A stretch of 64,000 nt of DNA from a virus (taxonomy: Duplodnaviria; Caudoviricetes), in IMG/VR virus record IMGVR_UViG_3300033475_000011, positions 16,752-80,751 of that record. One strand, written 5' to 3'. The notes below the pieces were generated by a model, which saw only the letters and a list, made by a program, of their open reading frames with translations, was not told where the DNA came from and did no database searches. Of the stretch, positions 1 to 64,000 are shown one piece after another. The translations under genes were made by a program, and so were the position numbers. How positions within the stretch are numbered: position 1 is the stretch's first letter; each line of letters begins with the position of its first letter.

Positions 1-4
1 GACT

Positions 5-60
5 GATCGACTCCACGCACGATCTGTGACCACTGTAGTCCATGTGGGTGGGAGTCGATC
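5..60 (+). promoter_or_regulatory. Leader hairpin occluding the SD of the 61..927 gene
   Basis: GATCGACTCC (5-14) is the reverse complement of GGAGTCGATC (51-60), which contains the GGAG SD directly before GTG 61. Confidence 0.5.
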
Positions 61-927
61 GTGCAACACGAATGCGGAGTGTCACATTGCGGTATCGGGA
101 CCCAAGACCGGATCTGCGGGGTCCATACCCGGGAGTTGACGGGGGCGTTGCGGGCGCTGTGTGTGGAGCACAGTGGGGGATCCTCCCTGCTTGAGGAGCT
201 GGATATGGTGATCACTAGGCAGGCGAAGATCGTGGGCGCACCCATCGGCATCGTGGTGCGTAGCGGTGAAACTCGCCTCCCCTACCACGACCCAGCTAGC
301 GATCTCAGGATCGAGGTATACCGGGAGTTAGCGACCTGGGGTGTCGTGATGCTCCGGGAAAACCCGCACCTTGACCGTGTGCAACGCACCCCCATAGCGA
401 CCGGAGAGTGGCTGGCCTACAAACCAGGCTTGCTCGCCAACCTGCCCGGGGTGGAGTCGCTGCACGCCAACCTCGTCCGCCTGCGGCGGGACATCGAACG
501 CATGATTGACCGGCCGGCGACCACCGTCATGCTCGGCATCTGCTCCACGGTCCTGGAGGACGGCACAGGGTGCCCGAAGCACCTGTACGCGGTGTTGGAT
601 GACGAGAACCGTCCCCCGGCGTGGATCCGTTGCCCGCAGTGTGGAGCGGAGCATGAGGTGTTGGCGAGGCAACAGGCGTTGGTGGCTCAGGGACGTTTGA
701 CGGTCGGCACCGCCGCCGAAGTCTCCCGTGTACTGGGGAAGATCGGGATCATCATCCCTGCTTCCACGATCCGGTCCTGGGCGCAGAAACGTATCTCCCG
801 GGGCAAGGTGATCGAGCCCCGCATCAAGGCCGTGGAGGCGTCCGCTGAGTGGCATCCGCTGTACCGGATCGATGATGTGCTGGGGGCGTATTTGAAGGGC
901 TTGGAGAAGAAGGGGAAGGCAGCATGA
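61..927 (+). CDS. Zn-finger plus C-terminal winged-HTH protein, candidate late-gene activator
   Basis: CxxxxC/CPQC motifs; C-terminal TAAEVSRVL..STIRSWA..PLYRIDDV MerR-like wHTH; typical right-arm position ahead of packaging genes. Confidence 0.55.
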   Translation: MQHECGVSHCGIGTQDRICGVHTRELTGALRALCVEHSGGSSLLEELDMVITRQAKIVGAPIGIVVRSGETRLPYHDPASDLRIEVYRELATWGVVMLRENPHLDRVQRTPIATGEWLAYKPGLLANLPGVESLHANLVRLRRDIERMIDRPATTVMLGICSTVLEDGTGCPKHLYAVLDDENRPPAWIRCPQCGAEHEVLARQQALVAQGRLTVGTAAEVSRVLGKIGIIIPASTIRSWAQKRISRGKVIEPRIKAVEASAEWHPLYRIDDVLGAYLKGLEKKGKAA

Positions 928-1133
928 CTGAAGACGAGAAGCGCGAGGTCCTCGGGAAATACCTCGAGCGCCTGGCTGCCGAACTACGGCATGCACGCTG
1001 GGAGAAGATCGAATTCGAGGTCGATGAGGACAACTGTCTGCGTGAAGATCCGTTCACGCTCGACCTCGTTGACACGGGTGACAGGGACATCAAGATCAGC
1101 ATGAAGCTTCGGGGGGCGACCGACCGTGGATGA
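924..1133 (+). CDS. hypothetical protein
   Basis: ATGA-coupled to the upstream gene, 69 aa. Confidence 0.6.
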   Translation: MTEDEKREVLGKYLERLAAELRHARWEKIEFEVDEDNCLREDPFTLDLVDTGDRDIKISMKLRGATDRG

Positions 1134-1437
1134 CCTGATCGCGTTCCTGCGGGCACGAGTGGCCGAGGACAAGCAGGCGGCCGAAGAACTGTGGCTCCCA
1201 GCTGAACTCATGGACACCGTTGCCGACACCAAGCGCGTGCTGGCGGAGGTGGACTCCAAGAGGAGAATCGTCGAGCACGTTGTGGATTCGATAGCAGGTT
1301 GGGACGCGGACGCCGATGAAGGACCGACTGACCGGGCTGACGCGAACTGCGCGATCACCGACCTGCGACACGTGCTGAAGCTGCTCGCTCTGCCCGACGC
1401 TGGGCATCCGGATTACCAGGAAGGCTGGCGTCCGTGA
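1126..1437 (+). CDS. DUF6221-like protein
   Basis: MDDLIAFLRARVAED..VLAEVDSKRRIV..LKLLALP..HPDYQEGWRP pattern. Confidence 0.7.
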   Translation: MDDLIAFLRARVAEDKQAAEELWLPAELMDTVADTKRVLAEVDSKRRIVEHVVDSIAGWDADADEGPTDRADANCAITDLRHVLKLLALPDAGHPDYQEGWRP

Positions 1438-1784
1438 GCGGGGACCTGGTGTCGCGGCTTCTCGCCGCGATCGACGAGACCGCGGAAAACGCCGTACTGA
1501 TCCACTCCTGCGACTGCCTCACAACACGGTGGTCCGAAGGACTCGATAGCTGCGACTGTCCTCAGCCAGATCGTATCCGCCGCCGCTGCGCAGCAGACCG
1601 GAAGCTCATCGAAGCGGCCAGCAAGTGGGTCGTAGACATCGACGAGCACGGCAACTACAAGCGCCAGCCAGGCGACACCACCGGCGCGCAGGAAGTGACC
1701 CTGATCGAGAGCCTGGCCGGGACCTGGCACGGCGTGCTGGAGACACTGGCCGCTGGCTACGGCATTACCGAGGAGGACAAGTGA
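1434..1784 (+). CDS. DUF6221-like protein (second, divergent copy)
   Basis: DLVSRLLAAIDE..RRCAADRKLIE..VLETLAAGYG; GTGA coupling. Confidence 0.55.
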   Translation: MSGDLVSRLLAAIDETAENAVLIHSCDCLTTRWSEGLDSCDCPQPDRIRRRCAADRKLIEAASKWVVDIDEHGNYKRQPGDTTGAQEVTLIESLAGTWHGVLETLAAGYGITEEDK

Positions 1785-1990
1785 GCGACAGCATCGAAAC
1801 CAAGTGCGAGGTCATCGAAGTGACCCGCGAGGACCTGGAGGCGCAGCGTGCCGAGATCCTGGCCCGCTACGGCATCGAACCGGGCACCAGGATCGCCGAG
1901 GAATGCGGCTGCTGTCCCGCGGTGGACATCGGGTGGGGATCCTTCCAGGGTCTGCGGGACATCGCGTTCCTGCTCGGGGAGGACAAGTGA
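1781..1990 (+). CDS. hypothetical protein
   Basis: GGAGG SD, GTG 1781 overlapping the upstream stop. Confidence 0.6.
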   Translation: MSDSIETKCEVIEVTREDLEAQRAEILARYGIEPGTRIAEECGCCPAVDIGWGSFQGLRDIAFLLGEDK

Positions 1991-1996
1991 GCACCT

Positions 1997-2182
1997 GTGG
2001 ATGAGGTCACCGAGTACGCGATCCGCATGTCCGGTGGCGGCATGCATGTCCGCAAAGCGCACCCGCAGATCGAACGCATCTTCCCGCTCGCCGAGTGGAT
2101 GAAGCACACCCAGCGCGATGGCGGCCGGGTGTATCGGCGACGGGTTATCGTGGTTGAGGACTGGACCGAGGTGACCGAGTGA
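1997..2182 (+). CDS. hypothetical protein
   Basis: ORF track; coupled to the next gene. Confidence 0.55.
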   Translation: MDEVTEYAIRMSGGGMHVRKAHPQIERIFPLAEWMKHTQRDGGRVYRRRVIVVEDWTEVTE

Positions 2183-2379
2183 GCATCATCGGGAAGATCG
2201 TGGACTGGTTCGACTGTTGGCGTGGCGACCACGACTGGTACACCGAGACCCGCAGCGACGGGGTTCTTCTCCGTACCGAACTGTGCAGCGCCTGCGGGAG
2301 CCCGCACCCCCAAGCGTTCCAAGCATTGGACTACTCCCGTCCTGCTGACCCGGTTGGGGAAGACCCCGAATGCGAGTAG
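2179..2379 (+). CDS. hypothetical Cys/His-rich protein
   Basis: GTGA overlap; DCWRGDH..CSACG. Confidence 0.55.
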   Translation: MSIIGKIVDWFDCWRGDHDWYTETRSDGVLLRTELCSACGSPHPQAFQALDYSRPADPVGEDPECE

Positions 2380-2830
2380 CCGCCGAAGAGCCTGATGGCC
2401 CCGGTCGGCGGCTACCAATACCGGTAGGCGGCGGTGAGTGCGGCGTTCCGCTCGTCCTGGTCGTCGAGATCCGGCGTGTCTAGCTGGACAAACACTGCGC
2501 ATCACGCGAAACTGGTAAAGTCCTAGATCGCGTGAACCAGTGATCTAGGAGCCAGTCTTCCGGAGTTGGTGTGCACGCCACCCGGCAGCGACCTCGGTAC
2601 TTCTCCTGGTAGCCCGAGGCAACGTGATGGCAGGAGACGAGGCCGCGCGCTACGGCCAGGAACGAAGCCCCCAGGGCATGGTGAAGAGGCCCGCCGGGTG
2701 GATATCCTCCGGCGGGCCTCGCCCCTGACTTCCCGGGCAAGTGACGCTGCAGTTGGAGCACGGGAATCAAGCCCCCTTGGACGGCCATCCGAGGGGGCTT
2801 CTTACTTCCAGCCGTAACCCGTCACCGGCT
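2376..2830 (+). ncRNA. Candidate structured non-coding RNA, unclassified
   Basis: Dense hairpins at 2376-2415, 2511-2556, 2592-2619, 2686-2720 and 2769-2800; long-range stem 2585-2590/2745-2750; loop pseudoknot 2602-2608/2631-2637; no credible ORF. Confidence 0.45.
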
Positions 2831-2851
2831 GGCCATATCAGGGAGGTCCCC

Positions 2852-3148
2852 ATGGACGAGCTGGCCGAACTGCTCGGGATCGACTACAGCGACCCCGTGC
2901 AGCGTCTCGCCCGCGACCTCACCGAGAACGACTACGCCCTGATCGGCAGCCTGGTCGAGATCCGCAAAGCGAAGGGTCTCACCCGCGCGGACGTAGCCGA
3001 ACGCATGGGGACAACGGTCGCCGCAGTTGGCGACCTGGAGACCGTCAGCTCTGACCCGCGCATGTCCATCCTCCGCCGCTACGCCATGGCCGTCGGCGCT
3101 CTCATGACCACAACGGTCGCGCCAGTCCACATCGACGCGGCGGCGTAA
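2852..3148 (+). CDS. XRE/HigA-like HTH protein
   Basis: GGAGG SD; LVEIRKAKGLTRADVAERMGTTVAAVGDLE..DPRMSILRRYAMAVG (HTH_3). Confidence 0.8.
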   Translation: MDELAELLGIDYSDPVQRLARDLTENDYALIGSLVEIRKAKGLTRADVAERMGTTVAAVGDLETVSSDPRMSILRRYAMAVGALMTTTVAPVHIDAAA

Positions 3149-3289
3149 CCACCGAGACGGCACACCCCCGACGTTCCCCCACGGGATTCCCGGGACTGGT
3201 GTGTCTGCGGCGGCAGCCCGGCATGGTGCCCAGGGAGAGCCTGGGACAGGGCCCCTTGTCCCCTCATGAAACACCGCGGCTGCCGCCCC

Positions 3290-3487
3290 CTACTTGCCTG
3301 GATCAACCCCCAGGCCCTCCAGCAGCGACACCACCCGCTGTTCCTCGGCACGTAGCGTCTCCAGCCGGCCAGGATCAGGAAACACCACCTCGGCCCGCTC
3401 ATACGCGGCGATGGCTGCCCGCAGCTCCCGCAGCCGGCGCATGGTGGCCTCAACCTGTTGCTGCCTCGTGTACGACACGACCCGCAA
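3290..3487 (-). CDS. hypothetical coiled-coil protein
   Basis: 65-aa ORF convergent with the XRE gene; TAGGTT -10-like hexamer just upstream suggests a leaderless start. Confidence 0.55.
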   Translation of the reverse strand: MRVVSYTRQQQVEATMRRLRELRAAIAAYERAEVVFPDPGRLETLRAEEQRVVSLLEGLGVDPGK

Positions 3488-3614
3488 CCTACCGTGACTA
3501 CTCTTATTTGACGGTCATTTGCACCCCCGCGGACCCAGGCCACGGAAACACCCTCTGACCTGCGCAAACCTATTTGCACACCTACTTCACTCGTCCTGCC
3601 ATAAGGGGGTTGAC

Positions 3615-4151
3615 ATGGCCTACAACCCACACAGCAAGGCGAACAACGCCGAACAGGCTGAGAAGCAGGTCACGGCCTACAACTACCGGCTCCGTGGCCA
3701 CAGCCTGCGTGAGATCGGGAAGCTGATGGGTGTCTCGCACGAGACGGCGCGGAAGCTCGTGTCGCTTGAGGCGGATGCGCGTGTGCTGCCGTTGGCGGAT
3801 GAGCTACGGAAGCAGCAGCTGGACCGGCTGAACGACATGCGTTTGAAGGCGATGGCTGTCCTGGAGCGGGAGCATGTGCATATCGCTGAGGGCCGGGTGG
3901 TTCGGGATAAGGATCCGGAGACGGGCGAGTTTTCAGATCCGATCGTGGATGATGGCCCGGTGTTGGCGGCGATTGACCGGTTGGTGAAGATCGAGGATCG
4001 CATGTCCAAGCTGCTAGGACTCGACGCGCCTGTTCAGTCGGAGATTGCGGCGGTGGTGGAGCACAAGCCCACCGAGGTGCTTTCGTTGATCGAGCAGACG
4101 CGGGCGAGGGTGGCTGAGGACGAAGCCCGACTTCGCGGTGAGGCGGGCTAG
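3615..4151 (+). CDS. terS: Terminase small subunit (HTH type)
   Basis: N-terminal HTH (GHSLREIGKLMGVSHETARK) and GPVLAAIDRLVKIEDRMSKLLGLDAP motif typical of actinophage TerS; start reassigned to ATG 3615 after the AAGGGGG SD. Confidence 0.75.
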   Translation: MAYNPHSKANNAEQAEKQVTAYNYRLRGHSLREIGKLMGVSHETARKLVSLEADARVLPLADELRKQQLDRLNDMRLKAMAVLEREHVHIAEGRVVRDKDPETGEFSDPIVDDGPVLAAIDRLVKIEDRMSKLLGLDAPVQSEIAAVVEHKPTEVLSLIEQTRARVAEDEARLRGEAG

Positions 4152-4173
4152 AACGCCACCGGGACGACTTCGC

Positions 4174-4365
4174 TCAGCTGCGCTCCCCGTGAAGACTCTT
4201 GGACACAAGCTTGGCGCATAGTGCCAGCGCCTCCAGCGGCGTGTTTCCGTGTTCCACGAACAGCCCGTATAACTCGCCGAGGCCGGAGGCCGGGATGCGC
4301 TGGCCATCCTTTGCGATGAAGGTGTAGGGGGCGGCTGCGCCCTGGCCGTCGGTGCTCTCGGTCAC
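4174..4365 (-). CDS. hypothetical protein (leftward operon)
   Basis: AAGGA SD, GTGA coupling. Confidence 0.55.
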   Translation of the reverse strand: MTESTDGQGAAAPYTFIAKDGQRIPASGLGELYGLFVEHGNTPLEALALCAKLVSKSLHGERS

Positions 4366-4538
4366 TGCTGTTCCTTCGCTGCAGGCAGGGGCGGTAGTTG
4401 GGTGACGGGTGCCAAGCCTCGCTGTTCGCAGGCTGCGCAGTGTGTGCGGGGTTCCCCGGTGACGGGGTATCGGGTGAGGTAGATCCGGCCGTCACAGTCG
4501 CGGGTGGCGCACTCGGGCCACCGGTTGGTGTCGGTCAC
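4362..4538 (-). CDS. hypothetical Zn-finger mini-protein
   Basis: GTG 4538 adjoining the upstream stop; CATRDC..HCAAC. Confidence 0.55.
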   Translation of the reverse strand: MTDTNRWPECATRDCDGRIYLTRYPVTGEPRTHCAACEQRGLAPVTQLPPLPAAKEQQ

Positions 4539-4750
4539 TACAGCCCCCTGGTCAGTTCGTCGATGCGGGCCACTAGGCGTTCGTTGGCGGCGGCCATGAC
4601 CTGGGTCCACACGACACCGGGCGACTCATCCTGCAGTCCGTTGTTCAGCGCTTCAATGACGGTTTGGATCGCCGCTGCGGCGTGCTGGGTGGCGGTCGCC
4701 ATGCCGGCGAAGGCGGTGCTGAGGTGTGCCGCATAGTTGGTTTCGCTCAC
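4538..4750 (-). CDS. hypothetical helical protein
   Basis: AAGGAG SD, GTG 4750. Confidence 0.6.
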   Translation of the reverse strand: MSETNYAAHLSTAFAGMATATQHAAAAIQTVIEALNNGLQDESPGVVWTQVMAAANERLVARIDELTRGL

Positions 4751-4923
4751 TGTTGCTCCTTCTTGGTGTTGTAGAGGTCCACTCCGAGTAGCCCGGCCAG
4801 GACACGACGCCACAACGGCAGCGTGACCACGTCCGGGTGCTGGCATGGACAGTACTTGGCGTACACGCCGCAGCGACGACACAGCTGCGTGTACCACGGA
4901 TGGCCACTGCCCTGCGGGTTCAC
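4747..4923 (-). CDS. hypothetical Cys-rich mini-protein
   Basis: GTG 4923 coupled; CRRC..CPCQH. Confidence 0.55.
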   Translation of the reverse strand: MNPQGSGHPWYTQLCRRCGVYAKYCPCQHPDVVTLPLWRRVLAGLLGVDLYNTKKEQQ

Positions 4924-5072
4924 GGCTTGTCCTTGCGGGGCTCGTTGGGGCCGACCCTGGTCCCCTTGTCGCCGTTGCCTTTGGTGCGGGCGATCCCGCA
5001 CGGCATGTTGCCGGCGATCTTGCCGTACTTGCTGTCGACTACTCCGTAGGGGCGTTCCTTCTTGGCGGTCAT
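4920..5072 (-). CDS. hypothetical basic mini-protein
   Basis: AGGAAGGA SD, ATG 5072. Confidence 0.55.
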   Translation of the reverse strand: MTAKKERPYGVVDSKYGKIAGNMPCGIARTKGNGDKGTRVGPNEPRKDKP

Positions 5073-5119
5073 CTTGCTGGTTCCTTCCTTCCATGGGTTG
5101 GGGGCTTGTAGCCCGACAC

Positions 5120-5401
5120 TCAACGAGACTCAGGTAGGTCGTCGGCGATCTGAAACGCCCGCAACGCCGCATCGGTGAGCCCGTCAGCACGGCGACGATC
5201 CGGTGTCGACCATCCACGTGTGCGGCGGATCTCCTCCGCCTCTGCATCCAACACCTCGCCGAACTTGTTCAGCATGGCCCTGACGGCGTTGCGGACATGG
5301 TTGTCGTCCTGGTCTTCCCAGAGGACACGACCGGGGAAGTTGACCGCGTACAGGTGCTCCCGTGCTGCTGCCATCATCTGGTCGGCGATGCCCTCGGTCA
5401 T
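5120..5401 (-). CDS. hypothetical protein
   Basis: AGGAAGGA SD; bracketed by a 15-bp direct repeat. Confidence 0.65.
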   Translation of the reverse strand: MTEGIADQMMAAAREHLYAVNFPGRVLWEDQDDNHVRNAVRAMLNKFGEVLDAEAEEIRRTRGWSTPDRRRADGLTDAALRAFQIADDLPESR

Positions 5402-5452
5402 GCGTGTGGTTCCTTCCTGGTCTGGGTAGAAGTCAACGAGACTCAGGCTGGC

Positions 5453-5686
5453 TCACTCGTACAGGGCCTGGGCGATCTCCGGTGCCCCGTCGTGCACCTT
5501 GCGGATCTCGATGCGGATCTCGTCCGAGCCGGCGACGATTACCCCGTCGAACGAGGCGACGATGGCGATGACCTCTTTGAGGGTCTTGTTCTCGTGGATC
5601 TCGATCTCTCCGTCGATGGCTACGACAACGTCGTAGGACGGGTTGATTGCGTTGGCGATGTCGATGTTCGGGGCGTCCTCGGTCAT
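5453..5686 (-). CDS. hypothetical acidic protein
   Basis: AAGGAG SD, 77 aa. Confidence 0.65.
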   Translation of the reverse strand: MTEDAPNIDIANAINPSYDVVVAIDGEIEIHENKTLKEVIAIVASFDGVIVAGSDEIRIEIRKVHDGAPEIAQALYE

Positions 5687-5737
5687 CGTGTTCGTCTCCT
5701 TTGTGGTGGTCGGGCACTTGAGAGTGGGGTAGCGGCA

Positions 5738-6010
5738 CTACGCGGCAGGCGCGAGCTTCTCCGCCTTCTTGGCGCACTTCTTGCACAGAGGCAGCTTCTC
5801 GAACGGCTTCACCTTGTGTCGGTACTCGCGCTCGGACCGCTCCTCGTGGAACGACTGGTCGTACACCTGAACCGGATTAGAGTCGGTGCTGCACAGCGCG
5901 GAGCCGCTGAACCCGTAGCCGAGAAAGTGCGGCGTCATCCTCGGCGTGTAGTGCCGCTTGGTCTGGTACCAGTTCGACGCCTCGATCAAGTCGTCGCGGT
6001 CGATCATCAT
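5738..6010 (-). CDS. hypothetical Zn-binding protein
   Basis: ATGA-coupled to the RHH gene; H..ALC..LPLCKKC. Confidence 0.6.
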   Translation of the reverse strand: MMIDRDDLIEASNWYQTKRHYTPRMTPHFLGYGFSGSALCSTDSNPVQVYDQSFHEERSEREYRHKVKPFEKLPLCKKCAKKAEKLAPAA

Positions 6011-6216
6011 CGTCGTTCCTTTCCGGGATGCCAACCTTCGGGCATGCGCTTGGTGGCGTAGGCGAGGAGCCGTCGGGCTGCTTCGGACCAGGAGATGCCG
6101 TCCCTGTCGGCGATCCGCTGGATGGCGTCGTGGCCAGTCTTGGCTAGCCGCACGGCGTAGGACTTGCGTCCCTCGCCTTCGGCGGGTTCTGACGGGGTGG
6201 TCTTGCGGTCGTTCAC
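6007..6216 (-). CDS. Ribbon-helix-helix (CopG/Arc-like) regulator
   Basis: KSYAVRL beta-ribbon followed by HDAIQRIADRDGISWSEAARRLL helices. Confidence 0.7.
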   Translation of the reverse strand: MNDRKTTPSEPAEGEGRKSYAVRLAKTGHDAIQRIADRDGISWSEAARRLLAYATKRMPEGWHPGKERR

Positions 6217-6222
6217 CTACCG

Positions 6223-6256
6223 ATTCTAGCACATCCGTATTCAAAGTGAATACGGA
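6223..6256 (-). promoter_or_regulatory. Leftward promoter (-10 TAGAAT) with palindromic operator
   Basis: TAGAAT on the minus strand at 6223-6228; TCCGTATTCA-aag-TGAATACGGA at 6234-6256. Confidence 0.6.
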
Positions 6257-6332
6257 ATCTACCTGGGGAAATGCGGTTTCGGAGTGTCCTTCCGTCACCG
6301 GTGGGAGAGAACGATCTTCAGGAGGTGACCTG

Positions 6333-6617
6333 ATGCCCAGTGGTCTCCAAACCAGCCCCCAAGGCCGCAAGCTCTGGAAGTGGCTGACCGGACCTGAGGG
6401 TTTCGCCATGTACTCCGGCAGCCCGCATCCGTGGACCACGTTGCGGGACTTCCTCATCAAGCACGGTGTCTCGCCGGCGCAAGCCGATGGGGAAGCCACG
6501 AACGTAATGTTGGCGTCCAGCGCCGGCCGCGTCCTGTTCCGCCTGCATCACGGCAAACACCAGAGCGGCCCGAGCGCCGGCGAGCAGATCGCCGCCCGGG
6601 TCAAGGGCGGCAAGTGA
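6333..6617 (+). CDS. small actinophage protein (SPHPWT motif)
   Basis: GGAGGT SD, ATG 6333; motif resembles small head-region proteins of actinophages. Confidence 0.6.
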   Translation: MPSGLQTSPQGRKLWKWLTGPEGFAMYSGSPHPWTTLRDFLIKHGVSPAQADGEATNVMLASSAGRVLFRLHHGKHQSGPSAGEQIAARVKGGK

Positions 6618-6688
6618 AGCCCAGGCCGGTCAAACCCCGGCCCGTGAAGAGACCCACCAAACCGCGTCCGATCTCGGCACCGCATTGA
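6614..6688 (+). CDS. 24-aa Pro/Arg/Lys-rich peptide MKPRPVKPRPVKRPTKPRPISAPH
   Basis: GTGA overlap with the upstream stop; ends 4 nt before a terminator hairpin. Confidence 0.4.
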   Translation: MKPRPVKPRPVKRPTKPRPISAPH

Positions 6689-6692
6689 ACGT

Positions 6693-6725
6693 CCCAGCCC
6701 GATGGAAGTGGGCTGGGCTTTTTTG
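6693..6725 (+). terminator. Intrinsic terminator
   Basis: CCCAGCCC/GGGCTGGG stem followed by CTTTTTTG. Confidence 0.8.
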
Positions 6726-6785
6726 TGCCATCCGGCACGAATCCAACACACCCCGGGATGGGGTGCTCCCTGAAAGGTGGGCGGG

Positions 6786-7280
6786 ATGCCCAAGGAAAAC
6801 ATCAACGACTGGGTAACGGACGGCTTCCGCATGGAGGTCTCGTGGCGGGCAGAGGAACGTGTCTGCCCGTGCGGCATGGTCTGGGCCGCGGCGGTGGCGA
6901 CATGCCCTGAGTGCGGCCGGGCGGACGTGCCGGTCACCAGTGGACATGTGCAGGTCGCCAGCGTGAACCAACACAGCAAGTTCGCATTCAACAAGCTTGA
7001 CGGGGAACCGGAACCGTTCGACGGATGGCGGGTCACGCTCGACACCGATGGGATTGACCGCGCGATCGCGGCACTCGTCCGCGCCCAGAAGATGGCGTTC
7101 CCGGACGACACCGAAGACCTGCTCTACGAAGCGTGGGGCATCATCGCGAACGCAGGTTGGGACGCGCACCGCCCCAACCTGACGAACCTGGAGAAGTCGC
7201 CGGGTTGGCACGAAGCGGCGATCCGGTGGCGCGACCGCTATCACGCGCGGCTCAGCAGGAACTCGACCGGTGGCCGATGA
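6786..7280 (+). CDS. hypothetical protein with Zn ribbon
   Basis: CPCG..CPECG. Confidence 0.65.
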   Translation: MPKENINDWVTDGFRMEVSWRAEERVCPCGMVWAAAVATCPECGRADVPVTSGHVQVASVNQHSKFAFNKLDGEPEPFDGWRVTLDTDGIDRAIAALVRAQKMAFPDDTEDLLYEAWGIIANAGWDAHRPNLTNLEKSPGWHEAAIRWRDRYHARLSRNSTGGR

Positions 7281-7548
7281 GCGCACAGTGGAGCAGCGTC
7301 AAGCTGACGAAGCTCTCGCTGCTGCTATTGACCGTGTAACCCGCGTCTACAGCGCACTCGAACCGGCGACTGTGATCACCGGCTGGGTCGTTGTCGGTAC
7401 CGGGCTCGCCGCTGACGGCTCGGGTGATCTGTACCCGGACTTCGTGCTGCTTCCCGACAACGGGCGCGGGATGAGCCATGTGCAGATCATCGGGATGTTG
7501 CGGGCGGCCTCACTTCGCGTTGAGGCGAGCTACGTGTCCCCGGATTGA
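7270..7548 (+). CDS. hypothetical protein
   Basis: Coupled ORF, 92 aa. Confidence 0.6.
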   Translation: MADERTVEQRQADEALAAAIDRVTRVYSALEPATVITGWVVVGTGLAADGSGDLYPDFVLLPDNGRGMSHVQIIGMLRAASLRVEASYVSPD

Positions 7549-7583
7549 TACCCGTCTCCCGTGGCTTGATCACTGCGGGTTTG

Positions 7584-7627
7584 GAAGGCCCCGGCGCTCC
7601 TCCATGGCGTCGGGGCCTTCGCATTTC
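7584..7627 (+). terminator. GC-rich hairpin, putative terminator
   Basis: 14-bp stem 7584-7597/7607-7620 followed by GCATTTC. Confidence 0.6.
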
Positions 7628-7643
7628 ATGGAGAGGACACGAC

Positions 7644-8717
7644 ATGACGCTGTCGGTGAACCCTTCTGCACCCCTGCGTATCTGGATGTGGCTTGCCGAT
7701 AACAGTGGGTGTGGATGACTCGGCTACTACCGTTGCATCCTCCCCGGCCACGCCCTCGTTCAACGGGGGCATCTGGTGGCGATGGATGAGCGCATGCCCG
7801 AACGCATCCAAGCCGGCGAAGACGTAGACGTGATCGTCGCCCAACGCACGTGTATGCCCGGGCCGACCCAACTGTGGCAGCGCTTGGCCCGCGAGGGCAA
7901 CGCCAAGCTCGTGTTCGAGCTCGATGACGACCTGTGGAATGTGGAGCCCCACAACCGGGCCGCACATGAGCTGTATGTGCAGGGTGTGGTGCGGGACCAG
8001 TACGGGCGGGTGACGGATCGGGATGTGCCGATCGGCCAAAACCTGATCGACAACATCACGGTGGCGGACGTGGTCACGGTGTCCACCGAGCCCCTGGCGG
8101 ACCTCGTGTCCCGCTGGAACCCCAACGTCCACGTGCTACCGAACTGCATCCCCTCCTGGCTGCTCGACCAACCCGCGCCGGCACAGGAGTCGGAGCGGGT
8201 CACGATCGGCTGGGGTGGATCCCCGAGTCATACCCGGGACTTCGGCGAACTTGCCCGCCCGTTGAAGCGAGTCCTGCAGCGCTTCGGGGATGCCACCGAG
8301 TTCCACTGCGTCGGACCGGACTACACCAGCCGTGTCGCCTCACACCGCGGCCGCACACGGCACGCCAGGTGGTTCGACGGGGTGGAGGACTACCTCCGCG
8401 GCATCGACTTCCAGGTAGGGCTCGCCCCACTGCGGCCCTCGACGTTCAACGACAGCAAGAGCGATCTCAAGCTGCTGGAACTGGCCGCTCTCGGCATCCC
8501 CGCAATCGTCTCACCCACCGGACCGTACGCCCGCGCTATCGCAGCGGGGGTGCCGGCCCGCACCGCTGCCGACCACAAGGCTTGGGAACGGGAACTCGTC
8601 GACCTCATCCAGTCCCCCGCAGACCGGGAACAGCTCGGCAAAGAAGCCCGCGAGTGGGCCGCGACCCGCGTCATCGACCAGCACGCACGCCTTTGGGAGG
8701 CCGCATATGCCGCGTGA
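7644..8717 (+). CDS. GT-B (GT4-like) glycosyltransferase with an in-frame TGA at 7716-7718 (recoded or pseudogene)
   Basis: GGAGAGG SD plus ATG 7644 in frame with the ORF-track product; N-terminus WLADNSGCG*LGYYRCILP; C-terminus VTIGWGGSPSH..DFQVGLAPL..FNDSKSDLKLLELAALGIP. Confidence 0.75.
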
Positions 8718-8805
8718 CCAGTTGAACGTGGTGGAGTGGTGGTCCCGCTACTACCGGCTCGTAGTGATCTCCCTGGTGGCTTCGGGAACGTGGGTGCCGC
8801 GGTGA
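8707..8805 (+). CDS. 32-aa coupling mini-ORF
   Basis: Overlaps the GT stop and the GTG 8802 of the next gene. Confidence 0.4.
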   Translation: MPRDQLNVVEWWSRYYRLVVISLVASGTWVPR

Positions 8806-9425
8806 TCCGCCACTACTACCACGTGTACGCCGACGGCCAGTGGCGTGAACCGGTGAACGAACACCTCGCCGCGCTCGCCACCATCACGGAACCCATGCAC
8901 CTGACTGTTGGGGTCGTGGGTGCTGAAGAGCACCGGCATGAGGCGATGCGGCACATCTCCTCCTACGCCTGGGTTAACCGCTGGGTCGAAGCCGACACTG
9001 GGTGGGAACAGGTCACGCTCCAACGCCTACGGGACGACCTGGCGTCGGGCCACAACAGCCCCGTCCTGTACGCGCACACGAAGGGCGCTTCGGACTGGTC
9101 CGAGATCAACGTGGTGTGGCGACAGTCCATGATCCGCCACGTCATCGGCAGGTGGCAGGAATGCCTCGAGCATCTCCGAACTGTGGACGCAGTGGGCTGT
9201 CACTGGCTCACCCGCGAGCAGTGGCCCGGGCTGATCACCACCCCGATCTTCGGCGGCAACTTCTGGTGGGCCAACCCCAGTTATCTCGAGACGCTGCCGC
9301 CTTTGCGCTACGACGATCGGTGGCAGGCCGAAGGCTGGATCGGGATCAACAACCCCACCGCCCATGACCTGCTCCCAGGCTGGCCCAGTATCCCCCTGTG
9401 CACGGAGGTCTCCAATGCATGCTGA
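8802..9425 (+). CDS. Putative glycosyltransferase-like protein
   Basis: YAHTKG..FGGNFWWA..R.QAEGWI motifs, recalled from viral glycan-modification proteins; flanked by a GT and an MTase. Confidence 0.5.
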   Translation: MIRHYYHVYADGQWREPVNEHLAALATITEPMHLTVGVVGAEEHRHEAMRHISSYAWVNRWVEADTGWEQVTLQRLRDDLASGHNSPVLYAHTKGASDWSEINVVWRQSMIRHVIGRWQECLEHLRTVDAVGCHWLTREQWPGLITTPIFGGNFWWANPSYLETLPPLRYDDRWQAEGWIGINNPTAHDLLPGWPSIPLCTEVSNAC

Positions 9426-9918
9426 AGCGCATGACGGTGCGCGCCGCATGCTCGCCCTGTCCGGGCTCGACCCCAACGGCACCTACCGTGGTCTCGACCT
9501 CGGCGGGGTGGACGTGAACGGCACCGCCCGTGGCCTGTTCCCCAACACCAGTTGGGTTGGCCTGGACATCACCCCGGGCCCCGGCGTGGACATCGTCGCC
9601 GACGCCCGCACATGGGAGCCCACCGAATGGTTCGACGTGGCGCTGTCCACCGAACTGCTGGAGCACGTCGCACCGTGGCAGAAGTGCGTCTACACCGCCA
9701 GGAAAGCACTCAAGAACGACGGGGTGCTGATCCTCACCTGTGCCGGCCCTGGCCGCAACCCGCACAACTGCCGTGGACGGGACCAGTTGGACGAGGGAGA
9801 GGCATACAATAACGTCGACCCCATCGTCCTCGAACGCGTCCTATCCGGCCTGTTCGCCGAGTGGCATGTCACCTTCGACGCGACGCATTTCGACTGCTAC
9901 GCATGGGCGAGGGCATAG
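9415..9918 (+). CDS. Class I SAM-dependent methyltransferase (small-molecule/glycan type)
   Basis: GLDLGG motif I, GLDI..GPGVDIVAD, STELLEH. Confidence 0.8.
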   Translation: MHAEAHDGARRMLALSGLDPNGTYRGLDLGGVDVNGTARGLFPNTSWVGLDITPGPGVDIVADARTWEPTEWFDVALSTELLEHVAPWQKCVYTARKALKNDGVLILTCAGPGRNPHNCRGRDQLDEGEAYNNVDPIVLERVLSGLFAEWHVTFDATHFDCYAWARA

Positions 9919-9921
9919 GTA

Positions 9922-10101
9922 GTGGAGACGGTTGGGATCAGGGACCTCGCGGACGAGCTCAATGTCTCGGTGCAGTTGATCAAGGATCTGCTCTACGCTG
10001 GGAAACTCAAAGCCGTCGGGAACCGGGTCACGAAAGACTCCGCGGACGAGTTGCGGTGGCATCTCGCTGCACACAAGGCACTGCTCCAGGGGGACACGTG
10101 A
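9922..10101 (+). CDS. small excisionase-like HTH protein (59 aa, below the ORF-track cutoff)
   Basis: VGIRDLADELNVSVQLIKDLLYAGKLKAVG. Confidence 0.55.
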   Translation: METVGIRDLADELNVSVQLIKDLLYAGKLKAVGNRVTKDSADELRWHLAAHKALLQGDT

Positions 10102-10232
10102 GCAACCGCGACTTCGGGTAGGGAGTGTGCACGTATGATGCACGACATCGGAATCCTCCCTGGCGGCTTCGTCATACACCACTCGGTGTGCTGGTGCCGC
10201 CGCCCGGAAACAGCCAAACGGAGACAGGACGG

Positions 10233-10775
10233 ATGCGCTACTTCTACGATACCGAGTTCCTCGAAGACGGCCGAACCATCGACCTGATCTCCATCGGCAT
10301 CGTCGCGGAGGATGGACGCGAGTACTACGCCGTGAACCGTGACGCCCCGTGGAAGCGGATTCGGAAGCACGAGTGGCTGTGCGGAAACGTTGTCCCGACG
10401 CTCCCAACTCTGCACGGCGACGCCCGCTTGCACTACGCCAGTCGCGGCCCGCTCGGCTTGTTGGACTGGCAGCACCCCGCCTTCAAGCGTCCGCAGGCCA
10501 TCGCGGACCAGGTTCGGGACTTCCTACTGGCTGATGGCGAGTCCGAGCGGGAGCTGTGGGCCTATTACAGCGCCTATGACCACGTGGCCCTGTGTCAACT
10601 GTGGGGCACGATGATGGACCTCCCGGACGGCGTGCCGATGTGGACCCACGACCTCATGCAGGCATGGGAGCAGGCTGGGCGGCCGGAGAAGCCCGCTCAG
10701 GTCGGCGAGCACAACGCGCTCGAAGATGCACGCTGGAACCAGAAGCTGTTCAAGGTGTGCGCCGACCATGGATGA
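10233..10775 (+). CDS. DEDDh 3'-5' exoribonuclease, Rv2179c/RNase AS (DUF5051) family
   Basis: MRYFYDTEF..LISIGIVAEDGREYYA..YSAYD..EHNALEDARW. Confidence 0.85.
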   Translation: MRYFYDTEFLEDGRTIDLISIGIVAEDGREYYAVNRDAPWKRIRKHEWLCGNVVPTLPTLHGDARLHYASRGPLGLLDWQHPAFKRPQAIADQVRDFLLADGESERELWAYYSAYDHVALCQLWGTMMDLPDGVPMWTHDLMQAWEQAGRPEKPAQVGEHNALEDARWNQKLFKVCADHG

Positions 10776-11052
10776 CGAGGACCAGGCCGCTGAACTCGTG
10801 ATGCCGTTCGTTACGGTCACCAGCCGTGGCGGACCGCACGATGACCAATCCTTCACGGCCGGATGGCAGATGGGGTGGCTGTACTGCCACCTTGAGCATG
10901 TCGCGCCCATGTTCTACAGCGACACGATTCGCGAGGAATGCCGCGACCAGGCTGACCTGATCGCCATGAAGTATGGCTACCAGGCGCGGTTCGAGGACGC
11001 TGGTGACGAGTGGCTGTTCATGTCCCTGACGCGGGTCGCTGATGGCGAGTAG
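10768..11052 (+). CDS. hypothetical protein
   Basis: Coupled ORF with GC-rich codon usage. Confidence 0.6.
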   Translation: MDDEDQAAELVMPFVTVTSRGGPHDDQSFTAGWQMGWLYCHLEHVAPMFYSDTIREECRDQADLIAMKYGYQARFEDAGDEWLFMSLTRVADGE

Positions 11053-11094
11053 ATCTGCGCATCACACCCGTCCTGTAGACTGAAGTCAGAACAC

Positions 11095-11138
11095 CGATCA
11101 CCCCGCAACCCATGTTGGTTGTGGGGTGATCGCATTTC
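11095..11138 (+). terminator. Hairpin upstream of terL
   Basis: 16-bp stem 11095-11110/11117-11132 (one G-U) followed by CATTTC. Confidence 0.55.
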
Positions 11139-11150
11139 GGGGGTGGCGTC

Positions 11151-12668
11151 GTGTTCTACCCTCACCCGTTCAACCTGAACACCTACTTGGCCCAGTTCGA
11201 TCCCCGACTGCTCGCGGATCCTGAAGGCCGGCGCATCTCCACCAGACTCGACCCAGTCTTGTTCGGGCTGCTCTATGTCCCCCATCACCTTCGAGGCCCA
11301 GAGACAGGCGACTCCATCACCTTCTCCGAGTTCCACATCGAACTGGCTGAGTACGCCCGCGAGCTGGTGAAGCCAATCGGGCGTGTTCCGGCGGAACGGA
11401 GAGACGCCTTCATCGCTCCGCGTGGCGTCGGAAAGAGCACGTGGCTGTTTCTGATCGTGCCGTTGTGGCTCGCCGCGCACGGTCACCGGCAATTCATCGC
11501 GGCGTTTGCGAACGCGGCAACGCAGGCGCAAGACCACCTGATGACGTTCAAGCGCGAGCTGGACAACAACTCGCTGCTGCGCCAGGACTTCCCGGATTTG
11601 TGCACGGCCGCTCGACGACCGAAGGGCGCCGCAGTCGCGGACTCCCAATCCATGTACGTGTCCGCAAGCAACTTCGTGTTCGCAGCCCGCGGCATCGACT
11701 CCGCCAACCTCGGCATGAAGATCGGGGAGCGCAGGCCATCCCACATCATCCTCGACGACATCGAAGGCACCGAAGGCAACTACACGCCGACGATGAAGGA
11801 ACACCGGCTCGCGACGCTGCTGTCCGGCATCCTGCCGTTGAACGTGTTCGCCTCCGTGACCATGGCCGGCACCGTCGCCATCCCGGGCGCGATCATCGAC
11901 GACATCGCCGCGAAACAACGCGACGAGGAACACCCAGCTTGGGTGGAGGACGAGAACTTCACGCCCCGCTACTACCCGGCGATCGTCACCAACCCGGACG
12001 GGACGGAGCGGTCCCTGTGGCCGCAGAAGTGGCCGCTGGAGTGGATGCAGTCACAGCGCCACTCGCGGCACTTCCAAAGCCAGTACATGAACAACCCGAT
12101 GGCTGCGGATTCGGCGTTCTGGCGGGGCGAGGACTTCGTCTACCGCGATGACATGCCCCTCACTGGCCAGCTGTTGTCGATCGACCCAGCAGTCACATCG
12201 AAAGAAAAGTCCGACTACACGGCGCTTGCGGTGATCGGGTTTTCCCGTCCCGCGATGGCGTGTGTAGTTCGGGACGCTTGGCAAGTTCGGCTTCCACCGG
12301 GTGAACCGTTGCGGCGCCGGGTGTTGGAGATCCTGGACGAGTACCCCGAGATTTTGGGGATCGTGGTCGAGGTCAACCAGGGCGGCGATCTGTGGAAGAA
12401 CACGGTGTTGCATGACATGCCGTGCCCAGTGCAGACAGTGACCCAGTCTAGGCCGAAAGAAGAACGTGCCGGCTCGCTGTTGGCGAAGTACCAGCGCGGC
12501 CGGGTGTTCCACGCGAAGCGGATCCCCGCCCTTGAGGGTCAGATGATCCGGTTCCCGCTGGGCACCAACGATGACCTGATCGACGCCGTGGGAACTGGTG
12601 TCGACGTGTACTTGAAGACCGACAAGAAGCCTCGCCAGATTCGGCCTCAGACGGCCAGCTACATCTAG
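11151..12668 (+). CDS. terL: Terminase large subunit
   Basis: Walker A APRGVGKST, Walker B IILDDIE, nuclease SIDPA..DYTA and NDDLIDA. Confidence 0.95.
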   Translation: MFYPHPFNLNTYLAQFDPRLLADPEGRRISTRLDPVLFGLLYVPHHLRGPETGDSITFSEFHIELAEYARELVKPIGRVPAERRDAFIAPRGVGKSTWLFLIVPLWLAAHGHRQFIAAFANAATQAQDHLMTFKRELDNNSLLRQDFPDLCTAARRPKGAAVADSQSMYVSASNFVFAARGIDSANLGMKIGERRPSHIILDDIEGTEGNYTPTMKEHRLATLLSGILPLNVFASVTMAGTVAIPGAIIDDIAAKQRDEEHPAWVEDENFTPRYYPAIVTNPDGTERSLWPQKWPLEWMQSQRHSRHFQSQYMNNPMAADSAFWRGEDFVYRDDMPLTGQLLSIDPAVTSKEKSDYTALAVIGFSRPAMACVVRDAWQVRLPPGEPLRRRVLEILDEYPEILGIVVEVNQGGDLWKNTVLHDMPCPVQTVTQSRPKEERAGSLLAKYQRGRVFHAKRIPALEGQMIRFPLGTNDDLIDAVGTGVDVYLKTDKKPRQIRPQTASYI

Positions 12669-12684
12669 ACCCAGGGGGTGACCG

Positions 12685-14319
12685 GTGGCTGTCCTGATGG
12701 AGCCCGAACCCCAACAGACCGCGGACGAAGACCTTGCCACGGCGTTGAAGGAGATGCGGCAGTGCCGCCATGGCTATGACAAGGCGGAGGACTACTACTG
12801 CGCTGATGTGCCGGAGATTTTCGCGTCCGCTCGCATGCGGCGGGCGATGCGTCGGAGTGGGATCAACTACCAGTTGAACCTCGCCCGGATTGTGGTCGAG
12901 TCGGTGGTTGACCGCCTCGAGGTATCCGCCATCACCTCCGACGACGAGTCCGGCCCGAATGACCTGATCCAGCAGGTGATGGAGGCCAACAAGTTCAAGT
13001 TGCAGGGCACGAACACGTTGCGGAAGGCATGTGAGTTCGGGGACGCCTATGTGATCGTGTGGCCGAAGGAGAACGCGACCGCGCCGTACCGGCCTGAGGA
13101 CATCGCGATCTGGTACCAGGACCCCCGCACCGTCAGGGTGTTCTACTCCGACGACAATCCGCTTGAGGTGGAGTTCGCGGCGAAGAAGTGGGAAGAGAAC
13201 AGCCGCACCCGCATCGACCTGTACTACGCGGACCGCATCGAGTCTTACGTCAGCAAGAAGAACACGAAGGGCAAGCAGGCCGCCGACTTCGAACCCACCA
13301 CCGGCACCAACCGGGACGACTCGGATGCGGACGAGGACGACGACAACCCCGCCCACATCACCAAGCACGACTTCGGCCAGGTCCCCGTCTTCCACTTCAA
13401 GACCACCGCGGACCAGTACGGGACACCGGAACACAAGGACTTCTTCCCTGTGACGGACATCATCCACAAGCTCGCAATCTCCCACATGGCGGGTGTGGAC
13501 TACCAGTCGTTCCCGCAACGCTACGCCCTGATGGACGCCGACAGCGACACGTCCGAAGCGGCACGGCTCGACGAGGGCCTGTACTCGTTTGAGATGCAGC
13601 AGGGCGGCACCACCGAGGACTACGGCACTGAAGGACGGTCCCAGTTCAAAGCAGACCCCGGCAGTGTGTGGATGGCGCCCGGCATCAAGGGATTCGGCCA
13701 GTTCGATGCAGCGGACCCTGCGAACTTCACGGATCCGATGGAGTTCTACGTCCGCATGGGCGCCACCATCACCAACACGCCCTTGCACTACTTCGACCCC
13801 ACCGGCGATGCCCCTTCTGGGGAGTCGTTGCGGACGGCGGAGGCGCCGTTCATCAAGAAGGTCGAGAACCGCAAGTTGTCGTTCGGGGACACGTGGCGTG
13901 AGGTGTTCCAATTCGTGCTCCAACTCCTGGGCAACGACAAGGCCAAAGTTGTTGTGCACTGGAAGCCGTCGTCGTCGAGCGATGACGAGTACTCGTGGCA
14001 GGTCGCACAGTTGCAGCAAGCCTCCGGCGTGCCGGTGGAACAGACGCTGTTGGAGCGTGGATACACCGCGGTCCAGGTCGCGGAATGGGAGGAGAACGGC
14101 CAGCAGGGGCTACCGCAGCGGGTTTCGTTGCTGTTGCAGGTGTCCCAGGCCATGGCCAACTTCACCACCGCCACCGCTGGCGGGTTGATCGGCGCCGACC
14201 AGGTCAACGGACTTGTGTTGAAACTGCTGGGACAGGCGGTGGACGATGACAGCACCAACCCAGACACAGGTGCCGGCGAGCCCACCGACAAGCCTCTCGC
14301 CACAGATCGAGCGGCATGA
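12685..14319 (+). CDS. Portal protein (SPP1-like)
   Basis: Follows terL, 544 aa, NLARIVVESVVDRL..ACEFGDAY..SGESLR. Confidence 0.9.
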   Translation: MAVLMEPEPQQTADEDLATALKEMRQCRHGYDKAEDYYCADVPEIFASARMRRAMRRSGINYQLNLARIVVESVVDRLEVSAITSDDESGPNDLIQQVMEANKFKLQGTNTLRKACEFGDAYVIVWPKENATAPYRPEDIAIWYQDPRTVRVFYSDDNPLEVEFAAKKWEENSRTRIDLYYADRIESYVSKKNTKGKQAADFEPTTGTNRDDSDADEDDDNPAHITKHDFGQVPVFHFKTTADQYGTPEHKDFFPVTDIIHKLAISHMAGVDYQSFPQRYALMDADSDTSEAARLDEGLYSFEMQQGGTTEDYGTEGRSQFKADPGSVWMAPGIKGFGQFDAADPANFTDPMEFYVRMGATITNTPLHYFDPTGDAPSGESLRTAEAPFIKKVENRKLSFGDTWREVFQFVLQLLGNDKAKVVVHWKPSSSSDDEYSWQVAQLQQASGVPVEQTLLERGYTAVQVAEWEENGQQGLPQRVSLLLQVSQAMANFTTATAGGLIGADQVNGLVLKLLGQAVDDDSTNPDTGAGEPTDKPLATDRAA

Positions 14320-15313
14320 CCTAGAAGCACTCGCTATGGAGACCGCCGCTGTTGTGGCGGCCACGGCGGTGCTTCGGGACCAACTGCAAGCCCTGACGCG
14401 CGGCTGGCTGTTGGCGTGGCAGAAGACGTTCGGCGATCTCCACGCCAAGCAGTCTGGTACCCGGCTCGCCGGGTTCATGCAGCGTGTCCAGCGCGACCTC
14501 GCTGCGATCCGCTACGACCCGACACCCGCGCTGCTGACCTACATCGATCGGGCGCAGCGGCTCGGCGTTCGGCAGGGGTTCGCTGAAGCCAATACGAAGC
14601 CGATGAAGATGCCGGAGCGTCGTCTTCCACAGCTGTCGCTGGATGCAACGCAGGCAGTAGCCAGGGCGCAGGATCGCATCACCACGGCGGCCACTCTCGC
14701 GGGCACGGTTCGAGAAGGCTCGTTCACCGCAGTCACTCAGTCCGCGGCGCCAGCGCAGCAGGCTGCGAACGAGGTCGAACGCACCGCCCGCACGGTCACG
14801 AACCAGGCATTGAACGACGGGATTATCCAGGTCGCCGATCACCTTGACATGCGGCGGGTTTGGTTGGCCGAGCGGGATGCGTGCCGAACATGTTTGGCCT
14901 TGTCTGGCCGCGTGGCTGCTGTCGGCCACGAGTTCCCTAAGGACGCTACCTTCGGCGAGAAGCCGCTGGAGTGGGTCCCGATCGGAACTGGCCTGGTCGG
15001 TCCTCCCCGACATCCGAACTGCCGCTGTAGATGCTCGCCGTGGAGTGGCGACGAGCACGACCCGCTCAGCCTTCCCGTCGCGCTGCGGCGCGAGGCTGAG
15101 CGTTCGATCCTCAACGGGTACGCGTTGCCGAGTGAGTCGGAGCGTGTCCGTGCACAGGCCGCTGACCGTTTATTGGCGCGGATCGGCATGGCCAAGGGTT
15201 CTCGTTCCCCGTCTGGGTGGCAGGTCCCCCAGTCGGTGAAGGAACGAGCGGACCGAGCCCTGTCGAGGGGCAGGTTCACCACTGGTCCGGTACCGACGCC
15301 GGGCAACAAGTAG
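14246..15313 (+). CDS. MuF-like head morphogenesis protein (start uncertain)
   Basis: VWLAERDACRTC..PPRHPNCRC motif. Confidence 0.85.
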   Translation: MTAPTQTQVPASPPTSLSPQIERHDLEALAMETAAVVAATAVLRDQLQALTRGWLLAWQKTFGDLHAKQSGTRLAGFMQRVQRDLAAIRYDPTPALLTYIDRAQRLGVRQGFAEANTKPMKMPERRLPQLSLDATQAVARAQDRITTAATLAGTVREGSFTAVTQSAAPAQQAANEVERTARTVTNQALNDGIIQVADHLDMRRVWLAERDACRTCLALSGRVAAVGHEFPKDATFGEKPLEWVPIGTGLVGPPRHPNCRCRCSPWSGDEHDPLSLPVALRREAERSILNGYALPSESERVRAQAADRLLARIGMAKGSRSPSGWQVPQSVKERADRALSRGRFTTGPVPTPGNK

Positions 15314-15392
15314 CACCACCACACCAAAGGGTCGACCGTGACGGTTGGCCCTTTCCTTATGCGCCCGTGACGGGCAAAGGAGACATGCCGCG

Positions 15393-16013
15393 ATGGCTGA
15401 CGAGCAGGAAACCCCCACCGAAGAGGACGTGGACATCACCGTCGATGACGTGGAAGACGACGCTGCCGAGTCCGAGACGGACACGTCGGCTGAGGACACC
15501 CCCGCAGACGAGTGGAAGCCCCCGACCAAGGACGAGTGGGAGAAGCTCCAGAAGGCGCAGAAGGCCGCGGACGCCAAGGTTAAGCAGTTGAACCAGGAGT
15601 CAACGAAGCGGCGGCTGCGCATCAAGGAACTGGAAACCCAGAACGAGGACGACGCGGCGAAGGCCCAGCGCGAGGCGTTGGAGGCTGCGCAGGCGCGGTA
15701 CAAGCCTGTGGTGGCGAAGTCCGCGTTGCTTGAGGCACAGGCCCGCACCGATCGGGTGGGCGCTTTGATCAAGCTCCTCAACATGGACGCCTTGGAGTTC
15801 GACGGCAACGACGAGGTTGTTGGCCTCGACGTTGAGATCGACCGCGTGAAGTCCGAGTATCCGGAGTTCTTCACCCAGCCCGAGCCTGAGAAGCCGGAAC
15901 CGGCTCCTGCTCCGAAGCCCGCGCCGAAAGCGGCCGCGGCACCGAAGAAGCCCGCAAGGGAAGAACCGAAGAGCGCCGGCGCCCTGATTGCCGAGCAGTT
16001 GCTCGGAAAGTAA
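15393..16013 (+). CDS. Capsid scaffolding protein
   Basis: AAGGAG SD; acidic N-terminus, coiled coil, Pro/Ala/Lys linker; upstream of MCP. Confidence 0.85.
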   Translation: MADEQETPTEEDVDITVDDVEDDAAESETDTSAEDTPADEWKPPTKDEWEKLQKAQKAADAKVKQLNQESTKRRLRIKELETQNEDDAAKAQREALEAAQARYKPVVAKSALLEAQARTDRVGALIKLLNMDALEFDGNDEVVGLDVEIDRVKSEYPEFFTQPEPEKPEPAPAPKPAPKAAAAPKKPAREEPKSAGALIAEQLLGK

Positions 16014-16301
16014 TCCACAACTCCGCGAGGAGTTTCTAGCCGCTGCCCGGGAGGGCGAGCGCTGGACAAACCCATATCTGGGAAAGGAAAACAGGTTGTC
16101 CGCGACGCCTGACCAATACAAGGCAGTGGCGAAGCAACTCGTTGCGAGTGCAGCGGATTCGCTAGCTGCTGATCGGTACAGCCGTATGCAGTCACTGCTT
16201 CTCTACTACGGGAGCAATTACTCGACATACGACGAGTACCTCGAATTGTCCGCAGAATACACCGCACTTCAAGCGGTTGCTTCCGATCTTAGGAGCTAGC
16301 A
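16014..16301 (+). other. Lower-GC insert between scaffold and capsid genes (open +1 frame without a good start)
   Basis: About 56% GC by hand count; CTAGC direct repeats at 16036-16040 and 16296-16300. Confidence 0.5.
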
Positions 16302-17252
16302 ATGCCTGTCACTCAGAACAACTACAACCAGTGGATCCCGGTCGAATACTCGCCGGATGTCATCCAGCGTGTCAAGCAGATGTCCGCGGTCATCGCGTAT
16401 GGACAGAACGTGCCGATGTCCACTGAGTCGCGCTCCACCCCGCGGTCTGGTGGCGTCACCATGGGCGGTATCGCCAAGGGTGGCGACTACGGCCAGGACA
16501 CCACCACGGCGAATGATGCGGTGTGGCTGTATGCGCAGAAGTACGGTGGCGCTGTGCCGATCGCCGAGGAAGACTTGAACGACAGCCTCGCTGACATCGT
16601 GAACGCGAAGACCAACGACGCGGCCACCTCGTTCGCGAAGCTGTTCGACAACTCGTGCCTCGGGGTCACTGCGGCGAAGGCGGCCACGGGGTGGGCGTTC
16701 GACTCGCTGTACTACATCCTTTCGCAGTCTGACGCGTCCACCGGGTACACCGCGAACGCGAACATCACCCAGACCGCCACGGGCGGCCCGACCCTCACCT
16801 ACGCCAATACCCGCGCGCCTCTCGCGAAACTGGAGCAGGGCGACTACTTCGATCCGGGCGGCACCGTGGTGATCGCGCACCCCGCTTTCGCTGACGGTCT
16901 CCGTGGTGTGGTGGACAACCAGGGCCGGCCGATCTTCAACGAATCGACCAACGGTGTTGCTGGCGGTGGCCAGGGCACGACCCCGACCCTGTTCGGTCAT
17001 CCGCTGCACTTCAGTCTGGGCGCGAAGACCGCCGCGACCCCGACGCCGACCCCGACCGGTAACCCGCTCATGATCGTGTGCTCGGCGTCGTACCTGTACG
17101 TCGGGAACCGTGAGCCGCTGTCGGTGCAGGCCATCGATGGCAACACCGGCCTGGGCGCCTTGACAGACACAAGCTACCTCAAGTTCCGTGCCCGTAAGGC
17201 TTTCGCGCCTGGTCACGAGAACGCGTTTGCGATCCTGGAGTGGCGTCAGTAG
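16302..17252 (+). CDS. Major capsid protein (HK97 fold)
   Basis: AGGAG SD; 316 aa; position; TLFGHPL motif. Confidence 0.9.
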   Translation: MPVTQNNYNQWIPVEYSPDVIQRVKQMSAVIAYGQNVPMSTESRSTPRSGGVTMGGIAKGGDYGQDTTTANDAVWLYAQKYGGAVPIAEEDLNDSLADIVNAKTNDAATSFAKLFDNSCLGVTAAKAATGWAFDSLYYILSQSDASTGYTANANITQTATGGPTLTYANTRAPLAKLEQGDYFDPGGTVVIAHPAFADGLRGVVDNQGRPIFNESTNGVAGGGQGTTPTLFGHPLHFSLGAKTAATPTPTPTGNPLMIVCSASYLYVGNREPLSVQAIDGNTGLGALTDTSYLKFRARKAFAPGHENAFAILEWRQ

Positions 17253-17261
17253 TCATCGGAC

Positions 17262-17296
17262 GACCGGAGAGCCCTGCAACGAGAGGTTCTCCGGTC
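17262..17296 (+). terminator. Hairpin after the capsid gene
   Basis: GACCGGAGA/TCTCCGGTC. Confidence 0.45.
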
Positions 17297-17315
17297 CCCG
17301 CGAGGGGAGCAACTG

Positions 17316-17768
17316 ATGACTGAATCCAACCAAGCGACGTGGGCCACCACTGCGGATGTGCTGACCTTCACCGGGGTGACCGTGACGGACGCCCAGTTGA
17401 TGGTGGCGGCCGGCACGGTCGATGTGCACGCTAAGCGCACCTACGACGACGAGATCCGCGTGGGCAGCCGAGACAAGTACTGGTTGAAGCTCGCAGTGTG
17501 CTATCAGGCGGCGTGGCTGTCGATGCAGCCGGACGCGTTCCTGCGGCTCGATATCACCTCGATGGGCTCGACTCGGTCCGCGACCCAGTTGGGTCCGAAT
17601 GCGATGACTTTGGGGCCTTTCGCGAAGAAGGCCCTGAAGAACGTCAGCTGGCTGAAGGGTCGAAGTCTGCATGTGCAGTCCGCGTTCACTGATGGCGTGG
17701 GTGTGCTCGGGACGGATCCGCTCTCGTCGGGCTCTGATGACCTGTACCCGTGGTCTCCCATCGAATAG
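17316..17768 (+). CDS. Head-tail adaptor
   Basis: Synteny; LKLAVCYQAAW motif. Confidence 0.75.
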   Translation: MTESNQATWATTADVLTFTGVTVTDAQLMVAAGTVDVHAKRTYDDEIRVGSRDKYWLKLAVCYQAAWLSMQPDAFLRLDITSMGSTRSATQLGPNAMTLGPFAKKALKNVSWLKGRSLHVQSAFTDGVGVLGTDPLSSGSDDLYPWSPIE

Positions 17769-17781
17769 GTGGTGATCGCCG

Positions 17782-18117
17782 ATGTACGCCATGGCCACCT
17801 GCCTCGCGTCGATCCTGCGCCGCCAGGACAGCGTCGACGAGTACGGGGATCCCGCCGGCCAGTATGTGCCGGTCGTGTCAGGGGTGATTGCGTCGATCAT
17901 CGAGGCCGGGAACACGGTGTTCGATCGGGCGACGCAAACCCCGCGCGCGGTCCGGTCCATCAACGGCACGTTCCCCTATGGCACTGATGTGCAGGTTGGG
18001 GACCGGGTTCGGGACGACACCCACAGCGTCACCTACGTCGTCATGTCCACGACGGTGCCACGCACACCGGGATATCAGCCGGATCTGGTGGCGGACCTGA
18101 AGAAGGTGACCGACTGA
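17782..18117 (+). CDS. Head-tail stopper
   Basis: Synteny; DVQVGDRVRD..TYVV. Confidence 0.75.
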   Translation: MYAMATCLASILRRQDSVDEYGDPAGQYVPVVSGVIASIIEAGNTVFDRATQTPRAVRSINGTFPYGTDVQVGDRVRDDTHSVTYVVMSTTVPRTPGYQPDLVADLKKVTD

Positions 18118-18452
18118 TGGCCCGCTTCGAAGAAGCCCCCGACTGGCACGAGAAGGTCCACGGCTTCAGCCGGGAAACCCTCTCCAACGTCGTCCAGCAG
18201 GTGCATGAGATGGCGGACCGGATCGTGCCGGTCGACACAGGGCTGCTCAAGTCCCGCCTGTATTCACAGGTGGATGTGGACGGGATGTCCGGTGTGGTTG
18301 GTGACGACGCCGACTACGCACGTTGGGTCGAAGAGGGTCACCGGGTCGCCTACAGGGGCGCGGACGGCACGATCCACTACACCGGGACTGTGGTGCCGCC
18401 CCAACCGTATCTACGGACCTCGTTGAACTCGGCACGGGTCGAGGGCACATGA
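18117..18452 (+). CDS. HK97 gp10-like tail completion protein
   Basis: VPVDTGLLKS..YARWVEEG..QPYLR. Confidence 0.85.
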   Translation: MARFEEAPDWHEKVHGFSRETLSNVVQQVHEMADRIVPVDTGLLKSRLYSQVDVDGMSGVVGDDADYARWVEEGHRVAYRGADGTIHYTGTVVPPQPYLRTSLNSARVEGT

Positions 18453-18901
18453 CCAGGTATGTGACGACCGAGAAGGTCGTTGTCGCCTGGCTCGCCTCTC
18501 TGCCGGGGATCACTGCCGCGATGGTGGATCCCCAACTCCCACCGCCCGACAGCAACGGGAACCTGTCGTGGGCCGCGTCCGGGTTCATCACCCCATACGG
18601 CCTGGGTGGCGCGCCGAACATCTACGTGCCGGTGGCGAAACCCGTGGTCGGGTTGAAGTGCTGGACCGTGGACCCGACTACCGGTGTGCCGCCGTGGAAC
18701 AAGGCCGCGAACCTTGCCGAGACGATCCGGGCCGGGTGTTTCACCAACAGTGACTCCCAGTTCCTGACGATCCCGTACGCCGATTGGGATGCGCGCCTTA
18801 TCTCCGCATACATGCTGACCGAGCCACGGCGTGCGTTCGGCGACCTCGGGGACTACGCGTGCTTCGACTGCGAAGTCCAGTTGCACTGGCACGCCCACTA
18901 A
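18449..18901 (+). CDS. Tail terminator
   Basis: Synteny; ATGA coupling. Confidence 0.75.
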   Translation: MTRYVTTEKVVVAWLASLPGITAAMVDPQLPPPDSNGNLSWAASGFITPYGLGGAPNIYVPVAKPVVGLKCWTVDPTTGVPPWNKAANLAETIRAGCFTNSDSQFLTIPYADWDARLISAYMLTEPRRAFGDLGDYACFDCEVQLHWHAH

Positions 18902-18902
18902 T

Positions 18903-18930
18903 ACCCCGCTGATCGGGGTTTCTTCTCTCT
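18903..18930 (+). terminator. Putative intrinsic terminator before the major tail gene
   Basis: ACCCCG/CGGGGT followed by a pyrimidine tract. Confidence 0.45.
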
Positions 18931-18988
18931 TCACCTCGTTTGGGATCGGTGCTGCCGATTTCCCATGCCCTCCTGAAAGGAAAGACCG

Positions 18989-19567
18989 TTGGCCGTAAAC
19001 AATGTGGCGAACGTGCTCATGGGGCCGGCGACCATCTATGTGGGCGCGTCCGGTGTCATCACCGCGCCCCCCGCCGACTCCGCTGTCAACTCCACCCCGG
19101 CTGGATCGGCGTGGACGGACGTGGGCGGCACCGATGGTGGTCTCACCCTCGAGATCACCCCGAAATTCACCGATTTCTCGCTCGACCAGATCGTGGATAC
19201 GCCGGGGTCGCGGCTCACGTCGCGCACCATCATGGCGACCGTGACCCTTGCGGAGGCGACCTTGGCCAACTTGGCCACCGCGCTGAACACCACGATCGGG
19301 GCGACCGGCTCTGGGTACGGCACTGTCGAGCCGAACTACGGGCAGTTCGCCACCCAGGTGCCGTACATCTCGGTGCTGATCGACGGGTGGGCCCCCGCCG
19401 GGTCGGTGGCGAACGCCCGCCGCCGCATCTACTTCCCGCGCGCGCTCAGCACCGGGAAGTTCAGCATCGTGTACGCAAAGGACAAGCAGGTCGGCTACGA
19501 CGTGCAGTTCCAGGCCTATTACGCCTCTGCCTCGACCGCACCCTTCCACATCGTTGATCAGCAGTAA
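18989..19567 (+). CDS. Major tail protein
   Basis: WTDVGGTDGGL..LAEATLANL; GAAAGGA SD. Confidence 0.9.
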   Translation: MAVNNVANVLMGPATIYVGASGVITAPPADSAVNSTPAGSAWTDVGGTDGGLTLEITPKFTDFSLDQIVDTPGSRLTSRTIMATVTLAEATLANLATALNTTIGATGSGYGTVEPNYGQFATQVPYISVLIDGWAPAGSVANARRRIYFPRALSTGKFSIVYAKDKQVGYDVQFQAYYASASTAPFHIVDQQ

Positions 19568-19665
19568 CTCACTGTTCCCCAATCCTCGTGGAGGGGTGGT
19601 GTTGTGCCCTCGCAGGCGACATCACCCCTCCACGGGCCCAACCACACTGCGAGGAGACACAACCG

Positions 19666-20046
19666 ATGCCCGCTGCACGCAAACCCCGAGTCGTCCCCAA
19701 GGTCGACGCTGAAGACACGTTCGACCTGGTTGACCTGGACGCACAGAGCGATGAAGAGCGAAGCGAGTTTGAGCACACGGCACCGCTGTTCACCATCAAC
19801 GGTGTCACCTACGAAGCGCGCACCACGTTCAGTGCCGGCGAGGCGATGACCTACGCCAAAACCGCGCGGGAACGCGGCCTCGACGACGCTGTGTCGTATG
19901 CGATGGTCCTCGCGGTCGGGGAGGACGGCTGGCGTGCACTCGTCACCCACCCCACCCTCAGCAACGACACGATGTCGATGCTCATCGACCAGGTGGTGAT
20001 GCGGGTGAACCCGCCGGTGGACACCCCAAAATCCTCGATGCAGTAG
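19666..20046 (+). CDS. Tail assembly chaperone
   Basis: GAGGAG SD; lies between MTP and TMP. Confidence 0.85.
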   Translation: MPAARKPRVVPKVDAEDTFDLVDLDAQSDEERSEFEHTAPLFTINGVTYEARTTFSAGEAMTYAKTARERGLDDAVSYAMVLAVGEDGWRALVTHPTLSNDTMSMLIDQVVMRVNPPVDTPKSSMQ

Positions 20047-20363
20047 CCGGCAACCTGTGGGTGCTGGATCACCTCGATGACGTGCGTTCGGACTTCTCGG
20101 TGTTCCATCGGGTCGACGTGATCGAGGAGCTACCGGCACGCCGGTTCTTCACGTTGGCTCGCCGTCTCGCCCACTATCAGGGTGCGATGCGGAACATCGC
20201 CATCGTCGCGGTGCAGTCCACTGATCCGGAAGCCCCACCGCCGGCGCCTGTTTCGTCGCGTGAACCCGCCAACGATGACGCCATCGCCGCCAGTGTCGAC
20301 CTGATGGCCATCCACCCCGTGTGGGGCTCGGTCGGCGCCTACGCCAAAGCACCCGCGGAATAG
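20025..20363 (+). CDS. Tail chaperone -1 frameshift extension (slippery C CCA AAA at 20025-20031)
   Basis: X XXY YYZ heptamer; the -1 frame reads ILDAVAGNLWVLDHLDDVRSDF.. through to 20363. Confidence 0.85.
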   Translation, partial: PKILDAVAGNLWVLDHLDDVRSDFSVFHRVDVIEELPARRFFTLARRLAHYQGAMRNIAIVAVQSTDPEAPPPAPVSSREPANDDAIAASVDLMAIHPVWGSVGAYAKAPAE

Positions 20364-20380
20364 CCCTTTGGGAGGTCGTC

Positions 20381-23300
20381 GTGCCCGAAGGCGTCGAGAT
20401 CGGCAAAGCCTATGTGACCGTCAACCTCGACGACCAAACCGCCAGCGACTACGCACAGATCCGCACGAATCTGGAGCGGGAAACCCCGGTCACGGTCAAA
20501 GCGAAGGTCGTTTTCGACGCCGATCCGCTGGAGGAAACCCGGCGACAGACCCGGGACGCGCCCCCCGTTGAAGTGCCGGTCAAGGCGAAGAACCCGATCG
20601 ACGAAGCATGGCGGACACAGGTCCAGTCGTCGCTCAAGGCCGTCACCGGACAGTCTCTCAAGATCCCGGCGACTCCGGACACGGCTGAATATCGTGCCCA
20701 GCTGGTTTCGACGATCACTTCGCTTCAGGAGCAGTTGAAGCAGGAGATCCCTGCGGATCTCGCTGAGGCAGACAGGTTCAAAGCCTCCGTTGAGACACTC
20801 GTTCGGGTCACTGAAGAAGAGGTCAATCTCCGCATCCCGGTGGATGTGGACACCGACAGTGCGGTGCAGCACTTCCAGGAACTGTCGGATACTGCGGATG
20901 AGGAGACGCAGAAGACCGCGTCATCGGTCAACTCGTTGTCGCGGCGTGCGGCGATCGCGTTTGCCGCCATGTTCCTCGGCATGCCCACTGCGGCCGTCAC
21001 GGCAACCGCCGCCACTGCCGCTGCTTTGGGTGGGATGGATGCGGCGTTCATCGCCGCCGGCGCCGCGGCGTTGCGAAACAACGCCCAAGTGTCGGAGTCA
21101 TGGCGTGGCCTCGGGGCGAACCTGAAGAGCGAAGCCGCATCATGGGCCCAGCCCTTGGTGCAGCCGTTCGCCGATTCGGCCGACGAAATCCAGGGCACTG
21201 TGGATCGGCTGGGGCCGATGATCCAGGCCGGGTTCTCGAGCAGCGTCCCTGCAGTGGGGATCCTCACCCAGTCGATCGACGATTTCGCGTCGCGCGCCAT
21301 GCCCGGGGCGGTGATCGCCACCGAGAACGCGACTGCCCCTCTGCTGGGGCTGGAGTCAGCGTCCCAGCAGGCCGGTTCGGGTGTCACCGAGTTCTTCCTC
21401 AACCTGAGCCAGGGTGCGCAGTCATCGCAGGCGGTGATCTCCACTGCGGGTGGGATGATCCGGGACTTCGCGTCGTTCGCCGGCACCCTGTTCGCGAACC
21501 TCACCAACAACGGTGGCCCATCACTCAACGCGTTCCGCGGTGGGTTGCAGCAGGTGGAGCAAACCCTGCTGACCATCACCGCCAACGGGTCTGCGGTGTA
21601 CGGGTTCTTCAACGGCTTCACCTCGAGCGTGTCCGGGATGCTCACCGTGGTGCGTGCCGCGGCATCGGTGCTGTCGCTCCTCCCGAACGAGGTGACTGGG
21701 TTCGCCGGTTCGTTCACCGCCACGTCGGCGATCGCGTCGAAGTTCGGTTTGGATGTGGGGAACGCGTTCTCCGGCATCAAGCAGAAGATCGACGACGCCG
21801 ATGGGGCCGGGTCGAAGTTCCGGGCCGGTGTGTCCGGGCTCGTTGAGGGCGCGTTGAGCCCCGCCACGTTGGCGGTAACTGGCCTGTCGGCTGTGTTGAT
21901 GATCTTGGGTCAGCACGAGCAGGACGTGGCCGCGCAAACCGCCGCCCACACCGGGCGTGTGCAGGACCTGACGGCGGCTTTGCAGGCATCCAACGGCGCG
22001 ATCGACTCGAACGTCACCAAAACCGCGGCGATGGCGCTGCAGGATTACGACGCCGGAGACGGAAAACGGAACCTGCTCGCCGACGTGAACAACCTGGTCG
22101 GCCCGCAGGGTGTCCCGCTCCTCACCCAAGCCTATTTGGGTAACACGGACGCACAGGCCCAGTTGGCGCAACAGCTGCAGACCACGATCGCCGGGCACCG
22201 CGAGCAGGTGAACATGCTCAACGCGGCGAAGATGCCGTGGGACGACCACATCAAAATGATCGACGGTGTCGTCTACAGCTACGACAACACCGCCCTGTCC
22301 GCGCAGCAGCTGTTGAACATCATCGGCGCTGAGGGTGGCACGTTCCAGCAAGCGTCGTCGAACGCCGGCTTGCTGTCGCAGGCCATCAACGGTGTGTCGG
22401 CCGCGAACGTGGGTGCCGCGGTCGCAGGACTCACGGGTACGCAGGCCATCCAGTCGCAGCTGTCGGTGTCGAACGCCGCAGCGGCGATCAGTGACCGGCT
22501 GCAGCAGGCGTATCAGCAGGAGGTGCAGGCGTCCCAGTCGGTGGCGTCGGCACAGCACAGTCTCGCCCAGTCGGGTCAGGCTGTGACGAACGCTCAGCAC
22601 AGTGTGGAGCAGGCCCAGATGGGTGTCGCGTCGGCGTCCCAGGCTGTGGCGAATGCCGAGCACAGTGTGGAGCAGGCCCAGCGGTCTCAGCAGCAGGCGT
22701 TGCAGGGTGTCACCACGGCTCAGAGGTCGTACACGCAGGCGCAGCAGGATGCGGTGCAGGCGGAGAACGACCTCAATAAGGCGCGTGAGCAGGCTGTGCA
22801 GGACTTGAAGGACCTGCACCTGCAGTTGGCGGACCAATCCGTGTCGGTGGGGCAGGCTCAGGTGAGCTTGTTCGATGCCCAAAACCAGGCCGCCGGCCTC
22901 GGGGTGACTCTGGCGAATGCGCAAGCGGTGTCGTCGCAGCAGATCACCACCGCCAACGAGGACCAAGTCAAGGCCGCGCTGAACCTGCTGTCGGCACAGA
23001 ACCAGCTGAATGACGCCCAAAACCAGAACTCGAAGCTGCAAACGCAGGTCAACGAAGCCGACGCGGCTGGTGTCGAGGGCGCGGCCGGGGTTGTGGCAGC
23101 GAAGAAGGCGTTGGCGTCGGCGAACGACCAGGTCACTGCCGCGGCGCAAGCAGTGACGCAGGCACAGCAGCAGGTCACCGACGCGAACTGGAACCTACAA
23201 CAAGCCGACATTGGTTTGGCGAACGCGCACCAGGGTGTTCGGGACGCGGCGTGGAGTTTGCAGCAGGCCGAGCTTGGTGTGCGGGATGCGCAGTGGAGCC

Positions 23301-24601
23301 AAAACCAGGCTGCGATCCAGTTGAAAACGTCGCAGATCGCGCTACGTCAGGCGCAGGACGCGGCGTCCACGTCACTGGACACGAACACCGCAGCCGGCCG
23401 CCAGAACCTCGCTGCCTTGATGAGTCTGTGGGATGCGATCCAGAAGCAGGGTGGCCCGGTCCAGGACCAGTACAAGAAGCTGGTGGACGAGACCGCGGCT
23501 TCGTTCGGTTGGTCCGCTGATCAGGCCGATGCGTATCTGAAGAAGCTGGGACTGATCCCCGCAGACTTCCGTTACAGCGTCACCGCGGTCGGTCAGGTTG
23601 ATCTAGGTGCGATCGGGTCGGCGATCAACAGTGTCGCCGGCCAGAACTTTTGGCACTTCGCCGACGGCGGGCATGTTCGGGGCGCTGGCGGGCCGAAGGA
23701 CGACAAGATCAATGCGAAGCTGTCGAACAACGAGTTCGTGCAGCCCTCCGACGCGGTGGATCACTACGGCGTGGGGTTCATGGAGGCGGTGCGCACCAAG
23801 ACCTACCCGAAGGGTGGGGACGGTGCGTCCCTGCCGGGGTTCGCTACCGGCGGCTTGGTGAGCATGCTCGACGGTGAGGCTCAGCTGGCGGTCACCGGAA
23901 CCGCCTACCAGTCCGCGGTGAACGCGCTCGAAGTCGGTGGACTGCCGCACCCTCCGGGACTCCCGGCATATGTGCCGCCGGACGCGACAACCGGCGCGAT
24001 CTCGTATGTTGCCGGGTCTGGTGTTGCCCAGTGGGCTCCGCAGATCCTTCAGGCCCTGTCGATGCTGGGTCAACCGGCGTCGTGGTTGGGCACGGTTGAG
24101 CGGCGCATGGCCCAGGAGTCGGGCGGCAACCCCAACGTCGTCAACAAGTGGGACAGCAACTGGGCGAAGGGCACGCCGTCAGTCGGCCTGATGCAGGTGA
24201 TTGGCCCGACGTTCAGGTCCTACGCCGGCCAGTTCGGCGGCACCGGACCGTTCTCGTACGGGGTGTCGGTTGATCCGCTGGCGAACATCTTCGCCGGCCT
24301 CAACTACGCGCTCCACAGGTACGGCAGCCTGTCTGCGCTGAACCGGCCCGGTGGCTACGACTCGGGCGGGTTCATGCTCGACAACCTGGCACTCAACTCC
24401 ACCGGGAAACCGGAAATGGTGCTACCACCGGGGTTGACCGACACGATGATGTCGATCCACAACATGGTGCAGCAGCAGACCCGGACCACCGGCGGCACGG
24501 CGGCCGGGACGCAGGTGTCGGTGAACGTATCGACGGCGGCGACAGACCCGTACGAGACTGCGCAAGCCACGGCACGCGAAATCGCGTGGGTGCTGCGGTG
24601 A
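20381..24601 (+). CDS. Tape measure protein with C-terminal lytic transglycosylase
   Basis: About 1400 aa, Ala/Gln-rich heptads; QESGGNP..SVGLMQVI SLT motif. Confidence 0.95.
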   Translation: MPEGVEIGKAYVTVNLDDQTASDYAQIRTNLERETPVTVKAKVVFDADPLEETRRQTRDAPPVEVPVKAKNPIDEAWRTQVQSSLKAVTGQSLKIPATPDTAEYRAQLVSTITSLQEQLKQEIPADLAEADRFKASVETLVRVTEEEVNLRIPVDVDTDSAVQHFQELSDTADEETQKTASSVNSLSRRAAIAFAAMFLGMPTAAVTATAATAAALGGMDAAFIAAGAAALRNNAQVSESWRGLGANLKSEAASWAQPLVQPFADSADEIQGTVDRLGPMIQAGFSSSVPAVGILTQSIDDFASRAMPGAVIATENATAPLLGLESASQQAGSGVTEFFLNLSQGAQSSQAVISTAGGMIRDFASFAGTLFANLTNNGGPSLNAFRGGLQQVEQTLLTITANGSAVYGFFNGFTSSVSGMLTVVRAAASVLSLLPNEVTGFAGSFTATSAIASKFGLDVGNAFSGIKQKIDDADGAGSKFRAGVSGLVEGALSPATLAVTGLSAVLMILGQHEQDVAAQTAAHTGRVQDLTAALQASNGAIDSNVTKTAAMALQDYDAGDGKRNLLADVNNLVGPQGVPLLTQAYLGNTDAQAQLAQQLQTTIAGHREQVNMLNAAKMPWDDHIKMIDGVVYSYDNTALSAQQLLNIIGAEGGTFQQASSNAGLLSQAINGVSAANVGAAVAGLTGTQAIQSQLSVSNAAAAISDRLQQAYQQEVQASQSVASAQHSLAQSGQAVTNAQHSVEQAQMGVASASQAVANAEHSVEQAQRSQQQALQGVTTAQRSYTQAQQDAVQAENDLNKAREQAVQDLKDLHLQLADQSVSVGQAQVSLFDAQNQAAGLGVTLANAQAVSSQQITTANEDQVKAALNLLSAQNQLNDAQNQNSKLQTQVNEADAAGVEGAAGVVAAKKALASANDQVTAAAQAVTQAQQQVTDANWNLQQADIGLANAHQGVRDAAWSLQQAELGVRDAQWSQNQAAIQLKTSQIALRQAQDAASTSLDTNTAAGRQNLAALMSLWDAIQKQGGPVQDQYKKLVDETAASFGWSADQADAYLKKLGLIPADFRYSVTAVGQVDLGAIGSAINSVAGQNFWHFADGGHVRGAGGPKDDKINAKLSNNEFVQPSDAVDHYGVGFMEAVRTKTYPKGGDGASLPGFATGGLVSMLDGEAQLAVTGTAYQSAVNALEVGGLPHPPGLPAYVPPDATTGAISYVAGSGVAQWAPQILQALSMLGQPASWLGTVERRMAQESGGNPNVVNKWDSNWAKGTPSVGLMQVIGPTFRSYAGQFGGTGPFSYGVSVDPLANIFAGLNYALHRYGSLSALNRPGGYDSGGFMLDNLALNSTGKPEMVLPPGLTDTMMSIHNMVQQQTRTTGGTAAGTQVSVNVSTAATDPYETAQATAREIAWVLR

Positions 24602-24602
24602 C

Positions 24603-24986
24603 CTATTTGAAATCGGCCAGGTAGGTGGGACACGCGTACGACACCAACAACCGAACCACCTCGGTCGCCTGGGCCTTGTACACCTGGGTGGCTGAGGTGA
24701 TGAGGTCGTCCGTGCTCTGCCCCTGCTCGAGCTTGCCGCAGATGCTGGCCGCAAGCTTGTCGATTGTGGCCGGGGTGGCGGTGGCGTCGAAGGGCGCGAT
24801 CTTCGCGTACTCGGTCATCAACTCGGTGCGGCTGATCGGCGCCGGCGCCGCGGGTTGGTCGGTGAGTGCGGCGATGCCACTGTGATGCCCGGTGAGGGTA
24901 GCGGCGAGTGTCACCGCGATGGCGACGACCGCGACCACCACCGCGATGATCGCTGCCCCTGTTTTCGCTGTCATACCAGCTAGCAT
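24603..24986 (-). CDS. Membrane-anchored DUF732-like protein on the opposite strand
   Basis: N-terminal TM helix; AASICGKL..G..LLVSYACP two-Cys pattern. Confidence 0.65.
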   Translation of the reverse strand: MLAGMTAKTGAAIIAVVVAVVAIAVTLAATLTGHHSGIAALTDQPAAPAPISRTELMTEYAKIAPFDATATPATIDKLAASICGKLEQGQSTDDLITSATQVYKAQATEVVRLLVSYACPTYLADFK

Positions 24987-25030
24987 CGCACCCTTTTCGG
25001 TCCCGTTACATGCCTGTCGAGTGGGGGTGA

Positions 25031-25924
25031 GTGGTGGCTGATCCTGACTACTACCCGTCGTTCACGATCGGGTCGTGGCAGACCGGTGTCATCGACACCA
25101 ACGGCGTGAGGTGGTGGGCATCGTCTCCGGACTATGCCGACGGGCCGGGCGTACGGCTGAATCAGACGGACAAGCCTTTCGCCGATGGGGCGTTCCGGAT
25201 CCGGTCGTTCCGGGCGTCGCGGACGATCACGATCCAGGGTGGTGTGGAGTGCCCGGACCGGTATAGCGCGGTCCAGGCCGCCAACACGCTGAAAGCGTTG
25301 TTTCCAGCGGGCGGCCAGCAGTCGATGTTGGTGGATGACGGGATCGCGACCCGTACCTGCACTGTCGAGCTCGCCGCGAACCCCAAGGTCAGCTTCATGG
25401 GGCCGGTGTCGTTCGACTTCCAGTTGCCACTCAGTGCGGTGGATCCCCGCATGTACGACACCGCCACCCTGACTGGCGCCACGACACTGCCGACCCCGGG
25501 CGCGACCGGCCTGAACTGGTCCCCGTCCGCCTCAGCCGGCTTGAACTGGGCACCGTCGGCCACAGGCGGCTTGGACTGGGGATCGGTCTCGAGCAACGGC
25601 GCCCTCGCCATGGCCAACCCTGGAACGGCCTCCACTTGGCCCACGTTCACCCTGGTCGGGCCCCTGATCAACCCGGTGATCACCGATATCGCGACGGGCC
25701 GCACGCTGGCCTACAACGGCACCTTGGTCACCTCCAGCGACTACCTCGTCATCAACTGCAACCCGTTCAACCGGGGCGTGAAGCTGCAAGGCCAGATCGA
25801 CCGGTTCCCGCTCATGACATCCGCGAACTGGATGGAAATCGACGCCGGCGGCTCCCTCACCGTTGCCCTGTCCGGTGCCGGGTCCGGCCAGTTGCAGGCG
25901 TCGTGGAACGCGGCCTACTGGTAG
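25031..25924 (+). CDS. Distal tail (Dit-like) protein
   Basis: Follows TMP; SRTITIQG, NPGTASTWP, WNAAYW. Confidence 0.85.
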   Translation: MVADPDYYPSFTIGSWQTGVIDTNGVRWWASSPDYADGPGVRLNQTDKPFADGAFRIRSFRASRTITIQGGVECPDRYSAVQAANTLKALFPAGGQQSMLVDDGIATRTCTVELAANPKVSFMGPVSFDFQLPLSAVDPRMYDTATLTGATTLPTPGATGLNWSPSASAGLNWAPSATGGLDWGSVSSNGALAMANPGTASTWPTFTLVGPLINPVITDIATGRTLAYNGTLVTSSDYLVINCNPFNRGVKLQGQIDRFPLMTSANWMEIDAGGSLTVALSGAGSGQLQASWNAAYW

Positions 25925-25935
25925 AGGAGACCCCT

Positions 25936-27093
25936 TTGTCGACGAACGCAACCATGGTGGCCGCGGACGGCGCGTGGACGTTTCAGTTGCAGAACACCGC
26001 GGTCGAGGGCCGCTACAGCATCGGCGCCCTCCTGGGGCAAGCGAACGTGCAGTCGTCGGCGATCACGCCGATGGTGACGTGGCGGTCCGGAGTCATCCCG
26101 TCCTCCTCCTACGCGGGTTTGGTGTTCGACCTGCTGGTGGCCCAAACCGCTTCCCCATCGCTGTCGGTCATGGTGTACACGGGTGCGTGTGTCATCAACC
26201 GCCCTGGTCAGGGCCCGTATCTGTGCTGGAACTCCACGATCAAGACCGTGACGGTGGATGCTGGGGACGCCACGAACCCGCGCCGTGATCTGATCGTTGC
26301 CCGCGTGTATGACTCGGCGATCGGGGACGCATCGACGACGTTCGCGATCGAGGTTGTCACTGGCACCCCGGCGGCGTCCCCTTCCGATCCGGCGGTGCCG
26401 GCGGGGGCGATCCCGCTGGCGCGCATCTCGGTTGGGGTCAACGCTTCGAGTGTTTCGAGTGCCAACATCGCGAGTCTGCGGAAAAGCACCACCGCCCCTG
26501 GCGCGGTGCGGTCCCTGCTCGAGGGTGACTCGACCGCCACGACCACGGACGGCTATCTGCAGGGGGAGATGCGGTTCCGTAAGGGCGCCGGGTCGATCCC
26601 TGACATGGTGGAGTACTGGGGCTCTGACGGCACGTGGCATTCGTTAACCCCGCAGGATGTGGTGTGCCGCGTAAACTTCAGCGGATCCGTGACGATCGGG
26701 ACGCCGGATACGTTCGCCCAAGGCGGATGGTCCGCAGTTGAGGACCCCTACGGCATGTTCCACGGCGCACCCGGTGCGGGTACCTACAGCTACGTTCAGA
26801 TCCCCTCGGACGGCCGGTATCTGTTCTCGTATCACACGTCAATGAATCCGGGGACTGGCAGTGTCGCGGCGACGATCTCGAAGGGCTCCCCGATCGTCAA
26901 CAATTCGGTTGCTCGTGACTCGAAACCGGCTGTGACTACTGGTGGGGATGGAACGTGGTGTCACGCGTGGCGTGAACTGCCGCTGGTCGCTGGGGACAAG
27001 CTGTATTGGGCGAACTGGTCGTCGACGAGCAGCACCATGACCGGCACGGTGCTGAATATCCCGCAGGAGATGTACGTCCGCAAGGTCAGGTGA
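25936..27093 (+). CDS. Minor tail protein
   Basis: GAGGAG SD, TTG 25936; ATNPRRDLIVARVYD motif. Confidence 0.8.
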   Translation: MSTNATMVAADGAWTFQLQNTAVEGRYSIGALLGQANVQSSAITPMVTWRSGVIPSSSYAGLVFDLLVAQTASPSLSVMVYTGACVINRPGQGPYLCWNSTIKTVTVDAGDATNPRRDLIVARVYDSAIGDASTTFAIEVVTGTPAASPSDPAVPAGAIPLARISVGVNASSVSSANIASLRKSTTAPGAVRSLLEGDSTATTTDGYLQGEMRFRKGAGSIPDMVEYWGSDGTWHSLTPQDVVCRVNFSGSVTIGTPDTFAQGGWSAVEDPYGMFHGAPGAGTYSYVQIPSDGRYLFSYHTSMNPGTGSVAATISKGSPIVNNSVARDSKPAVTTGGDGTWCHAWRELPLVAGDKLYWANWSSTSSTMTGTVLNIPQEMYVRKVR

Positions 27094-27096
27094 GCC

Positions 27097-28254
27097 ATGG
27101 CTGACGGCTACTCCGCAGTCATCTACCGCACCACCACCGGGCAGATTGTCGCGGATATTCCGGTGGCGGATCAGCCGACGTGGACGAGGCAACTCAACCA
27201 GGCCGGCTCCATCAGCTCCCTGAAAGTGCTGCCCGGCTCGCCGGGGACACCGGACATCACCCGCCTGCGGAACCTCATCGTCCCGAAGGTTTTCTCGGCT
27301 GCGGTGTTGTGGGGCGACTACGTGTGCCAGGCCGGGCCGATCTTGCCGTATGACGAGGACGACACCTCGAACATGCTGCTCGAGTTCGGTACCGGCAGCT
27401 TCTGGAGCATCCTCTCCGACCGGTTGTTGCACCACCCGGATTGGGATCCCGCGTCGAAGAAGATCACGGATGCGTCCGCGGATCTCACGATCACCGACAG
27501 CCTGCCGAACATTGCGCTCACGTTGGTGCGGGGTTCCGTGGCGTGGACTCACCGCGCTGGGTCAGCGTTGCCGGTGGACATCCCCACCAACTCGACTCCC
27601 GCCGGGACCGCGGCCATGACGTACTACGGCTACGACATGGTCAGTGTGGGGCAGCGGTTGACCGAACTCACCCAGCTCGACAAGGGCCCGGACATCGACT
27701 TCCGCCCGTACCTGTACAGCGATGCGACAGGCCGTTATGTGCGGCATGAGATGCGGGTCGGGCGCGCCTCGGACGGCTATCTGGTGCAGCCAGGCACACC
27801 CCCGAAGTTCGACTACGGCTCGAGCTTGCGGGCGGTGAAGATCTCCGGAGACGGGTCGAGCGTGGCCACTTCGGCGTTCGTGAAGGGCTCCGGGGACCAG
27901 TACACGACGCTGTCCGGCTACGCCACCAACACGACCCTGACTGAACTGGGGTGGCCCGCGGCCGACTTCGTGGACCAGAACCACATCGACGCCACCGACC
28001 AGAACCAGTTGACCGGGTGGGCCACCGCGGACCTCGCGCTGCACGGCAAGGCAACAGAGCAGTGGACCGGGTACGTCGACTCCAACACCGAACCACGGTT
28101 GGGCTCCTACGAGCCCGGCACGTTCGGCACCTACAACATCACGGCGCATCCATGGCTGCCGGAGGGCGCGTACAGCGTCCGCATCCTCGGCCTTTCCAGT
28201 GGCCGCGGGAACGGCGAGGTGATGCACATTCTTGAGGGCAGGGGGCCGTTCTGA
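27097..28254 (+). CDS. Minor tail/baseplate hub protein (Gp37-like)
   Basis: Synteny; LTQLDKGPDIDF. Confidence 0.8.
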   Translation: MADGYSAVIYRTTTGQIVADIPVADQPTWTRQLNQAGSISSLKVLPGSPGTPDITRLRNLIVPKVFSAAVLWGDYVCQAGPILPYDEDDTSNMLLEFGTGSFWSILSDRLLHHPDWDPASKKITDASADLTITDSLPNIALTLVRGSVAWTHRAGSALPVDIPTNSTPAGTAAMTYYGYDMVSVGQRLTELTQLDKGPDIDFRPYLYSDATGRYVRHEMRVGRASDGYLVQPGTPPKFDYGSSLRAVKISGDGSSVATSAFVKGSGDQYTTLSGYATNTTLTELGWPAADFVDQNHIDATDQNQLTGWATADLALHGKATEQWTGYVDSNTEPRLGSYEPGTFGTYNITAHPWLPEGAYSVRILGLSSGRGNGEVMHILEGRGPF

Positions 28255-29990
28255 TGGTCGCGACACCAAACACGGCGCGGGATGGCCTTGCGGCTATGGC
28301 GAATCGGATGCGGCAGATGCAGGCCCAAATCGACGCGTTGACCCGGCGTTTGGGTGGCACGGGGTTGCCGGATGCGACAACGCCGATGATCGTGACGGAT
28401 CTGGCGGCCGCGGCCCCGGCGAGCGCGGTGTACCAGTCGGACAACACGGGGATCACGAAGGCCCAGGCGTTGCTGACCTGGACTCCGCCGTCGAATGACG
28501 ACGGAACCACGATCACCGACGGCAGCCATTTCCAGATCCGGTACCGCACCGTGAACCAGACTGTCGCCACGACGTGGGGGGAACTCGCCGCCTACACCTG
28601 GGGCGATTTGGCTGCGGGGACGTGGGGTAATCCGCTCAACAAGCAGATCGGCGACCCACCGGAAGGTGGTGTCGCCCCGCCCGGCACGAACGACGGCGAG
28701 TGGCACTACCTGCAAACCGACTTCGACTCGAGCGACTTCCTCGTCAAAGAGTTGACCCCCGGCGTGACCTATGACTTTCAGATCCGGGCGGTCGACACCT
28801 CCGGCAATGCGGGCGAGTGGTCAGCAGTGCAGACCACCACCACCCCCGGTGATGTGACACCGCCGTCGACCCCGGCGTCTCCTACTGTGGCGGGGTCGAG
28901 GATCGCTATCCAGATCACCCACAGCTTGGGCAAGGCTGGCGGCGGTAGCTTCAACATCGAGTCGGACTTGCACCACCTCGAGGTGCATGCCCAGTACGAG
29001 CCCCTTTTCACCCCGAGTGATGCGACGCGTCTGGGGAAGGTGTTGGCCAACAACGGCATGATGTTGGCGCAGATCCCAGTCATCCAGACGTTCCCGATCG
29101 AGTCCACTGCGCCTGTCTACGTGAAGGTGATCGCGGTGGATGAGGCGGGCAACAAGTCCGCCCCCTCCCAAGCGGTCGGTGTCACCGCCGAGTTGATCGA
29201 TGACGCCCACATCTCCGACCTCACCGTCGACAAAGTCACCGCCGGCACCATCAACGCCCAGTGGCTCCTTGGCGGATCGATCAAGACGGCTACTACGGGT
29301 GCGCGATCCGAGATGGATTCGGGCGGCGTGCGGCTCTACGACCCGACCGGCGCCAACACAGTCAATCTCGACGCCACCAGCGGCAACGCAACAATCGTCG
29401 GCACCCTGAAGACTGGCCAAGACAGCGACCCCCAACGGATCGTGATCAACCCCGACCCGAATGGTCTATCCCGCATCGACCTGTACGACGACAGCAGCAC
29501 CAACCACACGACGCAGGTCCAGTTCGGGACGAACTTCATCCAGCAGTTGGAGACGAACGGAACCCGTAACGCGAACGGCGGAAAGGTCCAGTGGAGCGAC
29601 TCGTCCGCCTGGTACGCGTTTCTGAACTCATCGGTCAACTCGTATCTCTGGCTCAACAACGCTGGTCAAGCCCAGTTGAACGCAAACGGTGCCGCGGTGC
29701 TCACGCTCGGGGCCGACGAGTACATCCAGTTGCGAGGGAAGTGGCTCGCCACCCCGATCAGCGGCCACTCCGCTGTCGTGGTCGGCTTCGGCGACAATGT
29801 GAACGCAACCGACGTTGTGTTCAACTACGGGGCAACGATGGCTGACCGGATCAACCCGATCTGCTCCGTCTATTCCAGTGACACCACCAAGACATGCGTG
29901 ATCACCAGCAGCACTGTGACCAATTTCCAGGCATCCGTCAATGCTGGCATGCCGAACAGTTTCCACTGGTGGGCATACCGGTCCGCGTAG
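28254..29990 (+). CDS. Minor tail protein with fibronectin-III domains
   Basis: ELTPGVTYDFQIRAVDTSGNAGEWS; VIAVDEAGNKS. Confidence 0.85.
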   Translation: MVATPNTARDGLAAMANRMRQMQAQIDALTRRLGGTGLPDATTPMIVTDLAAAAPASAVYQSDNTGITKAQALLTWTPPSNDDGTTITDGSHFQIRYRTVNQTVATTWGELAAYTWGDLAAGTWGNPLNKQIGDPPEGGVAPPGTNDGEWHYLQTDFDSSDFLVKELTPGVTYDFQIRAVDTSGNAGEWSAVQTTTTPGDVTPPSTPASPTVAGSRIAIQITHSLGKAGGGSFNIESDLHHLEVHAQYEPLFTPSDATRLGKVLANNGMMLAQIPVIQTFPIESTAPVYVKVIAVDEAGNKSAPSQAVGVTAELIDDAHISDLTVDKVTAGTINAQWLLGGSIKTATTGARSEMDSGGVRLYDPTGANTVNLDATSGNATIVGTLKTGQDSDPQRIVINPDPNGLSRIDLYDDSSTNHTTQVQFGTNFIQQLETNGTRNANGGKVQWSDSSAWYAFLNSSVNSYLWLNNAGQAQLNANGAAVLTLGADEYIQLRGKWLATPISGHSAVVVGFGDNVNATDVVFNYGATMADRINPICSVYSSDTTKTCVITSSTVTNFQASVNAGMPNSFHWWAYRSA

Positions 29991-30003
29991 AAGTGAGTGT
30001 CGA

Positions 30004-30543
30004 ATGAAAGTGGAATACCACACTGTCAGTCAGGTTACCCAGCTAGGAGGGGCCCACTGGCAGCTACTCGGTACGCGAACTGAGGATGACGGGACGCAAA
30101 GGTCCATCGCCTACCAGTTTCCCGCTGACACGATGGAATGGCGCGCGGCGGAATACGGTCTGGATCCCGATGCCGACCGGGCCACACTGCTGGACATCGT
30201 GATGGCGGAATCCTTGCTGCGTAGCGAGGACTACGACGGCGGCTACCAGCTGTATGACGCCCCTGACATGACGACTGCCCGCGAGCATCATGTGGCGCGA
30301 TGCGCAAGAGCGAAGCTGCGTTGCCGGTTATCCACCCGCGGGAAGGATCATCTGCTGAACCGGGTCCGAGACGAGTCGCCGATGCATCCGGAGATCCTCT
30401 CCATCAAACGCAGCCTGGTTGCCAAGACCCGTGATGAGCATCAGAAGCGGAGGGCCGCGTTGGTTGAACTCAGCAGTGATGGCCATGAGCATCGCCGGCT
30501 GATGGCGTGGCGGGCTCAGCACAATGAAGGGGGTGACGCGTAG
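30004..30543 (+). CDS. hypothetical tail-region protein
   Basis: EWRAAEYGLDP..LLDIVMAE; position. Confidence 0.65.
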   Translation: MKVEYHTVSQVTQLGGAHWQLLGTRTEDDGTQRSIAYQFPADTMEWRAAEYGLDPDADRATLLDIVMAESLLRSEDYDGGYQLYDAPDMTTAREHHVARCARAKLRCRLSTRGKDHLLNRVRDESPMHPEILSIKRSLVAKTRDEHQKRRAALVELSSDGHEHRRLMAWRAQHNEGGDA

Positions 30544-31454
30544 TGGCAACGTCCACGACGCGCTTGGGACTGCGAAAACCAGCCAGCAGTGACGATGTCA
30601 CTGTCGACACGGACCTGGGCAGCAACTTCGATGCGATCGACGCCGCAGCGGGATTCACGTCTTGCACCTCCGCCACCCGCCCGTCAGCCCCGTTCGTGGG
30701 GCAGGCGATCTACGAGACCGACACCAAGTTGGCCTTCGTGCACAACGGCACAAGCCCGGCCTCTGCCGGCTGGGAACGGACCGCGTTCAACACGATCCGC
30801 CGTGCCGCATCCACCTCTCCGCCCACGAACATTGTGGCTGGACACGTGTGGATGGAATCCGACACCCACATCTTGAAAGTGTCGAACGGGACGAACGCCG
30901 CATCGGGCGGTTGGGAGTGGCCCTCGATCCCGGTGGTGACAGGCCCGACACCACCGAACCCATGGTCTGGGATGGTCGTGTTCAACCTGTCCGACAACAG
31001 GTTATATCGCTATGACGGATCAACCTGGTATCCGCTGCAGCGGCAGGCGAAATACGCCCGAACCTCGGGTGCACAGGCTGTTTCAGCGAACACCGACACA
31101 CAGATTGTGTGGCCATCCGCTATCGCTGTCGACAGCCTTGTGACCCCGCAGGGAACCAACAACGCATACTTCACGATCCAACCCGGCTTGTGGCTCATCG
31201 AAGCGTGCGTGCGGCGCTCCGCCGCGGGGGCGATGGACATGTACATCGCCATGGGGACCACGTTCGCGTCGGCCCCGGACGAGGGAAACACCATCGCCAT
31301 GGGCGGTACTGGGGCGTTCACGTGCTCGGTGGCGGGCACCGTGAACATCACGACGGCAACGAACATCACTGTGGGGGTGTATTCGGCGGCCGCGATCAAC
31401 ATCAACCCGTTCGGTACCAACGCAACACACATTGCCTTCACACGACTGGGGTAA
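30543..31454 (+). CDS. Tail fibre/receptor-binding protein
   Basis: TTRLGLRKPAS N-terminus; repeated P..G.W.ESDT modules; C1q-like C-terminus. Confidence 0.7.
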   Translation: MATSTTRLGLRKPASSDDVTVDTDLGSNFDAIDAAAGFTSCTSATRPSAPFVGQAIYETDTKLAFVHNGTSPASAGWERTAFNTIRRAASTSPPTNIVAGHVWMESDTHILKVSNGTNAASGGWEWPSIPVVTGPTPPNPWSGMVVFNLSDNRLYRYDGSTWYPLQRQAKYARTSGAQAVSANTDTQIVWPSAIAVDSLVTPQGTNNAYFTIQPGLWLIEACVRRSAAGAMDMYIAMGTTFASAPDEGNTIAMGGTGAFTCSVAGTVNITTATNITVGVYSAAAININPFGTNATHIAFTRLG

Positions 31455-31461
31455 CAAGGCT

Positions 31462-31758
31462 ATGGCTGTCCGGAACTTCGCTGACCGACCAAACATCCTG
31501 CAAGCCGTGTACTGGGACGGCAGCAACCCAGCGGATGTACAAGACCTTCTCGCCCAGGCGCCGTACTGGACCGGCGTCCAAGACGGCGACATGTGGCACA
31601 TCTCCGGCAGCAACGAGTTCGACCTTCCTGTGGACTACTGGCTGGTCTCCGAATCCGCTGGGTACAGCTTGTACTCCAAGTCGGACCAGGACTTCACATT
31701 CCAGTACTCGGAAGTCGCCGGTGGTGAACCGTTCTCGTACGGGATCACCGGCATGTAG
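31462..31758 (+). CDS. hypothetical protein
   Basis: QAVYWDGSN motif. Confidence 0.6.
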   Translation: MAVRNFADRPNILQAVYWDGSNPADVQDLLAQAPYWTGVQDGDMWHISGSNEFDLPVDYWLVSESAGYSLYSKSDQDFTFQYSEVAGGEPFSYGITGM

Positions 31759-31835
31759 CTGGGTCGAACGAATCTTTCAGGGACATCCATCGGGGGAAGT
31801 CCACTCGTAGCACCAACACCTACAAGGGGGACGAG

Positions 31836-32138
31836 TTGGATGTCTTGGGCATCGGGAGTGCTCTACCAGTAGCAGGACCAGCAGCGATCCTCATCGTGAT
31901 CATCGGCATCCTGCTTCGCCTATGGCTCAAATCATCGGGCGTGGCGGCCGCTGAAATCACCCGTGTCCGTGCGTCCTACTCGGCAGAAATCGAGCGGCTC
32001 ACCAAGGACATCACAGAGCTACGCGAGGCGGTGGACAAACTCAATGCCCGCGTGGACGAAGAACGTGAACTCCGACGACAAGCCGAAGACAAAGCAGCAG
32101 CGGCGCTACGACAACCTGGGGGTTTGGATGCGCAGTAG
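31836..32138 (+). CDS. Membrane protein (TM plus coiled coil), lysis region
   Basis: N-terminal TM helix followed by heptads. Confidence 0.65.
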   Translation: MDVLGIGSALPVAGPAAILIVIIGILLRLWLKSSGVAAAEITRVRASYSAEIERLTKDITELREAVDKLNARVDEERELRRQAEDKAAAALRQPGGLDAQ

Positions 32139-32895
32139 GAAAGGGTGGCTAGCGCTCCTCATCGCCATACTCGCGTTGCTGGCATCCGGGTGGGCCGTGT
32201 GGGAACAGGTCTCCACCGCGCGGGCCCAGCACGCCGCCCAGCAGCAGGCTAAGGATGTGGCAGACCCTGTCGCGGCCCTGTGCGCCTCTGACCCGTCCAT
32301 CTACGCGCAACTGTCCGCAGACAGCAAAGCGCGGTGGGACCGGGCATGCTCGAAGGCCGCTGAGGTGCAGAACGCGCCCGCGCCCCAGACTCCCGCCGCG
32401 GGCCCTTCTGATAGTCAGGTTGCTGCCGCTGTTGATGCGTGGCTTGCTGCCCACCCGCCTCCGGCTGGGCAGAACGCCACCCCCGCCATGGTCGCCACCG
32501 CCGTGGCCCAGTTCCTCGTGGCCAACCCGCCGGAACCTGGTCGGCCACCGACCGCAGCGGAGATCGCCACCGCAGCATCCACCTACATCACGGCGCACGC
32601 CGACGACTTTCAGGGCCCGGCGGGGAAGAACGCCACCGATACCCAGGTTCAGGCCGCTGTCTCCGCGTACTGCGGGCAGGACACCGGCCCGTGCCGCGGC
32701 CCAGTCGGAGACAAGGGCGACACCGGACCGCAAGGCGTGTCCATCGCCGACGTGAACTTCGAACGCGACAACACCGGCACCTGCCAGGTCATCGTGACCC
32801 TGCACGACCCGGCGACCGGGAACGACTCGACCGTGACCCACCCGGCGGGCGACGCGGCCTGCCCAACCACCTCTTCCCAGTCCCCAACCCCCTGA
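32128..32895 (+). CDS. Membrane-anchored Pro-rich protein with short collagen-like repeat
   Basis: TM helix; GPVGDKGDTGPQG; paired Cys. Confidence 0.65.
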   Translation: MRSRKGWLALLIAILALLASGWAVWEQVSTARAQHAAQQQAKDVADPVAALCASDPSIYAQLSADSKARWDRACSKAAEVQNAPAPQTPAAGPSDSQVAAAVDAWLAAHPPPAGQNATPAMVATAVAQFLVANPPEPGRPPTAAEIATAASTYITAHADDFQGPAGKNATDTQVQAAVSAYCGQDTGPCRGPVGDKGDTGPQGVSIADVNFERDNTGTCQVIVTLHDPATGNDSTVTHPAGDAACPTTSSQSPTP

Positions 32896-32905
32896 GGAGT
32901 CATCG

Positions 32906-33886
32906 ATGACCGAACCCACTCGTGCCGCCGGCAAGCTTGGGCGCCGCCCCAACGACCCCGACAAGCCCCGGCTGCGGCTCGCCCCGCGGCTCGACACCAC
33001 TGTCCCCGCGCCGCCCGCGCTCGTCGACTGGCTCGACAAAGTCCAGTCGTGGCCCATGTACGCCAACGACCGCTACGGCGACTGCGTCTGGGCCATGATC
33101 GGCCACGCCATCGAGGCATACACCACCTACGGCAAGGGCGACACTGTCACGATCTCCGAAGCCGATGTGCTCAAGAGCTATAGCGACGTGACCGGGTTCA
33201 ACCCCGATGATCCGTCCACCGACCAGGGAACCGTCATCCAGGACGCCCTGAACTACTGGAAGACGACCGGTGTCGGCGGGCATCAGATCAAGGCGTTCGC
33301 ACAGGTCGACCACACCAACCCGGACGAGGTCAAAGCCGCACTGAACCTGTTCGGTGTGCTGCTGGTGGGCGTGAACTTCCCCGCTTCGGCGATGGACCAG
33401 TTCAATGCCGGCCAGCCGTGGGACGTGCTCGACAACGACGGCGGCATCGAGGGCGGTCACGCCATCCACGTCGGACACGCCGACACTGACAACGTCACCT
33501 ACAACCTCGTCACCTGGGGCGCTGTCGAAGGCATGACCTCGGCATGGTGGGCCGAGTACGTCGAGGAAGCGTGGATCGCGGTCACTGACGACTGGCTGTC
33601 CGAGGCTGGTACGAGTCCGGGAGGGTTGGACCTGTATGGGCTCGGTGAGGACTTGTCGGCGCTGACTGGTGAGCCCAACCCGTTTCCCGCCCCCGAGCCC
33701 ACGCCGGTTCCTGCACCGACTCCTACCCCTGAGCCTCCGGCCCCGTCGCCGGAGCCGGTAGACGACCTGGAGGCCGATCAGAAGTTCGCGGGCACTCTGC
33801 ATCACTTTGTGCGGAACCCGTGGCTGTACAGCCCCCACCACCTCGCCCTGGTTGCCAGGAAGTGGCTCGACGCCAGGGGGTTGTAG
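32906..33886 (+). CDS. Papain-like Cys/His peptidase (candidate endolysin component)
   Basis: NDRYGDCVWA (Cys), EGGHAI (His), VTWG. Confidence 0.7.
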   Translation: MTEPTRAAGKLGRRPNDPDKPRLRLAPRLDTTVPAPPALVDWLDKVQSWPMYANDRYGDCVWAMIGHAIEAYTTYGKGDTVTISEADVLKSYSDVTGFNPDDPSTDQGTVIQDALNYWKTTGVGGHQIKAFAQVDHTNPDEVKAALNLFGVLLVGVNFPASAMDQFNAGQPWDVLDNDGGIEGGHAIHVGHADTDNVTYNLVTWGAVEGMTSAWWAEYVEEAWIAVTDDWLSEAGTSPGGLDLYGLGEDLSALTGEPNPFPAPEPTPVPAPTPTPEPPAPSPEPVDDLEADQKFAGTLHHFVRNPWLYSPHHLALVARKWLDARGL

Positions 33887-34837
33887 ATGAGGTGGGCTGA
33901 CTACGCAACCGGCCGGCCCCCGGCCGCGGCAGTGAAGGCAGCCGGGTTCGGCGGGGTGATCCGGTACGTCGGTATCGGTGGTGGGGGCACGCTGCCGTAC
34001 AAGCGGATCACCGCCGCCGAATACCAGGACCACGTTCGGAACGGGTTGCAGGTGCTGTTGGTGTGTGAAGCGTCCACCACGGACGCGTGGGGTGGCTACA
34101 ACGCCGGTGTCACCAACGCCAAGGCAGCCCTCAATGACGCCCGCGCGCTGAGGATCCCCGACAGTGTCGGTATCGCCGCCGCTGCGGATGCGCACGCAGC
34201 GAACCAGGCTCAGATCGATGCTGCTGTGGCCTACGCACGCGGTTTCCAAGACGTGCTGGGGAAGGCCCGCACCGGCTTCTACGGGTTCTCCGAGACCGTG
34301 ACCGCTGTCCGCAACGCGGGGATCGGGTCTTGGTACTGGCGGTGTGGCTCCCAGCCCAGCGCGGCGGAGAAGACCTGGACGCACCTGTGGCAGCGCAACG
34401 ACGGAACCACGAAGGTCGCCGGGACCACAGTCGACATCAACGAGCAGTACATCCCCATCACAGCGCAGGAGGACGACTTGACCCCCGACCAGAGCGCGAA
34501 ACTGGACGCGATCTACAACCAGCTCACCGGCTCCACCACGACGGGTGAGTACCCGGGCTGGCCGCAGCTCGACGGCAAAACTGTCGTGGACTACCTGGGA
34601 GAACTGCCTGACAAGGTGTGGGACTACCAGCTCAAGACGCCCGGCTGGGCCGACCCGAACCGTGTGGCCGCGGCTGGCGCGATCGTCGGCAATGCCGATG
34701 TGCACACCAACGCCATCCTCGACGCGATCGGGAAGGTCACTGTCGGTGGTGTCGACGTGAACAGTCTCGCCGCAGCGCTTGTGACCGCGCTCGGCCCAGA
34801 GGTGGCTAAGGCCATCGGAGAGAAACTGGTGGCCTGA
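33887..34837 (+). CDS. Endolysin, DUF1906/Rv2525c-like glycoside hydrolase
   Basis: WADYA..VKAAGFGGVIRYV..EYQDH..YFAAD-like region..LWQ. Confidence 0.8.
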   Translation: MRWADYATGRPPAAAVKAAGFGGVIRYVGIGGGGTLPYKRITAAEYQDHVRNGLQVLLVCEASTTDAWGGYNAGVTNAKAALNDARALRIPDSVGIAAAADAHAANQAQIDAAVAYARGFQDVLGKARTGFYGFSETVTAVRNAGIGSWYWRCGSQPSAAEKTWTHLWQRNDGTTKVAGTTVDINEQYIPITAQEDDLTPDQSAKLDAIYNQLTGSTTTGEYPGWPQLDGKTVVDYLGELPDKVWDYQLKTPGWADPNRVAAAGAIVGNADVHTNAILDAIGKVTVGGVDVNSLAAALVTALGPEVAKAIGEKLVA

Positions 34838-35106
34838 TGCTCAACGACAAACTCATCTCGTGGCTGCGCACCGTACTGCCCTACGCGTGGTCCCTCCTCG
34901 TCGCATGGCTCGTGTCGCACGGCCTGCCGCACGAGGTCACGGACTGGCTGTCCGGCATGGGTGAGCAGATCACCAACCTCGTCATCGCCGGGGTGCTGTA
35001 CGGTTTCGCCCGCTGGGTGGAGCCGTATCTGCCGGGCTGGCTGAACGTCCTGTTCTTCGGCAGCCCGGCGACCCCCACCTACCTGGCCGCGCGTAGCGAG
35101 GAGTAA
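34837..35106 (+). CDS. Holin
   Basis: Two TM helices after the lysin; RTVLP..RWVEPYLP. Confidence 0.75.
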   Translation: MLNDKLISWLRTVLPYAWSLLVAWLVSHGLPHEVTDWLSGMGEQITNLVIAGVLYGFARWVEPYLPGWLNVLFFGSPATPTYLAARSEE

Positions 35107-35111
35107 CCCCA

Positions 35112-35489
35112 GTGGCTGGGTACAGCACTGGGGCGAAAGATGCTGGGGTCAACGCGATACGGGCGCTGTTGACCTCAAGTGCGGGCTACGTGTCCATGCA
35201 CACCGGTGACCCGGGCACAACGGGCGCAAACGAAGTGACAGGCCGAACCGGGTATGCCCGGCAGGGCTCGACATTCCCTGCGGCGAACGGTGGGACTGGA
35301 TCGCAGGGCGGCCAGGTCGCTGTGCCGATCGGGACTGCCGGGTCGTCGGTGTCCCTCACCTACTGGGGCCTGTGGACCGCCGCCACCGGCGGTTCATGGG
35401 TTACGGGGGGTGCCCTGTCGCAGACCGAGGTTTTCTCGACGGCAGGGGGCACAATGCAGTTCACCCCCACCCTCGCTGCTGCGGGGTAA
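35112..35489 (+). CDS. Small virion/tail-fibre-associated protein
   Basis: YVSMHTGDPGTTGANEV..GYARQ..WGLWTAATGG. Confidence 0.65.
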   Translation: MAGYSTGAKDAGVNAIRALLTSSAGYVSMHTGDPGTTGANEVTGRTGYARQGSTFPAANGGTGSQGGQVAVPIGTAGSSVSLTYWGLWTAATGGSWVTGGALSQTEVFSTAGGTMQFTPTLAAAG

Positions 35490-35876
35490 GTGATGGCACT
35501 CGAAGCCGCATATGCCTTTGACGGCACCGGAACCACAGTGACAGACCTGTCCGGCAACGGGCGGGACCTGAACCTGACCGGCACAAACGGTGTCCAGGTG
35601 TCGGGTGGTCAGACTGGGAACGCGCTCGGCAAGACAGGCACCACCATGCCAGTCCTACCGAGCGCTGTTCTGGCCGCTTGTCAAACCGATGACCGCACCA
35701 TCATGTTCGATGACAGCGACTGGCGCACCGTCACCTGGCTGGCCGGTGGGGTGTTCGGTGTCCTCGTCGGCCCCGATGACGGCATCCTGCTTGCTGCTGG
35801 GGTGTGGGACGTGTGGGGTCAGGTCCTGGACAACCCCGAGCATCCGATCGGCAAGCAGACCATTCGCATCACCTGA
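35490..35876 (+). pseudogene. Probable chimeric remnant: LamG-like N-terminus fused to an unrelated C-terminus
   Basis: AAYAFDGTGTTVTDLSGNG start is abruptly followed by DWRTVTW..GVLVGP..VWGQVLDNPEHP. Confidence 0.45.
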
Positions 35877-35910
35877 CCGGCCGCCACCCTCTCTGCTGGC
35901 GGCTGTTGAT

Positions 35911-35965
35911 GGCCCCGCGCTCCCCGCTCCCTCCTCAGGCGGGTTGAGCGCGGGGCCCCTTTCTT
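35911..35965 (+). terminator. Terminator at the end of the late operon
   Basis: GGCCCCGCGCTC/GAGCGCGGGGCC plus inner CCCGC/GCGGG, followed by CCTTTCTT. Confidence 0.7.
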
Positions 35966-35968
35966 GCG

Positions 35969-35997
35969 TTGCGGGCATAGAACACGTGTTCTACCTT
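35969..35997 (+). promoter_or_regulatory. Sigma70-type promoter with LexA (SOS) box in the spacer
   Basis: TTGCGG-N17-TACCTT; TAGAACACGTGTTCTA at 35978-35993 fits GAAC-N4-GTTC. Confidence 0.75.
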
Positions 35998-36003
35998 GTT
36001 GGC

Positions 36004-36204
36004 GTGTCCATCCTCGCTCGCCGCACCCCGGACGGGCGTGAGCGCTGGTTCACCCACCCCGCCGTGCTCCGCAAGCTCGACGGAGACTGGAAAGTCGTGC
36101 GTGACCTCACCGAGCAGGAAGAGCGCATCTTTCGACGCTGGGGTGACGGTCTCCCGCCGGAGCCGGAGCTACCGCGACCCAAAGGTCGCCGGACGCACGG
36201 CTAG
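36004..36204 (+). CDS. 66-aa leaderless SOS-box-controlled protein (candidate antirepressor)
   Basis: GTG 6 nt after the -10 element. Confidence 0.65.
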   Translation: MSILARRTPDGRERWFTHPAVLRKLDGDWKVVRDLTEQEERIFRRWGDGLPPEPELPRPKGRRTHG

Positions 36205-36205
36205 C

Positions 36206-36616
36206 TCACATCTTCTTGCCGCACCGGGTGCAGCGCCATTCGCCCTTCACCTCAGAGTAGGTGTGCCCTCCCACACCGGCGGGGCACGAGTCGTCCTCTG
36301 AGACGATCTCGGCGCACACGTCAACAACCTGCTCGCGGGACACCCGGATGCTCGCGTACACGGACGAACCCTTCCGCGCTGTCGACCGGTGCACGTTCGC
36401 CGGGTGGAGCAGTAGTTCGTTCTGCTTCTGTGCCCAGTCGTCTGCTTCTTTGCCGACCTCGAGGAGCTGGGCGCGCATCCAGTCGGCCACCTCATCAGGG
36501 GATTGGAGCACCGCCACGCTGGGCGTCGCCTTCCGCGCTTCCGCCCCTGCCCGCTTCCGGTCCCCATCGCGCACGTCACGTCGCTCTACGTATCCCTGCC
36601 ACATGCGGCACATCAT
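36206..36616 (-). CDS. hypothetical protein with C-terminal Zn ribbon
   Basis: CPAG..H..WRCTRCG; start uncertain. Confidence 0.55.
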   Translation of the reverse strand: MMCRMWQGYVERRDVRDGDRKRAGAEARKATPSVAVLQSPDEVADWMRAQLLEVGKEADDWAQKQNELLLHPANVHRSTARKGSSVYASIRVSREQVVDVCAEIVSEDDSCPAGVGGHTYSEVKGEWRCTRCGKKM

Positions 36617-36678
36617 CCCGTGCCGCGCTGAGGTGGTCAACGCCGCGGTCGACAGATGGGGCGTGTCGGAGGCGGCGG

Positions 36679-36706
36679 TCACAACATAATCTGTATTATG
36701 ATTGTG
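36679..36706. promoter_or_regulatory. dif-like tyrosine-recombinase site overlapping the thg1-xer promoter
   Basis: TCACAACATAA-TCTGTA-TTATGATTGTG (11-6-11 with CATAA/TTATG inner motifs); contains TATGAT -10. Confidence 0.6.
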
Positions 36707-36743
36707 GTTGTAAAACAGAGTTTTGGATCTTGAGGAGATGGCG

Positions 36744-37514
36744 ATGCGTGACGCGCTAGGCGATCGCATGAAGGAGCAATACGAGAACCGCACCAGATAT
36801 CTACTCCCGCGTCGCACCTACTCGGTGATCCGGCTCGACGGTAAGGCGTTCCACACCTACACCCGTGGTCTGCAACGCCCGTACGACCAGCAGCTCATGG
36901 ACGACATGGCCGCTACTGCTCGCTTCCTGTGCGAGACCATCCAGGGCGTCGCGCTGGCGTACACCCAGTCAGACGAGATAAGCATCCTGACCGTCGACTT
37001 CGGCACCCCGAAGACCCAAGCATGGTTTGACGGGAACGTGCAGAAGGTCGTGTCGATATCGGCGTCGATGGCCACCGCGAAGTTCAACGCGCTCCGCCCT
37101 GGCAAGCTGGCGTACTTCGATTCGCGGGTGTTCACCATCCCCGATCCCGTTGAGGTCGTGAACTACCTCATCTGGCGACAGAAGGACGCCACTCGCAACT
37201 CCATCTCTATGGCCGCTCAGTCCCAGTTCTCGGCGAAGCAGCTCCATGGCAAGTCCTCCAGTGAGATGCAGGACATGCTGTGGTCGGAGCACGGGATCAA
37301 CTGGAATGACTACGATCCAAGGTTCAAGCGCGGGACCGTGGTCTATCCAGAGCGGGTGATCGGGTCCGTAGAGTACGTCGACAAGCGAACTGGCGATACG
37401 AGGACTGCCGACAACGTTGAGCGCAGGGTGTGGACCATCGACGCGGCACCTATCTTCACACGCGACGCTGACTTCCTAGCCTCCTACCTACCGCAGGCCA
37501 CGGTGGCGGCGTGA
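36744..37514 (+). CDS. thg1: Thg1-like (tRNA-His guanylyltransferase family) 3'-5' polymerase
   Basis: LGDRMK.YE, IRLDGKAFHTYT, YTQSDEISIL, FDSRVF, YLIWRQKDATRNS. Confidence 0.92.
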   Translation: MRDALGDRMKEQYENRTRYLLPRRTYSVIRLDGKAFHTYTRGLQRPYDQQLMDDMAATARFLCETIQGVALAYTQSDEISILTVDFGTPKTQAWFDGNVQKVVSISASMATAKFNALRPGKLAYFDSRVFTIPDPVEVVNYLIWRQKDATRNSISMAAQSQFSAKQLHGKSSSEMQDMLWSEHGINWNDYDPRFKRGTVVYPERVIGSVEYVDKRTGDTRTADNVERRVWTIDAAPIFTRDADFLASYLPQATVAA

Positions 37515-38590
37515 CCAGCCTCGTCCCCACCTCTCCGGTTCCCGCGCCAGGTGGCGATGAGGACGGCTGGCGCGACACTCTCCAGCTCGTCGGGCAGTGG
37601 CTTGTCGAGTACAGCGGCAACAGCCGCGCCACCTATGCCGACGCCATCGGCTGGCCCTACACCGCCACCGGCAAATGGCGCGGATACGGCGCAGTCCGGC
37701 ACTCCCTAGGCTGGCTGTCCTGGTGCTACACCCACAGTTTGCACGTCTTCGACGCCAAACGCCTACATGTCCTCGCCTGGGTCGATGAACTCAACCATTC
37801 GCGCCACCCTGACACCGGGAAACCGCTTTCGAAGCGGTCCCGCGCACACATGGTCGCGACCGCCTCAAGCTTCTACACGTGGTGCATGCGGGAGGGGCAC
37901 ACCGAAGCCAACCCCGTGTCGCTCGTTGACCGGAAGAAGCAGGGACTACGGACCAGCAAGGACAAGTCCCCCACCCGTTCCCTGTCCCGCCGCGAGGCGC
38001 ACGCGATGATCCGCGCAGCCGACGCCGATCCTGTCGAGGCGGTACGAGCGAGGACCGCGGCACTGATCGCGCTTCTCTTCGAGGTCGGCCCCCGGGTTTC
38101 CGAAGTATGCAATGCCACCCTCGCTGACATGTACGTGCAAGACGGCCACCGCGTCCTACACGTCGAACTGAAGGGGAAGAAAGACCACGAGTATGCACTA
38201 CCGGATCCGGTGTGCCGACGTATCGACGCGTACCTAGCATCGCGCCGCGACATGGACTTGCTGCCCGCGCGACGTGGCCAGGTCAACCACGCGACCTCGC
38301 CACTCTTCGCCACCGCGACAGGGAACCCGATCAGCCGGACCGAGGTGTGGACACTGATCAACCGTATTGCGAAGCTAGCCGGCATCGACCAGCCGGAGAC
38401 CGTCCACCCGCACGTTGGCCGCCACACCTACATCACCGAAGCGCGCCGTCAGGGACGACAAACCGCTGACATTCAAGCTTCGGTCGGGCACGAGTTCGCT
38501 TCCACCACGGATCGGTATGGGCTGCACATCATCAATCTGGAGAAGAGCCCGGCCTACGGTGTCGCTGCCGCGTTCGAGGAGGACGAATAG
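37511..38590 (+). CDS. XerC/D-like tyrosine recombinase (no arm-binding domain)
   Basis: GPRVSE (R), LKGK (K), HPHVGRH (H-x-x-R), VGHE, TDRYG (Y). Confidence 0.9.
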   Translation: MTSLVPTSPVPAPGGDEDGWRDTLQLVGQWLVEYSGNSRATYADAIGWPYTATGKWRGYGAVRHSLGWLSWCYTHSLHVFDAKRLHVLAWVDELNHSRHPDTGKPLSKRSRAHMVATASSFYTWCMREGHTEANPVSLVDRKKQGLRTSKDKSPTRSLSRREAHAMIRAADADPVEAVRARTAALIALLFEVGPRVSEVCNATLADMYVQDGHRVLHVELKGKKDHEYALPDPVCRRIDAYLASRRDMDLLPARRGQVNHATSPLFATATGNPISRTEVWTLINRIAKLAGIDQPETVHPHVGRHTYITEARRQGRQTADIQASVGHEFASTTDRYGLHIINLEKSPAYGVAAAFEEDE

Positions 38591-38611
38591 CGCAGGCAGG
38601 GCGGAGGGCGT

Positions 38612-38719
38612 CTACTCCCCTTCGGAGTCGGCGTGGTCCTGGTCGATCGGATCGGGCTCGAACACCTCGCCAGTCTCGAGGTCCCAGATGTCGCCGTTGC
38701 TGGACTCGAAGAAGCTCAC
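38612..38719 (-). CDS. 35-aa acidic mini-protein
   Basis: GTGA-coupled; MSFFESSNGDIWDLETGEVFE. Confidence 0.5.
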   Translation of the reverse strand: MSFFESSNGDIWDLETGEVFEPDPIDQDHADSEGE

Positions 38720-38937
38720 GGCTCCAACTCCCGAGTCGTGGCCTTCTCAACATCGGCCGCATACGTGACGAGCTCAGAAGCCAGATCGGTCAACAGGAAC
38801 CCCAACGTTCGCAGTTCGTCTGCGGGTAGGTGGCCGTGTTCTGCCTGGTAGTCCAGCATCCGCTGCGCCGCACCACCCATGCCCTTGTTGACCTTCGACA
38901 GCATGTAGAGGAGCCGGTACTCCTCGGAGAGGCTCAC
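38716..38937 (-). CDS. hypothetical helical protein
   Basis: GTG 38937 coupled to the upstream stop. Confidence 0.55.
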   Translation of the reverse strand: MSLSEEYRLLYMLSKVNKGMGGAAQRMLDYQAEHGHLPADELRTLGFLLTDLASELVTYAADVEKATTRELEP

Positions 38938-39140
38938 CGGGTGCGCCGGAACGGGATACAGGTCGGGCAGTCGACCAGGCCGCGGATCGCGATGTGGTCG
39001 CGGGTGTCGTCCGCGGTGCATCCACATGATGTGGACAAGATCGTGAAATCGGGGGATGTGGACAGCCACACCACGTGGTGTCGTACCCCCGCGACCGCGG
39101 CGAAGCAGTCCACGGCGCGGCTTTTCACAGCTATCGACAT
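38934..39140 (-). CDS. hypothetical Zn-finger protein
   Basis: H..SCGC..DCPTC. Confidence 0.5.
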   Translation of the reverse strand: MSIAVKSRAVDCFAAVAGVRHHVVWLSTSPDFTILSTSCGCTADDTRDHIAIRGLVDCPTCIPFRRTR

Positions 39141-39487
39141 GGTGTCTCCTGTGGCAGGCCGGTGGGTGCGGGGTAGTCGGGGTCACCCGCACCCACCGGT
39201 GTCGAGGCCCGGCCGTCCCGCCCTGGGGCCACCTGGGGGCGTGGCTGCGGGACGACCGGGGGTAGAGACCATGCGTGTGCCGCCCACTCCTCGGCACACA
39301 CATGGCAGTCATAGACGGCGGGGGTGGGTCGCCTCGAACCAACGGTGAACGTGTCGCCGTCGATGAGTGCGACCGCTTCCCCCGCCGTGGGCTCGGACGG
39401 CACGCGCGTCAAGTGCCGGAGCCCATCAATCACTGGCTTGTAGCAGTCAGGCCATTGGCTGTCGTCGAAGTTCAGGGGGCCGCTCAC
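39131..39487 (-). CDS. hypothetical Zn-finger protein
   Basis: RH..DCHVC; coupled. Confidence 0.5.
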   Translation of the reverse strand: MSGPLNFDDSQWPDCYKPVIDGLRHLTRVPSEPTAGEAVALIDGDTFTVGSRRPTPAVYDCHVCAEEWAAHAWSLPPVVPQPRPQVAPGRDGRASTPVGAGDPDYPAPTGLPQETPCR

Positions 39488-39744
39488 ATCTGCCCCCGAT
39501 CGCGCCGGCCGCGTTCGATCGCGGCGTTCCGCAGATGGGTGATCAGTTGGACGACGCCGCGATCATCAAGCCGGGTCGGGTCGACTTGATCCCCAACCAG
39601 TAGCCCAAGCTCGACGTGACCGTTTTCCCGGAGGAGCACGAGTCTGATCGGGACGAGGCGTCCGTCCGCGTCGTAGCCGTAGGCGATCCACACCGGGGTA
39701 TGGCGGGGCTTCGGAGACACGAGAACGCTCCTCCCAGGAGTCAC
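39484..39744 (-). CDS. hypothetical protein
   Basis: GTGA coupling. Confidence 0.55.
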   Translation of the reverse strand: MTPGRSVLVSPKPRHTPVWIAYGYDADGRLVPIRLVLLRENGHVELGLLVGDQVDPTRLDDRGVVQLITHLRNAAIERGRRDRGQM

Positions 39745-39962
39745 TGTTGGCCGCCCTCCTCGCGTGCTTCGACGAAGGTGTGGGCGTGGGTGACGAGTTC
39801 CCGGTCCACGCCGGGCACAAAAATCGCTAGGTGTCGGCCGTCGACGAGGAGGGCGAAACGGACTCCGTGGTCGGTGCGCAGGCGGCCTGCGACGATCGGG
39901 ACGGGGTTCCAGGCGAGGTCATAGGCGGTGGCGGACCATGTTTCGATCCAGTCCGGATTCAC
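39741..39962 (-). CDS. hypothetical protein, first gene of the operon divergent from the WhiJ-like regulator
   Basis: GGAGGAGG SD. Confidence 0.6.
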   Translation of the reverse strand: MNPDWIETWSATAYDLAWNPVPIVAGRLRTDHGVRFALLVDGRHLAIFVPGVDRELVTHAHTFVEAREEGGQQ

Positions 39963-40009
39963 AGCTTGACCTCCTCCCCAAGGGGGCTAGAGTGGCCACA
40001 ACGCCAACA

Positions 40010-40112
40010 CTGGTGGTTCATGAACCAGTGTGTGGTTCATGAACCACCAGCGCAATGCTCCATTCGAGTGACACGCGAAGATGTGTCATGAACCGCTAAG
40101 CTGTGGTTCATG
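40010..40112. promoter_or_regulatory. Nested palindromic operators and leaderless promoter
   Basis: TGGTTCATGAACCA at 40014-40027 and 40033-40046; half-sites at 40086-40094 and 40104-40112; -10 TAAGCT at 40097-40102. Confidence 0.75.
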
Positions 40113-40955
40113 GCCGGAACCATCAGCGACACCCCAAGGTCGCGACTCCTCGGAGCTGAGCTGCGCAGACAGCGCATAGATCGCTTCAAGGGGTCCCTGC
40201 GAGCCTTCGCTGACGAGATCGGCTACAACCACTCCCTGCTCTCCAAGTGGGAACGCGGGGAAGTCCTCCCCAGCCTCGAACAGGTCGCCAACATCATCGG
40301 CAAGCTCGGGATTGTCGGGGAGGAACGCGACTACATCCTTGAGATGGCGCGCGCCGCCCGGAACCCCGACTGGCTCACCCCCGGGGTCGACCGGCAAGTC
40401 TCAGCTCTCATCGAGTTCGACCGCATCGCAACCCGCATGGTCTCGGTAGCGCCCCTATTCACTCCGGGGATACTGCACACCGAGGAAGTCGCCCGAGTCG
40501 TGCTCGCCAACTCAGGGTTCGACGACGAACAGAACGATCGGATCGTCACCACCAGGATGGGCCGCAAGGAAGCCCTCCTCCGAGAGGATCCACTGCGCTA
40601 CGAGGCCTACCTGGGAATGCGCGCTATCACCAGACCACTCGGTGGCCAAACCGTGCATCTGAACCAGCTGCGCTACATCGAGAAAATGTCCGCGCTGGAC
40701 AATGTCACAGTCCGAGCGATCAACGAGACAGATGACTTCACGCCAGCTGACATGGGCGCATTTGTGCTCTACGAACTCCCGGCGGGCGACCCGATTGTGT
40801 ACTTCGAACACCACCGGTCCTCGATGTTCGCCCCCAAGAAGGACTTGCCCGCCATGGTGCAGGCTGTGGAGCGAGTCGAGGAGGTTGCGATGAGCCCCGA
40901 CGCCACTTCGAGGCTCATCGCGGATGTCATCAGAGAGATGGAGACGACACAATGA
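40110..40955 (+). CDS. WhiJ-like XRE regulator (HTH plus DUF5753)
   Basis: LGAELRRQR..LSKWERG HTH; PGILHTEEVAR..R..RKEAL..EQL..VTVR..FVLY..VYFEH. Confidence 0.88.
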   Translation: MAGTISDTPRSRLLGAELRRQRIDRFKGSLRAFADEIGYNHSLLSKWERGEVLPSLEQVANIIGKLGIVGEERDYILEMARAARNPDWLTPGVDRQVSALIEFDRIATRMVSVAPLFTPGILHTEEVARVVLANSGFDDEQNDRIVTTRMGRKEALLREDPLRYEAYLGMRAITRPLGGQTVHLNQLRYIEKMSALDNVTVRAINETDDFTPADMGAFVLYELPAGDPIVYFEHHRSSMFAPKKDLPAMVQAVERVEEVAMSPDATSRLIADVIREMETTQ

Positions 40956-41164
40956 CGACAGTACCTCCCCCGGGGAAAGATGCGCGGGGATGGCGGAAAT
41001 CGAGCTTCAGCGGCGAACAGGGCGACTGCGTAGAGGTGCTTGACCTGCCCGATGGCGGGTTCATGGTGCGAGACAGTAAGGACCTGAACGGGCCGGTTCT
41101 GCGATTCACCGCTGGCGAGCGGGCTGCGTTCATCACTGGAGTGAAGGCCGGCGAGTTCGACTGA
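40952..41164 (+). CDS. DUF397 (BldB-family) protein
   Basis: WRKSSFSG.QGDCVEV..VRDSKD.NGPVL.FT..E..AFI.GVKAGEFD. Confidence 0.92.
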   Translation: MTTVPPPGKDARGWRKSSFSGEQGDCVEVLDLPDGGFMVRDSKDLNGPVLRFTAGERAAFITGVKAGEFD

Positions 41165-41181
41165 GACCTGGCGACAGGATG

Positions 41182-41213
41182 CACCCCCGGGGCTGATGCT
41201 CCGGGGGTGTTTC
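41182..41213. terminator. Bidirectional hairpin terminator
   Basis: CACCCCCGG/CCGGGGGTG between convergent genes. Confidence 0.7.
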
Positions 41214-41664
41214 AGTTCAGGGCTGCTCCTTGGTTGACCCGCTCGATGAACGCGGATGCCTGTTGGAAAAGGTGCCCGGAGACGGTTTTCTGCAGCACGA
41301 TCCCGGCCGGTCCGGTGATGGTCATGTAGCCGACCCGGTCGTCCAACACCTTGTTGCGGCCTTTCTTTGCCCCGAATGCCAGCGGCCCGAGGAGCGCAAA
41401 CCGGGTGATGGTGTAGCGGCCTGGGTCGCGGTTGATGCTGCCGGTCATCTGGAAGTCGCCGTGCAGGTAGCCGAGAGGGTAGCCGCGGCGTTGTTGTTTC
41501 CCGACGAGGAGTTGGTTTCGGGTGAGTGCCCAGTCGTCGAACCGGTACATCACGCCCTGCGCTCGGTCCAGCTTCGCTTGGGTGTTCTGGTTGGTGAGGG
41601 AGGCGATGAAGATGGCCACGATGACCACAGCGCCGAGGATGAGGAGGACGGCGGTGGGCGACAT
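41212..41664 (-). CDS. Membrane-anchored protein (candidate superinfection exclusion)
   Basis: N-terminal TM helix; TITRFALLGPLAFGAKK motif; adjacent to attP. Confidence 0.65.
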   Translation of the reverse strand: MSPTAVLLILGAVVIVAIFIASLTNQNTQAKLDRAQGVMYRFDDWALTRNQLLVGKQQRRGYPLGYLHGDFQMTGSINRDPGRYTITRFALLGPLAFGAKKGRNKVLDDRVGYMTITGPAGIVLQKTVSGHLFQQASAFIERVNQGAALN

Positions 41665-41788
41665 GGCGGTCTCCTTGTTGTTGGCTTCGCCGGTTCGTCG
41701 CCGAGGAGGGTGAGGGTGTTACGAACGGGGCTGCCAGTTCTCCCATTAACGTCCCACTTTGGGGCCATATTGGGACCGATCTACACCC

Positions 41789-41830
41789 ACGTAGACCTAA
41801 GTTGCATTCGTGAACCCCAACGTAGACCTA
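41789..41830. repeat. Direct repeat, probable arm-type or accessory site of attP
   Basis: ACGTAGACCTA at 41789-41799 and 41820-41830. Confidence 0.5.
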
Positions 41831-41862
41831 CGTGCGCCAACGATTCTTTTCACTAGTGGATG

Positions 41863-41900
41863 AACCGAAGGGTTGTTGGTTCGAGTCCAACCGGGGGAGC
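41863..41900 (+). other. attP core = 3' half of a tRNA, probably tRNA-Asn
   Basis: AACCGAAGGGTT-GTTGG-TTCGAGT-CCAAC-CGGGGGA-GC: T-arm, acceptor strand complementary to TCCCC.., discriminator G; no 5' half present. Confidence 0.8.
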
Positions 41901-41902
41901 AA

Positions 41903-41931
41903 AACCCCAGGTCAGAGACCTGGGGTTCTTT
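41903..41931 (+). terminator. Terminator following the tRNA 3' half
   Basis: AACCCCAGGTC/GACCTGGGGTT followed by CTTT. Confidence 0.8.
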
Positions 41932-41967
41932 CATGTCTCGAACGCGACACACCGGTTCTCCCACAAA

Positions 41968-43209
41968 CTACCCACCTTCAGCAGCCCCGGACTCCCCCAC
42001 CATGCCCTCCAACGCGGACGCCGCCACGTCGTTCGCCGCGAACTTCTTCCTGTAGTGACGCTCCACCACCGCCACCGTGTTGCCCAACTGGTCGGCGATC
42101 ATGGTGGTCGGCAACCCGGCCTCCTTCAACACGTCGGTCACCGTCTTGCGCCACACGTGTGACGTGATGCCCGGGTAGCCGATCTCCACGAACGCCTCCT
42201 GCAACCGGTTGATCACAGTCGACGGATCCAGCCACCGGCCCTTGTTTGACGGGAAGATCGCCCCACCCCCCGATGCCAGCTTCAGGCGCTGCCACGTCGG
42301 AACAGACCACTCCGGCACCCGCAGATCCAGTTCGGGCTCGCCACTCTTCCGGAGCGGTTCCCGCACGATCCCCTCACCGGTGACCCGAACCAGGTGGTAG
42401 CGGACCAGCACCCGCCGGTTCACGGGATCGATGTCGTCGCCGTCGAGGGCGAGGAGTTCCCCGATGCGCACACCGGTGGAGAGGGCACAGTCATGCACGT
42501 CCGGGAGTTTCTTCCACACCCTGGCGCGGCCCCCGAGACTGCGTCCGCGCTTGTCGTACTGTTTGCGCTCGGCCAGGGCGATGAGCTTGGCCTTCACGTC
42601 GGCACGCTCGGTCGCGGTGAGTGCCCGCACCTCCTTCTTCTCCCCCGCAACGAGCCGGCCGACCGACTTCACCGGGTTGATCCGCATCGCCTGGTTACGG
42701 ATCGCATAAGCGCAGATACCGGACAGCACGGCCCGAACCGAGTGGGCTGAGGAGTAGCTGCGTTCATCCCGCGCGCGCTGGATTAGCCTGTCGAAGCTGC
42801 TGGGCATGTGTTCGGCCTCGCGGGCCAGGAGTTCCCCGATGGCGGGTTTGACCCAGTTCCGCACATAGCCCCCGTACATGCGGACGCTACTTTTGGCCAT
42901 GCCGCCCTGGTTGGCGACACGGGTAACCTCAGCAAGCCACAGGTCCGCGATCGTGGACATCCGGGTGTCGCCGTTGATTGCCCCGGAGGTAGCTTCGTTC
43001 GCGAGGATCGTCATGCGATTCTTCAGCGCGTTGACGGCTTTGGTTTTGGTGGGGCCGGTGCGGCGAACCTCTTTGCGGCTGCCGTCGGCGATCCGCATGT
43101 AGGCGCGGGCCTCCCAGCGGGTGTAGGTGGTGCCGTCCCGTTTGTGTCGGGTTTCGGAGCGGGTGGTGATCTCCCCGTAGCTTCCGATCGGGGTTGGTGG
43201 CCTCGCCAT
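41968..43209 (-). CDS. int: Tyrosine integrase with N-terminal arm-binding domain
   Basis: MARPPTPIGSYG..WEARAY; GVRIGE, SHVWRK, LGN, ERHY; adjacent to attP. Confidence 0.92.
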   Translation of the reverse strand: MARPPTPIGSYGEITTRSETRHKRDGTTYTRWEARAYMRIADGSRKEVRRTGPTKTKAVNALKNRMTILANEATSGAINGDTRMSTIADLWLAEVTRVANQGGMAKSSVRMYGGYVRNWVKPAIGELLAREAEHMPSSFDRLIQRARDERSYSSAHSVRAVLSGICAYAIRNQAMRINPVKSVGRLVAGEKKEVRALTATERADVKAKLIALAERKQYDKRGRSLGGRARVWKKLPDVHDCALSTGVRIGELLALDGDDIDPVNRRVLVRYHLVRVTGEGIVREPLRKSGEPELDLRVPEWSVPTWQRLKLASGGGAIFPSNKGRWLDPSTVINRLQEAFVEIGYPGITSHVWRKTVTDVLKEAGLPTTMIADQLGNTVAVVERHYRKKFAANDVAASALEGMVGESGAAEGG

Positions 43210-43598
43210 CAGTCGACAGCCTGCGGCCAGCGGCGCTTCTGTCCCGGTTCGACTACATCCATGAAGGTCGCGAGGCCGTAGCGTTCCAGAGTTTTGATCA
43301 TATCGTCTCGTATCTCATCGGAGTGCTTCTCCAGGGCTCGTTCGATGCGTCTGGAGGTGCGCCTGTGGCTGCCGCGGACGAAGCGGCACACGACGAGTGC
43401 GGCCAGGAGGATGACCGCGGACACCCACACAATGATCATGAGGGCGAGCGTGAAGTTTGAGGCGAGGGGGCGCCAGTCGTTGACCGCCGTGAGCCAGGTG
43501 ACGAGCCCGGAGAGCAGGGATACGACTGCGGCGAGGACGAACATCTCTCCAGCAAGACGGTCAGTGAAGGTTGTGTGACGGTGGGTCGTCTTGGACAC
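43209..43598 (-). CDS. Two-TM membrane protein
   Basis: Two hydrophobic helices; coupled to int. Confidence 0.65.
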   Translation of the reverse strand: MSKTTHRHTTFTDRLAGEMFVLAAVVSLLSGLVTWLTAVNDWRPLASNFTLALMIIVWVSAVILLAALVVCRFVRGSHRRTSRRIERALEKHSDEIRDDMIKTLERYGLATFMDVVEPGQKRRWPQAVD

Positions 43599-43758
43599 CG
43601 GTTTACCCTCCGAAATGGGCGTGTGATGTGTGTCTTACCCGTTTAGGTTCCCCCCGACTCGCCAGTTTGTTACTACTAGTGACGTTTCGTTCGCCCGTCT
43701 GCCGTAGTCGAAATTTCAAGTTGGTCACATCGCGTCATGTTTCGGAGGCTCGCGAGTC

Positions 43759-44199
43759 CTAGCTCGTTTGGCCATGCTTGCGCTGGTTCTCCTCCATTTT
43801 GACCCGCTCAACACCGTTCACCCACGCCGCGACATGATCCATCGACCCGGTTACCGCATGAATCAGGTCAGCTACCCACAGCATTTCCTCGCGGGTCATG
43901 GCCGCGATGTCTTCACGAGTGACAGGCGTTTTCGTCGCTATCCGTAACCGGGATTCGGGCTTCTTCTCGGGCATCCTCCCCGCGCGGAAGAGGTGATCTG
44001 CCGTCCCGGGCTGCCACTTCAGGCCGTCGTCGAGGGCCGCTTTCGTGCCCGCCCGAATCTGGGTTCGGGTTGCCTTCTCAATGGCCTGCACGGAGTCGAG
44101 GGTGATCCCGGCCAGTCTTGCTAGCTCCCTCTGGGAGATGCGGAGCTGGCCGCGGCGGGCGATGACGGCGTCCGCTAGTGCCTGTGCGTGAGGGGGCAT
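43759..44199 (-). CDS. Immunity repressor (XRE HTH, no S24 peptidase domain)
   Basis: ARRGQLRISQRELARLAGITLDSVQAIEK..ALDDGLKWQPG; divergent from a Cro-like gene. Confidence 0.8.
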   Translation of the reverse strand: MPPHAQALADAVIARRGQLRISQRELARLAGITLDSVQAIEKATRTQIRAGTKAALDDGLKWQPGTADHLFRAGRMPEKKPESRLRIATKTPVTREDIAAMTREEMLWVADLIHAVTGSMDHVAAWVNGVERVKMEENQRKHGQTS

Positions 44200-44252
44200 G
44201 CGGGCATGATGGCAGTTTGCTGCTTTCACCGACAGTGAATGACCTGATACGT

Positions 44253-44368
44253 ACTGGTTAAACCAGTCTTTGGTAGTGATCAGGCAGCTGCTTTCTGTCC
44301 TTGATGACCTGGTTTCTCGACCCCGTTGACCGTTTAGGCTTGAAACCATGTCAAACCAGGTCTATGGT
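44253..44368. promoter_or_regulatory. Immunity operators and early rightward promoter
   Basis: ACTGGTTAAACCAGT at 44253-44267; GACCTGGTTT/AAACCAGGTC at 44306-44315/44353-44362; TTGAAA-N17-TATGGT at 44340-44368. Confidence 0.7.
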
Positions 44369-44375
44369 GACCGGT

Positions 44376-44603
44376 ATGACGGGAACCAACGGAGACCAAC
44401 GCACCGCCATCGATGGCGACGCCCCGGACCGTCTCGCCTACCGGCTCAAGGAAGTCGCCACCCTCCTCGGTGTCTCGATCTGGACCGTCCGGACGCTCAT
44501 CGACAACGGGCAGCTCAAGCACCGCAAAGCGGGCAAATACAACATCGTGTCCCGCAGCGAGATCGAACGCTACTTGGCCGCGGACGAGAAGCAGTCCGCC
44601 TGA
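44376..44603 (+). CDS. Cro/excisionase-like HTH_17 protein (leaderless)
   Basis: YRLKEVATLLGVSIWTVRTLIDNGQL..IVSRSEIERYL. Confidence 0.85.
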   Translation: MTGTNGDQRTAIDGDAPDRLAYRLKEVATLLGVSIWTVRTLIDNGQLKHRKAGKYNIVSRSEIERYLAADEKQSA

Positions 44604-44672
44604 CAGAAGAGCGGGCCGAGTGCTGCAACACCCGACCCGCAGAACCCCACAACGAGACCTTAGGAGACTCTC

Positions 44673-45014
44673 GTGGAGCAACCCATGCTATCCGACTTCT
44701 CATCATTCCACTGGAACGGCGCCGAACTCCACGCCTGGAACCAGGGGGACATCGCCGCCCTGGAAGGCGCGGGACGCGGCTCAAACCCCTACAAGTCTGG
44801 CCCACTGTTCGACGCGTGGGACCAGGGCTTCCTGGGATTCCCGTTGGCGTCGCCGGGCCGGCATGACGTGGATGTGATGGACGGCGCGACCCTGCGCACT
44901 GTGCCGTCTCTGCGTGCCGAGTTTGGCGCGCATGGCTGGTCGACGGGTCAGGGTCTGCACCGGAACCGCGAGTGCGACGCCAACACCGGGCAGGAAGCGC
45001 AGGTGGCGGCGTGA
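44673..45014 (+). CDS. hypothetical protein
   Basis: TAGGAG SD. Confidence 0.6.
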   Translation: MEQPMLSDFSSFHWNGAELHAWNQGDIAALEGAGRGSNPYKSGPLFDAWDQGFLGFPLASPGRHDVDVMDGATLRTVPSLRAEFGAHGWSTGQGLHRNRECDANTGQEAQVAA

Positions 45015-45211
45015 TCCAGGACGAGGCCGAGCGGATCCGCATCGCTCTCGCCGATGCCCTCGGCGCCCCCCACACCCTGACCATCGACGAACTCGTCGAC
45101 TGGGCACGAGAGCTCCGCAGCGAGTTCAGCGCTGTCACTGCCCGCTACGGAAGGCAGCATCGCCACGTCGTTGACGTGCATCTGCCCGACAACACGGGCG
45201 AGGTGGCGTGA
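45011..45211 (+). CDS. hypothetical protein
   Basis: GTGA coupling. Confidence 0.6.
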   Translation: MIQDEAERIRIALADALGAPHTLTIDELVDWARELRSEFSAVTARYGRQHRHVVDVHLPDNTGEVA

Positions 45212-45435
45212 TGAGCAAGGCACGCATCAGCCATGAGGACCTGGAGCTGGCCGTGAAGGCCCTGGCCGAGGCCCGTGACAAGGAGCTGACTTCCGCGAAG
45301 AAATTCCCGCAGTCGGCTTACTGCTGGGAGGCGCGAGCGGAAGGGCTGCGGCTCGCCATCGCGCTCCTCCACAGACGGAGCCATGGCGCCTACGGCCAGT
45401 CCCTCGAAGAGCAGGACGCGGAGGCCGGCAAGTGA
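45208..45435 (+). CDS. hypothetical protein
   Basis: Coupled ORF. Confidence 0.6.
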   Translation: MMSKARISHEDLELAVKALAEARDKELTSAKKFPQSAYCWEARAEGLRLAIALLHRRSHGAYGQSLEEQDAEAGK

Positions 45436-45713
45436 TGCCTACTGCTGTCGAGTCGAAGCCCACCGAGGCGGGCGATGTCATCTCGGACATTTGGGATGGC
45501 GCGAAGACCGGTGGAGCACTGTTGGCCGGCGCGTTCGTGGCGGTTGTCTTCGGACTGAATGCCGTCAACATCGCCGATGGGCTTTTCCCGCATCTGCGGG
45601 GCGGGGCACAGTTGACGGTGCAGTCCACTGCCGCCGTGGCGGGGATGCTCTTCGCAGCTCTTCTGCTGTGGGGTATCTCCCGCCTGGCTCGGGTCCCGGT
45701 GGTGCAGCGATGA
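45432..45713 (+). CDS. Two-TM membrane protein
   Basis: Two hydrophobic helices. Confidence 0.6.
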   Translation: MMPTAVESKPTEAGDVISDIWDGAKTGGALLAGAFVAVVFGLNAVNIADGLFPHLRGGAQLTVQSTAAVAGMLFAALLLWGISRLARVPVVQR

Positions 45714-46126
45714 CCACCGTGCAACGCAAACTCCCGTACCGCAGGGTCAACAACAGTGAGTCCCGGACCGAGGTAGCCGAGTTTCGCTACAGCAAACAGC
45801 TCCCGTTCGAGGTGCATTTGACCTTCCCGGGGGCGATGGTCGGCACGGTCACGACATGGGTGATGTCGAGGGAACTTCTCATCGAGGGCACCCTTCAGCG
45901 CACTGCGGATCCGGATGCCGGTGATGTGCTGGTGCGTGCAGTGGATGACCCGCAGGCTGTGGAGATCACGTTACGTCCCCCGGGCTTGATGACTGTGCTG
46001 CTGTTCGAGTGGGAACCGTTTACGCAGGCGCTTGCAGAGTCCTGTCGCCTTGTGGGCTACGGCGAGGAAGCGGCCGTGTTTGACGTGGACATGTGGCTTG
46101 CTGGTGAGTTCCCGGGGGTGGCGTGA
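45710..46126 (+). CDS. SsgA-like protein (SALP)
   Basis: FRY..PFEV.L.F..W.MSRELL..G..GDV.V..VEI.L.PPG..L..L.E..LV.YGEE..DVD.WL pattern; TTA codon at 45971. Confidence 0.8.
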   Translation: MTTVQRKLPYRRVNNSESRTEVAEFRYSKQLPFEVHLTFPGAMVGTVTTWVMSRELLIEGTLQRTADPDAGDVLVRAVDDPQAVEITLRPPGLMTVLLFEWEPFTQALAESCRLVGYGEEAAVFDVDMWLAGEFPGVA

Positions 46127-46374
46127 TGCGTCCCTTGGTTGTTGTTGTCGCGGCCTCTGTGGCTGCTGCCGCTGTCGCTGCTGCTGGTGCGCTGTTTCTG
46201 CCTGCGGGGCTCGAGGCTGTGCCGGTTGGGTGGCGTGTGGTGCTCATCCTCATCGCCCTCTACCTCCTGGCACGGGTGGTGTGGATGCTCATCACCGCTG
46301 CCCCCTACCTGCCCTTGGCCGTGTTTGAGGCGAACCCGGGCCGGCATCGGGCGGTGGCGTCATGCCCGCAGTGA
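46123..46374 (+). CDS. Membrane protein
   Basis: Two hydrophobic segments. Confidence 0.55.
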   Translation: MMRPLVVVVAASVAAAAVAAAGALFLPAGLEAVPVGWRVVLILIALYLLARVVWMLITAAPYLPLAVFEANPGRHRAVASCPQ

Positions 46375-46583
46375 AGCGCAGGCCGATCACGACCCGGCAG
46401 CGGCAAGTCCTCATCCTGCTGTCCGAGGGGCTGTCTTCGGCTGGAATCGGGCGACGGTTGGGGATCTCGGAGGAGACCGTGGCGATGCACCTTCGTCTGG
46501 CTTATGCACGGTTGGGGGCGCGGGGTGGTGCGCATGCGGTGCGGATCTGTTTCGAGCGCGGGATTTTCGAGGTGACGCGATGA
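46371..46583 (+). CDS. LuxR/GerE-type HTH regulator
   Basis: TTRQRQVLILLSEGLSSAGIGRRLGISEETV..HL..AYARLGAR. Confidence 0.85.
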   Translation: MKRRPITTRQRQVLILLSEGLSSAGIGRRLGISEETVAMHLRLAYARLGARGGAHAVRICFERGIFEVTR

Positions 46584-46777
46584 TGCCGCGTCAGTTGCCG
46601 GTGCAGGTCGCCACGATCCGCGAGTTCTGCCCCGTGTGCAGCGAGTCGAAGACTCCTAGCCAGGTGCTGGCAGCGGTGCCCGGTGGTGACGCGTGGGTGC
46701 TGGTGCCCTGCCCGCACTGCACCAACCCGTTTCCGCTCCTGGCTGTTGTGGAGGGGCATCGTGAAAAGGCTTCGTAG
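46580..46777 (+). CDS. Zn-ribbon mini-protein
   Basis: CPVC..CPHC. Confidence 0.55.
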   Translation: MMPRQLPVQVATIREFCPVCSESKTPSQVLAAVPGGDAWVLVPCPHCTNPFPLLAVVEGHREKAS

Positions 46778-46940
46778 GGCCGCCGTGATTGCTGCAGTGG
46801 GCGGGTTCCTCTTCGGCTCCCGTATCGCCGACTGGCTCCGGTGGCTCACCGACTCCTACCCGACCGAACAGACAGCTTGGACCGAGGCGGATCAAGACGC
46901 CTACGACCAGCACTACCAGAACACGAGGAAGACCAAGTGA
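46761..46940 (+). CDS. small membrane protein
   Basis: N-terminal hydrophobic segment. Confidence 0.5.
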   Translation: MKRLRRAAVIAAVGGFLFGSRIADWLRWLTDSYPTEQTAWTEADQDAYDQHYQNTRKTK

Positions 46941-47686
46941 ACCCGCGTTATGACATCAATGGGGTTATGTGGGTCGACGCGGAACCCGTGCGGAAGCATG
47001 TCCGTGCACTCATGGCCAGCGGCCTCGGGTGGCAGCGGATAGCGACGAAGGCCGGTGTCCCTCAATCCACGCTGAGGGCTCTCCTGTACGGCGGCCCGAA
47101 ACCCCGGCAGTACACGCACATCATGACCGCGAAACGACTGCTCGCCCTGTCTGTGACTCTCAATGACTTTGCGGGTCGCGCCCAGGTTGATGGGACGATC
47201 ACGCGTCGGAAACTGGAAGCGTTGATCGCGATCGGCTGGTCGGCACAGAAGATCGGGGCGATGTTGGGGATTCGTCGCCAGCACGTCAAGTTGATGTTGA
47301 TACGGCCCACGGTTTCGGCACATCGGGCGCGGGCAGTGCGTGACCTGTTCGAGAAGATGTGGAACACCCCTCCCGCCCGGTTGACTGTCGAGGACAAGCG
47401 TTCGTACACCTCCACGATCAGGCTGGCAGAGGCCAAGGGGTATCGGCGGCCCATGGATTGGGTTGATATCGATGACCTGGATGAGCAGCCCGTTGACGAG
47501 GTCGATGACTACATCGATGAGGTCGCGGTGCGGCGGGTGGTTGATGGTGGGGATCCGTCGATCCTGACCGCTACGGAGCGGCTAGCGGCTGCTCTGGTCT
47601 TGATGCGCGTGAAGGGCTACAGCCCTAACGGTGCGGCCCGGCGGCTTCGTATGTCGTACAAGAAGGTGCTGGAGCTGGCGGCATGA
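46937..47686 (+). CDS. Multi-HTH DNA-binding protein
   Basis: VDAEPVRKHVRAL..GWQRIATKAGV; RRKLEALIAIGWSAQKIG. Confidence 0.7.
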   Translation: MNPRYDINGVMWVDAEPVRKHVRALMASGLGWQRIATKAGVPQSTLRALLYGGPKPRQYTHIMTAKRLLALSVTLNDFAGRAQVDGTITRRKLEALIAIGWSAQKIGAMLGIRRQHVKLMLIRPTVSAHRARAVRDLFEKMWNTPPARLTVEDKRSYTSTIRLAEAKGYRRPMDWVDIDDLDEQPVDEVDDYIDEVAVRRVVDGGDPSILTATERLAAALVLMRVKGYSPNGAARRLRMSYKKVLELAA

Positions 47687-48039
47687 GCGAGGTCTTGAAT
47701 CCGGTTGATCTGGAGCAGCAGATCATCGCGGTGAAGAACAGTTGTCACCAGGGCGTGAGGGTGTTCACCGAGAAGCATCGCGCTCTGCTTGAGGCTGAAA
47801 CCGCTTTCGAGCATGCCCGCTCTCAGGCGTTCCTGGCGCATGACGGGCCGCAGACAGAGAAGCGCCACGCAGCTGAGCTGGGTGCTGCCGGCGAGCGGAA
47901 GGCGATGGACTTCGCCCGGGTGGAGTTCGAATACACCAAGCGGAAGCTCGAGGTGTACATGGCCGAGCTGTCCGCCCTTCAAAACTTGAACCGTGGGGTG
48001 CGAACCATGTTTAACGCTGAGCGGGGGTATGGGTCATGA
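47683..48039 (+). CDS. hypothetical coiled-coil protein
   Basis: ATGA coupling. Confidence 0.65.
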   Translation: MSEVLNPVDLEQQIIAVKNSCHQGVRVFTEKHRALLEAETAFEHARSQAFLAHDGPQTEKRHAAELGAAGERKAMDFARVEFEYTKRKLEVYMAELSALQNLNRGVRTMFNAERGYGS

Positions 48040-48209
48040 CGGAGAAGTCTTGTCCCAACCCGGAGCTTCCCCGCTTCTTCGGGCTCGCGGGAGCCATTGA
48101 ACGGCGCCGTCAGAAGGATCTTGATTCCACGCATGTGGTGGTGGAGTGCGAGTGCCGCGGCTGGCATGTCGTGCCCGTGGCCACGATCCCTGAGCGCGGT
48201 GCGGCATGA
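48036..48209 (+). CDS. 57-aa hypothetical protein
   Basis: Coupled at both ends. Confidence 0.5.
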   Translation: MTEKSCPNPELPRFFGLAGAIERRRQKDLDSTHVVVECECRGWHVVPVATIPERGAA

Positions 48210-48697
48210 GGTGGCTCCGACGCATGCTCGGGTTCGGCGACGTGCTCACCGAGCTTCACGACATGACCGCCCGGTATCTCCACGCGTGCGACCAGGAAGC
48301 CGCCGCCTACCGGCACGCCGCGGCCGTCGAGAAAGCCATGGACGAGGTGCGGGCCCGAGAGGCCAGCACCAGGAAACTGTTCACCGACCTGATTGAGCCG
48401 CCGACTGTGGGCGAGTGCATCAAGGTGCGGTTGCGTAGCCGCAACGAGGCGGATGCGTTCGCGCGTCGGGTTGAGCGCGAGTCTGGGGCACCGGTGGGGG
48501 CTTTGGAGGCGGTGCAGTGTCGCCGCTGTCCCCGGCAGCCTGTGACGACGGAAAAGTTTTGGCATATCCGGCATGTGCGTCCGTCGCAGCGGAATCTTCA
48601 TGGGTCGCAGTATGCGCATTCGCGGCCGCGGGAACTTGGGCGTATCTCGCCGGCGGATATGGCGAAGCTGAAGGCCCGGTTTGGGGGTGTGTCGTGA
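48206..48697 (+). CDS. hypothetical protein
   Basis: Coupled; CRRC..WH. Confidence 0.6.
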   Translation: MRWLRRMLGFGDVLTELHDMTARYLHACDQEAAAYRHAAAVEKAMDEVRAREASTRKLFTDLIEPPTVGECIKVRLRSRNEADAFARRVERESGAPVGALEAVQCRRCPRQPVTTEKFWHIRHVRPSQRNLHGSQYAHSRPRELGRISPADMAKLKARFGGVS

Positions 48698-48876
48698 AGC
48701 CTGAGCCCACGTTCACGCTCACCCGTTGGATGTGCATCCTCGCCGTCACCTGCCTCGCAGTGAGCGCGCTCTTCATCGCCATTCCCTACGGGCAGAACGG
48801 TTGGATCATGCACCACAGCATCCAACACGCACCGACCGGTCAGGTTGTTGCCTGTCGCGGCGACTGCAGCCGCTAA
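48694..48876 (+). CDS. small membrane protein
   Basis: GTGA coupling; one TM helix. Confidence 0.5.
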   Translation: MKPEPTFTLTRWMCILAVTCLAVSALFIAIPYGQNGWIMHHSIQHAPTGQVVACRGDCSR

Positions 48877-48904
48877 CCCCCAAGACCACCAAGGGAGACG
48901 ATGG

Positions 48905-49336
48905 ATGAGCGAGATCGAACTCAACGAGATGGATGCCCGCAACCGGGCGTACGACGCCGTGTTCGCTGAGATCCGGAAGAACCAAAGCGCGGTCGAGCTG
49001 AATGCCGCGATCTGGCGGCATGTGCATGTCGCGCTCGATGCTGCTCTTGGACCGGTAGACGGTGAGGTCGAGGCGGCGATAGAGCGGCTGGTCCGGGAGC
49101 GGGATGAGGCGCGGGAGACGCTGCGTCTGGTGCGGCGAAGCGCATTGGCTGAGATGTCGGCTGACGGCCTGGACATCCCGGTGATGGTGTGCATGACGCA
49201 CGGCCGTTTCGTCCCTTGTCGCCGTGACGAGCCGCACCGGAAATCTACTGACCTGGCGGATGTGGCCCGGGTGCGGGCCTACCAGAACGGTGATGTGCCG
49301 ACCTGGACTGAGCCAGGCCACGAGGAGGAAGCGTGA
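48905..49336 (+). CDS. hypothetical protein
   Basis: GGGAG SD; CMTHGRFVPC. Confidence 0.6.
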   Translation: MSEIELNEMDARNRAYDAVFAEIRKNQSAVELNAAIWRHVHVALDAALGPVDGEVEAAIERLVRERDEARETLRLVRRSALAEMSADGLDIPVMVCMTHGRFVPCRRDEPHRKSTDLADVARVRAYQNGDVPTWTEPGHEEEA

Positions 49337-49530
49337 GCGACACTCGAACTCCTCTGGAAACGAAGGCGCTCGAGCTGCTGGTGTGCCTTGTTGATTCTGA
49401 CGACTGCTGGTTTGACCACCACGGAGGTTGTCAGGCGCATGGGTATCTGAGCTTGGCGCCTGGCGAGATCTGCCCGGTCCGTGAAACGAAGGACCTACTT
49501 GACGAGCACGGTGTGGAGTGGCGGTCGTGA
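49333..49530 (+). CDS. Cys/His mini-protein (paralog of 63018..63206)
   Basis: CWFDHHGGCQAHG. Confidence 0.65.
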   Translation: MSDTRTPLETKALELLVCLVDSDDCWFDHHGGCQAHGYLSLAPGEICPVRETKDLLDEHGVEWRS

Positions 49531-50015
49531 AGCGGAAGCCTCTTCAGCGCCGTACTGGCCTGAAGACCAACACCCCGCTCCGGGCGTCGAAGCCGATGCG
49601 GCGGGATGCGGCAGTGCCGGGCAAGTCCCCTGTGAACCCGGTCAAGCCGAAGTCGCGGAAGCGGGAGCCTGGAGAGGTCAGGGCGCGGGCTGTGGTGCGG
49701 GCACGCTCCGGTGGCATGTGTGAGATCGCCATCCCCGGTGTGTGCCTCGGGCGCGCCACGAACTACTCCCACCGCGTGAATGCTTCGCAGGGCGGGGAGT
49801 ACGCGGCGGCGTCAGCCCTGGATGCGTGTGGGAGTGGGGTTACAGGCTGTCATGGGTGGCTCCACGCGAACCCTGCGGGGGCCTACGCCAACGGCTGGCT
49901 GGTGAAGTCCTGGGACGACCCGCTGGCTCGTCCTGTGGTGAGGCGCGGCCAATGGGTCGTGTTGGACAACGAAGGCGGGTACACGCCCGCCCTGGATAGT
50001 CGGGGAGCAGCGTAA
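49527..50015 (+). CDS. HNH-family nuclease
   Basis: RSGGMCE..C..ATNYSHR..GG..CGSGVTGCHGWLH..GWLV. Confidence 0.7.
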   Translation: MKRKPLQRRTGLKTNTPLRASKPMRRDAAVPGKSPVNPVKPKSRKREPGEVRARAVVRARSGGMCEIAIPGVCLGRATNYSHRVNASQGGEYAAASALDACGSGVTGCHGWLHANPAGAYANGWLVKSWDDPLARPVVRRGQWVVLDNEGGYTPALDSRGAA

Positions 50016-50341
50016 TGGGGGCAGTGGAAGAGGCGAAAGCGGAGCGGGAAGCCTGCCCGGTCCTGGCGGGTTGCCCCAAGGCCGTGGCGAAACAGGGCAA
50101 GCGGGACGCCCGGCAACTCGCCACGGACGTGCGGGAGATCGACCCTGCCCAGGTGTGGGGCCGTATGGCGACGTGGCACCGCAACGAACCGGAACGCCTG
50201 TTCATGGCGCTGGTTGTCCTCGCGGTGCTCGTCCCGGTAGAGGCTGAGGTGCCGACGTGGGTGACCAAGTTGGATGGCGGGTTGGCAGCGCTCCTGCCGC
50301 CGGCGCCGCGTATCCCCAGCCAGACAAGGGGTGCGGCGTGA
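50015..50341 (+). CDS. hypothetical protein
   Basis: LATDVREIDPAQVWGR..ALVVLAVLVP. Confidence 0.6.
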   Translation: MGAVEEAKAEREACPVLAGCPKAVAKQGKRDARQLATDVREIDPAQVWGRMATWHRNEPERLFMALVVLAVLVPVEAEVPTWVTKLDGGLAALLPPAPRIPSQTRGAA

Positions 50342-50754
50342 TGCACCTCGAGGACTTGTTGCGGGCACTGTCCGAGCCTGAAGCGTCATGGCAGGACAGC
50401 GCCCTGTGTGCCCAAACCGATCCGGACGCGTGGTTCCCGGATAAGGGCGGGTCGACCCGTAGCGCCATGGCCACCTGCAAAGCATGCGAGGTGCGGTCGG
50501 AGTGCCTGGAGTACGCGCTCAAGCACGACGAGATGTACGGGATTTGGGGTGGGGTGCCGGAGCGGGAACGCCAGAGGATCCGGGCCCAACGCAACCGTGA
50601 GGCCGGGGCGCTCCGCAAAGCGGACACGCGGGCTCGGGATGCCGAGATCGCCCAGCTCGATGTGGAGGGGGCTCCGGCGTGGCAGGTGGCGGAGCAGGTG
50701 GGGGTGTCGCCGCGGACTGTGGTGCGGTCCCGGCGCCGCCGCGAAGCGGCATGA
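50341..50754 (+). CDS. whiB: WhiB-family Fe-S transcription factor with C-terminal HTH
   Basis: WQDSALCAQTDPDAWFP..CKACEVRSECLEYAL..GIWGG. Confidence 0.92.
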   Translation: MHLEDLLRALSEPEASWQDSALCAQTDPDAWFPDKGGSTRSAMATCKACEVRSECLEYALKHDEMYGIWGGVPERERQRIRAQRNREAGALRKADTRARDAEIAQLDVEGAPAWQVAEQVGVSPRTVVRSRRRREAA

Positions 50755-50772
50755 TCGAAAGAGGGACGAGAC

Positions 50773-51024
50773 ATGGACGACAGAGTGCCGGACCTGGGTG
50801 ACGCGATCGCGGACCACCTGCAACGGGAGGGAGAGATCCCTCCCGGCGGGCAAGCGGTCGAGATCAGCTACATCATTATGGCGAAGGTACGGGTGCTGCA
50901 CGACGACGGCAGGATTGTGCCGACGTATCGACCGATCGTTTCACGCAGCATCGAGCCCGACTCGTATGAGGGGCTTGCCGCAAGGCTGATGGATGAGGCA
51001 GTCAAGGCCCGCAGTTGGGGTTAG
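50773..51024 (+). CDS. hypothetical protein
   Basis: GAGGGA SD. Confidence 0.55.
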   Translation: MDDRVPDLGDAIADHLQREGEIPPGGQAVEISYIIMAKVRVLHDDGRIVPTYRPIVSRSIEPDSYEGLAARLMDEAVKARSWG

Positions 51025-51509
51025 ATGCGGCTACGGGTGCCGTCTCCTGGCCGGTCGGAGAACACCGGTCGCTGGTCGCTTCCGGTGTCGGCGAAGTCAC
51101 CGGATGCGTGCGGATCCAACATCAACCGGATGATCCACTCCAAGGCGCGTTGTTGGGTGCGGGTGAGCCGCGACCAGTTCTCCATCAGCCCGGACGGGGG
51201 CAGCTTCAGAGGTTCGTCGGTGGGTTCGGGCTCGGGGTCGTAGCCAGCTAGTTGCAGGGCCTCGGCCCGATCCCAGCCCAGACCCTTGGCGACTGATATG
51301 ACGAAAGTGCGGGATGGGGGTGCTTCTTTGAAGTGCTCCACCCCGCCAGTGTCTTTGCCTAGGGATTCGTAGCCTTGCTCAACCTGGCCCCACCTTGAGC
51401 GTCCTACTCCACAGACGAGGGCGGCTTTGGCTTGGGACAGGCCGGCTTGTCGGCGGCGGCGTTCCATCTCGATGCCGAATGGTGTCTGTGGGGGTTTGTC
51501 CTCAGGCAT
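51021..51509 (-). CDS. XRE-family regulator A
   Basis: FGIEMERRRRQAGLSQAKAA..GVGRSRWGQVEQG. Confidence 0.8.
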   Translation of the reverse strand: MPEDKPPQTPFGIEMERRRRQAGLSQAKAALVCGVGRSRWGQVEQGYESLGKDTGGVEHFKEAPPSRTFVISVAKGLGWDRAEALQLAGYDPEPEPTDEPLKLPPSGLMENWSRLTRTQQRALEWIIRLMLDPHASGDFADTGSDQRPVFSDRPGDGTRSRI

Positions 51510-51525
51510 GTGGACAGTGTGGCTT

Positions 51526-51623
51526 ACTAGCTGTGGTGACGCTACCTACAGTGCGTCAGAGTGACGTGGCGACGCCACTAGCGGGCGATACTAGTTGCAC
51601 TAGCCCATGCTAGGGAGTAGCCT
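51526..51623. promoter_or_regulatory. Divergent promoter region with five CTAG-core motifs
   Basis: ACTAG at 51526, 51577, 51590 and 51599, GCTAG at 51609; TTGCAC-N17-TAGCCT ahead of leaderless ATG 51630. Confidence 0.7.
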
Positions 51624-51629
51624 GGTGGC

Positions 51630-52091
51630 ATGATCCCAGCGAACAGCCAGGAGGTCACCGGCGAGCGGGGCGCCTTCGGTCAAGGCATGCGTGACCGCCG
51701 CCTCTACCTCGGTCTCTCCATCGAGCTCGCCTCCACCCTCTCCGGAATCTCACGTGCCCGCTGGTCCCAGCTCGAACTCGGCTACGAGGTCATCGGCCGA
51801 GACCAGAACGGGGTCGTGCACCGCAAGCAGGCCAAGCCCAGTCCCCCCACCGTGCGGAAGATCGCACACGTCCTTCAGTGGCCCACCATCGAGGCTTTCG
51901 CAGCCGCCGGTATCGACCCCGACGATGAACCGCCACCGGCTATTGAGGCCGATGACCGTGACCGCAAGGCCGTCATCCTCGAACTCGTGAACGACATGCC
52001 ACCCGTGGTTCAGGACGGGCTGGTGAAGTTCATCCGGGCAATGAAGTACCCGCACGGGGTTGAGGTCCCTGACATGCGAGCCGCCTCCTAA
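51630..52091 (+). CDS. XRE-family regulator B (paralog of A)
   Basis: FGQGMRDRRLYLGLS..SGISRARWSQLELG. Confidence 0.8.
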   Translation: MIPANSQEVTGERGAFGQGMRDRRLYLGLSIELASTLSGISRARWSQLELGYEVIGRDQNGVVHRKQAKPSPPTVRKIAHVLQWPTIEAFAAAGIDPDDEPPPAIEADDRDRKAVILELVNDMPPVVQDGLVKFIRAMKYPHGVEVPDMRAAS

Positions 52092-52188
52092 CCACCTGTA
52101 ACCAGCCGTATCCCGCATCCGGGTTACGGCTACGAGTCATCCCCAAAAACCATCCACAACACCATCACGCAGGGGAGCAGTAACCGAA

Positions 52189-53256
52189 ATGGCATTGAAG
52201 ACGAGGCGCCCGACCGGGGCGGTGCCGTGGCCCGTCATCCTGGTCGAAGGGGGCGAGAAATCCGGAAAATCCTTTGGCGCGGCCCAGTTCTCCGCCTCCG
52301 AGCGGGTCGGGCAAACCTACTGGATCGACATCGCTGAGGGCGCGGCCGACGAGTACGGCGCCATCCCTGGCGCCCGCTACCTCGTGGTCGAGCATGACGG
52401 CACCTTCCACTCCATCTACACCGCAGTCGAGGAGGTCAAGGCCGAAGCGCAGAAGGCCGCCGAAGTCGGTGATCCCCCAGTTGTGCTGGTGATCGACTCG
52501 ATGACCGCCGAGTGGGACCTACTGAAGGACATGGCGGCTCTCCGGGCCCGCAAGTCACCGGCCAACCAGAAGCGCCTCGCCGCCGATCCCGGAGCGGAGG
52601 TGAAGGTGCCGATGAACGTGTGGAACGAGGTTGGCGCGAAGCACCGCCGCCTGATGACCACACTCCTCACGTTCCCGGGGATTGTCGTTCTGATTGCCCG
52701 AGGCAAGGACGTGGCCGCACTCGACGACTCCGGGAAACCGATCGAAGGGTCGAAGGAGTACAAGGTCGAGGGCCACAAAACCCTGGCGTTCGACTCCTCC
52801 GCATGGGTGCGCCTGTCCCGCGACCACGCCCCCATGGTGATCGGGTTGCGTTCGGTGCACGCCGGGATGCGGCCGGGTGTGGACAAGCCGAAGCCGGCCC
52901 CGCAGTTCACGCTGGAGTGGCTGGTGTTCGACGTGCTCAAGTGCGACCCGTCGAAGGCACATGTTCGGGACCTGAAGGACGCCTCCGAGGCCCCGGAGCC
53001 CGAGTCCGGCGAGGAACTGTCGGCGCAGCGGGAACTGCTCCAGGTCAAGCATGAGGTCGCCGAGGCTGCGCAGGCGATCGGCTGGGACAAGGACAAGTTC
53101 ATGGCTGCGTATGCGGAGGAGCATGACGGGGCGAACATCTCGAACGCCACAGTGGAGGATCTTCGTGGGTTCCGGGACTTCCTGAAACTGTGTGCCCAGC
53201 AGCCTGCCGAGCCTGCCGAGAAGCCTGCTTTGGCTCCTGTGAGGGACGCAGCATGA
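52189..53256 (+). CDS. AAA ATPase (Sak4/RecA-like recombination protein)
   Basis: GGEKSGKS Walker A; VLVIDS Walker B. Confidence 0.75.
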   Translation: MALKTRRPTGAVPWPVILVEGGEKSGKSFGAAQFSASERVGQTYWIDIAEGAADEYGAIPGARYLVVEHDGTFHSIYTAVEEVKAEAQKAAEVGDPPVVLVIDSMTAEWDLLKDMAALRARKSPANQKRLAADPGAEVKVPMNVWNEVGAKHRRLMTTLLTFPGIVVLIARGKDVAALDDSGKPIEGSKEYKVEGHKTLAFDSSAWVRLSRDHAPMVIGLRSVHAGMRPGVDKPKPAPQFTLEWLVFDVLKCDPSKAHVRDLKDASEAPEPESGEELSAQRELLQVKHEVAEAAQAIGWDKDKFMAAYAEEHDGANISNATVEDLRGFRDFLKLCAQQPAEPAEKPALAPVRDAA

Positions 53257-53600
53257 ACGACAAGCCACACGTCTTGCACGTCAGTGAGGACTTCGAGCCC
53301 GATTTCCGTGCCGCCTCGTTCGACCTGGAACACCACCCGGACTGCCCGACCGAGCACTTCGAGTTCGGCGAGTATTCCGGAATCAGCTACCTGTGCTTGG
53401 TTGGCCGGTTCGTCTACGAGGAAGGAATCGACACCTTCTTCCGTCACGTCGCGGATACCTCGGAAGACGACGGAAAGGAAACGCTGGCCCCAGGAACGCA
53501 CCAGATCGAGCCGTGGGAGAACACGTGGCGCAACTATGCGGGCGGGTTGGAGTGGGAGGGCGGTCTTTGCGTCGCCAAACCTGAAGCTGGTGCGGCGTGA
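53253..53600 (+). CDS. hypothetical acidic protein
   Basis: ATGA coupling. Confidence 0.6.
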   Translation: MNDKPHVLHVSEDFEPDFRAASFDLEHHPDCPTEHFEFGEYSGISYLCLVGRFVYEEGIDTFFRHVADTSEDDGKETLAPGTHQIEPWENTWRNYAGGLEWEGGLCVAKPEAGAA

Positions 53601-53785
53601 GCGGGCCGACGTTCCTCGTCGAGTGGCGGGATGGCGACAGCGACCCCGAAGGCGACGACCTTCACTCCCTCGAACACGGCACCCCGGCCGATGTGCTAGG
53701 CATCCTCGCCGCCGTCATGGACGGCAACGCCTGGGATGTGTCGATCCTCCAGAACGAGACCGAAGACACGGAGAAAGCAACATGA
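53597..53785 (+). CDS. hypothetical protein
   Basis: Coupled. Confidence 0.55.
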   Translation: MSGPTFLVEWRDGDSDPEGDDLHSLEHGTPADVLGILAAVMDGNAWDVSILQNETEDTEKAT

Positions 53786-53994
53786 TCAAGACCACAATGA
53801 GGAAGGCGCGCTTCGATCACGACTGTACGGGCTGCCCGCGCACCATCTATCCCGGCGAAACCTACTACGAGCACGTCGCCTACCCGAACGACCCGGATCT
53901 AGGCAACGAGGGCTGGTGGCGAATCAAGACTTGCTTCGTATGCGAGGACAAGTACAACCTCGCCCTCGCTGCCAGGACGGGGACCTCGGCATGA
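53782..53994 (+). CDS. Zn-binding mini-protein
   Basis: RKAR..HDCTGC..I.PGE.Y..CFVC. Confidence 0.6.
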   Translation: MIKTTMRKARFDHDCTGCPRTIYPGETYYEHVAYPNDPDLGNEGWWRIKTCFVCEDKYNLALAARTGTSA

Positions 53995-54341
53995 GCGACC
54001 GTATCGACGTTGACGCCATCCTGGCGTCTCTCCCGCCCGCGTTTGATGACCCAGGCGAGAACCCGTGGGGTGGCGCCAACCTGGAGAAGTGCGGCGACCC
54101 CGCATGCCGGTGCGCTGGTTTGAGCGTCAGCAGCGCCGAAACCCGCATCCGCCAGACCCTGGGCCTGATCGCTGAGATGCGGGGCTACCAGCTCCACGAG
54201 GGTGAGCGGGACCGCCTGGACGAGATCGCCGCCGCCCTCCGCGGGGAGGAACCGGAGGAGCAGCGACAGAAGCCGTACTACCCGCACCCGACTAACCCCC
54301 CGCCTGGTCATGCTGGCGGACGACTCCCATGGGGCATCTGA
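53991..54341 (+). CDS. hypothetical protein
   Basis: ATGA coupling. Confidence 0.55.
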   Translation: MSDRIDVDAILASLPPAFDDPGENPWGGANLEKCGDPACRCAGLSVSSAETRIRQTLGLIAEMRGYQLHEGERDRLDEIAAALRGEEPEEQRQKPYYPHPTNPPPGHAGGRLPWGI

Positions 54342-54715
54342 TGGCCGCCTTCGCTGAGGAGCAGGCCGCCCGGGACGAGATCCTTGCCCGCGCTATCGCC
54401 GACGGCCACACCACTGTCCCCGGTATCGCGGACGAGTGCCGCCGCTGGTCGACCTGTGACCGCTGCGGCTGGCGCTCCCCCGAGGCCCGCTGGCTGATCG
54501 AGCAGATCAACACGGAGGACGACCACGCCGTCTTCGGCTGCACCGCCGTTGTCGAGCAGGAGCCGATCGACATCGACCTGAACCTGTGGCCCTACCCCGA
54601 GCCGTGGACTTTCACTCGCACCCTCCAGCCCCTCAACACCATCCACGTGTACCGGCCGGCGAACCCCGGTTTCGTTTCGAGTCGCACACCACAAGCAAGG
54701 AGCAAAGCGGCATGA
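54341..54715 (+). CDS. hypothetical protein
   Basis: CDRCG. Confidence 0.55.
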   Translation: MAAFAEEQAARDEILARAIADGHTTVPGIADECRRWSTCDRCGWRSPEARWLIEQINTEDDHAVFGCTAVVEQEPIDIDLNLWPYPEPWTFTRTLQPLNTIHVYRPANPGFVSSRTPQARSKAA

Positions 54716-55257
54716 ACGACATGTGGACTCTGCCGCCGTATGCAGCGCACTTTCTCAGCGACGACAACCTCTTCGCAGTCACGAAGTGGATGACAGACAA
54801 CAACATGGTGCGTGCCACCACTCAACACCTGGTTACCGTCAACAACAATGTGATCACCTACGGGCGGGATGATTCCCCGCCGGCCGTTCGCGCAGCCCAG
54901 CGTGACATCGTGACTGTCACCCGGCCCATGTTGACACCGCCACCGCCGGTGCAGCTCCCGGACCTCCAGCCGGACGAACTCGACGCGCTGATCGAGGTGT
55001 TTACCAAACACGAGTGGTCGGCAGGGTTCGGTGGGGTGTGTGTCGATTGCAGCCGCATCGAGATCTGTGACGGCAACCTGTGGTGCCGGCGTGACGACGC
55101 CGCCTCGTGGCCCTGCGAGACCGTTCGGGAAGCGATGCGCAAGGCTGGGCTTAGTGTCCCCGGCGAGCCGGATCGTCCGATACGGATCCTGGGTGATTGT
55201 CTCAGTGAGCGCGACAACGAACGCGTATTCGGCCTGTCGGCTCGGGAGTCGGCGTGA
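54712..55257 (+). CDS. hypothetical protein
   Basis: CVDC..WPCET. Confidence 0.55.
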   Translation: MNDMWTLPPYAAHFLSDDNLFAVTKWMTDNNMVRATTQHLVTVNNNVITYGRDDSPPAVRAAQRDIVTVTRPMLTPPPPVQLPDLQPDELDALIEVFTKHEWSAGFGGVCVDCSRIEICDGNLWCRRDDAASWPCETVREAMRKAGLSVPGEPDRPIRILGDCLSERDNERVFGLSARESA

Positions 55258-56552
55258 ACGTCTCATACACCGAGTTCCTCGCACGGAAAAAGGCCACAGT
55301 AACCGCGTCCGGCCGCAATGTTGATCCAGGCGATGTGCATCCGATGCTGCACCAGTGGCAGGCGGAGATCGTGCAGTGGGCGGTGCAGGTCGGGCGCGCC
55401 GCAATCTGGGCGGACACGGGGCTAGGGAAGACCTTCCTCAGCCTCGAATGGGCGCGGTTGTCCGGCGACACCGCCCTCATCGTCGCCCCTCTCGCCGTGT
55501 GCCAGCAGACGGTTCGGGAGGCCGCGAAACTCGGGACCACGGTCCGCTACGTCCGCAGCGGTGCAGAGATCACGGGTCCCGGAATCTGGATCACCAACTA
55601 TGAGATGGTCTCCAACTTCGACCCCGCCATGATCGACGCCGTTGTACTGGACGAATCGAGCATCCTCAAGAACTCGGACGGCAAGACCCGGAACCTGCTC
55701 ATCAAGCATTTCGCGGCTGTTCCCGCCCGCCTGTCGTGCACGGCCACGCCGGCCCCGAACGATCCCGAGGAGCTCACCTCGCAAGCCGAGTTCCTCGGTC
55801 ATTCGACCAGAACCAACATGCTGGCCGCCTATTTCGTCCACGACGCGGATGGGTGGCGCATGAAGGGCCACGCCCGCGGCCCGATGTTCCGATGGATGGC
55901 GACATGGGCGCTCGCTATCCGGAAGCCATCAGACATGGGCTACCCAGACGAAGGTTACATGCTGCCCGGGTTGGAGATCGCTCCGCATCTGCTGTCGGTA
56001 GAGGTTGAAGCGGAAGGACAGTTGTTCGCCACAGACCTCGGTGGCGTCGGCGGCCGGGCGAAGATCCGCAAGCAGACGATGGAAGCCCGCTGCAAGCGCG
56101 CGGCGGAACTGGTTCTGTCCGAGCCCGCCGAGCCGTGGCTGATCTGGTGCGGGCTCAACGATGAAGCCGAACTACTCGCCGAACTGACCGGCGCGGTGAA
56201 CATCCACGGTGGGCTTTCACCTGAAGACAAGGCGGCCGGCCTCCTCGGTTTCGCCGATGGTGAGATCACGCGGCTGGTCACCAAGCCATCCCTTGCCGCG
56301 TTCGGGCTCAACTGGCAGCACTGTGCCCGCATGGTCTTCGTTGGCCTGTCCGACTCCTACGAGTCCTACTACCAGTCCATCCGCCGCTGCTACCGGTACG
56401 GCCAAACCAGGGTCGTTCAAGCACACATCGTGCTCTCCGAACTTGAATCCGCTATTGCCGCGAACGTCAGACGTAAGGAACGCGAGGCCAGCAACGTAAC
56501 CGCCCATCTCGTAGATGCGATGCAGTCTGCGCGAACGGAGATTGCGGCATGA
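55254..56552 (+). CDS. SNF2-like SF2 helicase
   Basis: ADTGLGKT, VVLDESS, TATPAPND, GLNWQ, QSIRRCYRYGQ. Confidence 0.92.
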   Translation: MNVSYTEFLARKKATVTASGRNVDPGDVHPMLHQWQAEIVQWAVQVGRAAIWADTGLGKTFLSLEWARLSGDTALIVAPLAVCQQTVREAAKLGTTVRYVRSGAEITGPGIWITNYEMVSNFDPAMIDAVVLDESSILKNSDGKTRNLLIKHFAAVPARLSCTATPAPNDPEELTSQAEFLGHSTRTNMLAAYFVHDADGWRMKGHARGPMFRWMATWALAIRKPSDMGYPDEGYMLPGLEIAPHLLSVEVEAEGQLFATDLGGVGGRAKIRKQTMEARCKRAAELVLSEPAEPWLIWCGLNDEAELLAELTGAVNIHGGLSPEDKAAGLLGFADGEITRLVTKPSLAAFGLNWQHCARMVFVGLSDSYESYYQSIRRCYRYGQTRVVQAHIVLSELESAIAANVRRKEREASNVTAHLVDAMQSARTEIAA

Positions 56553-56953
56553 CCGAATGCCTTGAATGGACAGGAGCCAAAGACTCTAGCGGGTACGGAA
56601 TCCGCCGAATCAATGGCCGGAATTTCTCCGTGCATCGGCTGGCATGGATTGAGGCATACGGGCCACCTCCAGCCAGCGCGCCGCTTGTGCCGCATCGGTG
56701 CGATAACCCGCCGTGCTACCTGATAGATCATCTGTTCGTCGGGACTGTTGCAGACAACGTGGCCGATCGAGAAGCCAAGGGACGTGGGGTCAACCTCCCT
56801 GCTGCCAATAACGCCATCAAAACGCGTTGCCCAGCCGGGCATACGTACTCACCAGAGAACACGCGCACTCGGAACGGCAAGCGCTATTGCAAGGCCTGCG
56901 ATCGAGATCGAAAGCGGGAATCCCGTGCACGACAGCAACAGGAGGCAGCATGA
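56549..56953 (+). CDS. HNH homing endonuclease
   Basis: CLEWTG..GYG..VHRLAW..HRCDNPPC..HL..GT..DN; KTRCPAGH..RYCKAC. Confidence 0.85.
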   Translation: MTECLEWTGAKDSSGYGIRRINGRNFSVHRLAWIEAYGPPPASAPLVPHRCDNPPCYLIDHLFVGTVADNVADREAKGRGVNLPAANNAIKTRCPAGHTYSPENTRTRNGKRYCKACDRDRKRESRARQQQEAA

Positions 56954-57909
56954 TCGACGACTACCAGACCGCCGACGACCACGGCGAGAACTGGACACTA
57001 CTGCTCGGTGACTCGTGTGAACGCATGGCGGAGATCCCCGACGACTTGGTTGACCTGTCTGTGTGCTCTCCGCCGTTCGACAGCCTGTACACGTACTCGC
57101 CATCGATGCGCGACTTGGGAAACTCTGCTAATCGGGTCGAGTTCCTCGACCACTACCGCTACATCGTGGAGCACCAGTTGCGGGTCACCAAACCCGGCCG
57201 CAACGCCTGCGTCCACGTCCAGCAGATCGCCACCAAGAAGGCTGTCGACGGGTTCATCGGACTCACTGACTTCCGGGGCGATGTTATCCGCCTCTTCCAA
57301 GAGGTCGGCTGGATCTTCTACGGCGAGGTCACTGTGTGGAAAGACCCACAGGCCCAGTCGATCAGGACGAAGGCGCACGCCCTCGCCTTTGCCACCAAGA
57401 ACCGCGACAGTTCCAAGACCCGGCCCGCGCTCGCCGACTATCTGCTGATCTTCAAGAAGCCCGGCGACAACGCGATGCCGATCCCCCACGACGCCACCAA
57501 GGGGGAGGTCACCAACGACGACTGGATCGAGTGGGCGTCCCCGATCTGGTTCGACCGCTCCACGACCGCAGACGACATCGGTGGCGATCATCTATGCCCA
57601 GTGTGGGTCGACATCAAAGAAACCAACACGCTCAACGTTCGCGCCGGCCGGGAGGACGCCGACGAGCGCCACATCTGCCCACTTCAGCTCGACTTCATCG
57701 AACGCTGCGTGCGCCTGTGGTCCAACCCCGGGGAGACGGTCCTGACCCCGTTTCTCGGCATCGGATCGGAGGTCTACACGGCGGTGAAGCTCGGACGCCG
57801 GGGCATCGGTATCGAACTGAAGCCGTCCTACTGGCAGACAGCGGTGAACAACCTGCGCCGCCTCGACGACGAGATGTCCACTCCGACTTTGTTCGGAGAC
57901 GCCGCATGA
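56950..57909 (+). CDS. DNA amino-methyltransferase (N4C/N6A, beta class)
   Basis: CSPPF motif IV precedes PFLGIGS motif I. Confidence 0.9.
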   Translation: MIDDYQTADDHGENWTLLLGDSCERMAEIPDDLVDLSVCSPPFDSLYTYSPSMRDLGNSANRVEFLDHYRYIVEHQLRVTKPGRNACVHVQQIATKKAVDGFIGLTDFRGDVIRLFQEVGWIFYGEVTVWKDPQAQSIRTKAHALAFATKNRDSSKTRPALADYLLIFKKPGDNAMPIPHDATKGEVTNDDWIEWASPIWFDRSTTADDIGGDHLCPVWVDIKETNTLNVRAGREDADERHICPLQLDFIERCVRLWSNPGETVLTPFLGIGSEVYTAVKLGRRGIGIELKPSYWQTAVNNLRRLDDEMSTPTLFGDAA

Positions 57910-58073
57910 GCACCTAGCACCGCTTTCGTCGGGGACCGTCTATCCACCTTCTAGTACGAGGAATCTCCTTCACATGATCTTGCACGGTCCTGCATCCCAG
58001 GACGACCCCGAGTCCGCGACCACAGCCGTGGTTGCCGGGATGCTCGCGCGCGCCGCCACGAAGTCAGGTGGCG

Positions 58074-58346
58074 ATGGCCACCAATGAGCGCGTCGACATT
58101 ACCGGCCCAACAGCAGACGCCTGGGCCGCCGCAGCACGGTGGGCAAGCAGTGATCCTGCCGCTGCGGAAAACATGGCAGTCCTCGCCGAACTCGGCGAAC
58201 TCCTCGACAGCGGGCGCACAGACCCCGAGCTCGAAGAAGAGTGCCGCGAACTACTCGCCCGCTCCATCCGGCTCTGCGAACTCTCCGACAAGCACTGGGA
58301 GCAGCAGTGGGCGCTCGCGTGGGCACGGAGGGGGAACTGTGGCTAA
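58074..58346 (+). CDS. hypothetical protein
   Basis: Overlaps the rep start. Confidence 0.5.
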   Translation: MATNERVDITGPTADAWAAAARWASSDPAAAENMAVLAELGELLDSGRTDPELEEECRELLARSIRLCELSDKHWEQQWALAWARRGNCG

Positions 58347-59292
58347 GAAGCTCAACGCCCGTACATGGGCGCGGCAACTCCCCAAACCGGTCCGCAATGG
58401 CCGCTTCTACCGTCTGGGTGGGCATGTGGCGCAGGTGCTGGCCGGCCACGCCCACCTGGATGGTGCGGGCATCACTGTCGCTATGAGGACTCTCGCGGAG
58501 GAGACGTGGTGCACCCTCAATGAGATCGAGGAAGCCCTGGCGTGGCTGGAGGAAGAGAAGTGGTTCACCCGCGTTGACAGCGTGAATGGCGTCGAGTGGG
58601 TGTGCAACTTCGAGATCGTCCGCAGCGGGGGTCCGTCTGAGATTGATGAGCGGTTGGAGCGTAAGCGTGCGCAGGGACGGGCGCGTTGGCATCGGTTGCA
58701 GGAGCGTCGCCGTGGCGATCAGGGCGTTAGTGAGGTGCGTGAGTCTGCGTTAGTAGGGTGCGTTAGTGAGCGTGAGCAACTAACGCACCCTACTAACGAA
58801 CTAACGCAGGCGACTAACGCAACTAACGCACCCAACAAACGCTTAGCGTTAGTAGGGGGCGTTAGAACCCCAGGTCACAGCCCCGAAGTACCTAAGAAGG
58901 AAAAGAAAGAAGTACCAGAAGGAAAAGAACTCCGATCGGCTGACGCCGATCGGCAGGAGTCCTTCTTCGAAGTCGCATCCCCAGAGAAGCCCGAGAAGCA
59001 GCCGAAGGCGCCAGCCCCGGCTCACGTCCTCGCCGATCGCTACTACCAAGCAACAGACCGGAACGGCAAGTTCATCGCCAAACGTCAGACAGTCGCGAAA
59101 GCGCTGGAGAAGTACCCCTACGAAGACGTGGAACGAGCGGTCGACATCCTCTGCCATAACCTCAACTACAGCTTCTCCGTCGAGAACATCTACAAGGCGA
59201 TGACTGGCGCCGTTGGGCCACGCCGAAAACAACATCGCCCGTTCCAGTCCGCCGACCACGACTACACCGACCATGGAGGCTTCGGTGCTTGA
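58339..59292 (+). CDS. Replication initiator (lambda O-like, wHTH)
   Basis: GGAGG SD, GTG 58339; MRTLAEETWCTLNEIEEALAWLEEEKW; internal iterons; upstream of the loader and DnaB. Confidence 0.75.
   Translation: MAKKLNARTWARQLPKPVRNGRFYRLGGHVAQVLAGHAHLDGAGITVAMRTLAEETWCTLNEIEEALAWLEEEKWFTRVDSVNGVEWVCNFEIVRSGGPSEIDERLERKRAQGRARWHRLQERRRGDQGVSEVRESALVGCVSEREQLTHPTNELTQATNATNAPNKRLALVGGVRTPGHSPEVPKKEKKEVPEGKELRSADADRQESFFEVASPEKPEKQPKAPAPAHVLADRYYQATDRNGKFIAKRQTVAKALEKYPYEDVERAVDILCHNLNYSFSVENIYKAMTGAVGPRRKQHRPFQSADHDYTDHGGFGA
58724..58865. repeat. Iteron cluster, probable replication origin
   Basis: About 10 GCGTTAG/CTAACGC units; perfect 20-bp inverted repeat 58748-58767/58779-58798. Confidence 0.75.
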
Positions 59293-59974
59293 CCTCGACG
59301 AACTACTCACCGGTGCTCTCCTTGCAGCTTGGATCGACGAAGCCGCAGCCGAGTACCCGGGCGCCGATGACATCGAAGCCAAAGCCCGCGGACTGTTCGC
59401 CAGGTCCCTGCGTGACTTCCGACTCGCCCGCGACGAGCGGGTCTCGGTCGACGACGTGATTCCCCGCCGCTACGCCACCGCCACCGTCACCCACCCCAAA
59501 GTGGTGTCCTGGGCGGCCACTGTCGCGCGAAACTGGCTTCACCCGACACCCATCAAGACCGGGCCGAGTTTGATCCTCTCCGGGCCACCTGGGCGTGGAA
59601 AAACACACGAGGTGTACGCCGCCCGCAAGTGGTTCTACGACATCGGCGTCCCAGTGTCGTGGACCATCACCACCGCTGCGGACCTCAACGGCGCCCTCCG
59701 CCGCTTCGACGGGGTCGACGCAAGGGACTACGCCAAAGCCGCATTGCTCGCCATCGACGACCTCGGGGCCGGCAACCACACCCAGTTCAACGACGACACC
59801 CTGTACCGCATCGTCAACCACCGGTACGAGAACGAACTACCCACCCTGATCACCACGAACCTTCCCGGCAAGGAGATCCAACCCGTTTTCGGTGAACGTA
59901 TCGCCGCCCGGCTTCGGGAGATGTGCGACTTCGCCGCGTGGACCATGAACGACCAGGACTGGAGGGCGAAGTGA
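59285..59974 (+). CDS. DnaC/IstB-like helicase loader
   Basis: SGPPGRGKT; LAIDDLG; PTLITTN; RIAARLREM. Confidence 0.9.
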   Translation: MLDLDELLTGALLAAWIDEAAAEYPGADDIEAKARGLFARSLRDFRLARDERVSVDDVIPRRYATATVTHPKVVSWAATVARNWLHPTPIKTGPSLILSGPPGRGKTHEVYAARKWFYDIGVPVSWTITTAADLNGALRRFDGVDARDYAKAALLAIDDLGAGNHTQFNDDTLYRIVNHRYENELPTLITTNLPGKEIQPVFGERIAARLREMCDFAAWTMNDQDWRAK

Positions 59975-61251
59975 CCGACCCGATGGTGGTGCTCAACCCC
60001 GTCGACGACGAGCGGTACCTGGCGTCGCTGTTGCTGTCCATCACTGCCCGCAGCCTTCGCGAGGACGCGCTGGAGAAGGTCCAGCCGGACGATTTCTGCT
60101 CCGGCAACCTCGGTGGCCTGTGGGGGGTGGCGCAGAAGCTGCACGTCAACGGCAAGAAGATCGACAAACGGTCGTTGATCGCAGCGTCCGAGTCGTCTGG
60201 TACCCCGAAACTGCTGTGGGATTTGGAGAAGCTTGGGCCGCCGGCCGCGGGTGACTATCCCCAAGCTCTCGCTGAGGTGCAGCGCTGCGGCCGGCTACGG
60301 CGCCTGTGTGAGTCTCTTCAACGCTCGATGCAGCGTGCTCTCACTGCCGAGGAGTACTCCGAGGCTGTCGCGGTGGCCTATGAGGAATTGGGGAAACTCG
60401 ACGCAGCCGACGACACAGCGTTGAACCAACGGTTGGACGTGTTGCTCGGGAGGCTTGAGGACTCGTTCCGCAGCCGCACCGACTATCAGATCATCGAGAC
60501 CCCGTGGCCGGACCTGAACCGCCACATCTCCGGCGGTCTGCACCCTGGCCGGTTCTATGTGGTCGGAGCGCGACCGGGCAATGGGAAGTCTATTGCCGCG
60601 CACAACATGGCTGAGTACGCCGCGTCGAAGGGGCGCGTCGCCCAGGTGTTCTCGGTTGAGATGGGCGGCATCGAGGTAGCTGGCCGCATCGCCTCTGCTG
60701 CCATGTCGATCGACATGGGTGAGATCTCCCGGCGGGAACTGTCGGACTACTCGTGGTACCAGTTCCAGCAGTACCGCGAGACGGCCGTCAACTACGAACT
60801 CTATGTGGATGAGTCACCAGAACTGTCGATCGGTCATGTGTGGTCCGTGTGCCGCGCGCGCAAACGCCAGACCGGGCTGGACGTGGTGGTGGTGGACTAC
60901 CTCCAGTTGGTGAAGGGGGATGTGAAGGTGCCGCGGGAGCAGCAGGTCGCGTCGATCTCCCGCAGCTGCAAGCAGCTTTCTCGGGAGCTTCAGTGCGCTG
61001 TGGTGGTGCCGACTCAGCTGAACCGGAAGGCCACCGATCGGGACAAGGCTTCGATGTCTGATCTGCGGGAGTCGGGCGCGATCGAGCAGGACTCCGACGT
61101 GATCATCATGTTGGCTCGGCAGTACGCGGACGACGGTGACATGAAGGGTGTGCCGAACGGGATGGTGTCCGTGGACATCCCAAAGAACCGGCACGGGCAG
61201 GAAGCCTCGTTCGAGCTGCCGTTCCGCGGGCACTATTCGCGTATCGGCTGA
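59971..61251 (+). CDS. dnaB: Replicative DNA helicase
   Basis: GARPGNGKS, FSVEM, VVVDYLQL, QLNR, LRESGAIEQDSD, KNRHG. Confidence 0.95.
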   Translation: MTDPMVVLNPVDDERYLASLLLSITARSLREDALEKVQPDDFCSGNLGGLWGVAQKLHVNGKKIDKRSLIAASESSGTPKLLWDLEKLGPPAAGDYPQALAEVQRCGRLRRLCESLQRSMQRALTAEEYSEAVAVAYEELGKLDAADDTALNQRLDVLLGRLEDSFRSRTDYQIIETPWPDLNRHISGGLHPGRFYVVGARPGNGKSIAAHNMAEYAASKGRVAQVFSVEMGGIEVAGRIASAAMSIDMGEISRRELSDYSWYQFQQYRETAVNYELYVDESPELSIGHVWSVCRARKRQTGLDVVVVDYLQLVKGDVKVPREQQVASISRSCKQLSRELQCAVVVPTQLNRKATDRDKASMSDLRESGAIEQDSDVIIMLARQYADDGDMKGVPNGMVSVDIPKNRHGQEASFELPFRGHYSRIG

Positions 61252-61253
61252 AT

Positions 61254-61299
61254 CTAGTACACAGAACTAGTTGTACTAGCCTTCACTGGTCGCTATGCT
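61254..61299 (+). promoter_or_regulatory. Promoter sharing the XRE-locus motif
   Basis: ACTAGTTGTACTAGCC at 61266-61281; TTGTAC-N17-TATGCT. Confidence 0.7.
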
Positions 61300-61332
61300 G
61301 GTATCAACCATCGCAGAGGGGAAGTGGCCCAA

Positions 61333-61479
61333 ATGGGGCTCATCAGATCGTTCAAGGCCGCGCAGAAAACCGTGCGTGAGGTCGAGCAGTGGGGCCGCGA
61401 CACCAAGGCCTACGCGGAGGAGCAGCGGGTGAAGCGCGGCGAGAAGCCCGCCCCCAACCCCAAGGGTGGCCGGAGATGA
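61333..61479 (+). CDS. 48-aa basic protein
   Basis: GAGGGG SD; ATGA-coupled downstream. Confidence 0.55.
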   Translation: MGLIRSFKAAQKTVREVEQWGRDTKAYAEEQRVKRGEKPAPNPKGGRR

Positions 61480-61727
61480 GCTACCAGTCCCCGCTCGAAC
61501 ACCCCCTGGTCATTGAGGCGATCGCCCGCGCCTACGCATGCGGTCGACACGACCAGCACCTTCGAGAGTCCCTGCACGTGCCGGGGCATCTGCCGTTGAG
61601 TGACGTGTTCGCGATCCGCGCGAGGGACGCCCGCGCCCACAGCGCCGACCATGCACCCCTGTTCGACTCCATGGCCGGTATCGAGCTTCCGACGCCGTCT
61701 ACGCCTGGTCTCTCCGAGGCGGCGTGA
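61476..61727 (+). CDS. hypothetical protein
   Basis: Coupled. Confidence 0.55.
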   Translation: MSYQSPLEHPLVIEAIARAYACGRHDQHLRESLHVPGHLPLSDVFAIRARDARAHSADHAPLFDSMAGIELPTPSTPGLSEAA

Positions 61728-61885
61728 TGTCGGAACCCAAACACGTGCGGGAGGTCCTGGTCGAACTGCTGGCCACGTGGCGGTCGGACATCCGGTCGGT
61801 GCCGCTGAGGCATGTCGATGAGGCCGCCGTGACGGAAGCGCGGGAAGCGATCCAGTCCCGCGAGGAAACCGAGGCACAGGCATGA
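61727..61885 (+). CDS. 52-aa hypothetical protein
   Basis: TGATG and ATGA overlaps. Confidence 0.5.
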   Translation: MSEPKHVREVLVELLATWRSDIRSVPLRHVDEAAVTEAREAIQSREETEAQA

Positions 61886-62649
61886 CCCGGGATGTCCCGC
61901 GACACAACCACGACCGGCCGCGGCTGCTGGACCTGTACTGCCGCAAGGGTGGCGCCGCCATGGGCTACATCCGCGCAGGCTTCGACGTCGTCGGCGTCGA
62001 CATCGAAGACCACGCCGACGGCTACCCCGGCACCTTCGTGCAGGGGGACGCCATCGAGTACGCCAAGCAGCGTGGCCACGAGTTCGCCGCCATCCATGCC
62101 TCGCCGCCGTGTCAAGGTCAGATCGCCATCACCGCCGGCAACCGCGCCCGCAAAGGTTGGATCGACAACCACGTCAACCTGATCCCCGACACCCGCGAAG
62201 CGCTTGACGCCGTCGGCCAGCCGTACGTGATCGAGAACGGGCCGTCCGAACACCTGAGGCCGGACCTGACTCTATGCGGGCTGACCTTCGGGCTGCCGAC
62301 CTTCCGGCACCGGTACTTCGAGCTCGGGAACTGGACGGCTACGCCACCCGAACATGTGTCCCACCGCGGCCACCTCACCGTCGGCTGGCGGCACGGCTGC
62401 CTGCGCACCGTCGAGCCCAGCGTCTGCCCGAAGCACGACCGCTGGTGCCGCGGCACCGTCTACGGCGTCTACGGCCAAGGCGGCGGCAAACCGTCCGTGC
62501 CGCAAGCCCAGGCCGCGCTCGGCATCGACTGGATGACCGACATCGACGACCTCAACGAAGCCATCCCGCCCGCCTACACCGAGTACATCGGCCGGCAGCT
62601 CATCTGCCACCTGATGCCCCAGCAACTCGGGCTCTGGCCCGCCGCGTGA
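61882..62649 (+). CDS. Short C5-cytosine DNA methyltransferase-like protein
   Basis: LLDLYCRKGG (motif I variant), GVDI, HASPPCQ, VIEN, RHRYFE. Confidence 0.8.
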   Translation: MTRDVPRHNHDRPRLLDLYCRKGGAAMGYIRAGFDVVGVDIEDHADGYPGTFVQGDAIEYAKQRGHEFAAIHASPPCQGQIAITAGNRARKGWIDNHVNLIPDTREALDAVGQPYVIENGPSEHLRPDLTLCGLTFGLPTFRHRYFELGNWTATPPEHVSHRGHLTVGWRHGCLRTVEPSVCPKHDRWCRGTVYGVYGQGGGKPSVPQAQAALGIDWMTDIDDLNEAIPPAYTEYIGRQLICHLMPQQLGLWPAA

Positions 62650-62697
62650 CCCCCCCCCCCACCCACCTGTCCGTCCACACCACCCACGGAGACACAC

Positions 62698-63021
62698 ATG
62701 CCCAGTGACCATGCTCAGCACGATCAGCTTGTCGCGATCATTCGCGACGCCCTGGTAGCCGACGAAGCCGCAGCCGGGATCCTCGACACCGGGTACCGCC
62801 GGGTGTCCGCCGACGACGCCACCGTGGAGGCGGCCAAGGTCGATGCAGTGAGGGCGCGCGCGGACTTCGTGGATCAGTACTGCACGCGCCGCGCCAACCA
62901 CCGGGAGGGCGACTTCACCCCGGAGCAGTACGAAGCCTGGCAGCGGGAGGCCACCGATGGGTGGACGCTGCGCTACCCCGGCTTGGCCGCGATCGCCGCT
63001 GTCCGGGGCGGTGAGGCGTGA
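62698..63021 (+). CDS. hypothetical protein
   Basis: GGAG SD. Confidence 0.6.
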   Translation: MPSDHAQHDQLVAIIRDALVADEAAAGILDTGYRRVSADDATVEAAKVDAVRARADFVDQYCTRRANHREGDFTPEQYEAWQREATDGWTLRYPGLAAIAAVRGGEA

Positions 63022-63206
63022 TGGCCGCCCCGGATGGCCGCGCCTTGAAGCTGCTCGCCGATCTGGTTGACGCCGATCCGTGCTGGTTCGACCACAACGG
63101 CGATTGCCAGGCCCACGGGTTCTTCGGCCTGCGCTACAGCGGCCAGAACTGTGCCCATCAGGACGCCAAAGACCTTCTCGACGAGATGGGAGTTGAGTGG
63201 AAGTGA
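63018..63206 (+). CDS. Cys/His mini-protein (paralog of 49333..49530)
   Basis: CWFDHNGDCQAHG. Confidence 0.65.
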   Translation: MMAAPDGRALKLLADLVDADPCWFDHNGDCQAHGFFGLRYSGQNCAHQDAKDLLDEMGVEWK

Positions 63207-63310
63207 CCATTCCGCCCGCCCCAGATGGCCGCAGAGCGCCTGAAACCGCTTCCCCAGTGTCATCCATCCAACCCGGCCCCAACGGGCCTCAAAACCGCGA
63301 GGAGAAGACC

Positions 63311-63724
63311 ATGCCGACTGGTGGTGCTGATCAGGCGATCGGTGACCTGGGACGACTCCAGGGCACCGACCCGGCCGTGCAGCGACGCAACGAGATCCGG
63401 CGGGAGATCGACAAGCAGTACTTCGACCCGACGGACCCGCAAGGTGACATCGGCGTAGCTGCGATGCGCGAGGCTGCGGTCAAGGTGGCCGCTGCCCGTG
63501 AGGCCGCCAAAGACGGCCGCATCACCGAACTCGAAGCCGAAAACGAGCAGCTGCACGCGAACACGATCAAGTTCCGCGAAGAGTCCGGCGAGTACCACTC
63601 GCGCCTAGCGAAGGCGCAGCGCCTCATCGACGCCGTGAGCAGGGGATGGGCTGATGCCCGCGAACTCGGCATCATCCGCGCCGCCCTGGAGGGCACGACC
63701 GACCCGGAGGTGCCCGGTGAGTGA
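63311..63724 (+). CDS. hypothetical coiled-coil protein
   Basis: GAGGAG SD. Confidence 0.6.
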   Translation: MPTGGADQAIGDLGRLQGTDPAVQRRNEIRREIDKQYFDPTDPQGDIGVAAMREAAVKVAAAREAAKDGRITELEAENEQLHANTIKFREESGEYHSRLAKAQRLIDAVSRGWADARELGIIRAALEGTTDPEVPGE

Positions 63725-63911
63725 CCTGAACACCGGTCGCTGCGAGATCTGCCAGCAGCCCGTGCCGACCGCCGAACTCGTCTCGCACATCTCCGCGCAT
63801 CACCCCGACGACTACGCGCCGTTCCAGACGTGGCCAGACGGCGGCGCGGTCATCGAGTACGACGAGGCCGCGTTCACGCCGGAAGCGTTCGAGGAGGTGC
63901 CCGGTGAGTGA
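63717..63911 (+). CDS. C2H2-like Zn-finger mini-protein
   Basis: CEICQ..HISAHH; GGAGG SD. Confidence 0.6.
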   Translation: MSDLNTGRCEICQQPVPTAELVSHISAHHPDDYAPFQTWPDGGAVIEYDEAAFTPEAFEEVPGE

Positions 63912-64000
63912 CATCGCCCAGCGGCTCGTGAAAGCCGCCGCCGAATACGGATGCGACCACGCACCCGACGTGTGCGACGACTGCCAGCGCATCGCCAGCG
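63904..64000 (+). CDS. hypothetical protein, truncated by the window edge
   Basis: GGAGG SD, GTG 63904; open to the end. Confidence 0.5.
   Translation, partial: MSDIAQRLVKAAAEYGCDHAPDVCDDCQRIAS

Follow-up and report, generated by a model that had tools for sequence, protein, structure and literature searches.

Phage tRNA islands hold extra small RNAs, whose function has been open since the species 1 and 2 RNAs of T4 (rnaC and rnaD), small stable RNAs encoded inside the tRNA cluster of that phage. In actinobacteria, intrinsic terminator hairpins that lack a U-tail are common. We interrogated a gene-free, hairpin-bearing gap in a phage that looks like an actinophage (genome G+C content ~65%). 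The DNA analyzed, here called the window, is a stretch of 64,000 nt that covers bases 16752-80751 of a linear, 80,751-nt IMG/VR record with a CheckV completeness of 88%. On balance, our analysis favors the view that this gap is the leading portion of a non-coding RNA island, oriented rightward, that spans ~2470-3290 of the window. It also provides two modeled, testable RNA genes: E1, which is widespread and covaries, and D1, which is pseudoknotted and restricted to the lineage.

In a gene map built from codon usage, a rightward operon of small genes terminates at 2379 and is followed by the 472-nt gap (2380-2851), an XRE-family gene (2852-3148), a 141-nt gap, and mixed small genes. An earlier note on this DNA had placed a structured RNA at 2376-2830, before the packaging genes of an otherwise tightly packed genome. 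However, the next gene is the XRE regulator, the rightward gene run leading to the packaging genes begins at ~6333, and the large terminase gene (11151-12668; at most 45-48% identity to Streptomyces phages and IMG/VR contigs) lies 8.3 kb downstream. Nor is the packing tight throughout, as five gaps, the studied one among them, reach 397 nt or more. The portal, capsid, tail, and integrase genes were assigned by ORF size and position alone, the integrase gene (41968-43209) without a domain search. The features of the locus are as follows.

2376-2415, strand unassigned: H1, an 11-bp hairpin that overlaps the stop codon of a 66-aa gene (2179-2379)
2421-2474, minus strand: gene relic, 18 codons like an internal part of a 126-aa protein of contig L122, inverted and without a start codon
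2470-2505, plus strand: B0, a block common to contig L126 (27/35 identical), where it lies directly 3' of the stop codon of the upstream gene
2502-2564, plus strand: H2, a 24-bp irregular hairpin around the palindrome TCCTAGATC/GATCTAGGA
2553-2645, plus strand: D1, a 5' block (GUCUUCC..GGUGUGCACGCCACC..GCGACC) followed by an H-type pseudoknot
2686-2720, strand unassigned: H4, a 12-bp perfect, G+C-rich, terminator-type hairpin
2744-2763, plus strand: B2, a ACGCTGCAGTTGGAG block that L126 also has, in the same order relative to the other shared blocks (90% over 20 nt, E 0.017; weak when taken alone)
2769-2800, plus strand: H5, a 13-bp hairpin with one U-G pair, trailed by CUUCUUACUU
2852-3148, plus strand: XRE-family HTH gene of 98 aa with a strong ribosome-binding site (AGGGAGG)
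3207-3289, plus strand: E1, with a closing stem P1, the invariant strings CAUGGUGCC and UCAUGAAACA (P2), a P3 hairpin with a GAGAN loop, and a variable P4 hairpin

The gap is non-coding. Its six frames score at most 0.18 per codon between 2440 and 2800, as compared with 0.5-0.6 for the XRE gene, and its two ORFs lack convincing homologs, in agreement with the earlier statement that no plausible ORF is present. Specifically, the 102-aa ORF P0001 matches nothing in Pfam or PHROGs and has a single marginal, repeat-like match among 1.8 billion proteins, and the 83-aa ORF P0002 has zero tblastn matches in the phage collection. At the DNA level, similarity to the gap is absent from INPHARED phages and PLSDB plasmids. 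Three coding explanations were tried and rejected. A leader peptide (2627-2728) with attenuation through the alternative pairings I8 and I10 fails on a pair probability of 0 and a lack of conservation. The tblastn match that suggested an inverted XRE pseudogene (12/34 residues, arginine-rich) is an artefact of composition. Of the ORFs that lie upstream in relatives, and that might have left a decayed partner or toxin gene, no trace is found in the gap. Searches for known RNA classes were also negative, as the earlier reading by eye had suggested for tRNA, tmRNA, riboswitches, and the like: Rfam 15 (4227 models, its self-cleaving ribozyme families among them; gathering thresholds) gives zero matches over the whole window, and ARAGORN finds no tRNA or tmRNA in it. 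When the region 2100-3400 is searched against Rfam at E values up to 10, only hairpin-level chance matches of at most 21.5 bits appear, none of them on D1 or E1.

Using the terminase gene, we found no close kin (at most 48% identity in IMG/VR and 44% in GTDB genomes), and the syntenic relatives were reached via the downstream 178-aa HTH gene (3615-4151). One close relative, L126, is a prophage-like 51-kb contig from a sequenced strain, Amycolatopsis sp. NPDC006131. Its colinearity with the window extends over 1-8000 and takes in the DUF6221 genes and a glycosyltransferase cassette; matches to the window fall at 18-890, 3185-3287, and 3639-4127 and in the cassette. At the same place it carries a gene-free slot of 476 nt without the XRE gene, and the blocks that stay colinear across the two loci are 2470-2505, 2582-2600, 2744-2763, an H5-like hairpin, and 3185-3287. 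Among these, B0 likely marks the start of the island. In other relatives, the slot holds tRNA genes: tRNA-Met (2469-2544) and tRNA-Ser (2785-2867) in the 1.26-kb slot of L128, tRNA-Met (4575-4649) in L122, and tRNA-Met (1429-1501) in L129. In L162, D1 and E1 flank a tRNA with a good T-arm (3199-3266) that scores 25.8 bits, below the threshold of 29, and is either degenerate or atypical. The slot of the phage studied here contains no detectable tRNA gene. Because the syntenic slots of its relatives hold tRNA genes, we interpret the slot as a non-coding RNA island; the synteny with tRNA-bearing islands is itself an observation. We also observed that the 398-aa minus-strand gene called in L122 (4435-5631) resembles a false call over a non-coding island, which contains the tRNA-Met together with a ~140-nt hairpin (5203-5342) that draws weak matches to microRNA precursors.

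Of the structured RNAs at this locus, E1 has the best support; it lies downstream of the XRE gene, outside 2376-2830. When the window, L126, and L128 are compared, its long closing stem varies yet stays complementary, its GAGAN-loop hairpin covaries, and CCAUGGUGCC and UUCAUGAAACA are invariant. A search pattern of two invariant strings retrieved 44 IMG/VR contigs, ~40 of which are genuine. Model R1 scores the copy in the window at 66.3 bits (E 6e-19), which places it in the family, and the copy of L128, a contig outside the training set, at 49.5 bits. P1 and P3 covary strongly. In an alignment of 33 distinct sequences (A5), 88.5% of the cells pair, as compared with 65% in shuffles and 34-42% with slid partners; 167 cells are altered on both sides against 58 expected, a value matched by 0 of 500 shuffles, and double changes are found in 10/10 pairs of P1 and 4/6 pairs of P3. 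The invariant motifs were fixed by the pattern used to collect the sequences, so that P2 is uninformative either way. Model R1 detects one E1 in this genome and one in each of four others with a CheckV completeness of 95-100%, and it finds none in phage P1. It resides within same-strand tRNA arrays in four contigs (L131, L132, L153, and L161). Its neighbors include no conserved protein and vary among an integrase, a capsid protein, a sliding clamp, a replication initiator, and an AAA ATPase; therefore, E1 behaves as a free-standing RNA gene. We assign it to the plus strand because of a conserved G-U pair in P2, a G-U pair in P4 of L126, and the orientation it shares with the tRNAs. The E1 family is named here as a widespread family without a match in Rfam 15, and a literature search by word and by motif string returned nothing relevant.

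D1 is conserved in L162, where its copy lies ~340-420 nt upstream of E1: window 2553-2634 matches L162 3049-3128 with 80.7% identity over 83 nt (E 2e-14). L128 shares the 5' half of D1, and model R2 picks up L128 2232-2331 at 30.6 bits. The earlier note had described a hairpin (2592-2619) whose loop pairs with a downstream segment (2602-2608/2631-2637), and L162 retains both helices through changes in both strands. Helix S1 (2592-2597/2614-2619) reads CCUCGG/CCGAGG in the window and CCCGA/UCGGG in L162, with 3 pairs altered on both sides (CG CG TA CG GC GC against CG CG CG GC AT). Helix S2 (2602-2608/2631-2637) reads UCUCCUG/CAGGAGA in the window and UCCCCUG/CAGGGGU in L162, with 1 pair altered on both sides and 1 lost (TA CG TA CG CG TA GC against TT CG CG CG CG TA GC). 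The loops are nearly equal in length (window, 4/5/11; L162, 3/5/11), and the 11-nt linker is conserved as GCAACGUGAU(G/U)G. The traits that define the module, namely the 5' block and the retention of S1 and S2 by compensatory change, were judged on two to three sequences.

On thermodynamic grounds, the same segment is unremarkable. Region 2583-2660 folds no better than shuffles (z 0.02), and S2 has a pairing probability of 0.61 within a nested fold that competes with the 2592-2619 hairpin (0.37); this nested fold of the studied phage is absent in L162. The comparison of sequences, with a single full homolog (L162) and a weak match in L128, supports the pseudoknot, and D1 is probably a constrained, pseudoknotted RNA. 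A comparison that proceeds via neighboring genes can thus rescue a pseudoknot that folding energies would pass over. Two pattern scans of IMG/VR for D1 returned L162 only, and model R2 detects nothing in ~35 other E1-carrying loci. D1 and E1 occur together in three phages only, with ~30 other E1 loci lacking D1, and the two may be unrelated neighbors. As for the earlier suggestion of an undescribed non-coding RNA (ribozyme, packaging-related, or regulatory), what holds is that D1 is conserved and lacks a match in Rfam; no link to packaging and no match to a ribozyme family of Rfam was found.

The XRE gene that separates the two modules looks, from its distribution, like an insertion into the island of a gene relocated from elsewhere. 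It is absent from the L126 island, and the seven homologs of its protein (52-74% identity) are encoded in operons, usually just before a RuvC-like gene, none of them with a comparable gap. In L098, the XRE homolog comes straight after the counterpart of window gene 9922-10101; in L087 and L099, the gene right behind it is RuvC-like and resembles window gene 10233-10775. Near these two genes, where the XRE gene would be expected, the window has a 131-nt gap. An apparent 475-nt gap in L097, an Amycolatopsis prophage, was rejected as a parallel: it consists of two uncalled ORFs and is unstructured (z -1.1). These plausible ORFs of 58 and 84 aa (L097 2519-2695 and 2750-3004) are missing from the stored gene calls. 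Separately, L087 carries a TROVE (Ro60-like) gene (1910-3496) close to its XRE-RuvC pair, which raises the question of a Y-RNA-like partner among the RNAs of these islands.

We also examined how the region folds. Every stem listed in the earlier note is found in the sequence, and the 476 nt taken together fold with z -5.7 on the plus strand and z -4.8 on the minus strand relative to dinucleotide shuffles. The region is not unique in its structure, because it ranks 4 of 339 among 476-nt windows of the same genome (z -2.3). As a side observation, the part between 38.9 and 40.1 kb is among the most structured of the genome, and an intergenic 18-bp perfect palindrome, CTGGTGGTTCATGAACCA, occurs at 40010-40050. 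When individual elements were scored against 200 dinucleotide shuffles each, the fold signal proved to consist of four separate local hairpins, H1, H2, H4, and H5, with shuffle-like stretches between them. In the ensemble of the whole region these hairpins reach pair probabilities of 0.9-1.0, and 4 of the 28 perfect hairpins of the genome with a stem of at least 9 bp fall in the gap.

The leading alternative, which we regard as unlikely, is that the region is a plain transcription boundary without any functional RNA. The stems in 2376-2830 would then act separately as terminators or insulators where the early operon ends, combined with the promoter and operator of the XRE gene, and H2 would be an operator palindrome. 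The hairpins fit this description in several respects. H1 (stems 2376-2386/2405-2415) overlaps the upstream stop codon and folds at -27.1 kcal/mol (z -3.3) on the plus strand and -33.0 kcal/mol (z -5.1) on the minus strand; it is probably the terminator of the upstream operon and possibly a bidirectional one. The upstream 66-aa protein has a single homolog (L109), and the similarity to L109 ends at ~2394-2403, i.e., at H1. In L126, the one relative with which the H1 slot was compared, H1 falls within ~90 nt that are missing. H4 folds at -34.9 kcal/mol (z -4.1), and an identical stem occurs in intergenic DNA of the unrelated contigs L119 and L120, following a stop codon in L120. H5 folds at -27.5 kcal/mol (z -3.4), and its identical 13-bp stem is found in the unrelated L121, after a stop codon and with a GAAA loop followed by seven T; the H5-like hairpin of L126 is a look-alike only. 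H4 and H5 look like ordinary terminator stems, and H5 is probably an intrinsic terminator or attenuator 40 nt before the ribosome-binding site of the XRE gene. The hairpins fold well on both strands, with a mixed preference: H2 is better on the plus strand, H1 is better on the minus strand, and H4 and H5 are about equal.

H2 also suits an operator. It folds at -29.9 kcal/mol with z -6.2 on the plus strand and z -3.3 on the minus strand, and it contains a 9-12-9 palindrome beside an extended -10-like site, TGnTAAAGT (2513-2521). It sits on one of the three CTAG clusters of the genome, where CTAG is 4.4-fold under-represented overall. The TAAAGT site aligns with -35-like hexamers in relatives, and no convincing promoter was found in the region. 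The motif TGGACAAAC was considered as a repeated promoter and set aside, since its count is at chance level and its other copies are probably coding. The other two CTAG clusters coincide with an intergenic sequence, ACTAGTTG(C/T)ACTAGCC, that occurs twice (51590-51605 and 61266-61281) with TAGCCT or TATGCT 17 nt after the inner TTGYAC; this repeat resembles an early promoter of the sigma-70 type that may include an operator.

Counterparts of H2 and H4 are absent from L126, L128, and L162, a lack of conservation that likewise agrees with a boundary. When IMG/VR and JGI metagenomes were scanned for exact patterns of H2 and of the H4 loop, only chance matches in unrelated DNA came up. Against this reading stand three observations: a consensus scan of 1900-3700 finds no canonical terminator; the XRE homologs of relatives lie inside operons without such a leader; and D1 is ~80% conserved in L162 with two compensated helices and is co-oriented with the tRNAs and E1. 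The conspicuous hairpins are lineage-specific. The reading that suits them best has H1, H4, and H5 acting as terminators or attenuators around the inserted regulator gene and H2 being either the 5' stem of an RNA or an operator. The most eye-catching hairpins of a gene-free region can thus be its least conserved part.

It is also improbable that the gap is evolutionary debris, in which decayed tRNA or protein genes have no present function and the hairpins are leftovers or arose by chance. The gene relic speaks for this reading: 2421-2474 matches L122 by blastn (83% over 54 nt, E 2e-9) and by tblastn (13/18 residues identical), and its stop-to-stop frame is merely 29 codons long. Because it is an inverted 18-codon relic of a gene that lies near the island in L122, we interpret the left edge as a rearrangement scar. 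The tRNAs present in the slots of relatives and missing here would fit decay as well, as would some short stretches in the H4 flank and the H5 loop that recur exactly in the degenerate L162 tRNA, in scrambled order and without significance (E 0.2-0.8). However, the four hairpins each beat their shuffles, the gap holds its 4 of the 28 perfect hairpins, and D1 is structurally constrained. A phage of such size seldom retains 470 nt of pure junk.

We consider it very improbable that the region acts as DNA, as a cos or pac site, a replication origin, an attP site, or a palindromic recombination hot spot. In favor of such a site, the palindromes fold equally well on both strands, and the locus bears the marks of a rearrangement junction, with the gene relic, an XRE gene that is inserted here and absent in L126, and the start, at window 2268, of a second assembly (L086). 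Nevertheless, it contains neither iterons nor an A+T-rich tract, the integrase gene at 41968-43209 is far off, the record runs through the site, and H2 and H5 have asymmetric bulges and G-U pairs, as suits the folding of a single strand. A better origin candidate is a 20-bp perfect inverted repeat with ACTAACG repeats at 58748-58798, inside gene 58339-59292. The least credible alternative is the one large, multi-domain RNA of ~430 nt with a pseudoknot (e.g., a ribozyme or packaging RNA) that the earlier note proposed: the whole-region z of -5.7, the missing ORF, and the missing Rfam match speak for it, but the helix said to close its main domain (2585-2590/2745-2750) has an ensemble pair probability of ~0 and no counterpart in L126 or L162, the significance stems from four local hairpins, conservation in relatives is limited to ~90 nt, L126 keeps the slot without H2 and H4, 2421-2474 is an inverted gene relic, and the terminase gene is distant, so that the conserved, pseudoknotted ~90-nt piece D1 survives from the proposal and its size, unity, and link to packaging do not.

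We therefore return to the non-coding RNA island as the preferred, if only moderately favored, reading of the gap. The island would occupy the interval between the early small-gene operon and the 178-aa HTH gene. In relatives, tRNA genes lie between the conserved 5' module D1 and the conserved 3' module E1, both of which show compensatory changes. In the phage studied here, the island would comprise D1, the terminator-type hairpins H4 and H5, the acquired XRE gene, and E1; ahead of it would lie the putative operon terminator H1, the inverted gene relic, and the lineage-specific H2. Such an island might be transcribed rightward and cut up like a tRNA precursor. D1 might then serve as a 5' leader or as a stability or processing element, H4 and H5 might attenuate read-through into the XRE gene, and E1 might be a small stable RNA that acts in trans and either takes part in the biology of tRNAs or translation or serves as a decoy to host defence. 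More tentatively, and with considerable doubt, we propose that E1, and here also D1, represent undescribed classes of structured RNA that travel with tRNA genes. In this proposal, D1 and E1 would frame an exchangeable cargo slot, filled with tRNAs in relatives and with the XRE gene and attenuator hairpins here, and the target of E1, acting in trans, would be tRNA or translation metabolism or an RNA-targeting defence of the host.

Among known systems, the Y RNAs of bacteria and phages (YrlA) that function with Ro/Rsr resemble this locus in being structured RNAs with tRNA-like pieces near tRNA genes, and P4 of the L126 E1 bears a T-loop-like UUCGAAA. They differ in that there is no Rfam match to YrlA or any Y RNA, no TROVE gene among the window ORFs searched, and, as far as can be judged, no Ro-binding helix in E1. 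Like intrinsic terminators, H1, H4, and H5 are G+C-rich perfect stems at or after gene ends; unlike them, they lack a canonical U-tract, with H1 and H4 lacking any U-tract, and it is unusual for three or four of them to stand in a row ahead of one small gene. E1 differs from the T4 species 1 and 2 RNAs in its setting: most of the contigs that carry it have 53-71% G+C, and it frequently lies apart from tRNA arrays. The likeness to the T4 RNAs, drawn by description only, is that E1 is a short gene for a structured RNA with no protein partner; several phages carry it within tRNA arrays of the same strand, and in this lineage tRNA genes occupy the same island.

Follow-up and report, generated by a model that had tools for sequence, protein, structure and literature searches.

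What are a dif-like site, a gene for a Thg1-like protein and a gene for a Xer-like recombinase doing side by side in a phage that has an integrase of its own? The arrangement was first pointed out in a reading of the sequence alone, which proposed a second recombination system and gave the Thg1-like protein a place in it. The locus lies in the window, which here means the whole 64,000-nucleotide stretch of DNA that was analysed; it makes up the right-hand part of an IMG/VR virus record of 80.7 kb, which is listed as linear with a completeness of about 88%. The features of the window that the argument needs are as follows.

36206 to 36622, minus strand: divergent gene whose product has about 138 aa (the start is uncertain) and a C-terminus rich in Cys; the GC content by codon position fits the minus frame
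36679 to 36706, no strand assigned: dif-like 28-bp core site with 11-6-11 layout, a motif shared with 15 informative relatives
36707 to 36743, plus strand: operon leader with an RBS-like GAGGAG at 36732-36737, conserved in pairwise alignment with locus L004, any promoter in it being predicted from consensus only
36744 to 37514, plus strand: Thg1-like protein of the bacterial TLP type (templated 3'-5' nucleotide addition), recognized by Pfam, PHROG 4717 and the structure 4kgk; its probable start is the ATG at 36744, after the GAGGAG
37511 to 38590, plus strand: Xer/Cre-type two-domain tyrosine recombinase of 359 aa with a GTG start (PF00589, 2.8e-23)
About 41863 to 41900, plus strand: attP core of the arm-type integrase, matching the 3' part of tRNA-Asn genes in Pseudonocardiaceae genomes
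41968 to 43209, minus strand: arm-type tyrosine integrase of 413 aa, a conventional integration system (PF00589, 5.2e-10; PHROG 1, 2.5e-32)

The surroundings are those of a temperate soil actinomycete phage: the late region is of siphovirus type, with genes for terminase, portal, major head protein, tape measure and endolysin, and the early region is of the DnaB type. The conventional integrase and its attP, which had been placed 4-5 kb away from the dif-like site, are indeed there, as the PF00589 and PHROG 1 matches and the tRNA-Asn match confirm. The phage record is non-integrated with attP intact, and a large serine recombinase is also present in the left part of the IMG/VR record. Among the ORFs scanned, the window has no partition genes. 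No close DNA relatives were found in the phage collection, and neither a single-sequence scan of viral contigs nor a profile scan of metagenome contigs gave a match. The dif-like site itself sits in an AT-rich gap with a minus-strand gene on one side and the plus-strand operon on the other. This divergent gene of about 138 aa matched no family in Pfam, PHROG or NCBIfam; although it shares the intergenic region with the site, it has no homologue in the other loci and was rejected as a partner.

A SIMPLE RECOMBINASE OF THE XER/CRE TYPE

To which group of tyrosine recombinases does the enzyme belong? Membership of the superfamily is clear, since the PF00589 score is 83 bits against a cut-off of 27.1. 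The sequence-only reading had called the enzyme catalytically intact, and the comparison with 44 homologues bears this out: R195, K221, R304 and Y336 show no variation, and conservation is at least 90% for H301 and H327. The GTGA overlap between the recombinase start and the Thg1 stop is also as described. Assignment to a named Xer protein is another matter. XerD, XerC and XerA rank first among the NCBIfam models, all far under their equivalog cut-offs: the XerC and XerD equivalog models (TIGR02224 and TIGR02225) give 113 and 106 bits versus 329.6 and 335, and the XerS model gives 58 bits versus 267. The integron-integrase model, with 28.6 bits against a cut-off of 265, likewise leaves the protein outside that class. 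The best sequence match in PDB is E. coli XerD (1a0p, 1.4e-24), and its closest relatives in the phage database (about 28% identity) come from Arthrobacter and Gordonia phages, where these small tyrosine recombinases carry the annotation integrase. Modelled with AlphaFold from the family alignment of 44 sequences (mean pLDDT 89), the protein consists of a core-binding and a catalytic domain and is devoid of an arm-binding domain, and the top full-length folds retrieved for the model by Foldseek are XerA, XerH-difH, XerD and Cre-lox. By its predicted fold, then, the recombinase is a simple Xer/Cre-type enzyme; it is an orthologue of no named Xer.

The family to which it belongs comprises 47 cluster representatives (P0002-P0048, including the window's own protein). 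It is sharply bounded: relatives in the family are 42-77% identical, and the next match falls to 36%. Its members come from Pseudonocardiaceae genomes (Umezawaea, Saccharothrix and a MAG), from IMG/VR phages of 97-100 kb and from metagenome contigs.

THE 28-BP SITE AND ITS CONSERVATION WITH THE RECOMBINASE

The site in the window can be divided as follows.

36679-36689: left arm, TCACAACATAA
36690-36695: asymmetric 6-bp centre, TCTGTA
36696-36706: right arm, TTATGATTGTG
36685-36700: conserved inner motif, CATAA-N6-TTATG

Layout, coordinates and letters had all been given correctly. The arms had further been described as near-symmetric, which is true of the inner CATAA but overstated for the arms as a whole: in strict register, only the inner CATAA and one more position are symmetric, that is 6 of 11, while in the right arm the outer CACAA is shifted by 1 nt. 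With such an imperfect right arm, the window's copy of the site may be a weak one. Moreover, the site pattern with up to 2 mismatches was matched in 17 of 100 shuffles of the window, so the palindrome is not significant from the window alone, and its significance comes from comparative data.

What do the comparative data say? Fifteen loci of the family have enough upstream DNA to be informative, and in all 15 the motif CATAA-N6-TTATG heads the recombinase operon (exactly in 12, with one mismatch in two and with two mismatches in one). By our estimate from base composition, chance would give about 10^-3 matches per 13-kb locus. Three host genomes (10.7, 7.6 and 4.2 Mb) contain the motif exactly once each, always in the recombinase operon, while a reversed control pattern has 0 matches in the same three genomes. 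The idea that the site is the operator of a host transcription factor can be ruled out by this count of one per 4-11 Mb genome. Always upstream, the site lies between 48 bp and 6.5 kb from the recombinase gene; in three loci the distance is 1-6.5 kb, with the site at the operon start.

The pattern of change within the site is more telling than its mere presence. The spacer is constant at 6 bp, asymmetric, and of identical polarity across the 15 loci; TCTGTA is present in both deep clades of the recombinase tree, and TCTTGG, CCTGGC and TCTATA are among its variants. Hardly any change is seen in the five inner bases of either arm. The six outer bases are lineage-specific, and both sides change together to give perfect or 10/11 palindromes, such as TCCCCT/AGGGGA in three loci, TCAGTA/TACTGA in a perfect 13-bp arrangement in the Amycolatopsis plasmid pAmyja1, and CCCAT/ATGGG in locus L043. 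These arm variants track the recombinase tree. Compensatory change in the arms around a spacer of fixed length looks like the symmetric, dimer-binding core site of a tyrosine recombinase. Within 6 kb on each side, the recombinase is the sole protein common to all 11 loci compared, and therefore a separate, co-inherited regulator is unlikely. Thus the link between the dif-like site and the Xer-like recombinase, which the sequence-only reading had drawn from a single locus, recurs wherever it could be looked for, and the 28-bp element is very probably the cognate site predicted for this recombinase.

It is to be noted that the site stands alone. No second copy was found in the window, the whole record, pAmyja1 or the three host genomes, no extra half-sites were found within 400 bp, and there was no sign of accessory sites or of a topological filter by which the reaction would be biased towards resolution and away from fusion. 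An inversion switch is ruled out by the missing second copy. A hairpin telomere resolvase was also considered and rejected in view of the non-palindromic 6-bp centre, the small size and Xer type of the protein, and the circularity of pAmyja1.

A PROMOTER ELEMENT OR A RECOMBINATION SITE?

The site and about 40 bp downstream of it are conserved with L004, in contrast to the flanking DNA. A consensus scan of the region predicts promoter-like sites on the minus strand only, and one of them, TTTACA-17-GATTAT (36714-36686), lies partly over the site; the plus strand has -10-like hexamers, TATTAT at 36694-36699 and TATGAT at 36697-36702, without a -35. The overlap of the site with the -10 of the operon, as given in the sequence-only reading, is accordingly a prediction from consensus. 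Since the promoter region of the recombinase operon contains the site in every case, it is plausible that the operon is autoregulated through it.

Might regulation be the whole story? The palindrome could be an operator or promoter element only, to which the recombinase binds as a repressor, or some other regulator binds, with no strand exchange at all. The site does keep to the operon start while its distance to the gene is not fixed, its inner CATAAT and ATTATG halves resemble -10 hexamers on both strands, the scan puts a minus-strand promoter over it, and L004 shares the site together with the leader as a single conserved block. Yet a strict asymmetric 6-bp spacer between co-varying 11-bp arms is the anatomy of a tyrosine-recombinase core site rather than of an operator, and the inner motif is that of dif sites. 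Besides, no other regulator is co-conserved, each phage and host genome has one site only, unlike typical operators of host or phage regulators, and all catalytic residues are kept in relatives of 42-77% identity, a sign that catalysis is under selection. A purely regulatory role is thus quite unlikely.

THE THG1-LIKE GENE AS CARGO

The gene at 36744 to 37514 had been taken for a Thg1-like polymerase, and this identification is confirmed. Both Pfam domains score over their cut-offs (Thg1, 2.7e-26 and 92.5 bits; Thg1C, 2.2e-08 and 34.8 bits), PHROG 4717 matches as Thg1-like protein at 3.7e-84, and 4kgk, the TLP of Bacillus thuringiensis (BtTLP), matches along about 200 residues (3e-57), in an alignment that includes the RxDG and SDE carboxylate motifs. 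By its domains and metal-binding motifs, the product can be placed among the TLPs.

Is it a partner of the recombinase? The headline claim of the sequence-only reading was a coupling of the two, and it does not survive comparison. In the slot between site and recombinase, a Thg1-like gene is found in only 1 of the 15 informative loci, that of the window. Three other loci have a DUF6221 gene there, one an RNA ligase gene (PF09414), one a gene for an unassigned protein of 270 aa and one a gene for an unassigned protein of 55 aa; three have several genes, and in five the slot is empty. The nearest relative of the recombinase (77% identity) has a different C-terminus upstream of it in the just 93 bp available, and in locus L022 a thg1 gene 74% identical to the window's lies 2 kb downstream of the recombinase, uncoupled. 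The test of thg1-xer-site co-conservation that the sequence-only reading had suggested comes out in favour of xer and site, which are kept together, and against thg1: linkage of thg1 and xer in this locus only is what the reading itself had named as refuting. DUF6221 fares no better as an obligatory partner, because it adjoins the recombinase in some loci only, and the window's own homologue is far off at 1126-1434. The Thg1-like gene is thus interchangeable cargo, outside the recombination mechanism, and its coupling is incidental. Conservation is seen instead in the NTGA overlap between the start of the recombinase gene and the stop of whichever gene precedes it, which suggests low, coupled translation of the recombinase.

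Genes of the RNA-repair type (Thg1, RNA ligase and a TROVE/Ro protein) recur in these neighbourhoods, with NUDIX and Macro genes nearby. All of these may be accessory or anti-defence genes.

If the cargo is interchangeable, does the module itself exchange it? Site and recombinase might form a cargo-capture device that inserts or exchanges promoterless genes such as those for Thg1 and RNA ligase, in the manner of an integron. The interval between site and recombinase holds from 0 to 5 or more genes, and its last gene is always in NTGA overlap with the recombinase start, which speaks for such a device. But there is no second, attC-like site beside any cargo, each genome has one site, the integron-integrase models are far under their cut-offs, and ordinary phage mosaicism at gene boundaries explains the pattern, so that capture of this kind is extremely unlikely. 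For the related suggestion that the site is one end of a small mobile cassette, no second site was found. A further reading, in which site/promoter and recombinase make up a dedicated, recombinase-serviced cargo slot of large Pseudonocardiaceae phages, where promoterless accessory genes are inserted or exchanged as in an integron and co-regulated with the recombinase, is also very unlikely; were it true, the RNA-repair cargo (Thg1-like polymerase, RNA ligase) might counter tRNA-cutting defences.

INTEGRATION OR RESOLUTION?

If the 28-bp element is a recombination site, which reaction would take place at it? One possibility is a second system for integration and excision, in which the site is the attP core of the Xer-like enzyme and the host target, possibly dif, shares its central bases. 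An attP commonly adjoins int, and the relatives in Arthrobacter and Gordonia phages at about 28% identity are annotated as integrases. The candidate host dif of Saccharothrix, CCGATAA TCTACA TTATGTTAAGT, also has ATAA-TCT..A-TTATG in common with the phage site. This candidate matches the Frankia dif at 25 of 28 positions (PMC3025954). Compared with the phage site in the same genome, it is alike in layout and inner bases; the outer arms, in contrast, differ at all positions, as do 2 of the 6 central bases. The copies in Umezawaea, Saccharothrix and the MAG, of which that of Umezawaea lies within a 320-kb contig, speak against this: in each of them a single palindromic site is intact and retains its two cognate arms, and the rest of these genomes contains no second, hybrid copy. 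It follows that these genome-embedded elements were not inserted via the site. Furthermore, family members occur on circular plasmids without other tyrosine recombinase, most phage members are already equipped with an integrase of the arm or serine type, and a simple symmetric site without arm sites offers no directional control. A second integration system is hence unlikely, and so is the alternative route into host dif that had been suggested for the phage. Nor does the module resemble an IMEX, which uses host XerCD, a dif-mimicking attP and dif-like junctions; it has its own recombinase, arms unlike those of the host dif candidate and a single intact site.

The other possibility is resolution of a circular genome. 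The most informative relative is pAmyja1, a complete circular plasmid of 92.5 kb from Amycolatopsis japonica. Being a complete circular replicon with terminase, portal, tape-measure, tail-tube and lysozyme genes, it can be regarded as a phage-plasmid. Its sole tyrosine recombinase is a member of the family (41% identity over 96% of length), and its single site stands at the head of the recombinase operon. No homologue of the window's portal protein was found in pAmyja1, so its structural module differs from that of the window. More distant relatives of the recombinase, with 34-37% identity, are located on circular plasmids of Verrucosispora and Pseudonocardia, near sites that have inverted-repeat arms, a 6-bp spacer and inner bases of the ATAA/TTAT type. 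The phage-plasmid pAmyja1, the plasmid relatives and the intact single sites in genomes point to multimer resolution rather than integration. Of the three answers offered in the sequence-only reading, this evidence favours the first, a Cre/lox-like resolution of a circular or plasmid-like state.

How would such a module work? Two recombinase monomers would bind the inverted 11-bp arms (T-N5-CATAA), and cleavage would occur via Tyr336 at the borders of the asymmetric 6-bp centre. Recombination between two identical sites in a dimer or multimer of the circular phage genome would then give monomers. The occupied site, lying within the operon's promoter region, would repress the recombinase operon, and the Thg1-like gene would be translated just ahead of the recombinase without being part of the mechanism. 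From the observed co-conservation, arm co-variation, fold, catalytic residues and circular relatives we infer binding, strand exchange, resolution and autoregulation in this scheme. Several points speak against it: the phage of the window possesses an integrase along with its intact attP, and no partition genes among the ORFs scanned, so that a plasmid state is conjectural for it; its right arm is imperfect; accessory sites and a topological filter were not found; and the three loci with the site 1-6.5 kb from the gene fit a promoter or operator role at least equally. On balance, we regard it as reasonably probable that the locus is a self-contained, single-recombinase module of the Cre/loxP type or of the XerS/difSL and XerH/difH type with a role in multimer resolution.

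To call it a second recombination system was in any case apt, for the situation recurs across the lineage and most phage members have a conventional integrase too. A second tyrosine recombinase of integrase size is found in the window, in L004 and in two complete IMG/VR genomes, and L022 has a large serine recombinase.

IMPLICATIONS

The recombinases described here appear to make up a previously undescribed family of simple Xer/Cre-type enzymes in actinomycete phages, prophages and phage-plasmids. A 28-bp target can be predicted for each family member, with at least 4 natural arm variants, and these pairs, if active, would be ready-made, orthogonal lox-like tools for high-GC actinomycetes. A tempting false lead has also been removed, as the Thg1-recombinase coupling is incidental. 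Why do temperate phages of about 100 kb that have an integrase retain a resolution-type system as well? One possible answer is that these phages live partly as circular episomes.

COMPARISON WITH KNOWN SYSTEMS

The Thg1-like protein and the recombinase, between which no functional tie was found, are compared with known systems separately. The former keeps the metal-binding motifs of BtTLP (4kgk); unlike BtTLP, it is phage-encoded and has a C-terminal tail of about 50 residues past the 4kgk alignment.

As for the recombinase, host XerC/XerD acting at dif come to mind first, because XerD is the best match in both PDB and NCBIfam, and the 11-6-11 layout is the same. The inner bases ATAA/TTATG are common to the phage site, the E. 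coli dif as quoted in the sequence-only reading, and the Frankia dif. However, XerC/XerD-dif employs two paralogues on distinct arms, whereas the phage module has one enzyme and, in several relatives, palindromic arms; and unlike XerC/XerD, the phage recombinase is not a host gene, while the outer arms of its site are unrelated to the host dif candidate.

Resolution systems in which the site is directly upstream of a tyrosine-recombinase operon, and binding to it regulates the promoter, are also known: TnpI-IRS of Tn4430 and Tn5401, and ResD-rfsF of the F plasmid. The resolution sites of both have accessory repeats. No such repeats were found in the phage module, in which it differs from TnpI-IRS and ResD-rfsF, and no close sequence relationship with either is known.

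Closer precedents are single-enzyme systems. Cre/loxP of P1 is the phage-plasmid precedent. Like it, the module has a two-domain phage enzyme that, in the model with pLDDT 89, is without an arm-binding domain, and one palindromic site with an asymmetric spacer near the gene; the relative pAmyja1 also shares with P1 the form of a circular plasmid prophage. The fold search matched Cre-lox complexes strongly, at about 15% sequence identity to Cre in the fold alignment. The differences are that the site is 11-6-11 with dif-type inner bases versus 13-8-13 in loxP, and that the window's phage, unlike P1, also has an integrase and attP.

In XerS/difSL and XerH/difH, a single Xer recombinase and its dif site form one genetically linked module (PMC2731167). 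The phage module resembles them in having its own linked dif-like site (15/15 loci) with inverted arms and a central hexanucleotide, and XerH-difH is among the best structural matches of the phage recombinase. XerS/difSL of streptococci and lactococci and XerH/difH of epsilon-proteobacteria belong to the chromosome, where they are found at the replication terminus and resolve chromosome dimers, whereas the phage module is carried by phages, prophages and plasmids and is thus not a system of the chromosomal terminus. The module would belong with the known simple Xer/Cre-type resolution modules of phage-plasmids and plasmids.

Genes before and around the recombinase

The 359-aa Xer/Cre-type recombinase is preceded by different genes in different loci, and whichever gene stands there, its end overlaps the recombinase start codon as NTGA, both in the window (37511-37514) and in six recovered loci (L004, L005, L006, L022, L023 and L024, at 6001-6004 in each). 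As judged from these junctions, what is conserved is the predicted translational coupling of the recombinase and not the identity of the upstream gene. In L004, the coupled gene encodes a DUF6221 protein, to which a DUF6221 homologue of the window (1126-1434, +), about 36 kb away from the window's recombinase, is 36% identical.

Neighbourhoods of the recombinase in relatives repeatedly hold RNA-repair-type genes and NUDIX/Macro genes, which may constitute an accessory or anti-defence gene set:

L022:9072-9875, Thg1, 74% identical to that of the window
L022:1067-2719, TROVE/Ro-like protein
L024:5219-6004, RNA ligase (PF09414)
L023:4188-4676 and 7247-7741, Macro and NUDIX proteins

Surroundings of the dif-like site

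Four recovered loci (approximate coordinates L002:5966-5985, L022:5160-5180, L024:5185-5205 and L034:6995-7012) share a second conserved motif, ACA(G/C)TGTTAC(C), which follows the site at a distance of about 15-25 bp on its downstream side; the window lacks it. Candidate identities for this motif are leader RNA, accessory site and promoter element. The product of a divergent gene beside the window's site (36206-36622, -) is about 138 aa long, and its Cys-rich C-terminus resembles a zinc ribbon; it has no family match, and no homologue in the related loci searched.

Other recombinases of the virus record

Immediately to the left of the tRNA-Asn-like attP core, window 41780-41835 holds two copies of the direct repeat ACGTAGACCTA, one at about 41790-41800 and the other at about 41821-41831; they are likely to be arm-type sites of the 413-aa integrase. 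Record bases to the left of the window (L038) encode two further proteins:

L038:860-2311, +, 483-aa large serine recombinase with Resolvase and Recombinase domains
L038:9026-11242, -, 738-aa protein with a weak FtsK/SpoIIIE match, possibly TraB-like

With these, the record carries three recombinases and perhaps has plasmid or AICE-like functions.

Possible recombinase-site modules in a host and in plasmids

A candidate chromosomal dif of Saccharothrix hoggarensis (G002:C105:7060-7087, locus L033) agrees with Frankia alni dif at 25 of 28 positions, and a tyrosine recombinase gene (G002:C105:8144-8812) lies about 1.1 kb from it. Circular plasmids of Verrucosispora and Pseudonocardia encode recombinases with 34-37% identity, each having its own site near the gene (L039:3794-3817 and L040:4724-4747), in which inverted-repeat arms flank a 6-bp spacer. 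Such sites beside plasmid recombinases suggest that the phage recombinase and its site belong to a wider superfamily of recombinase-site modules of actinomycete plasmids and phages.
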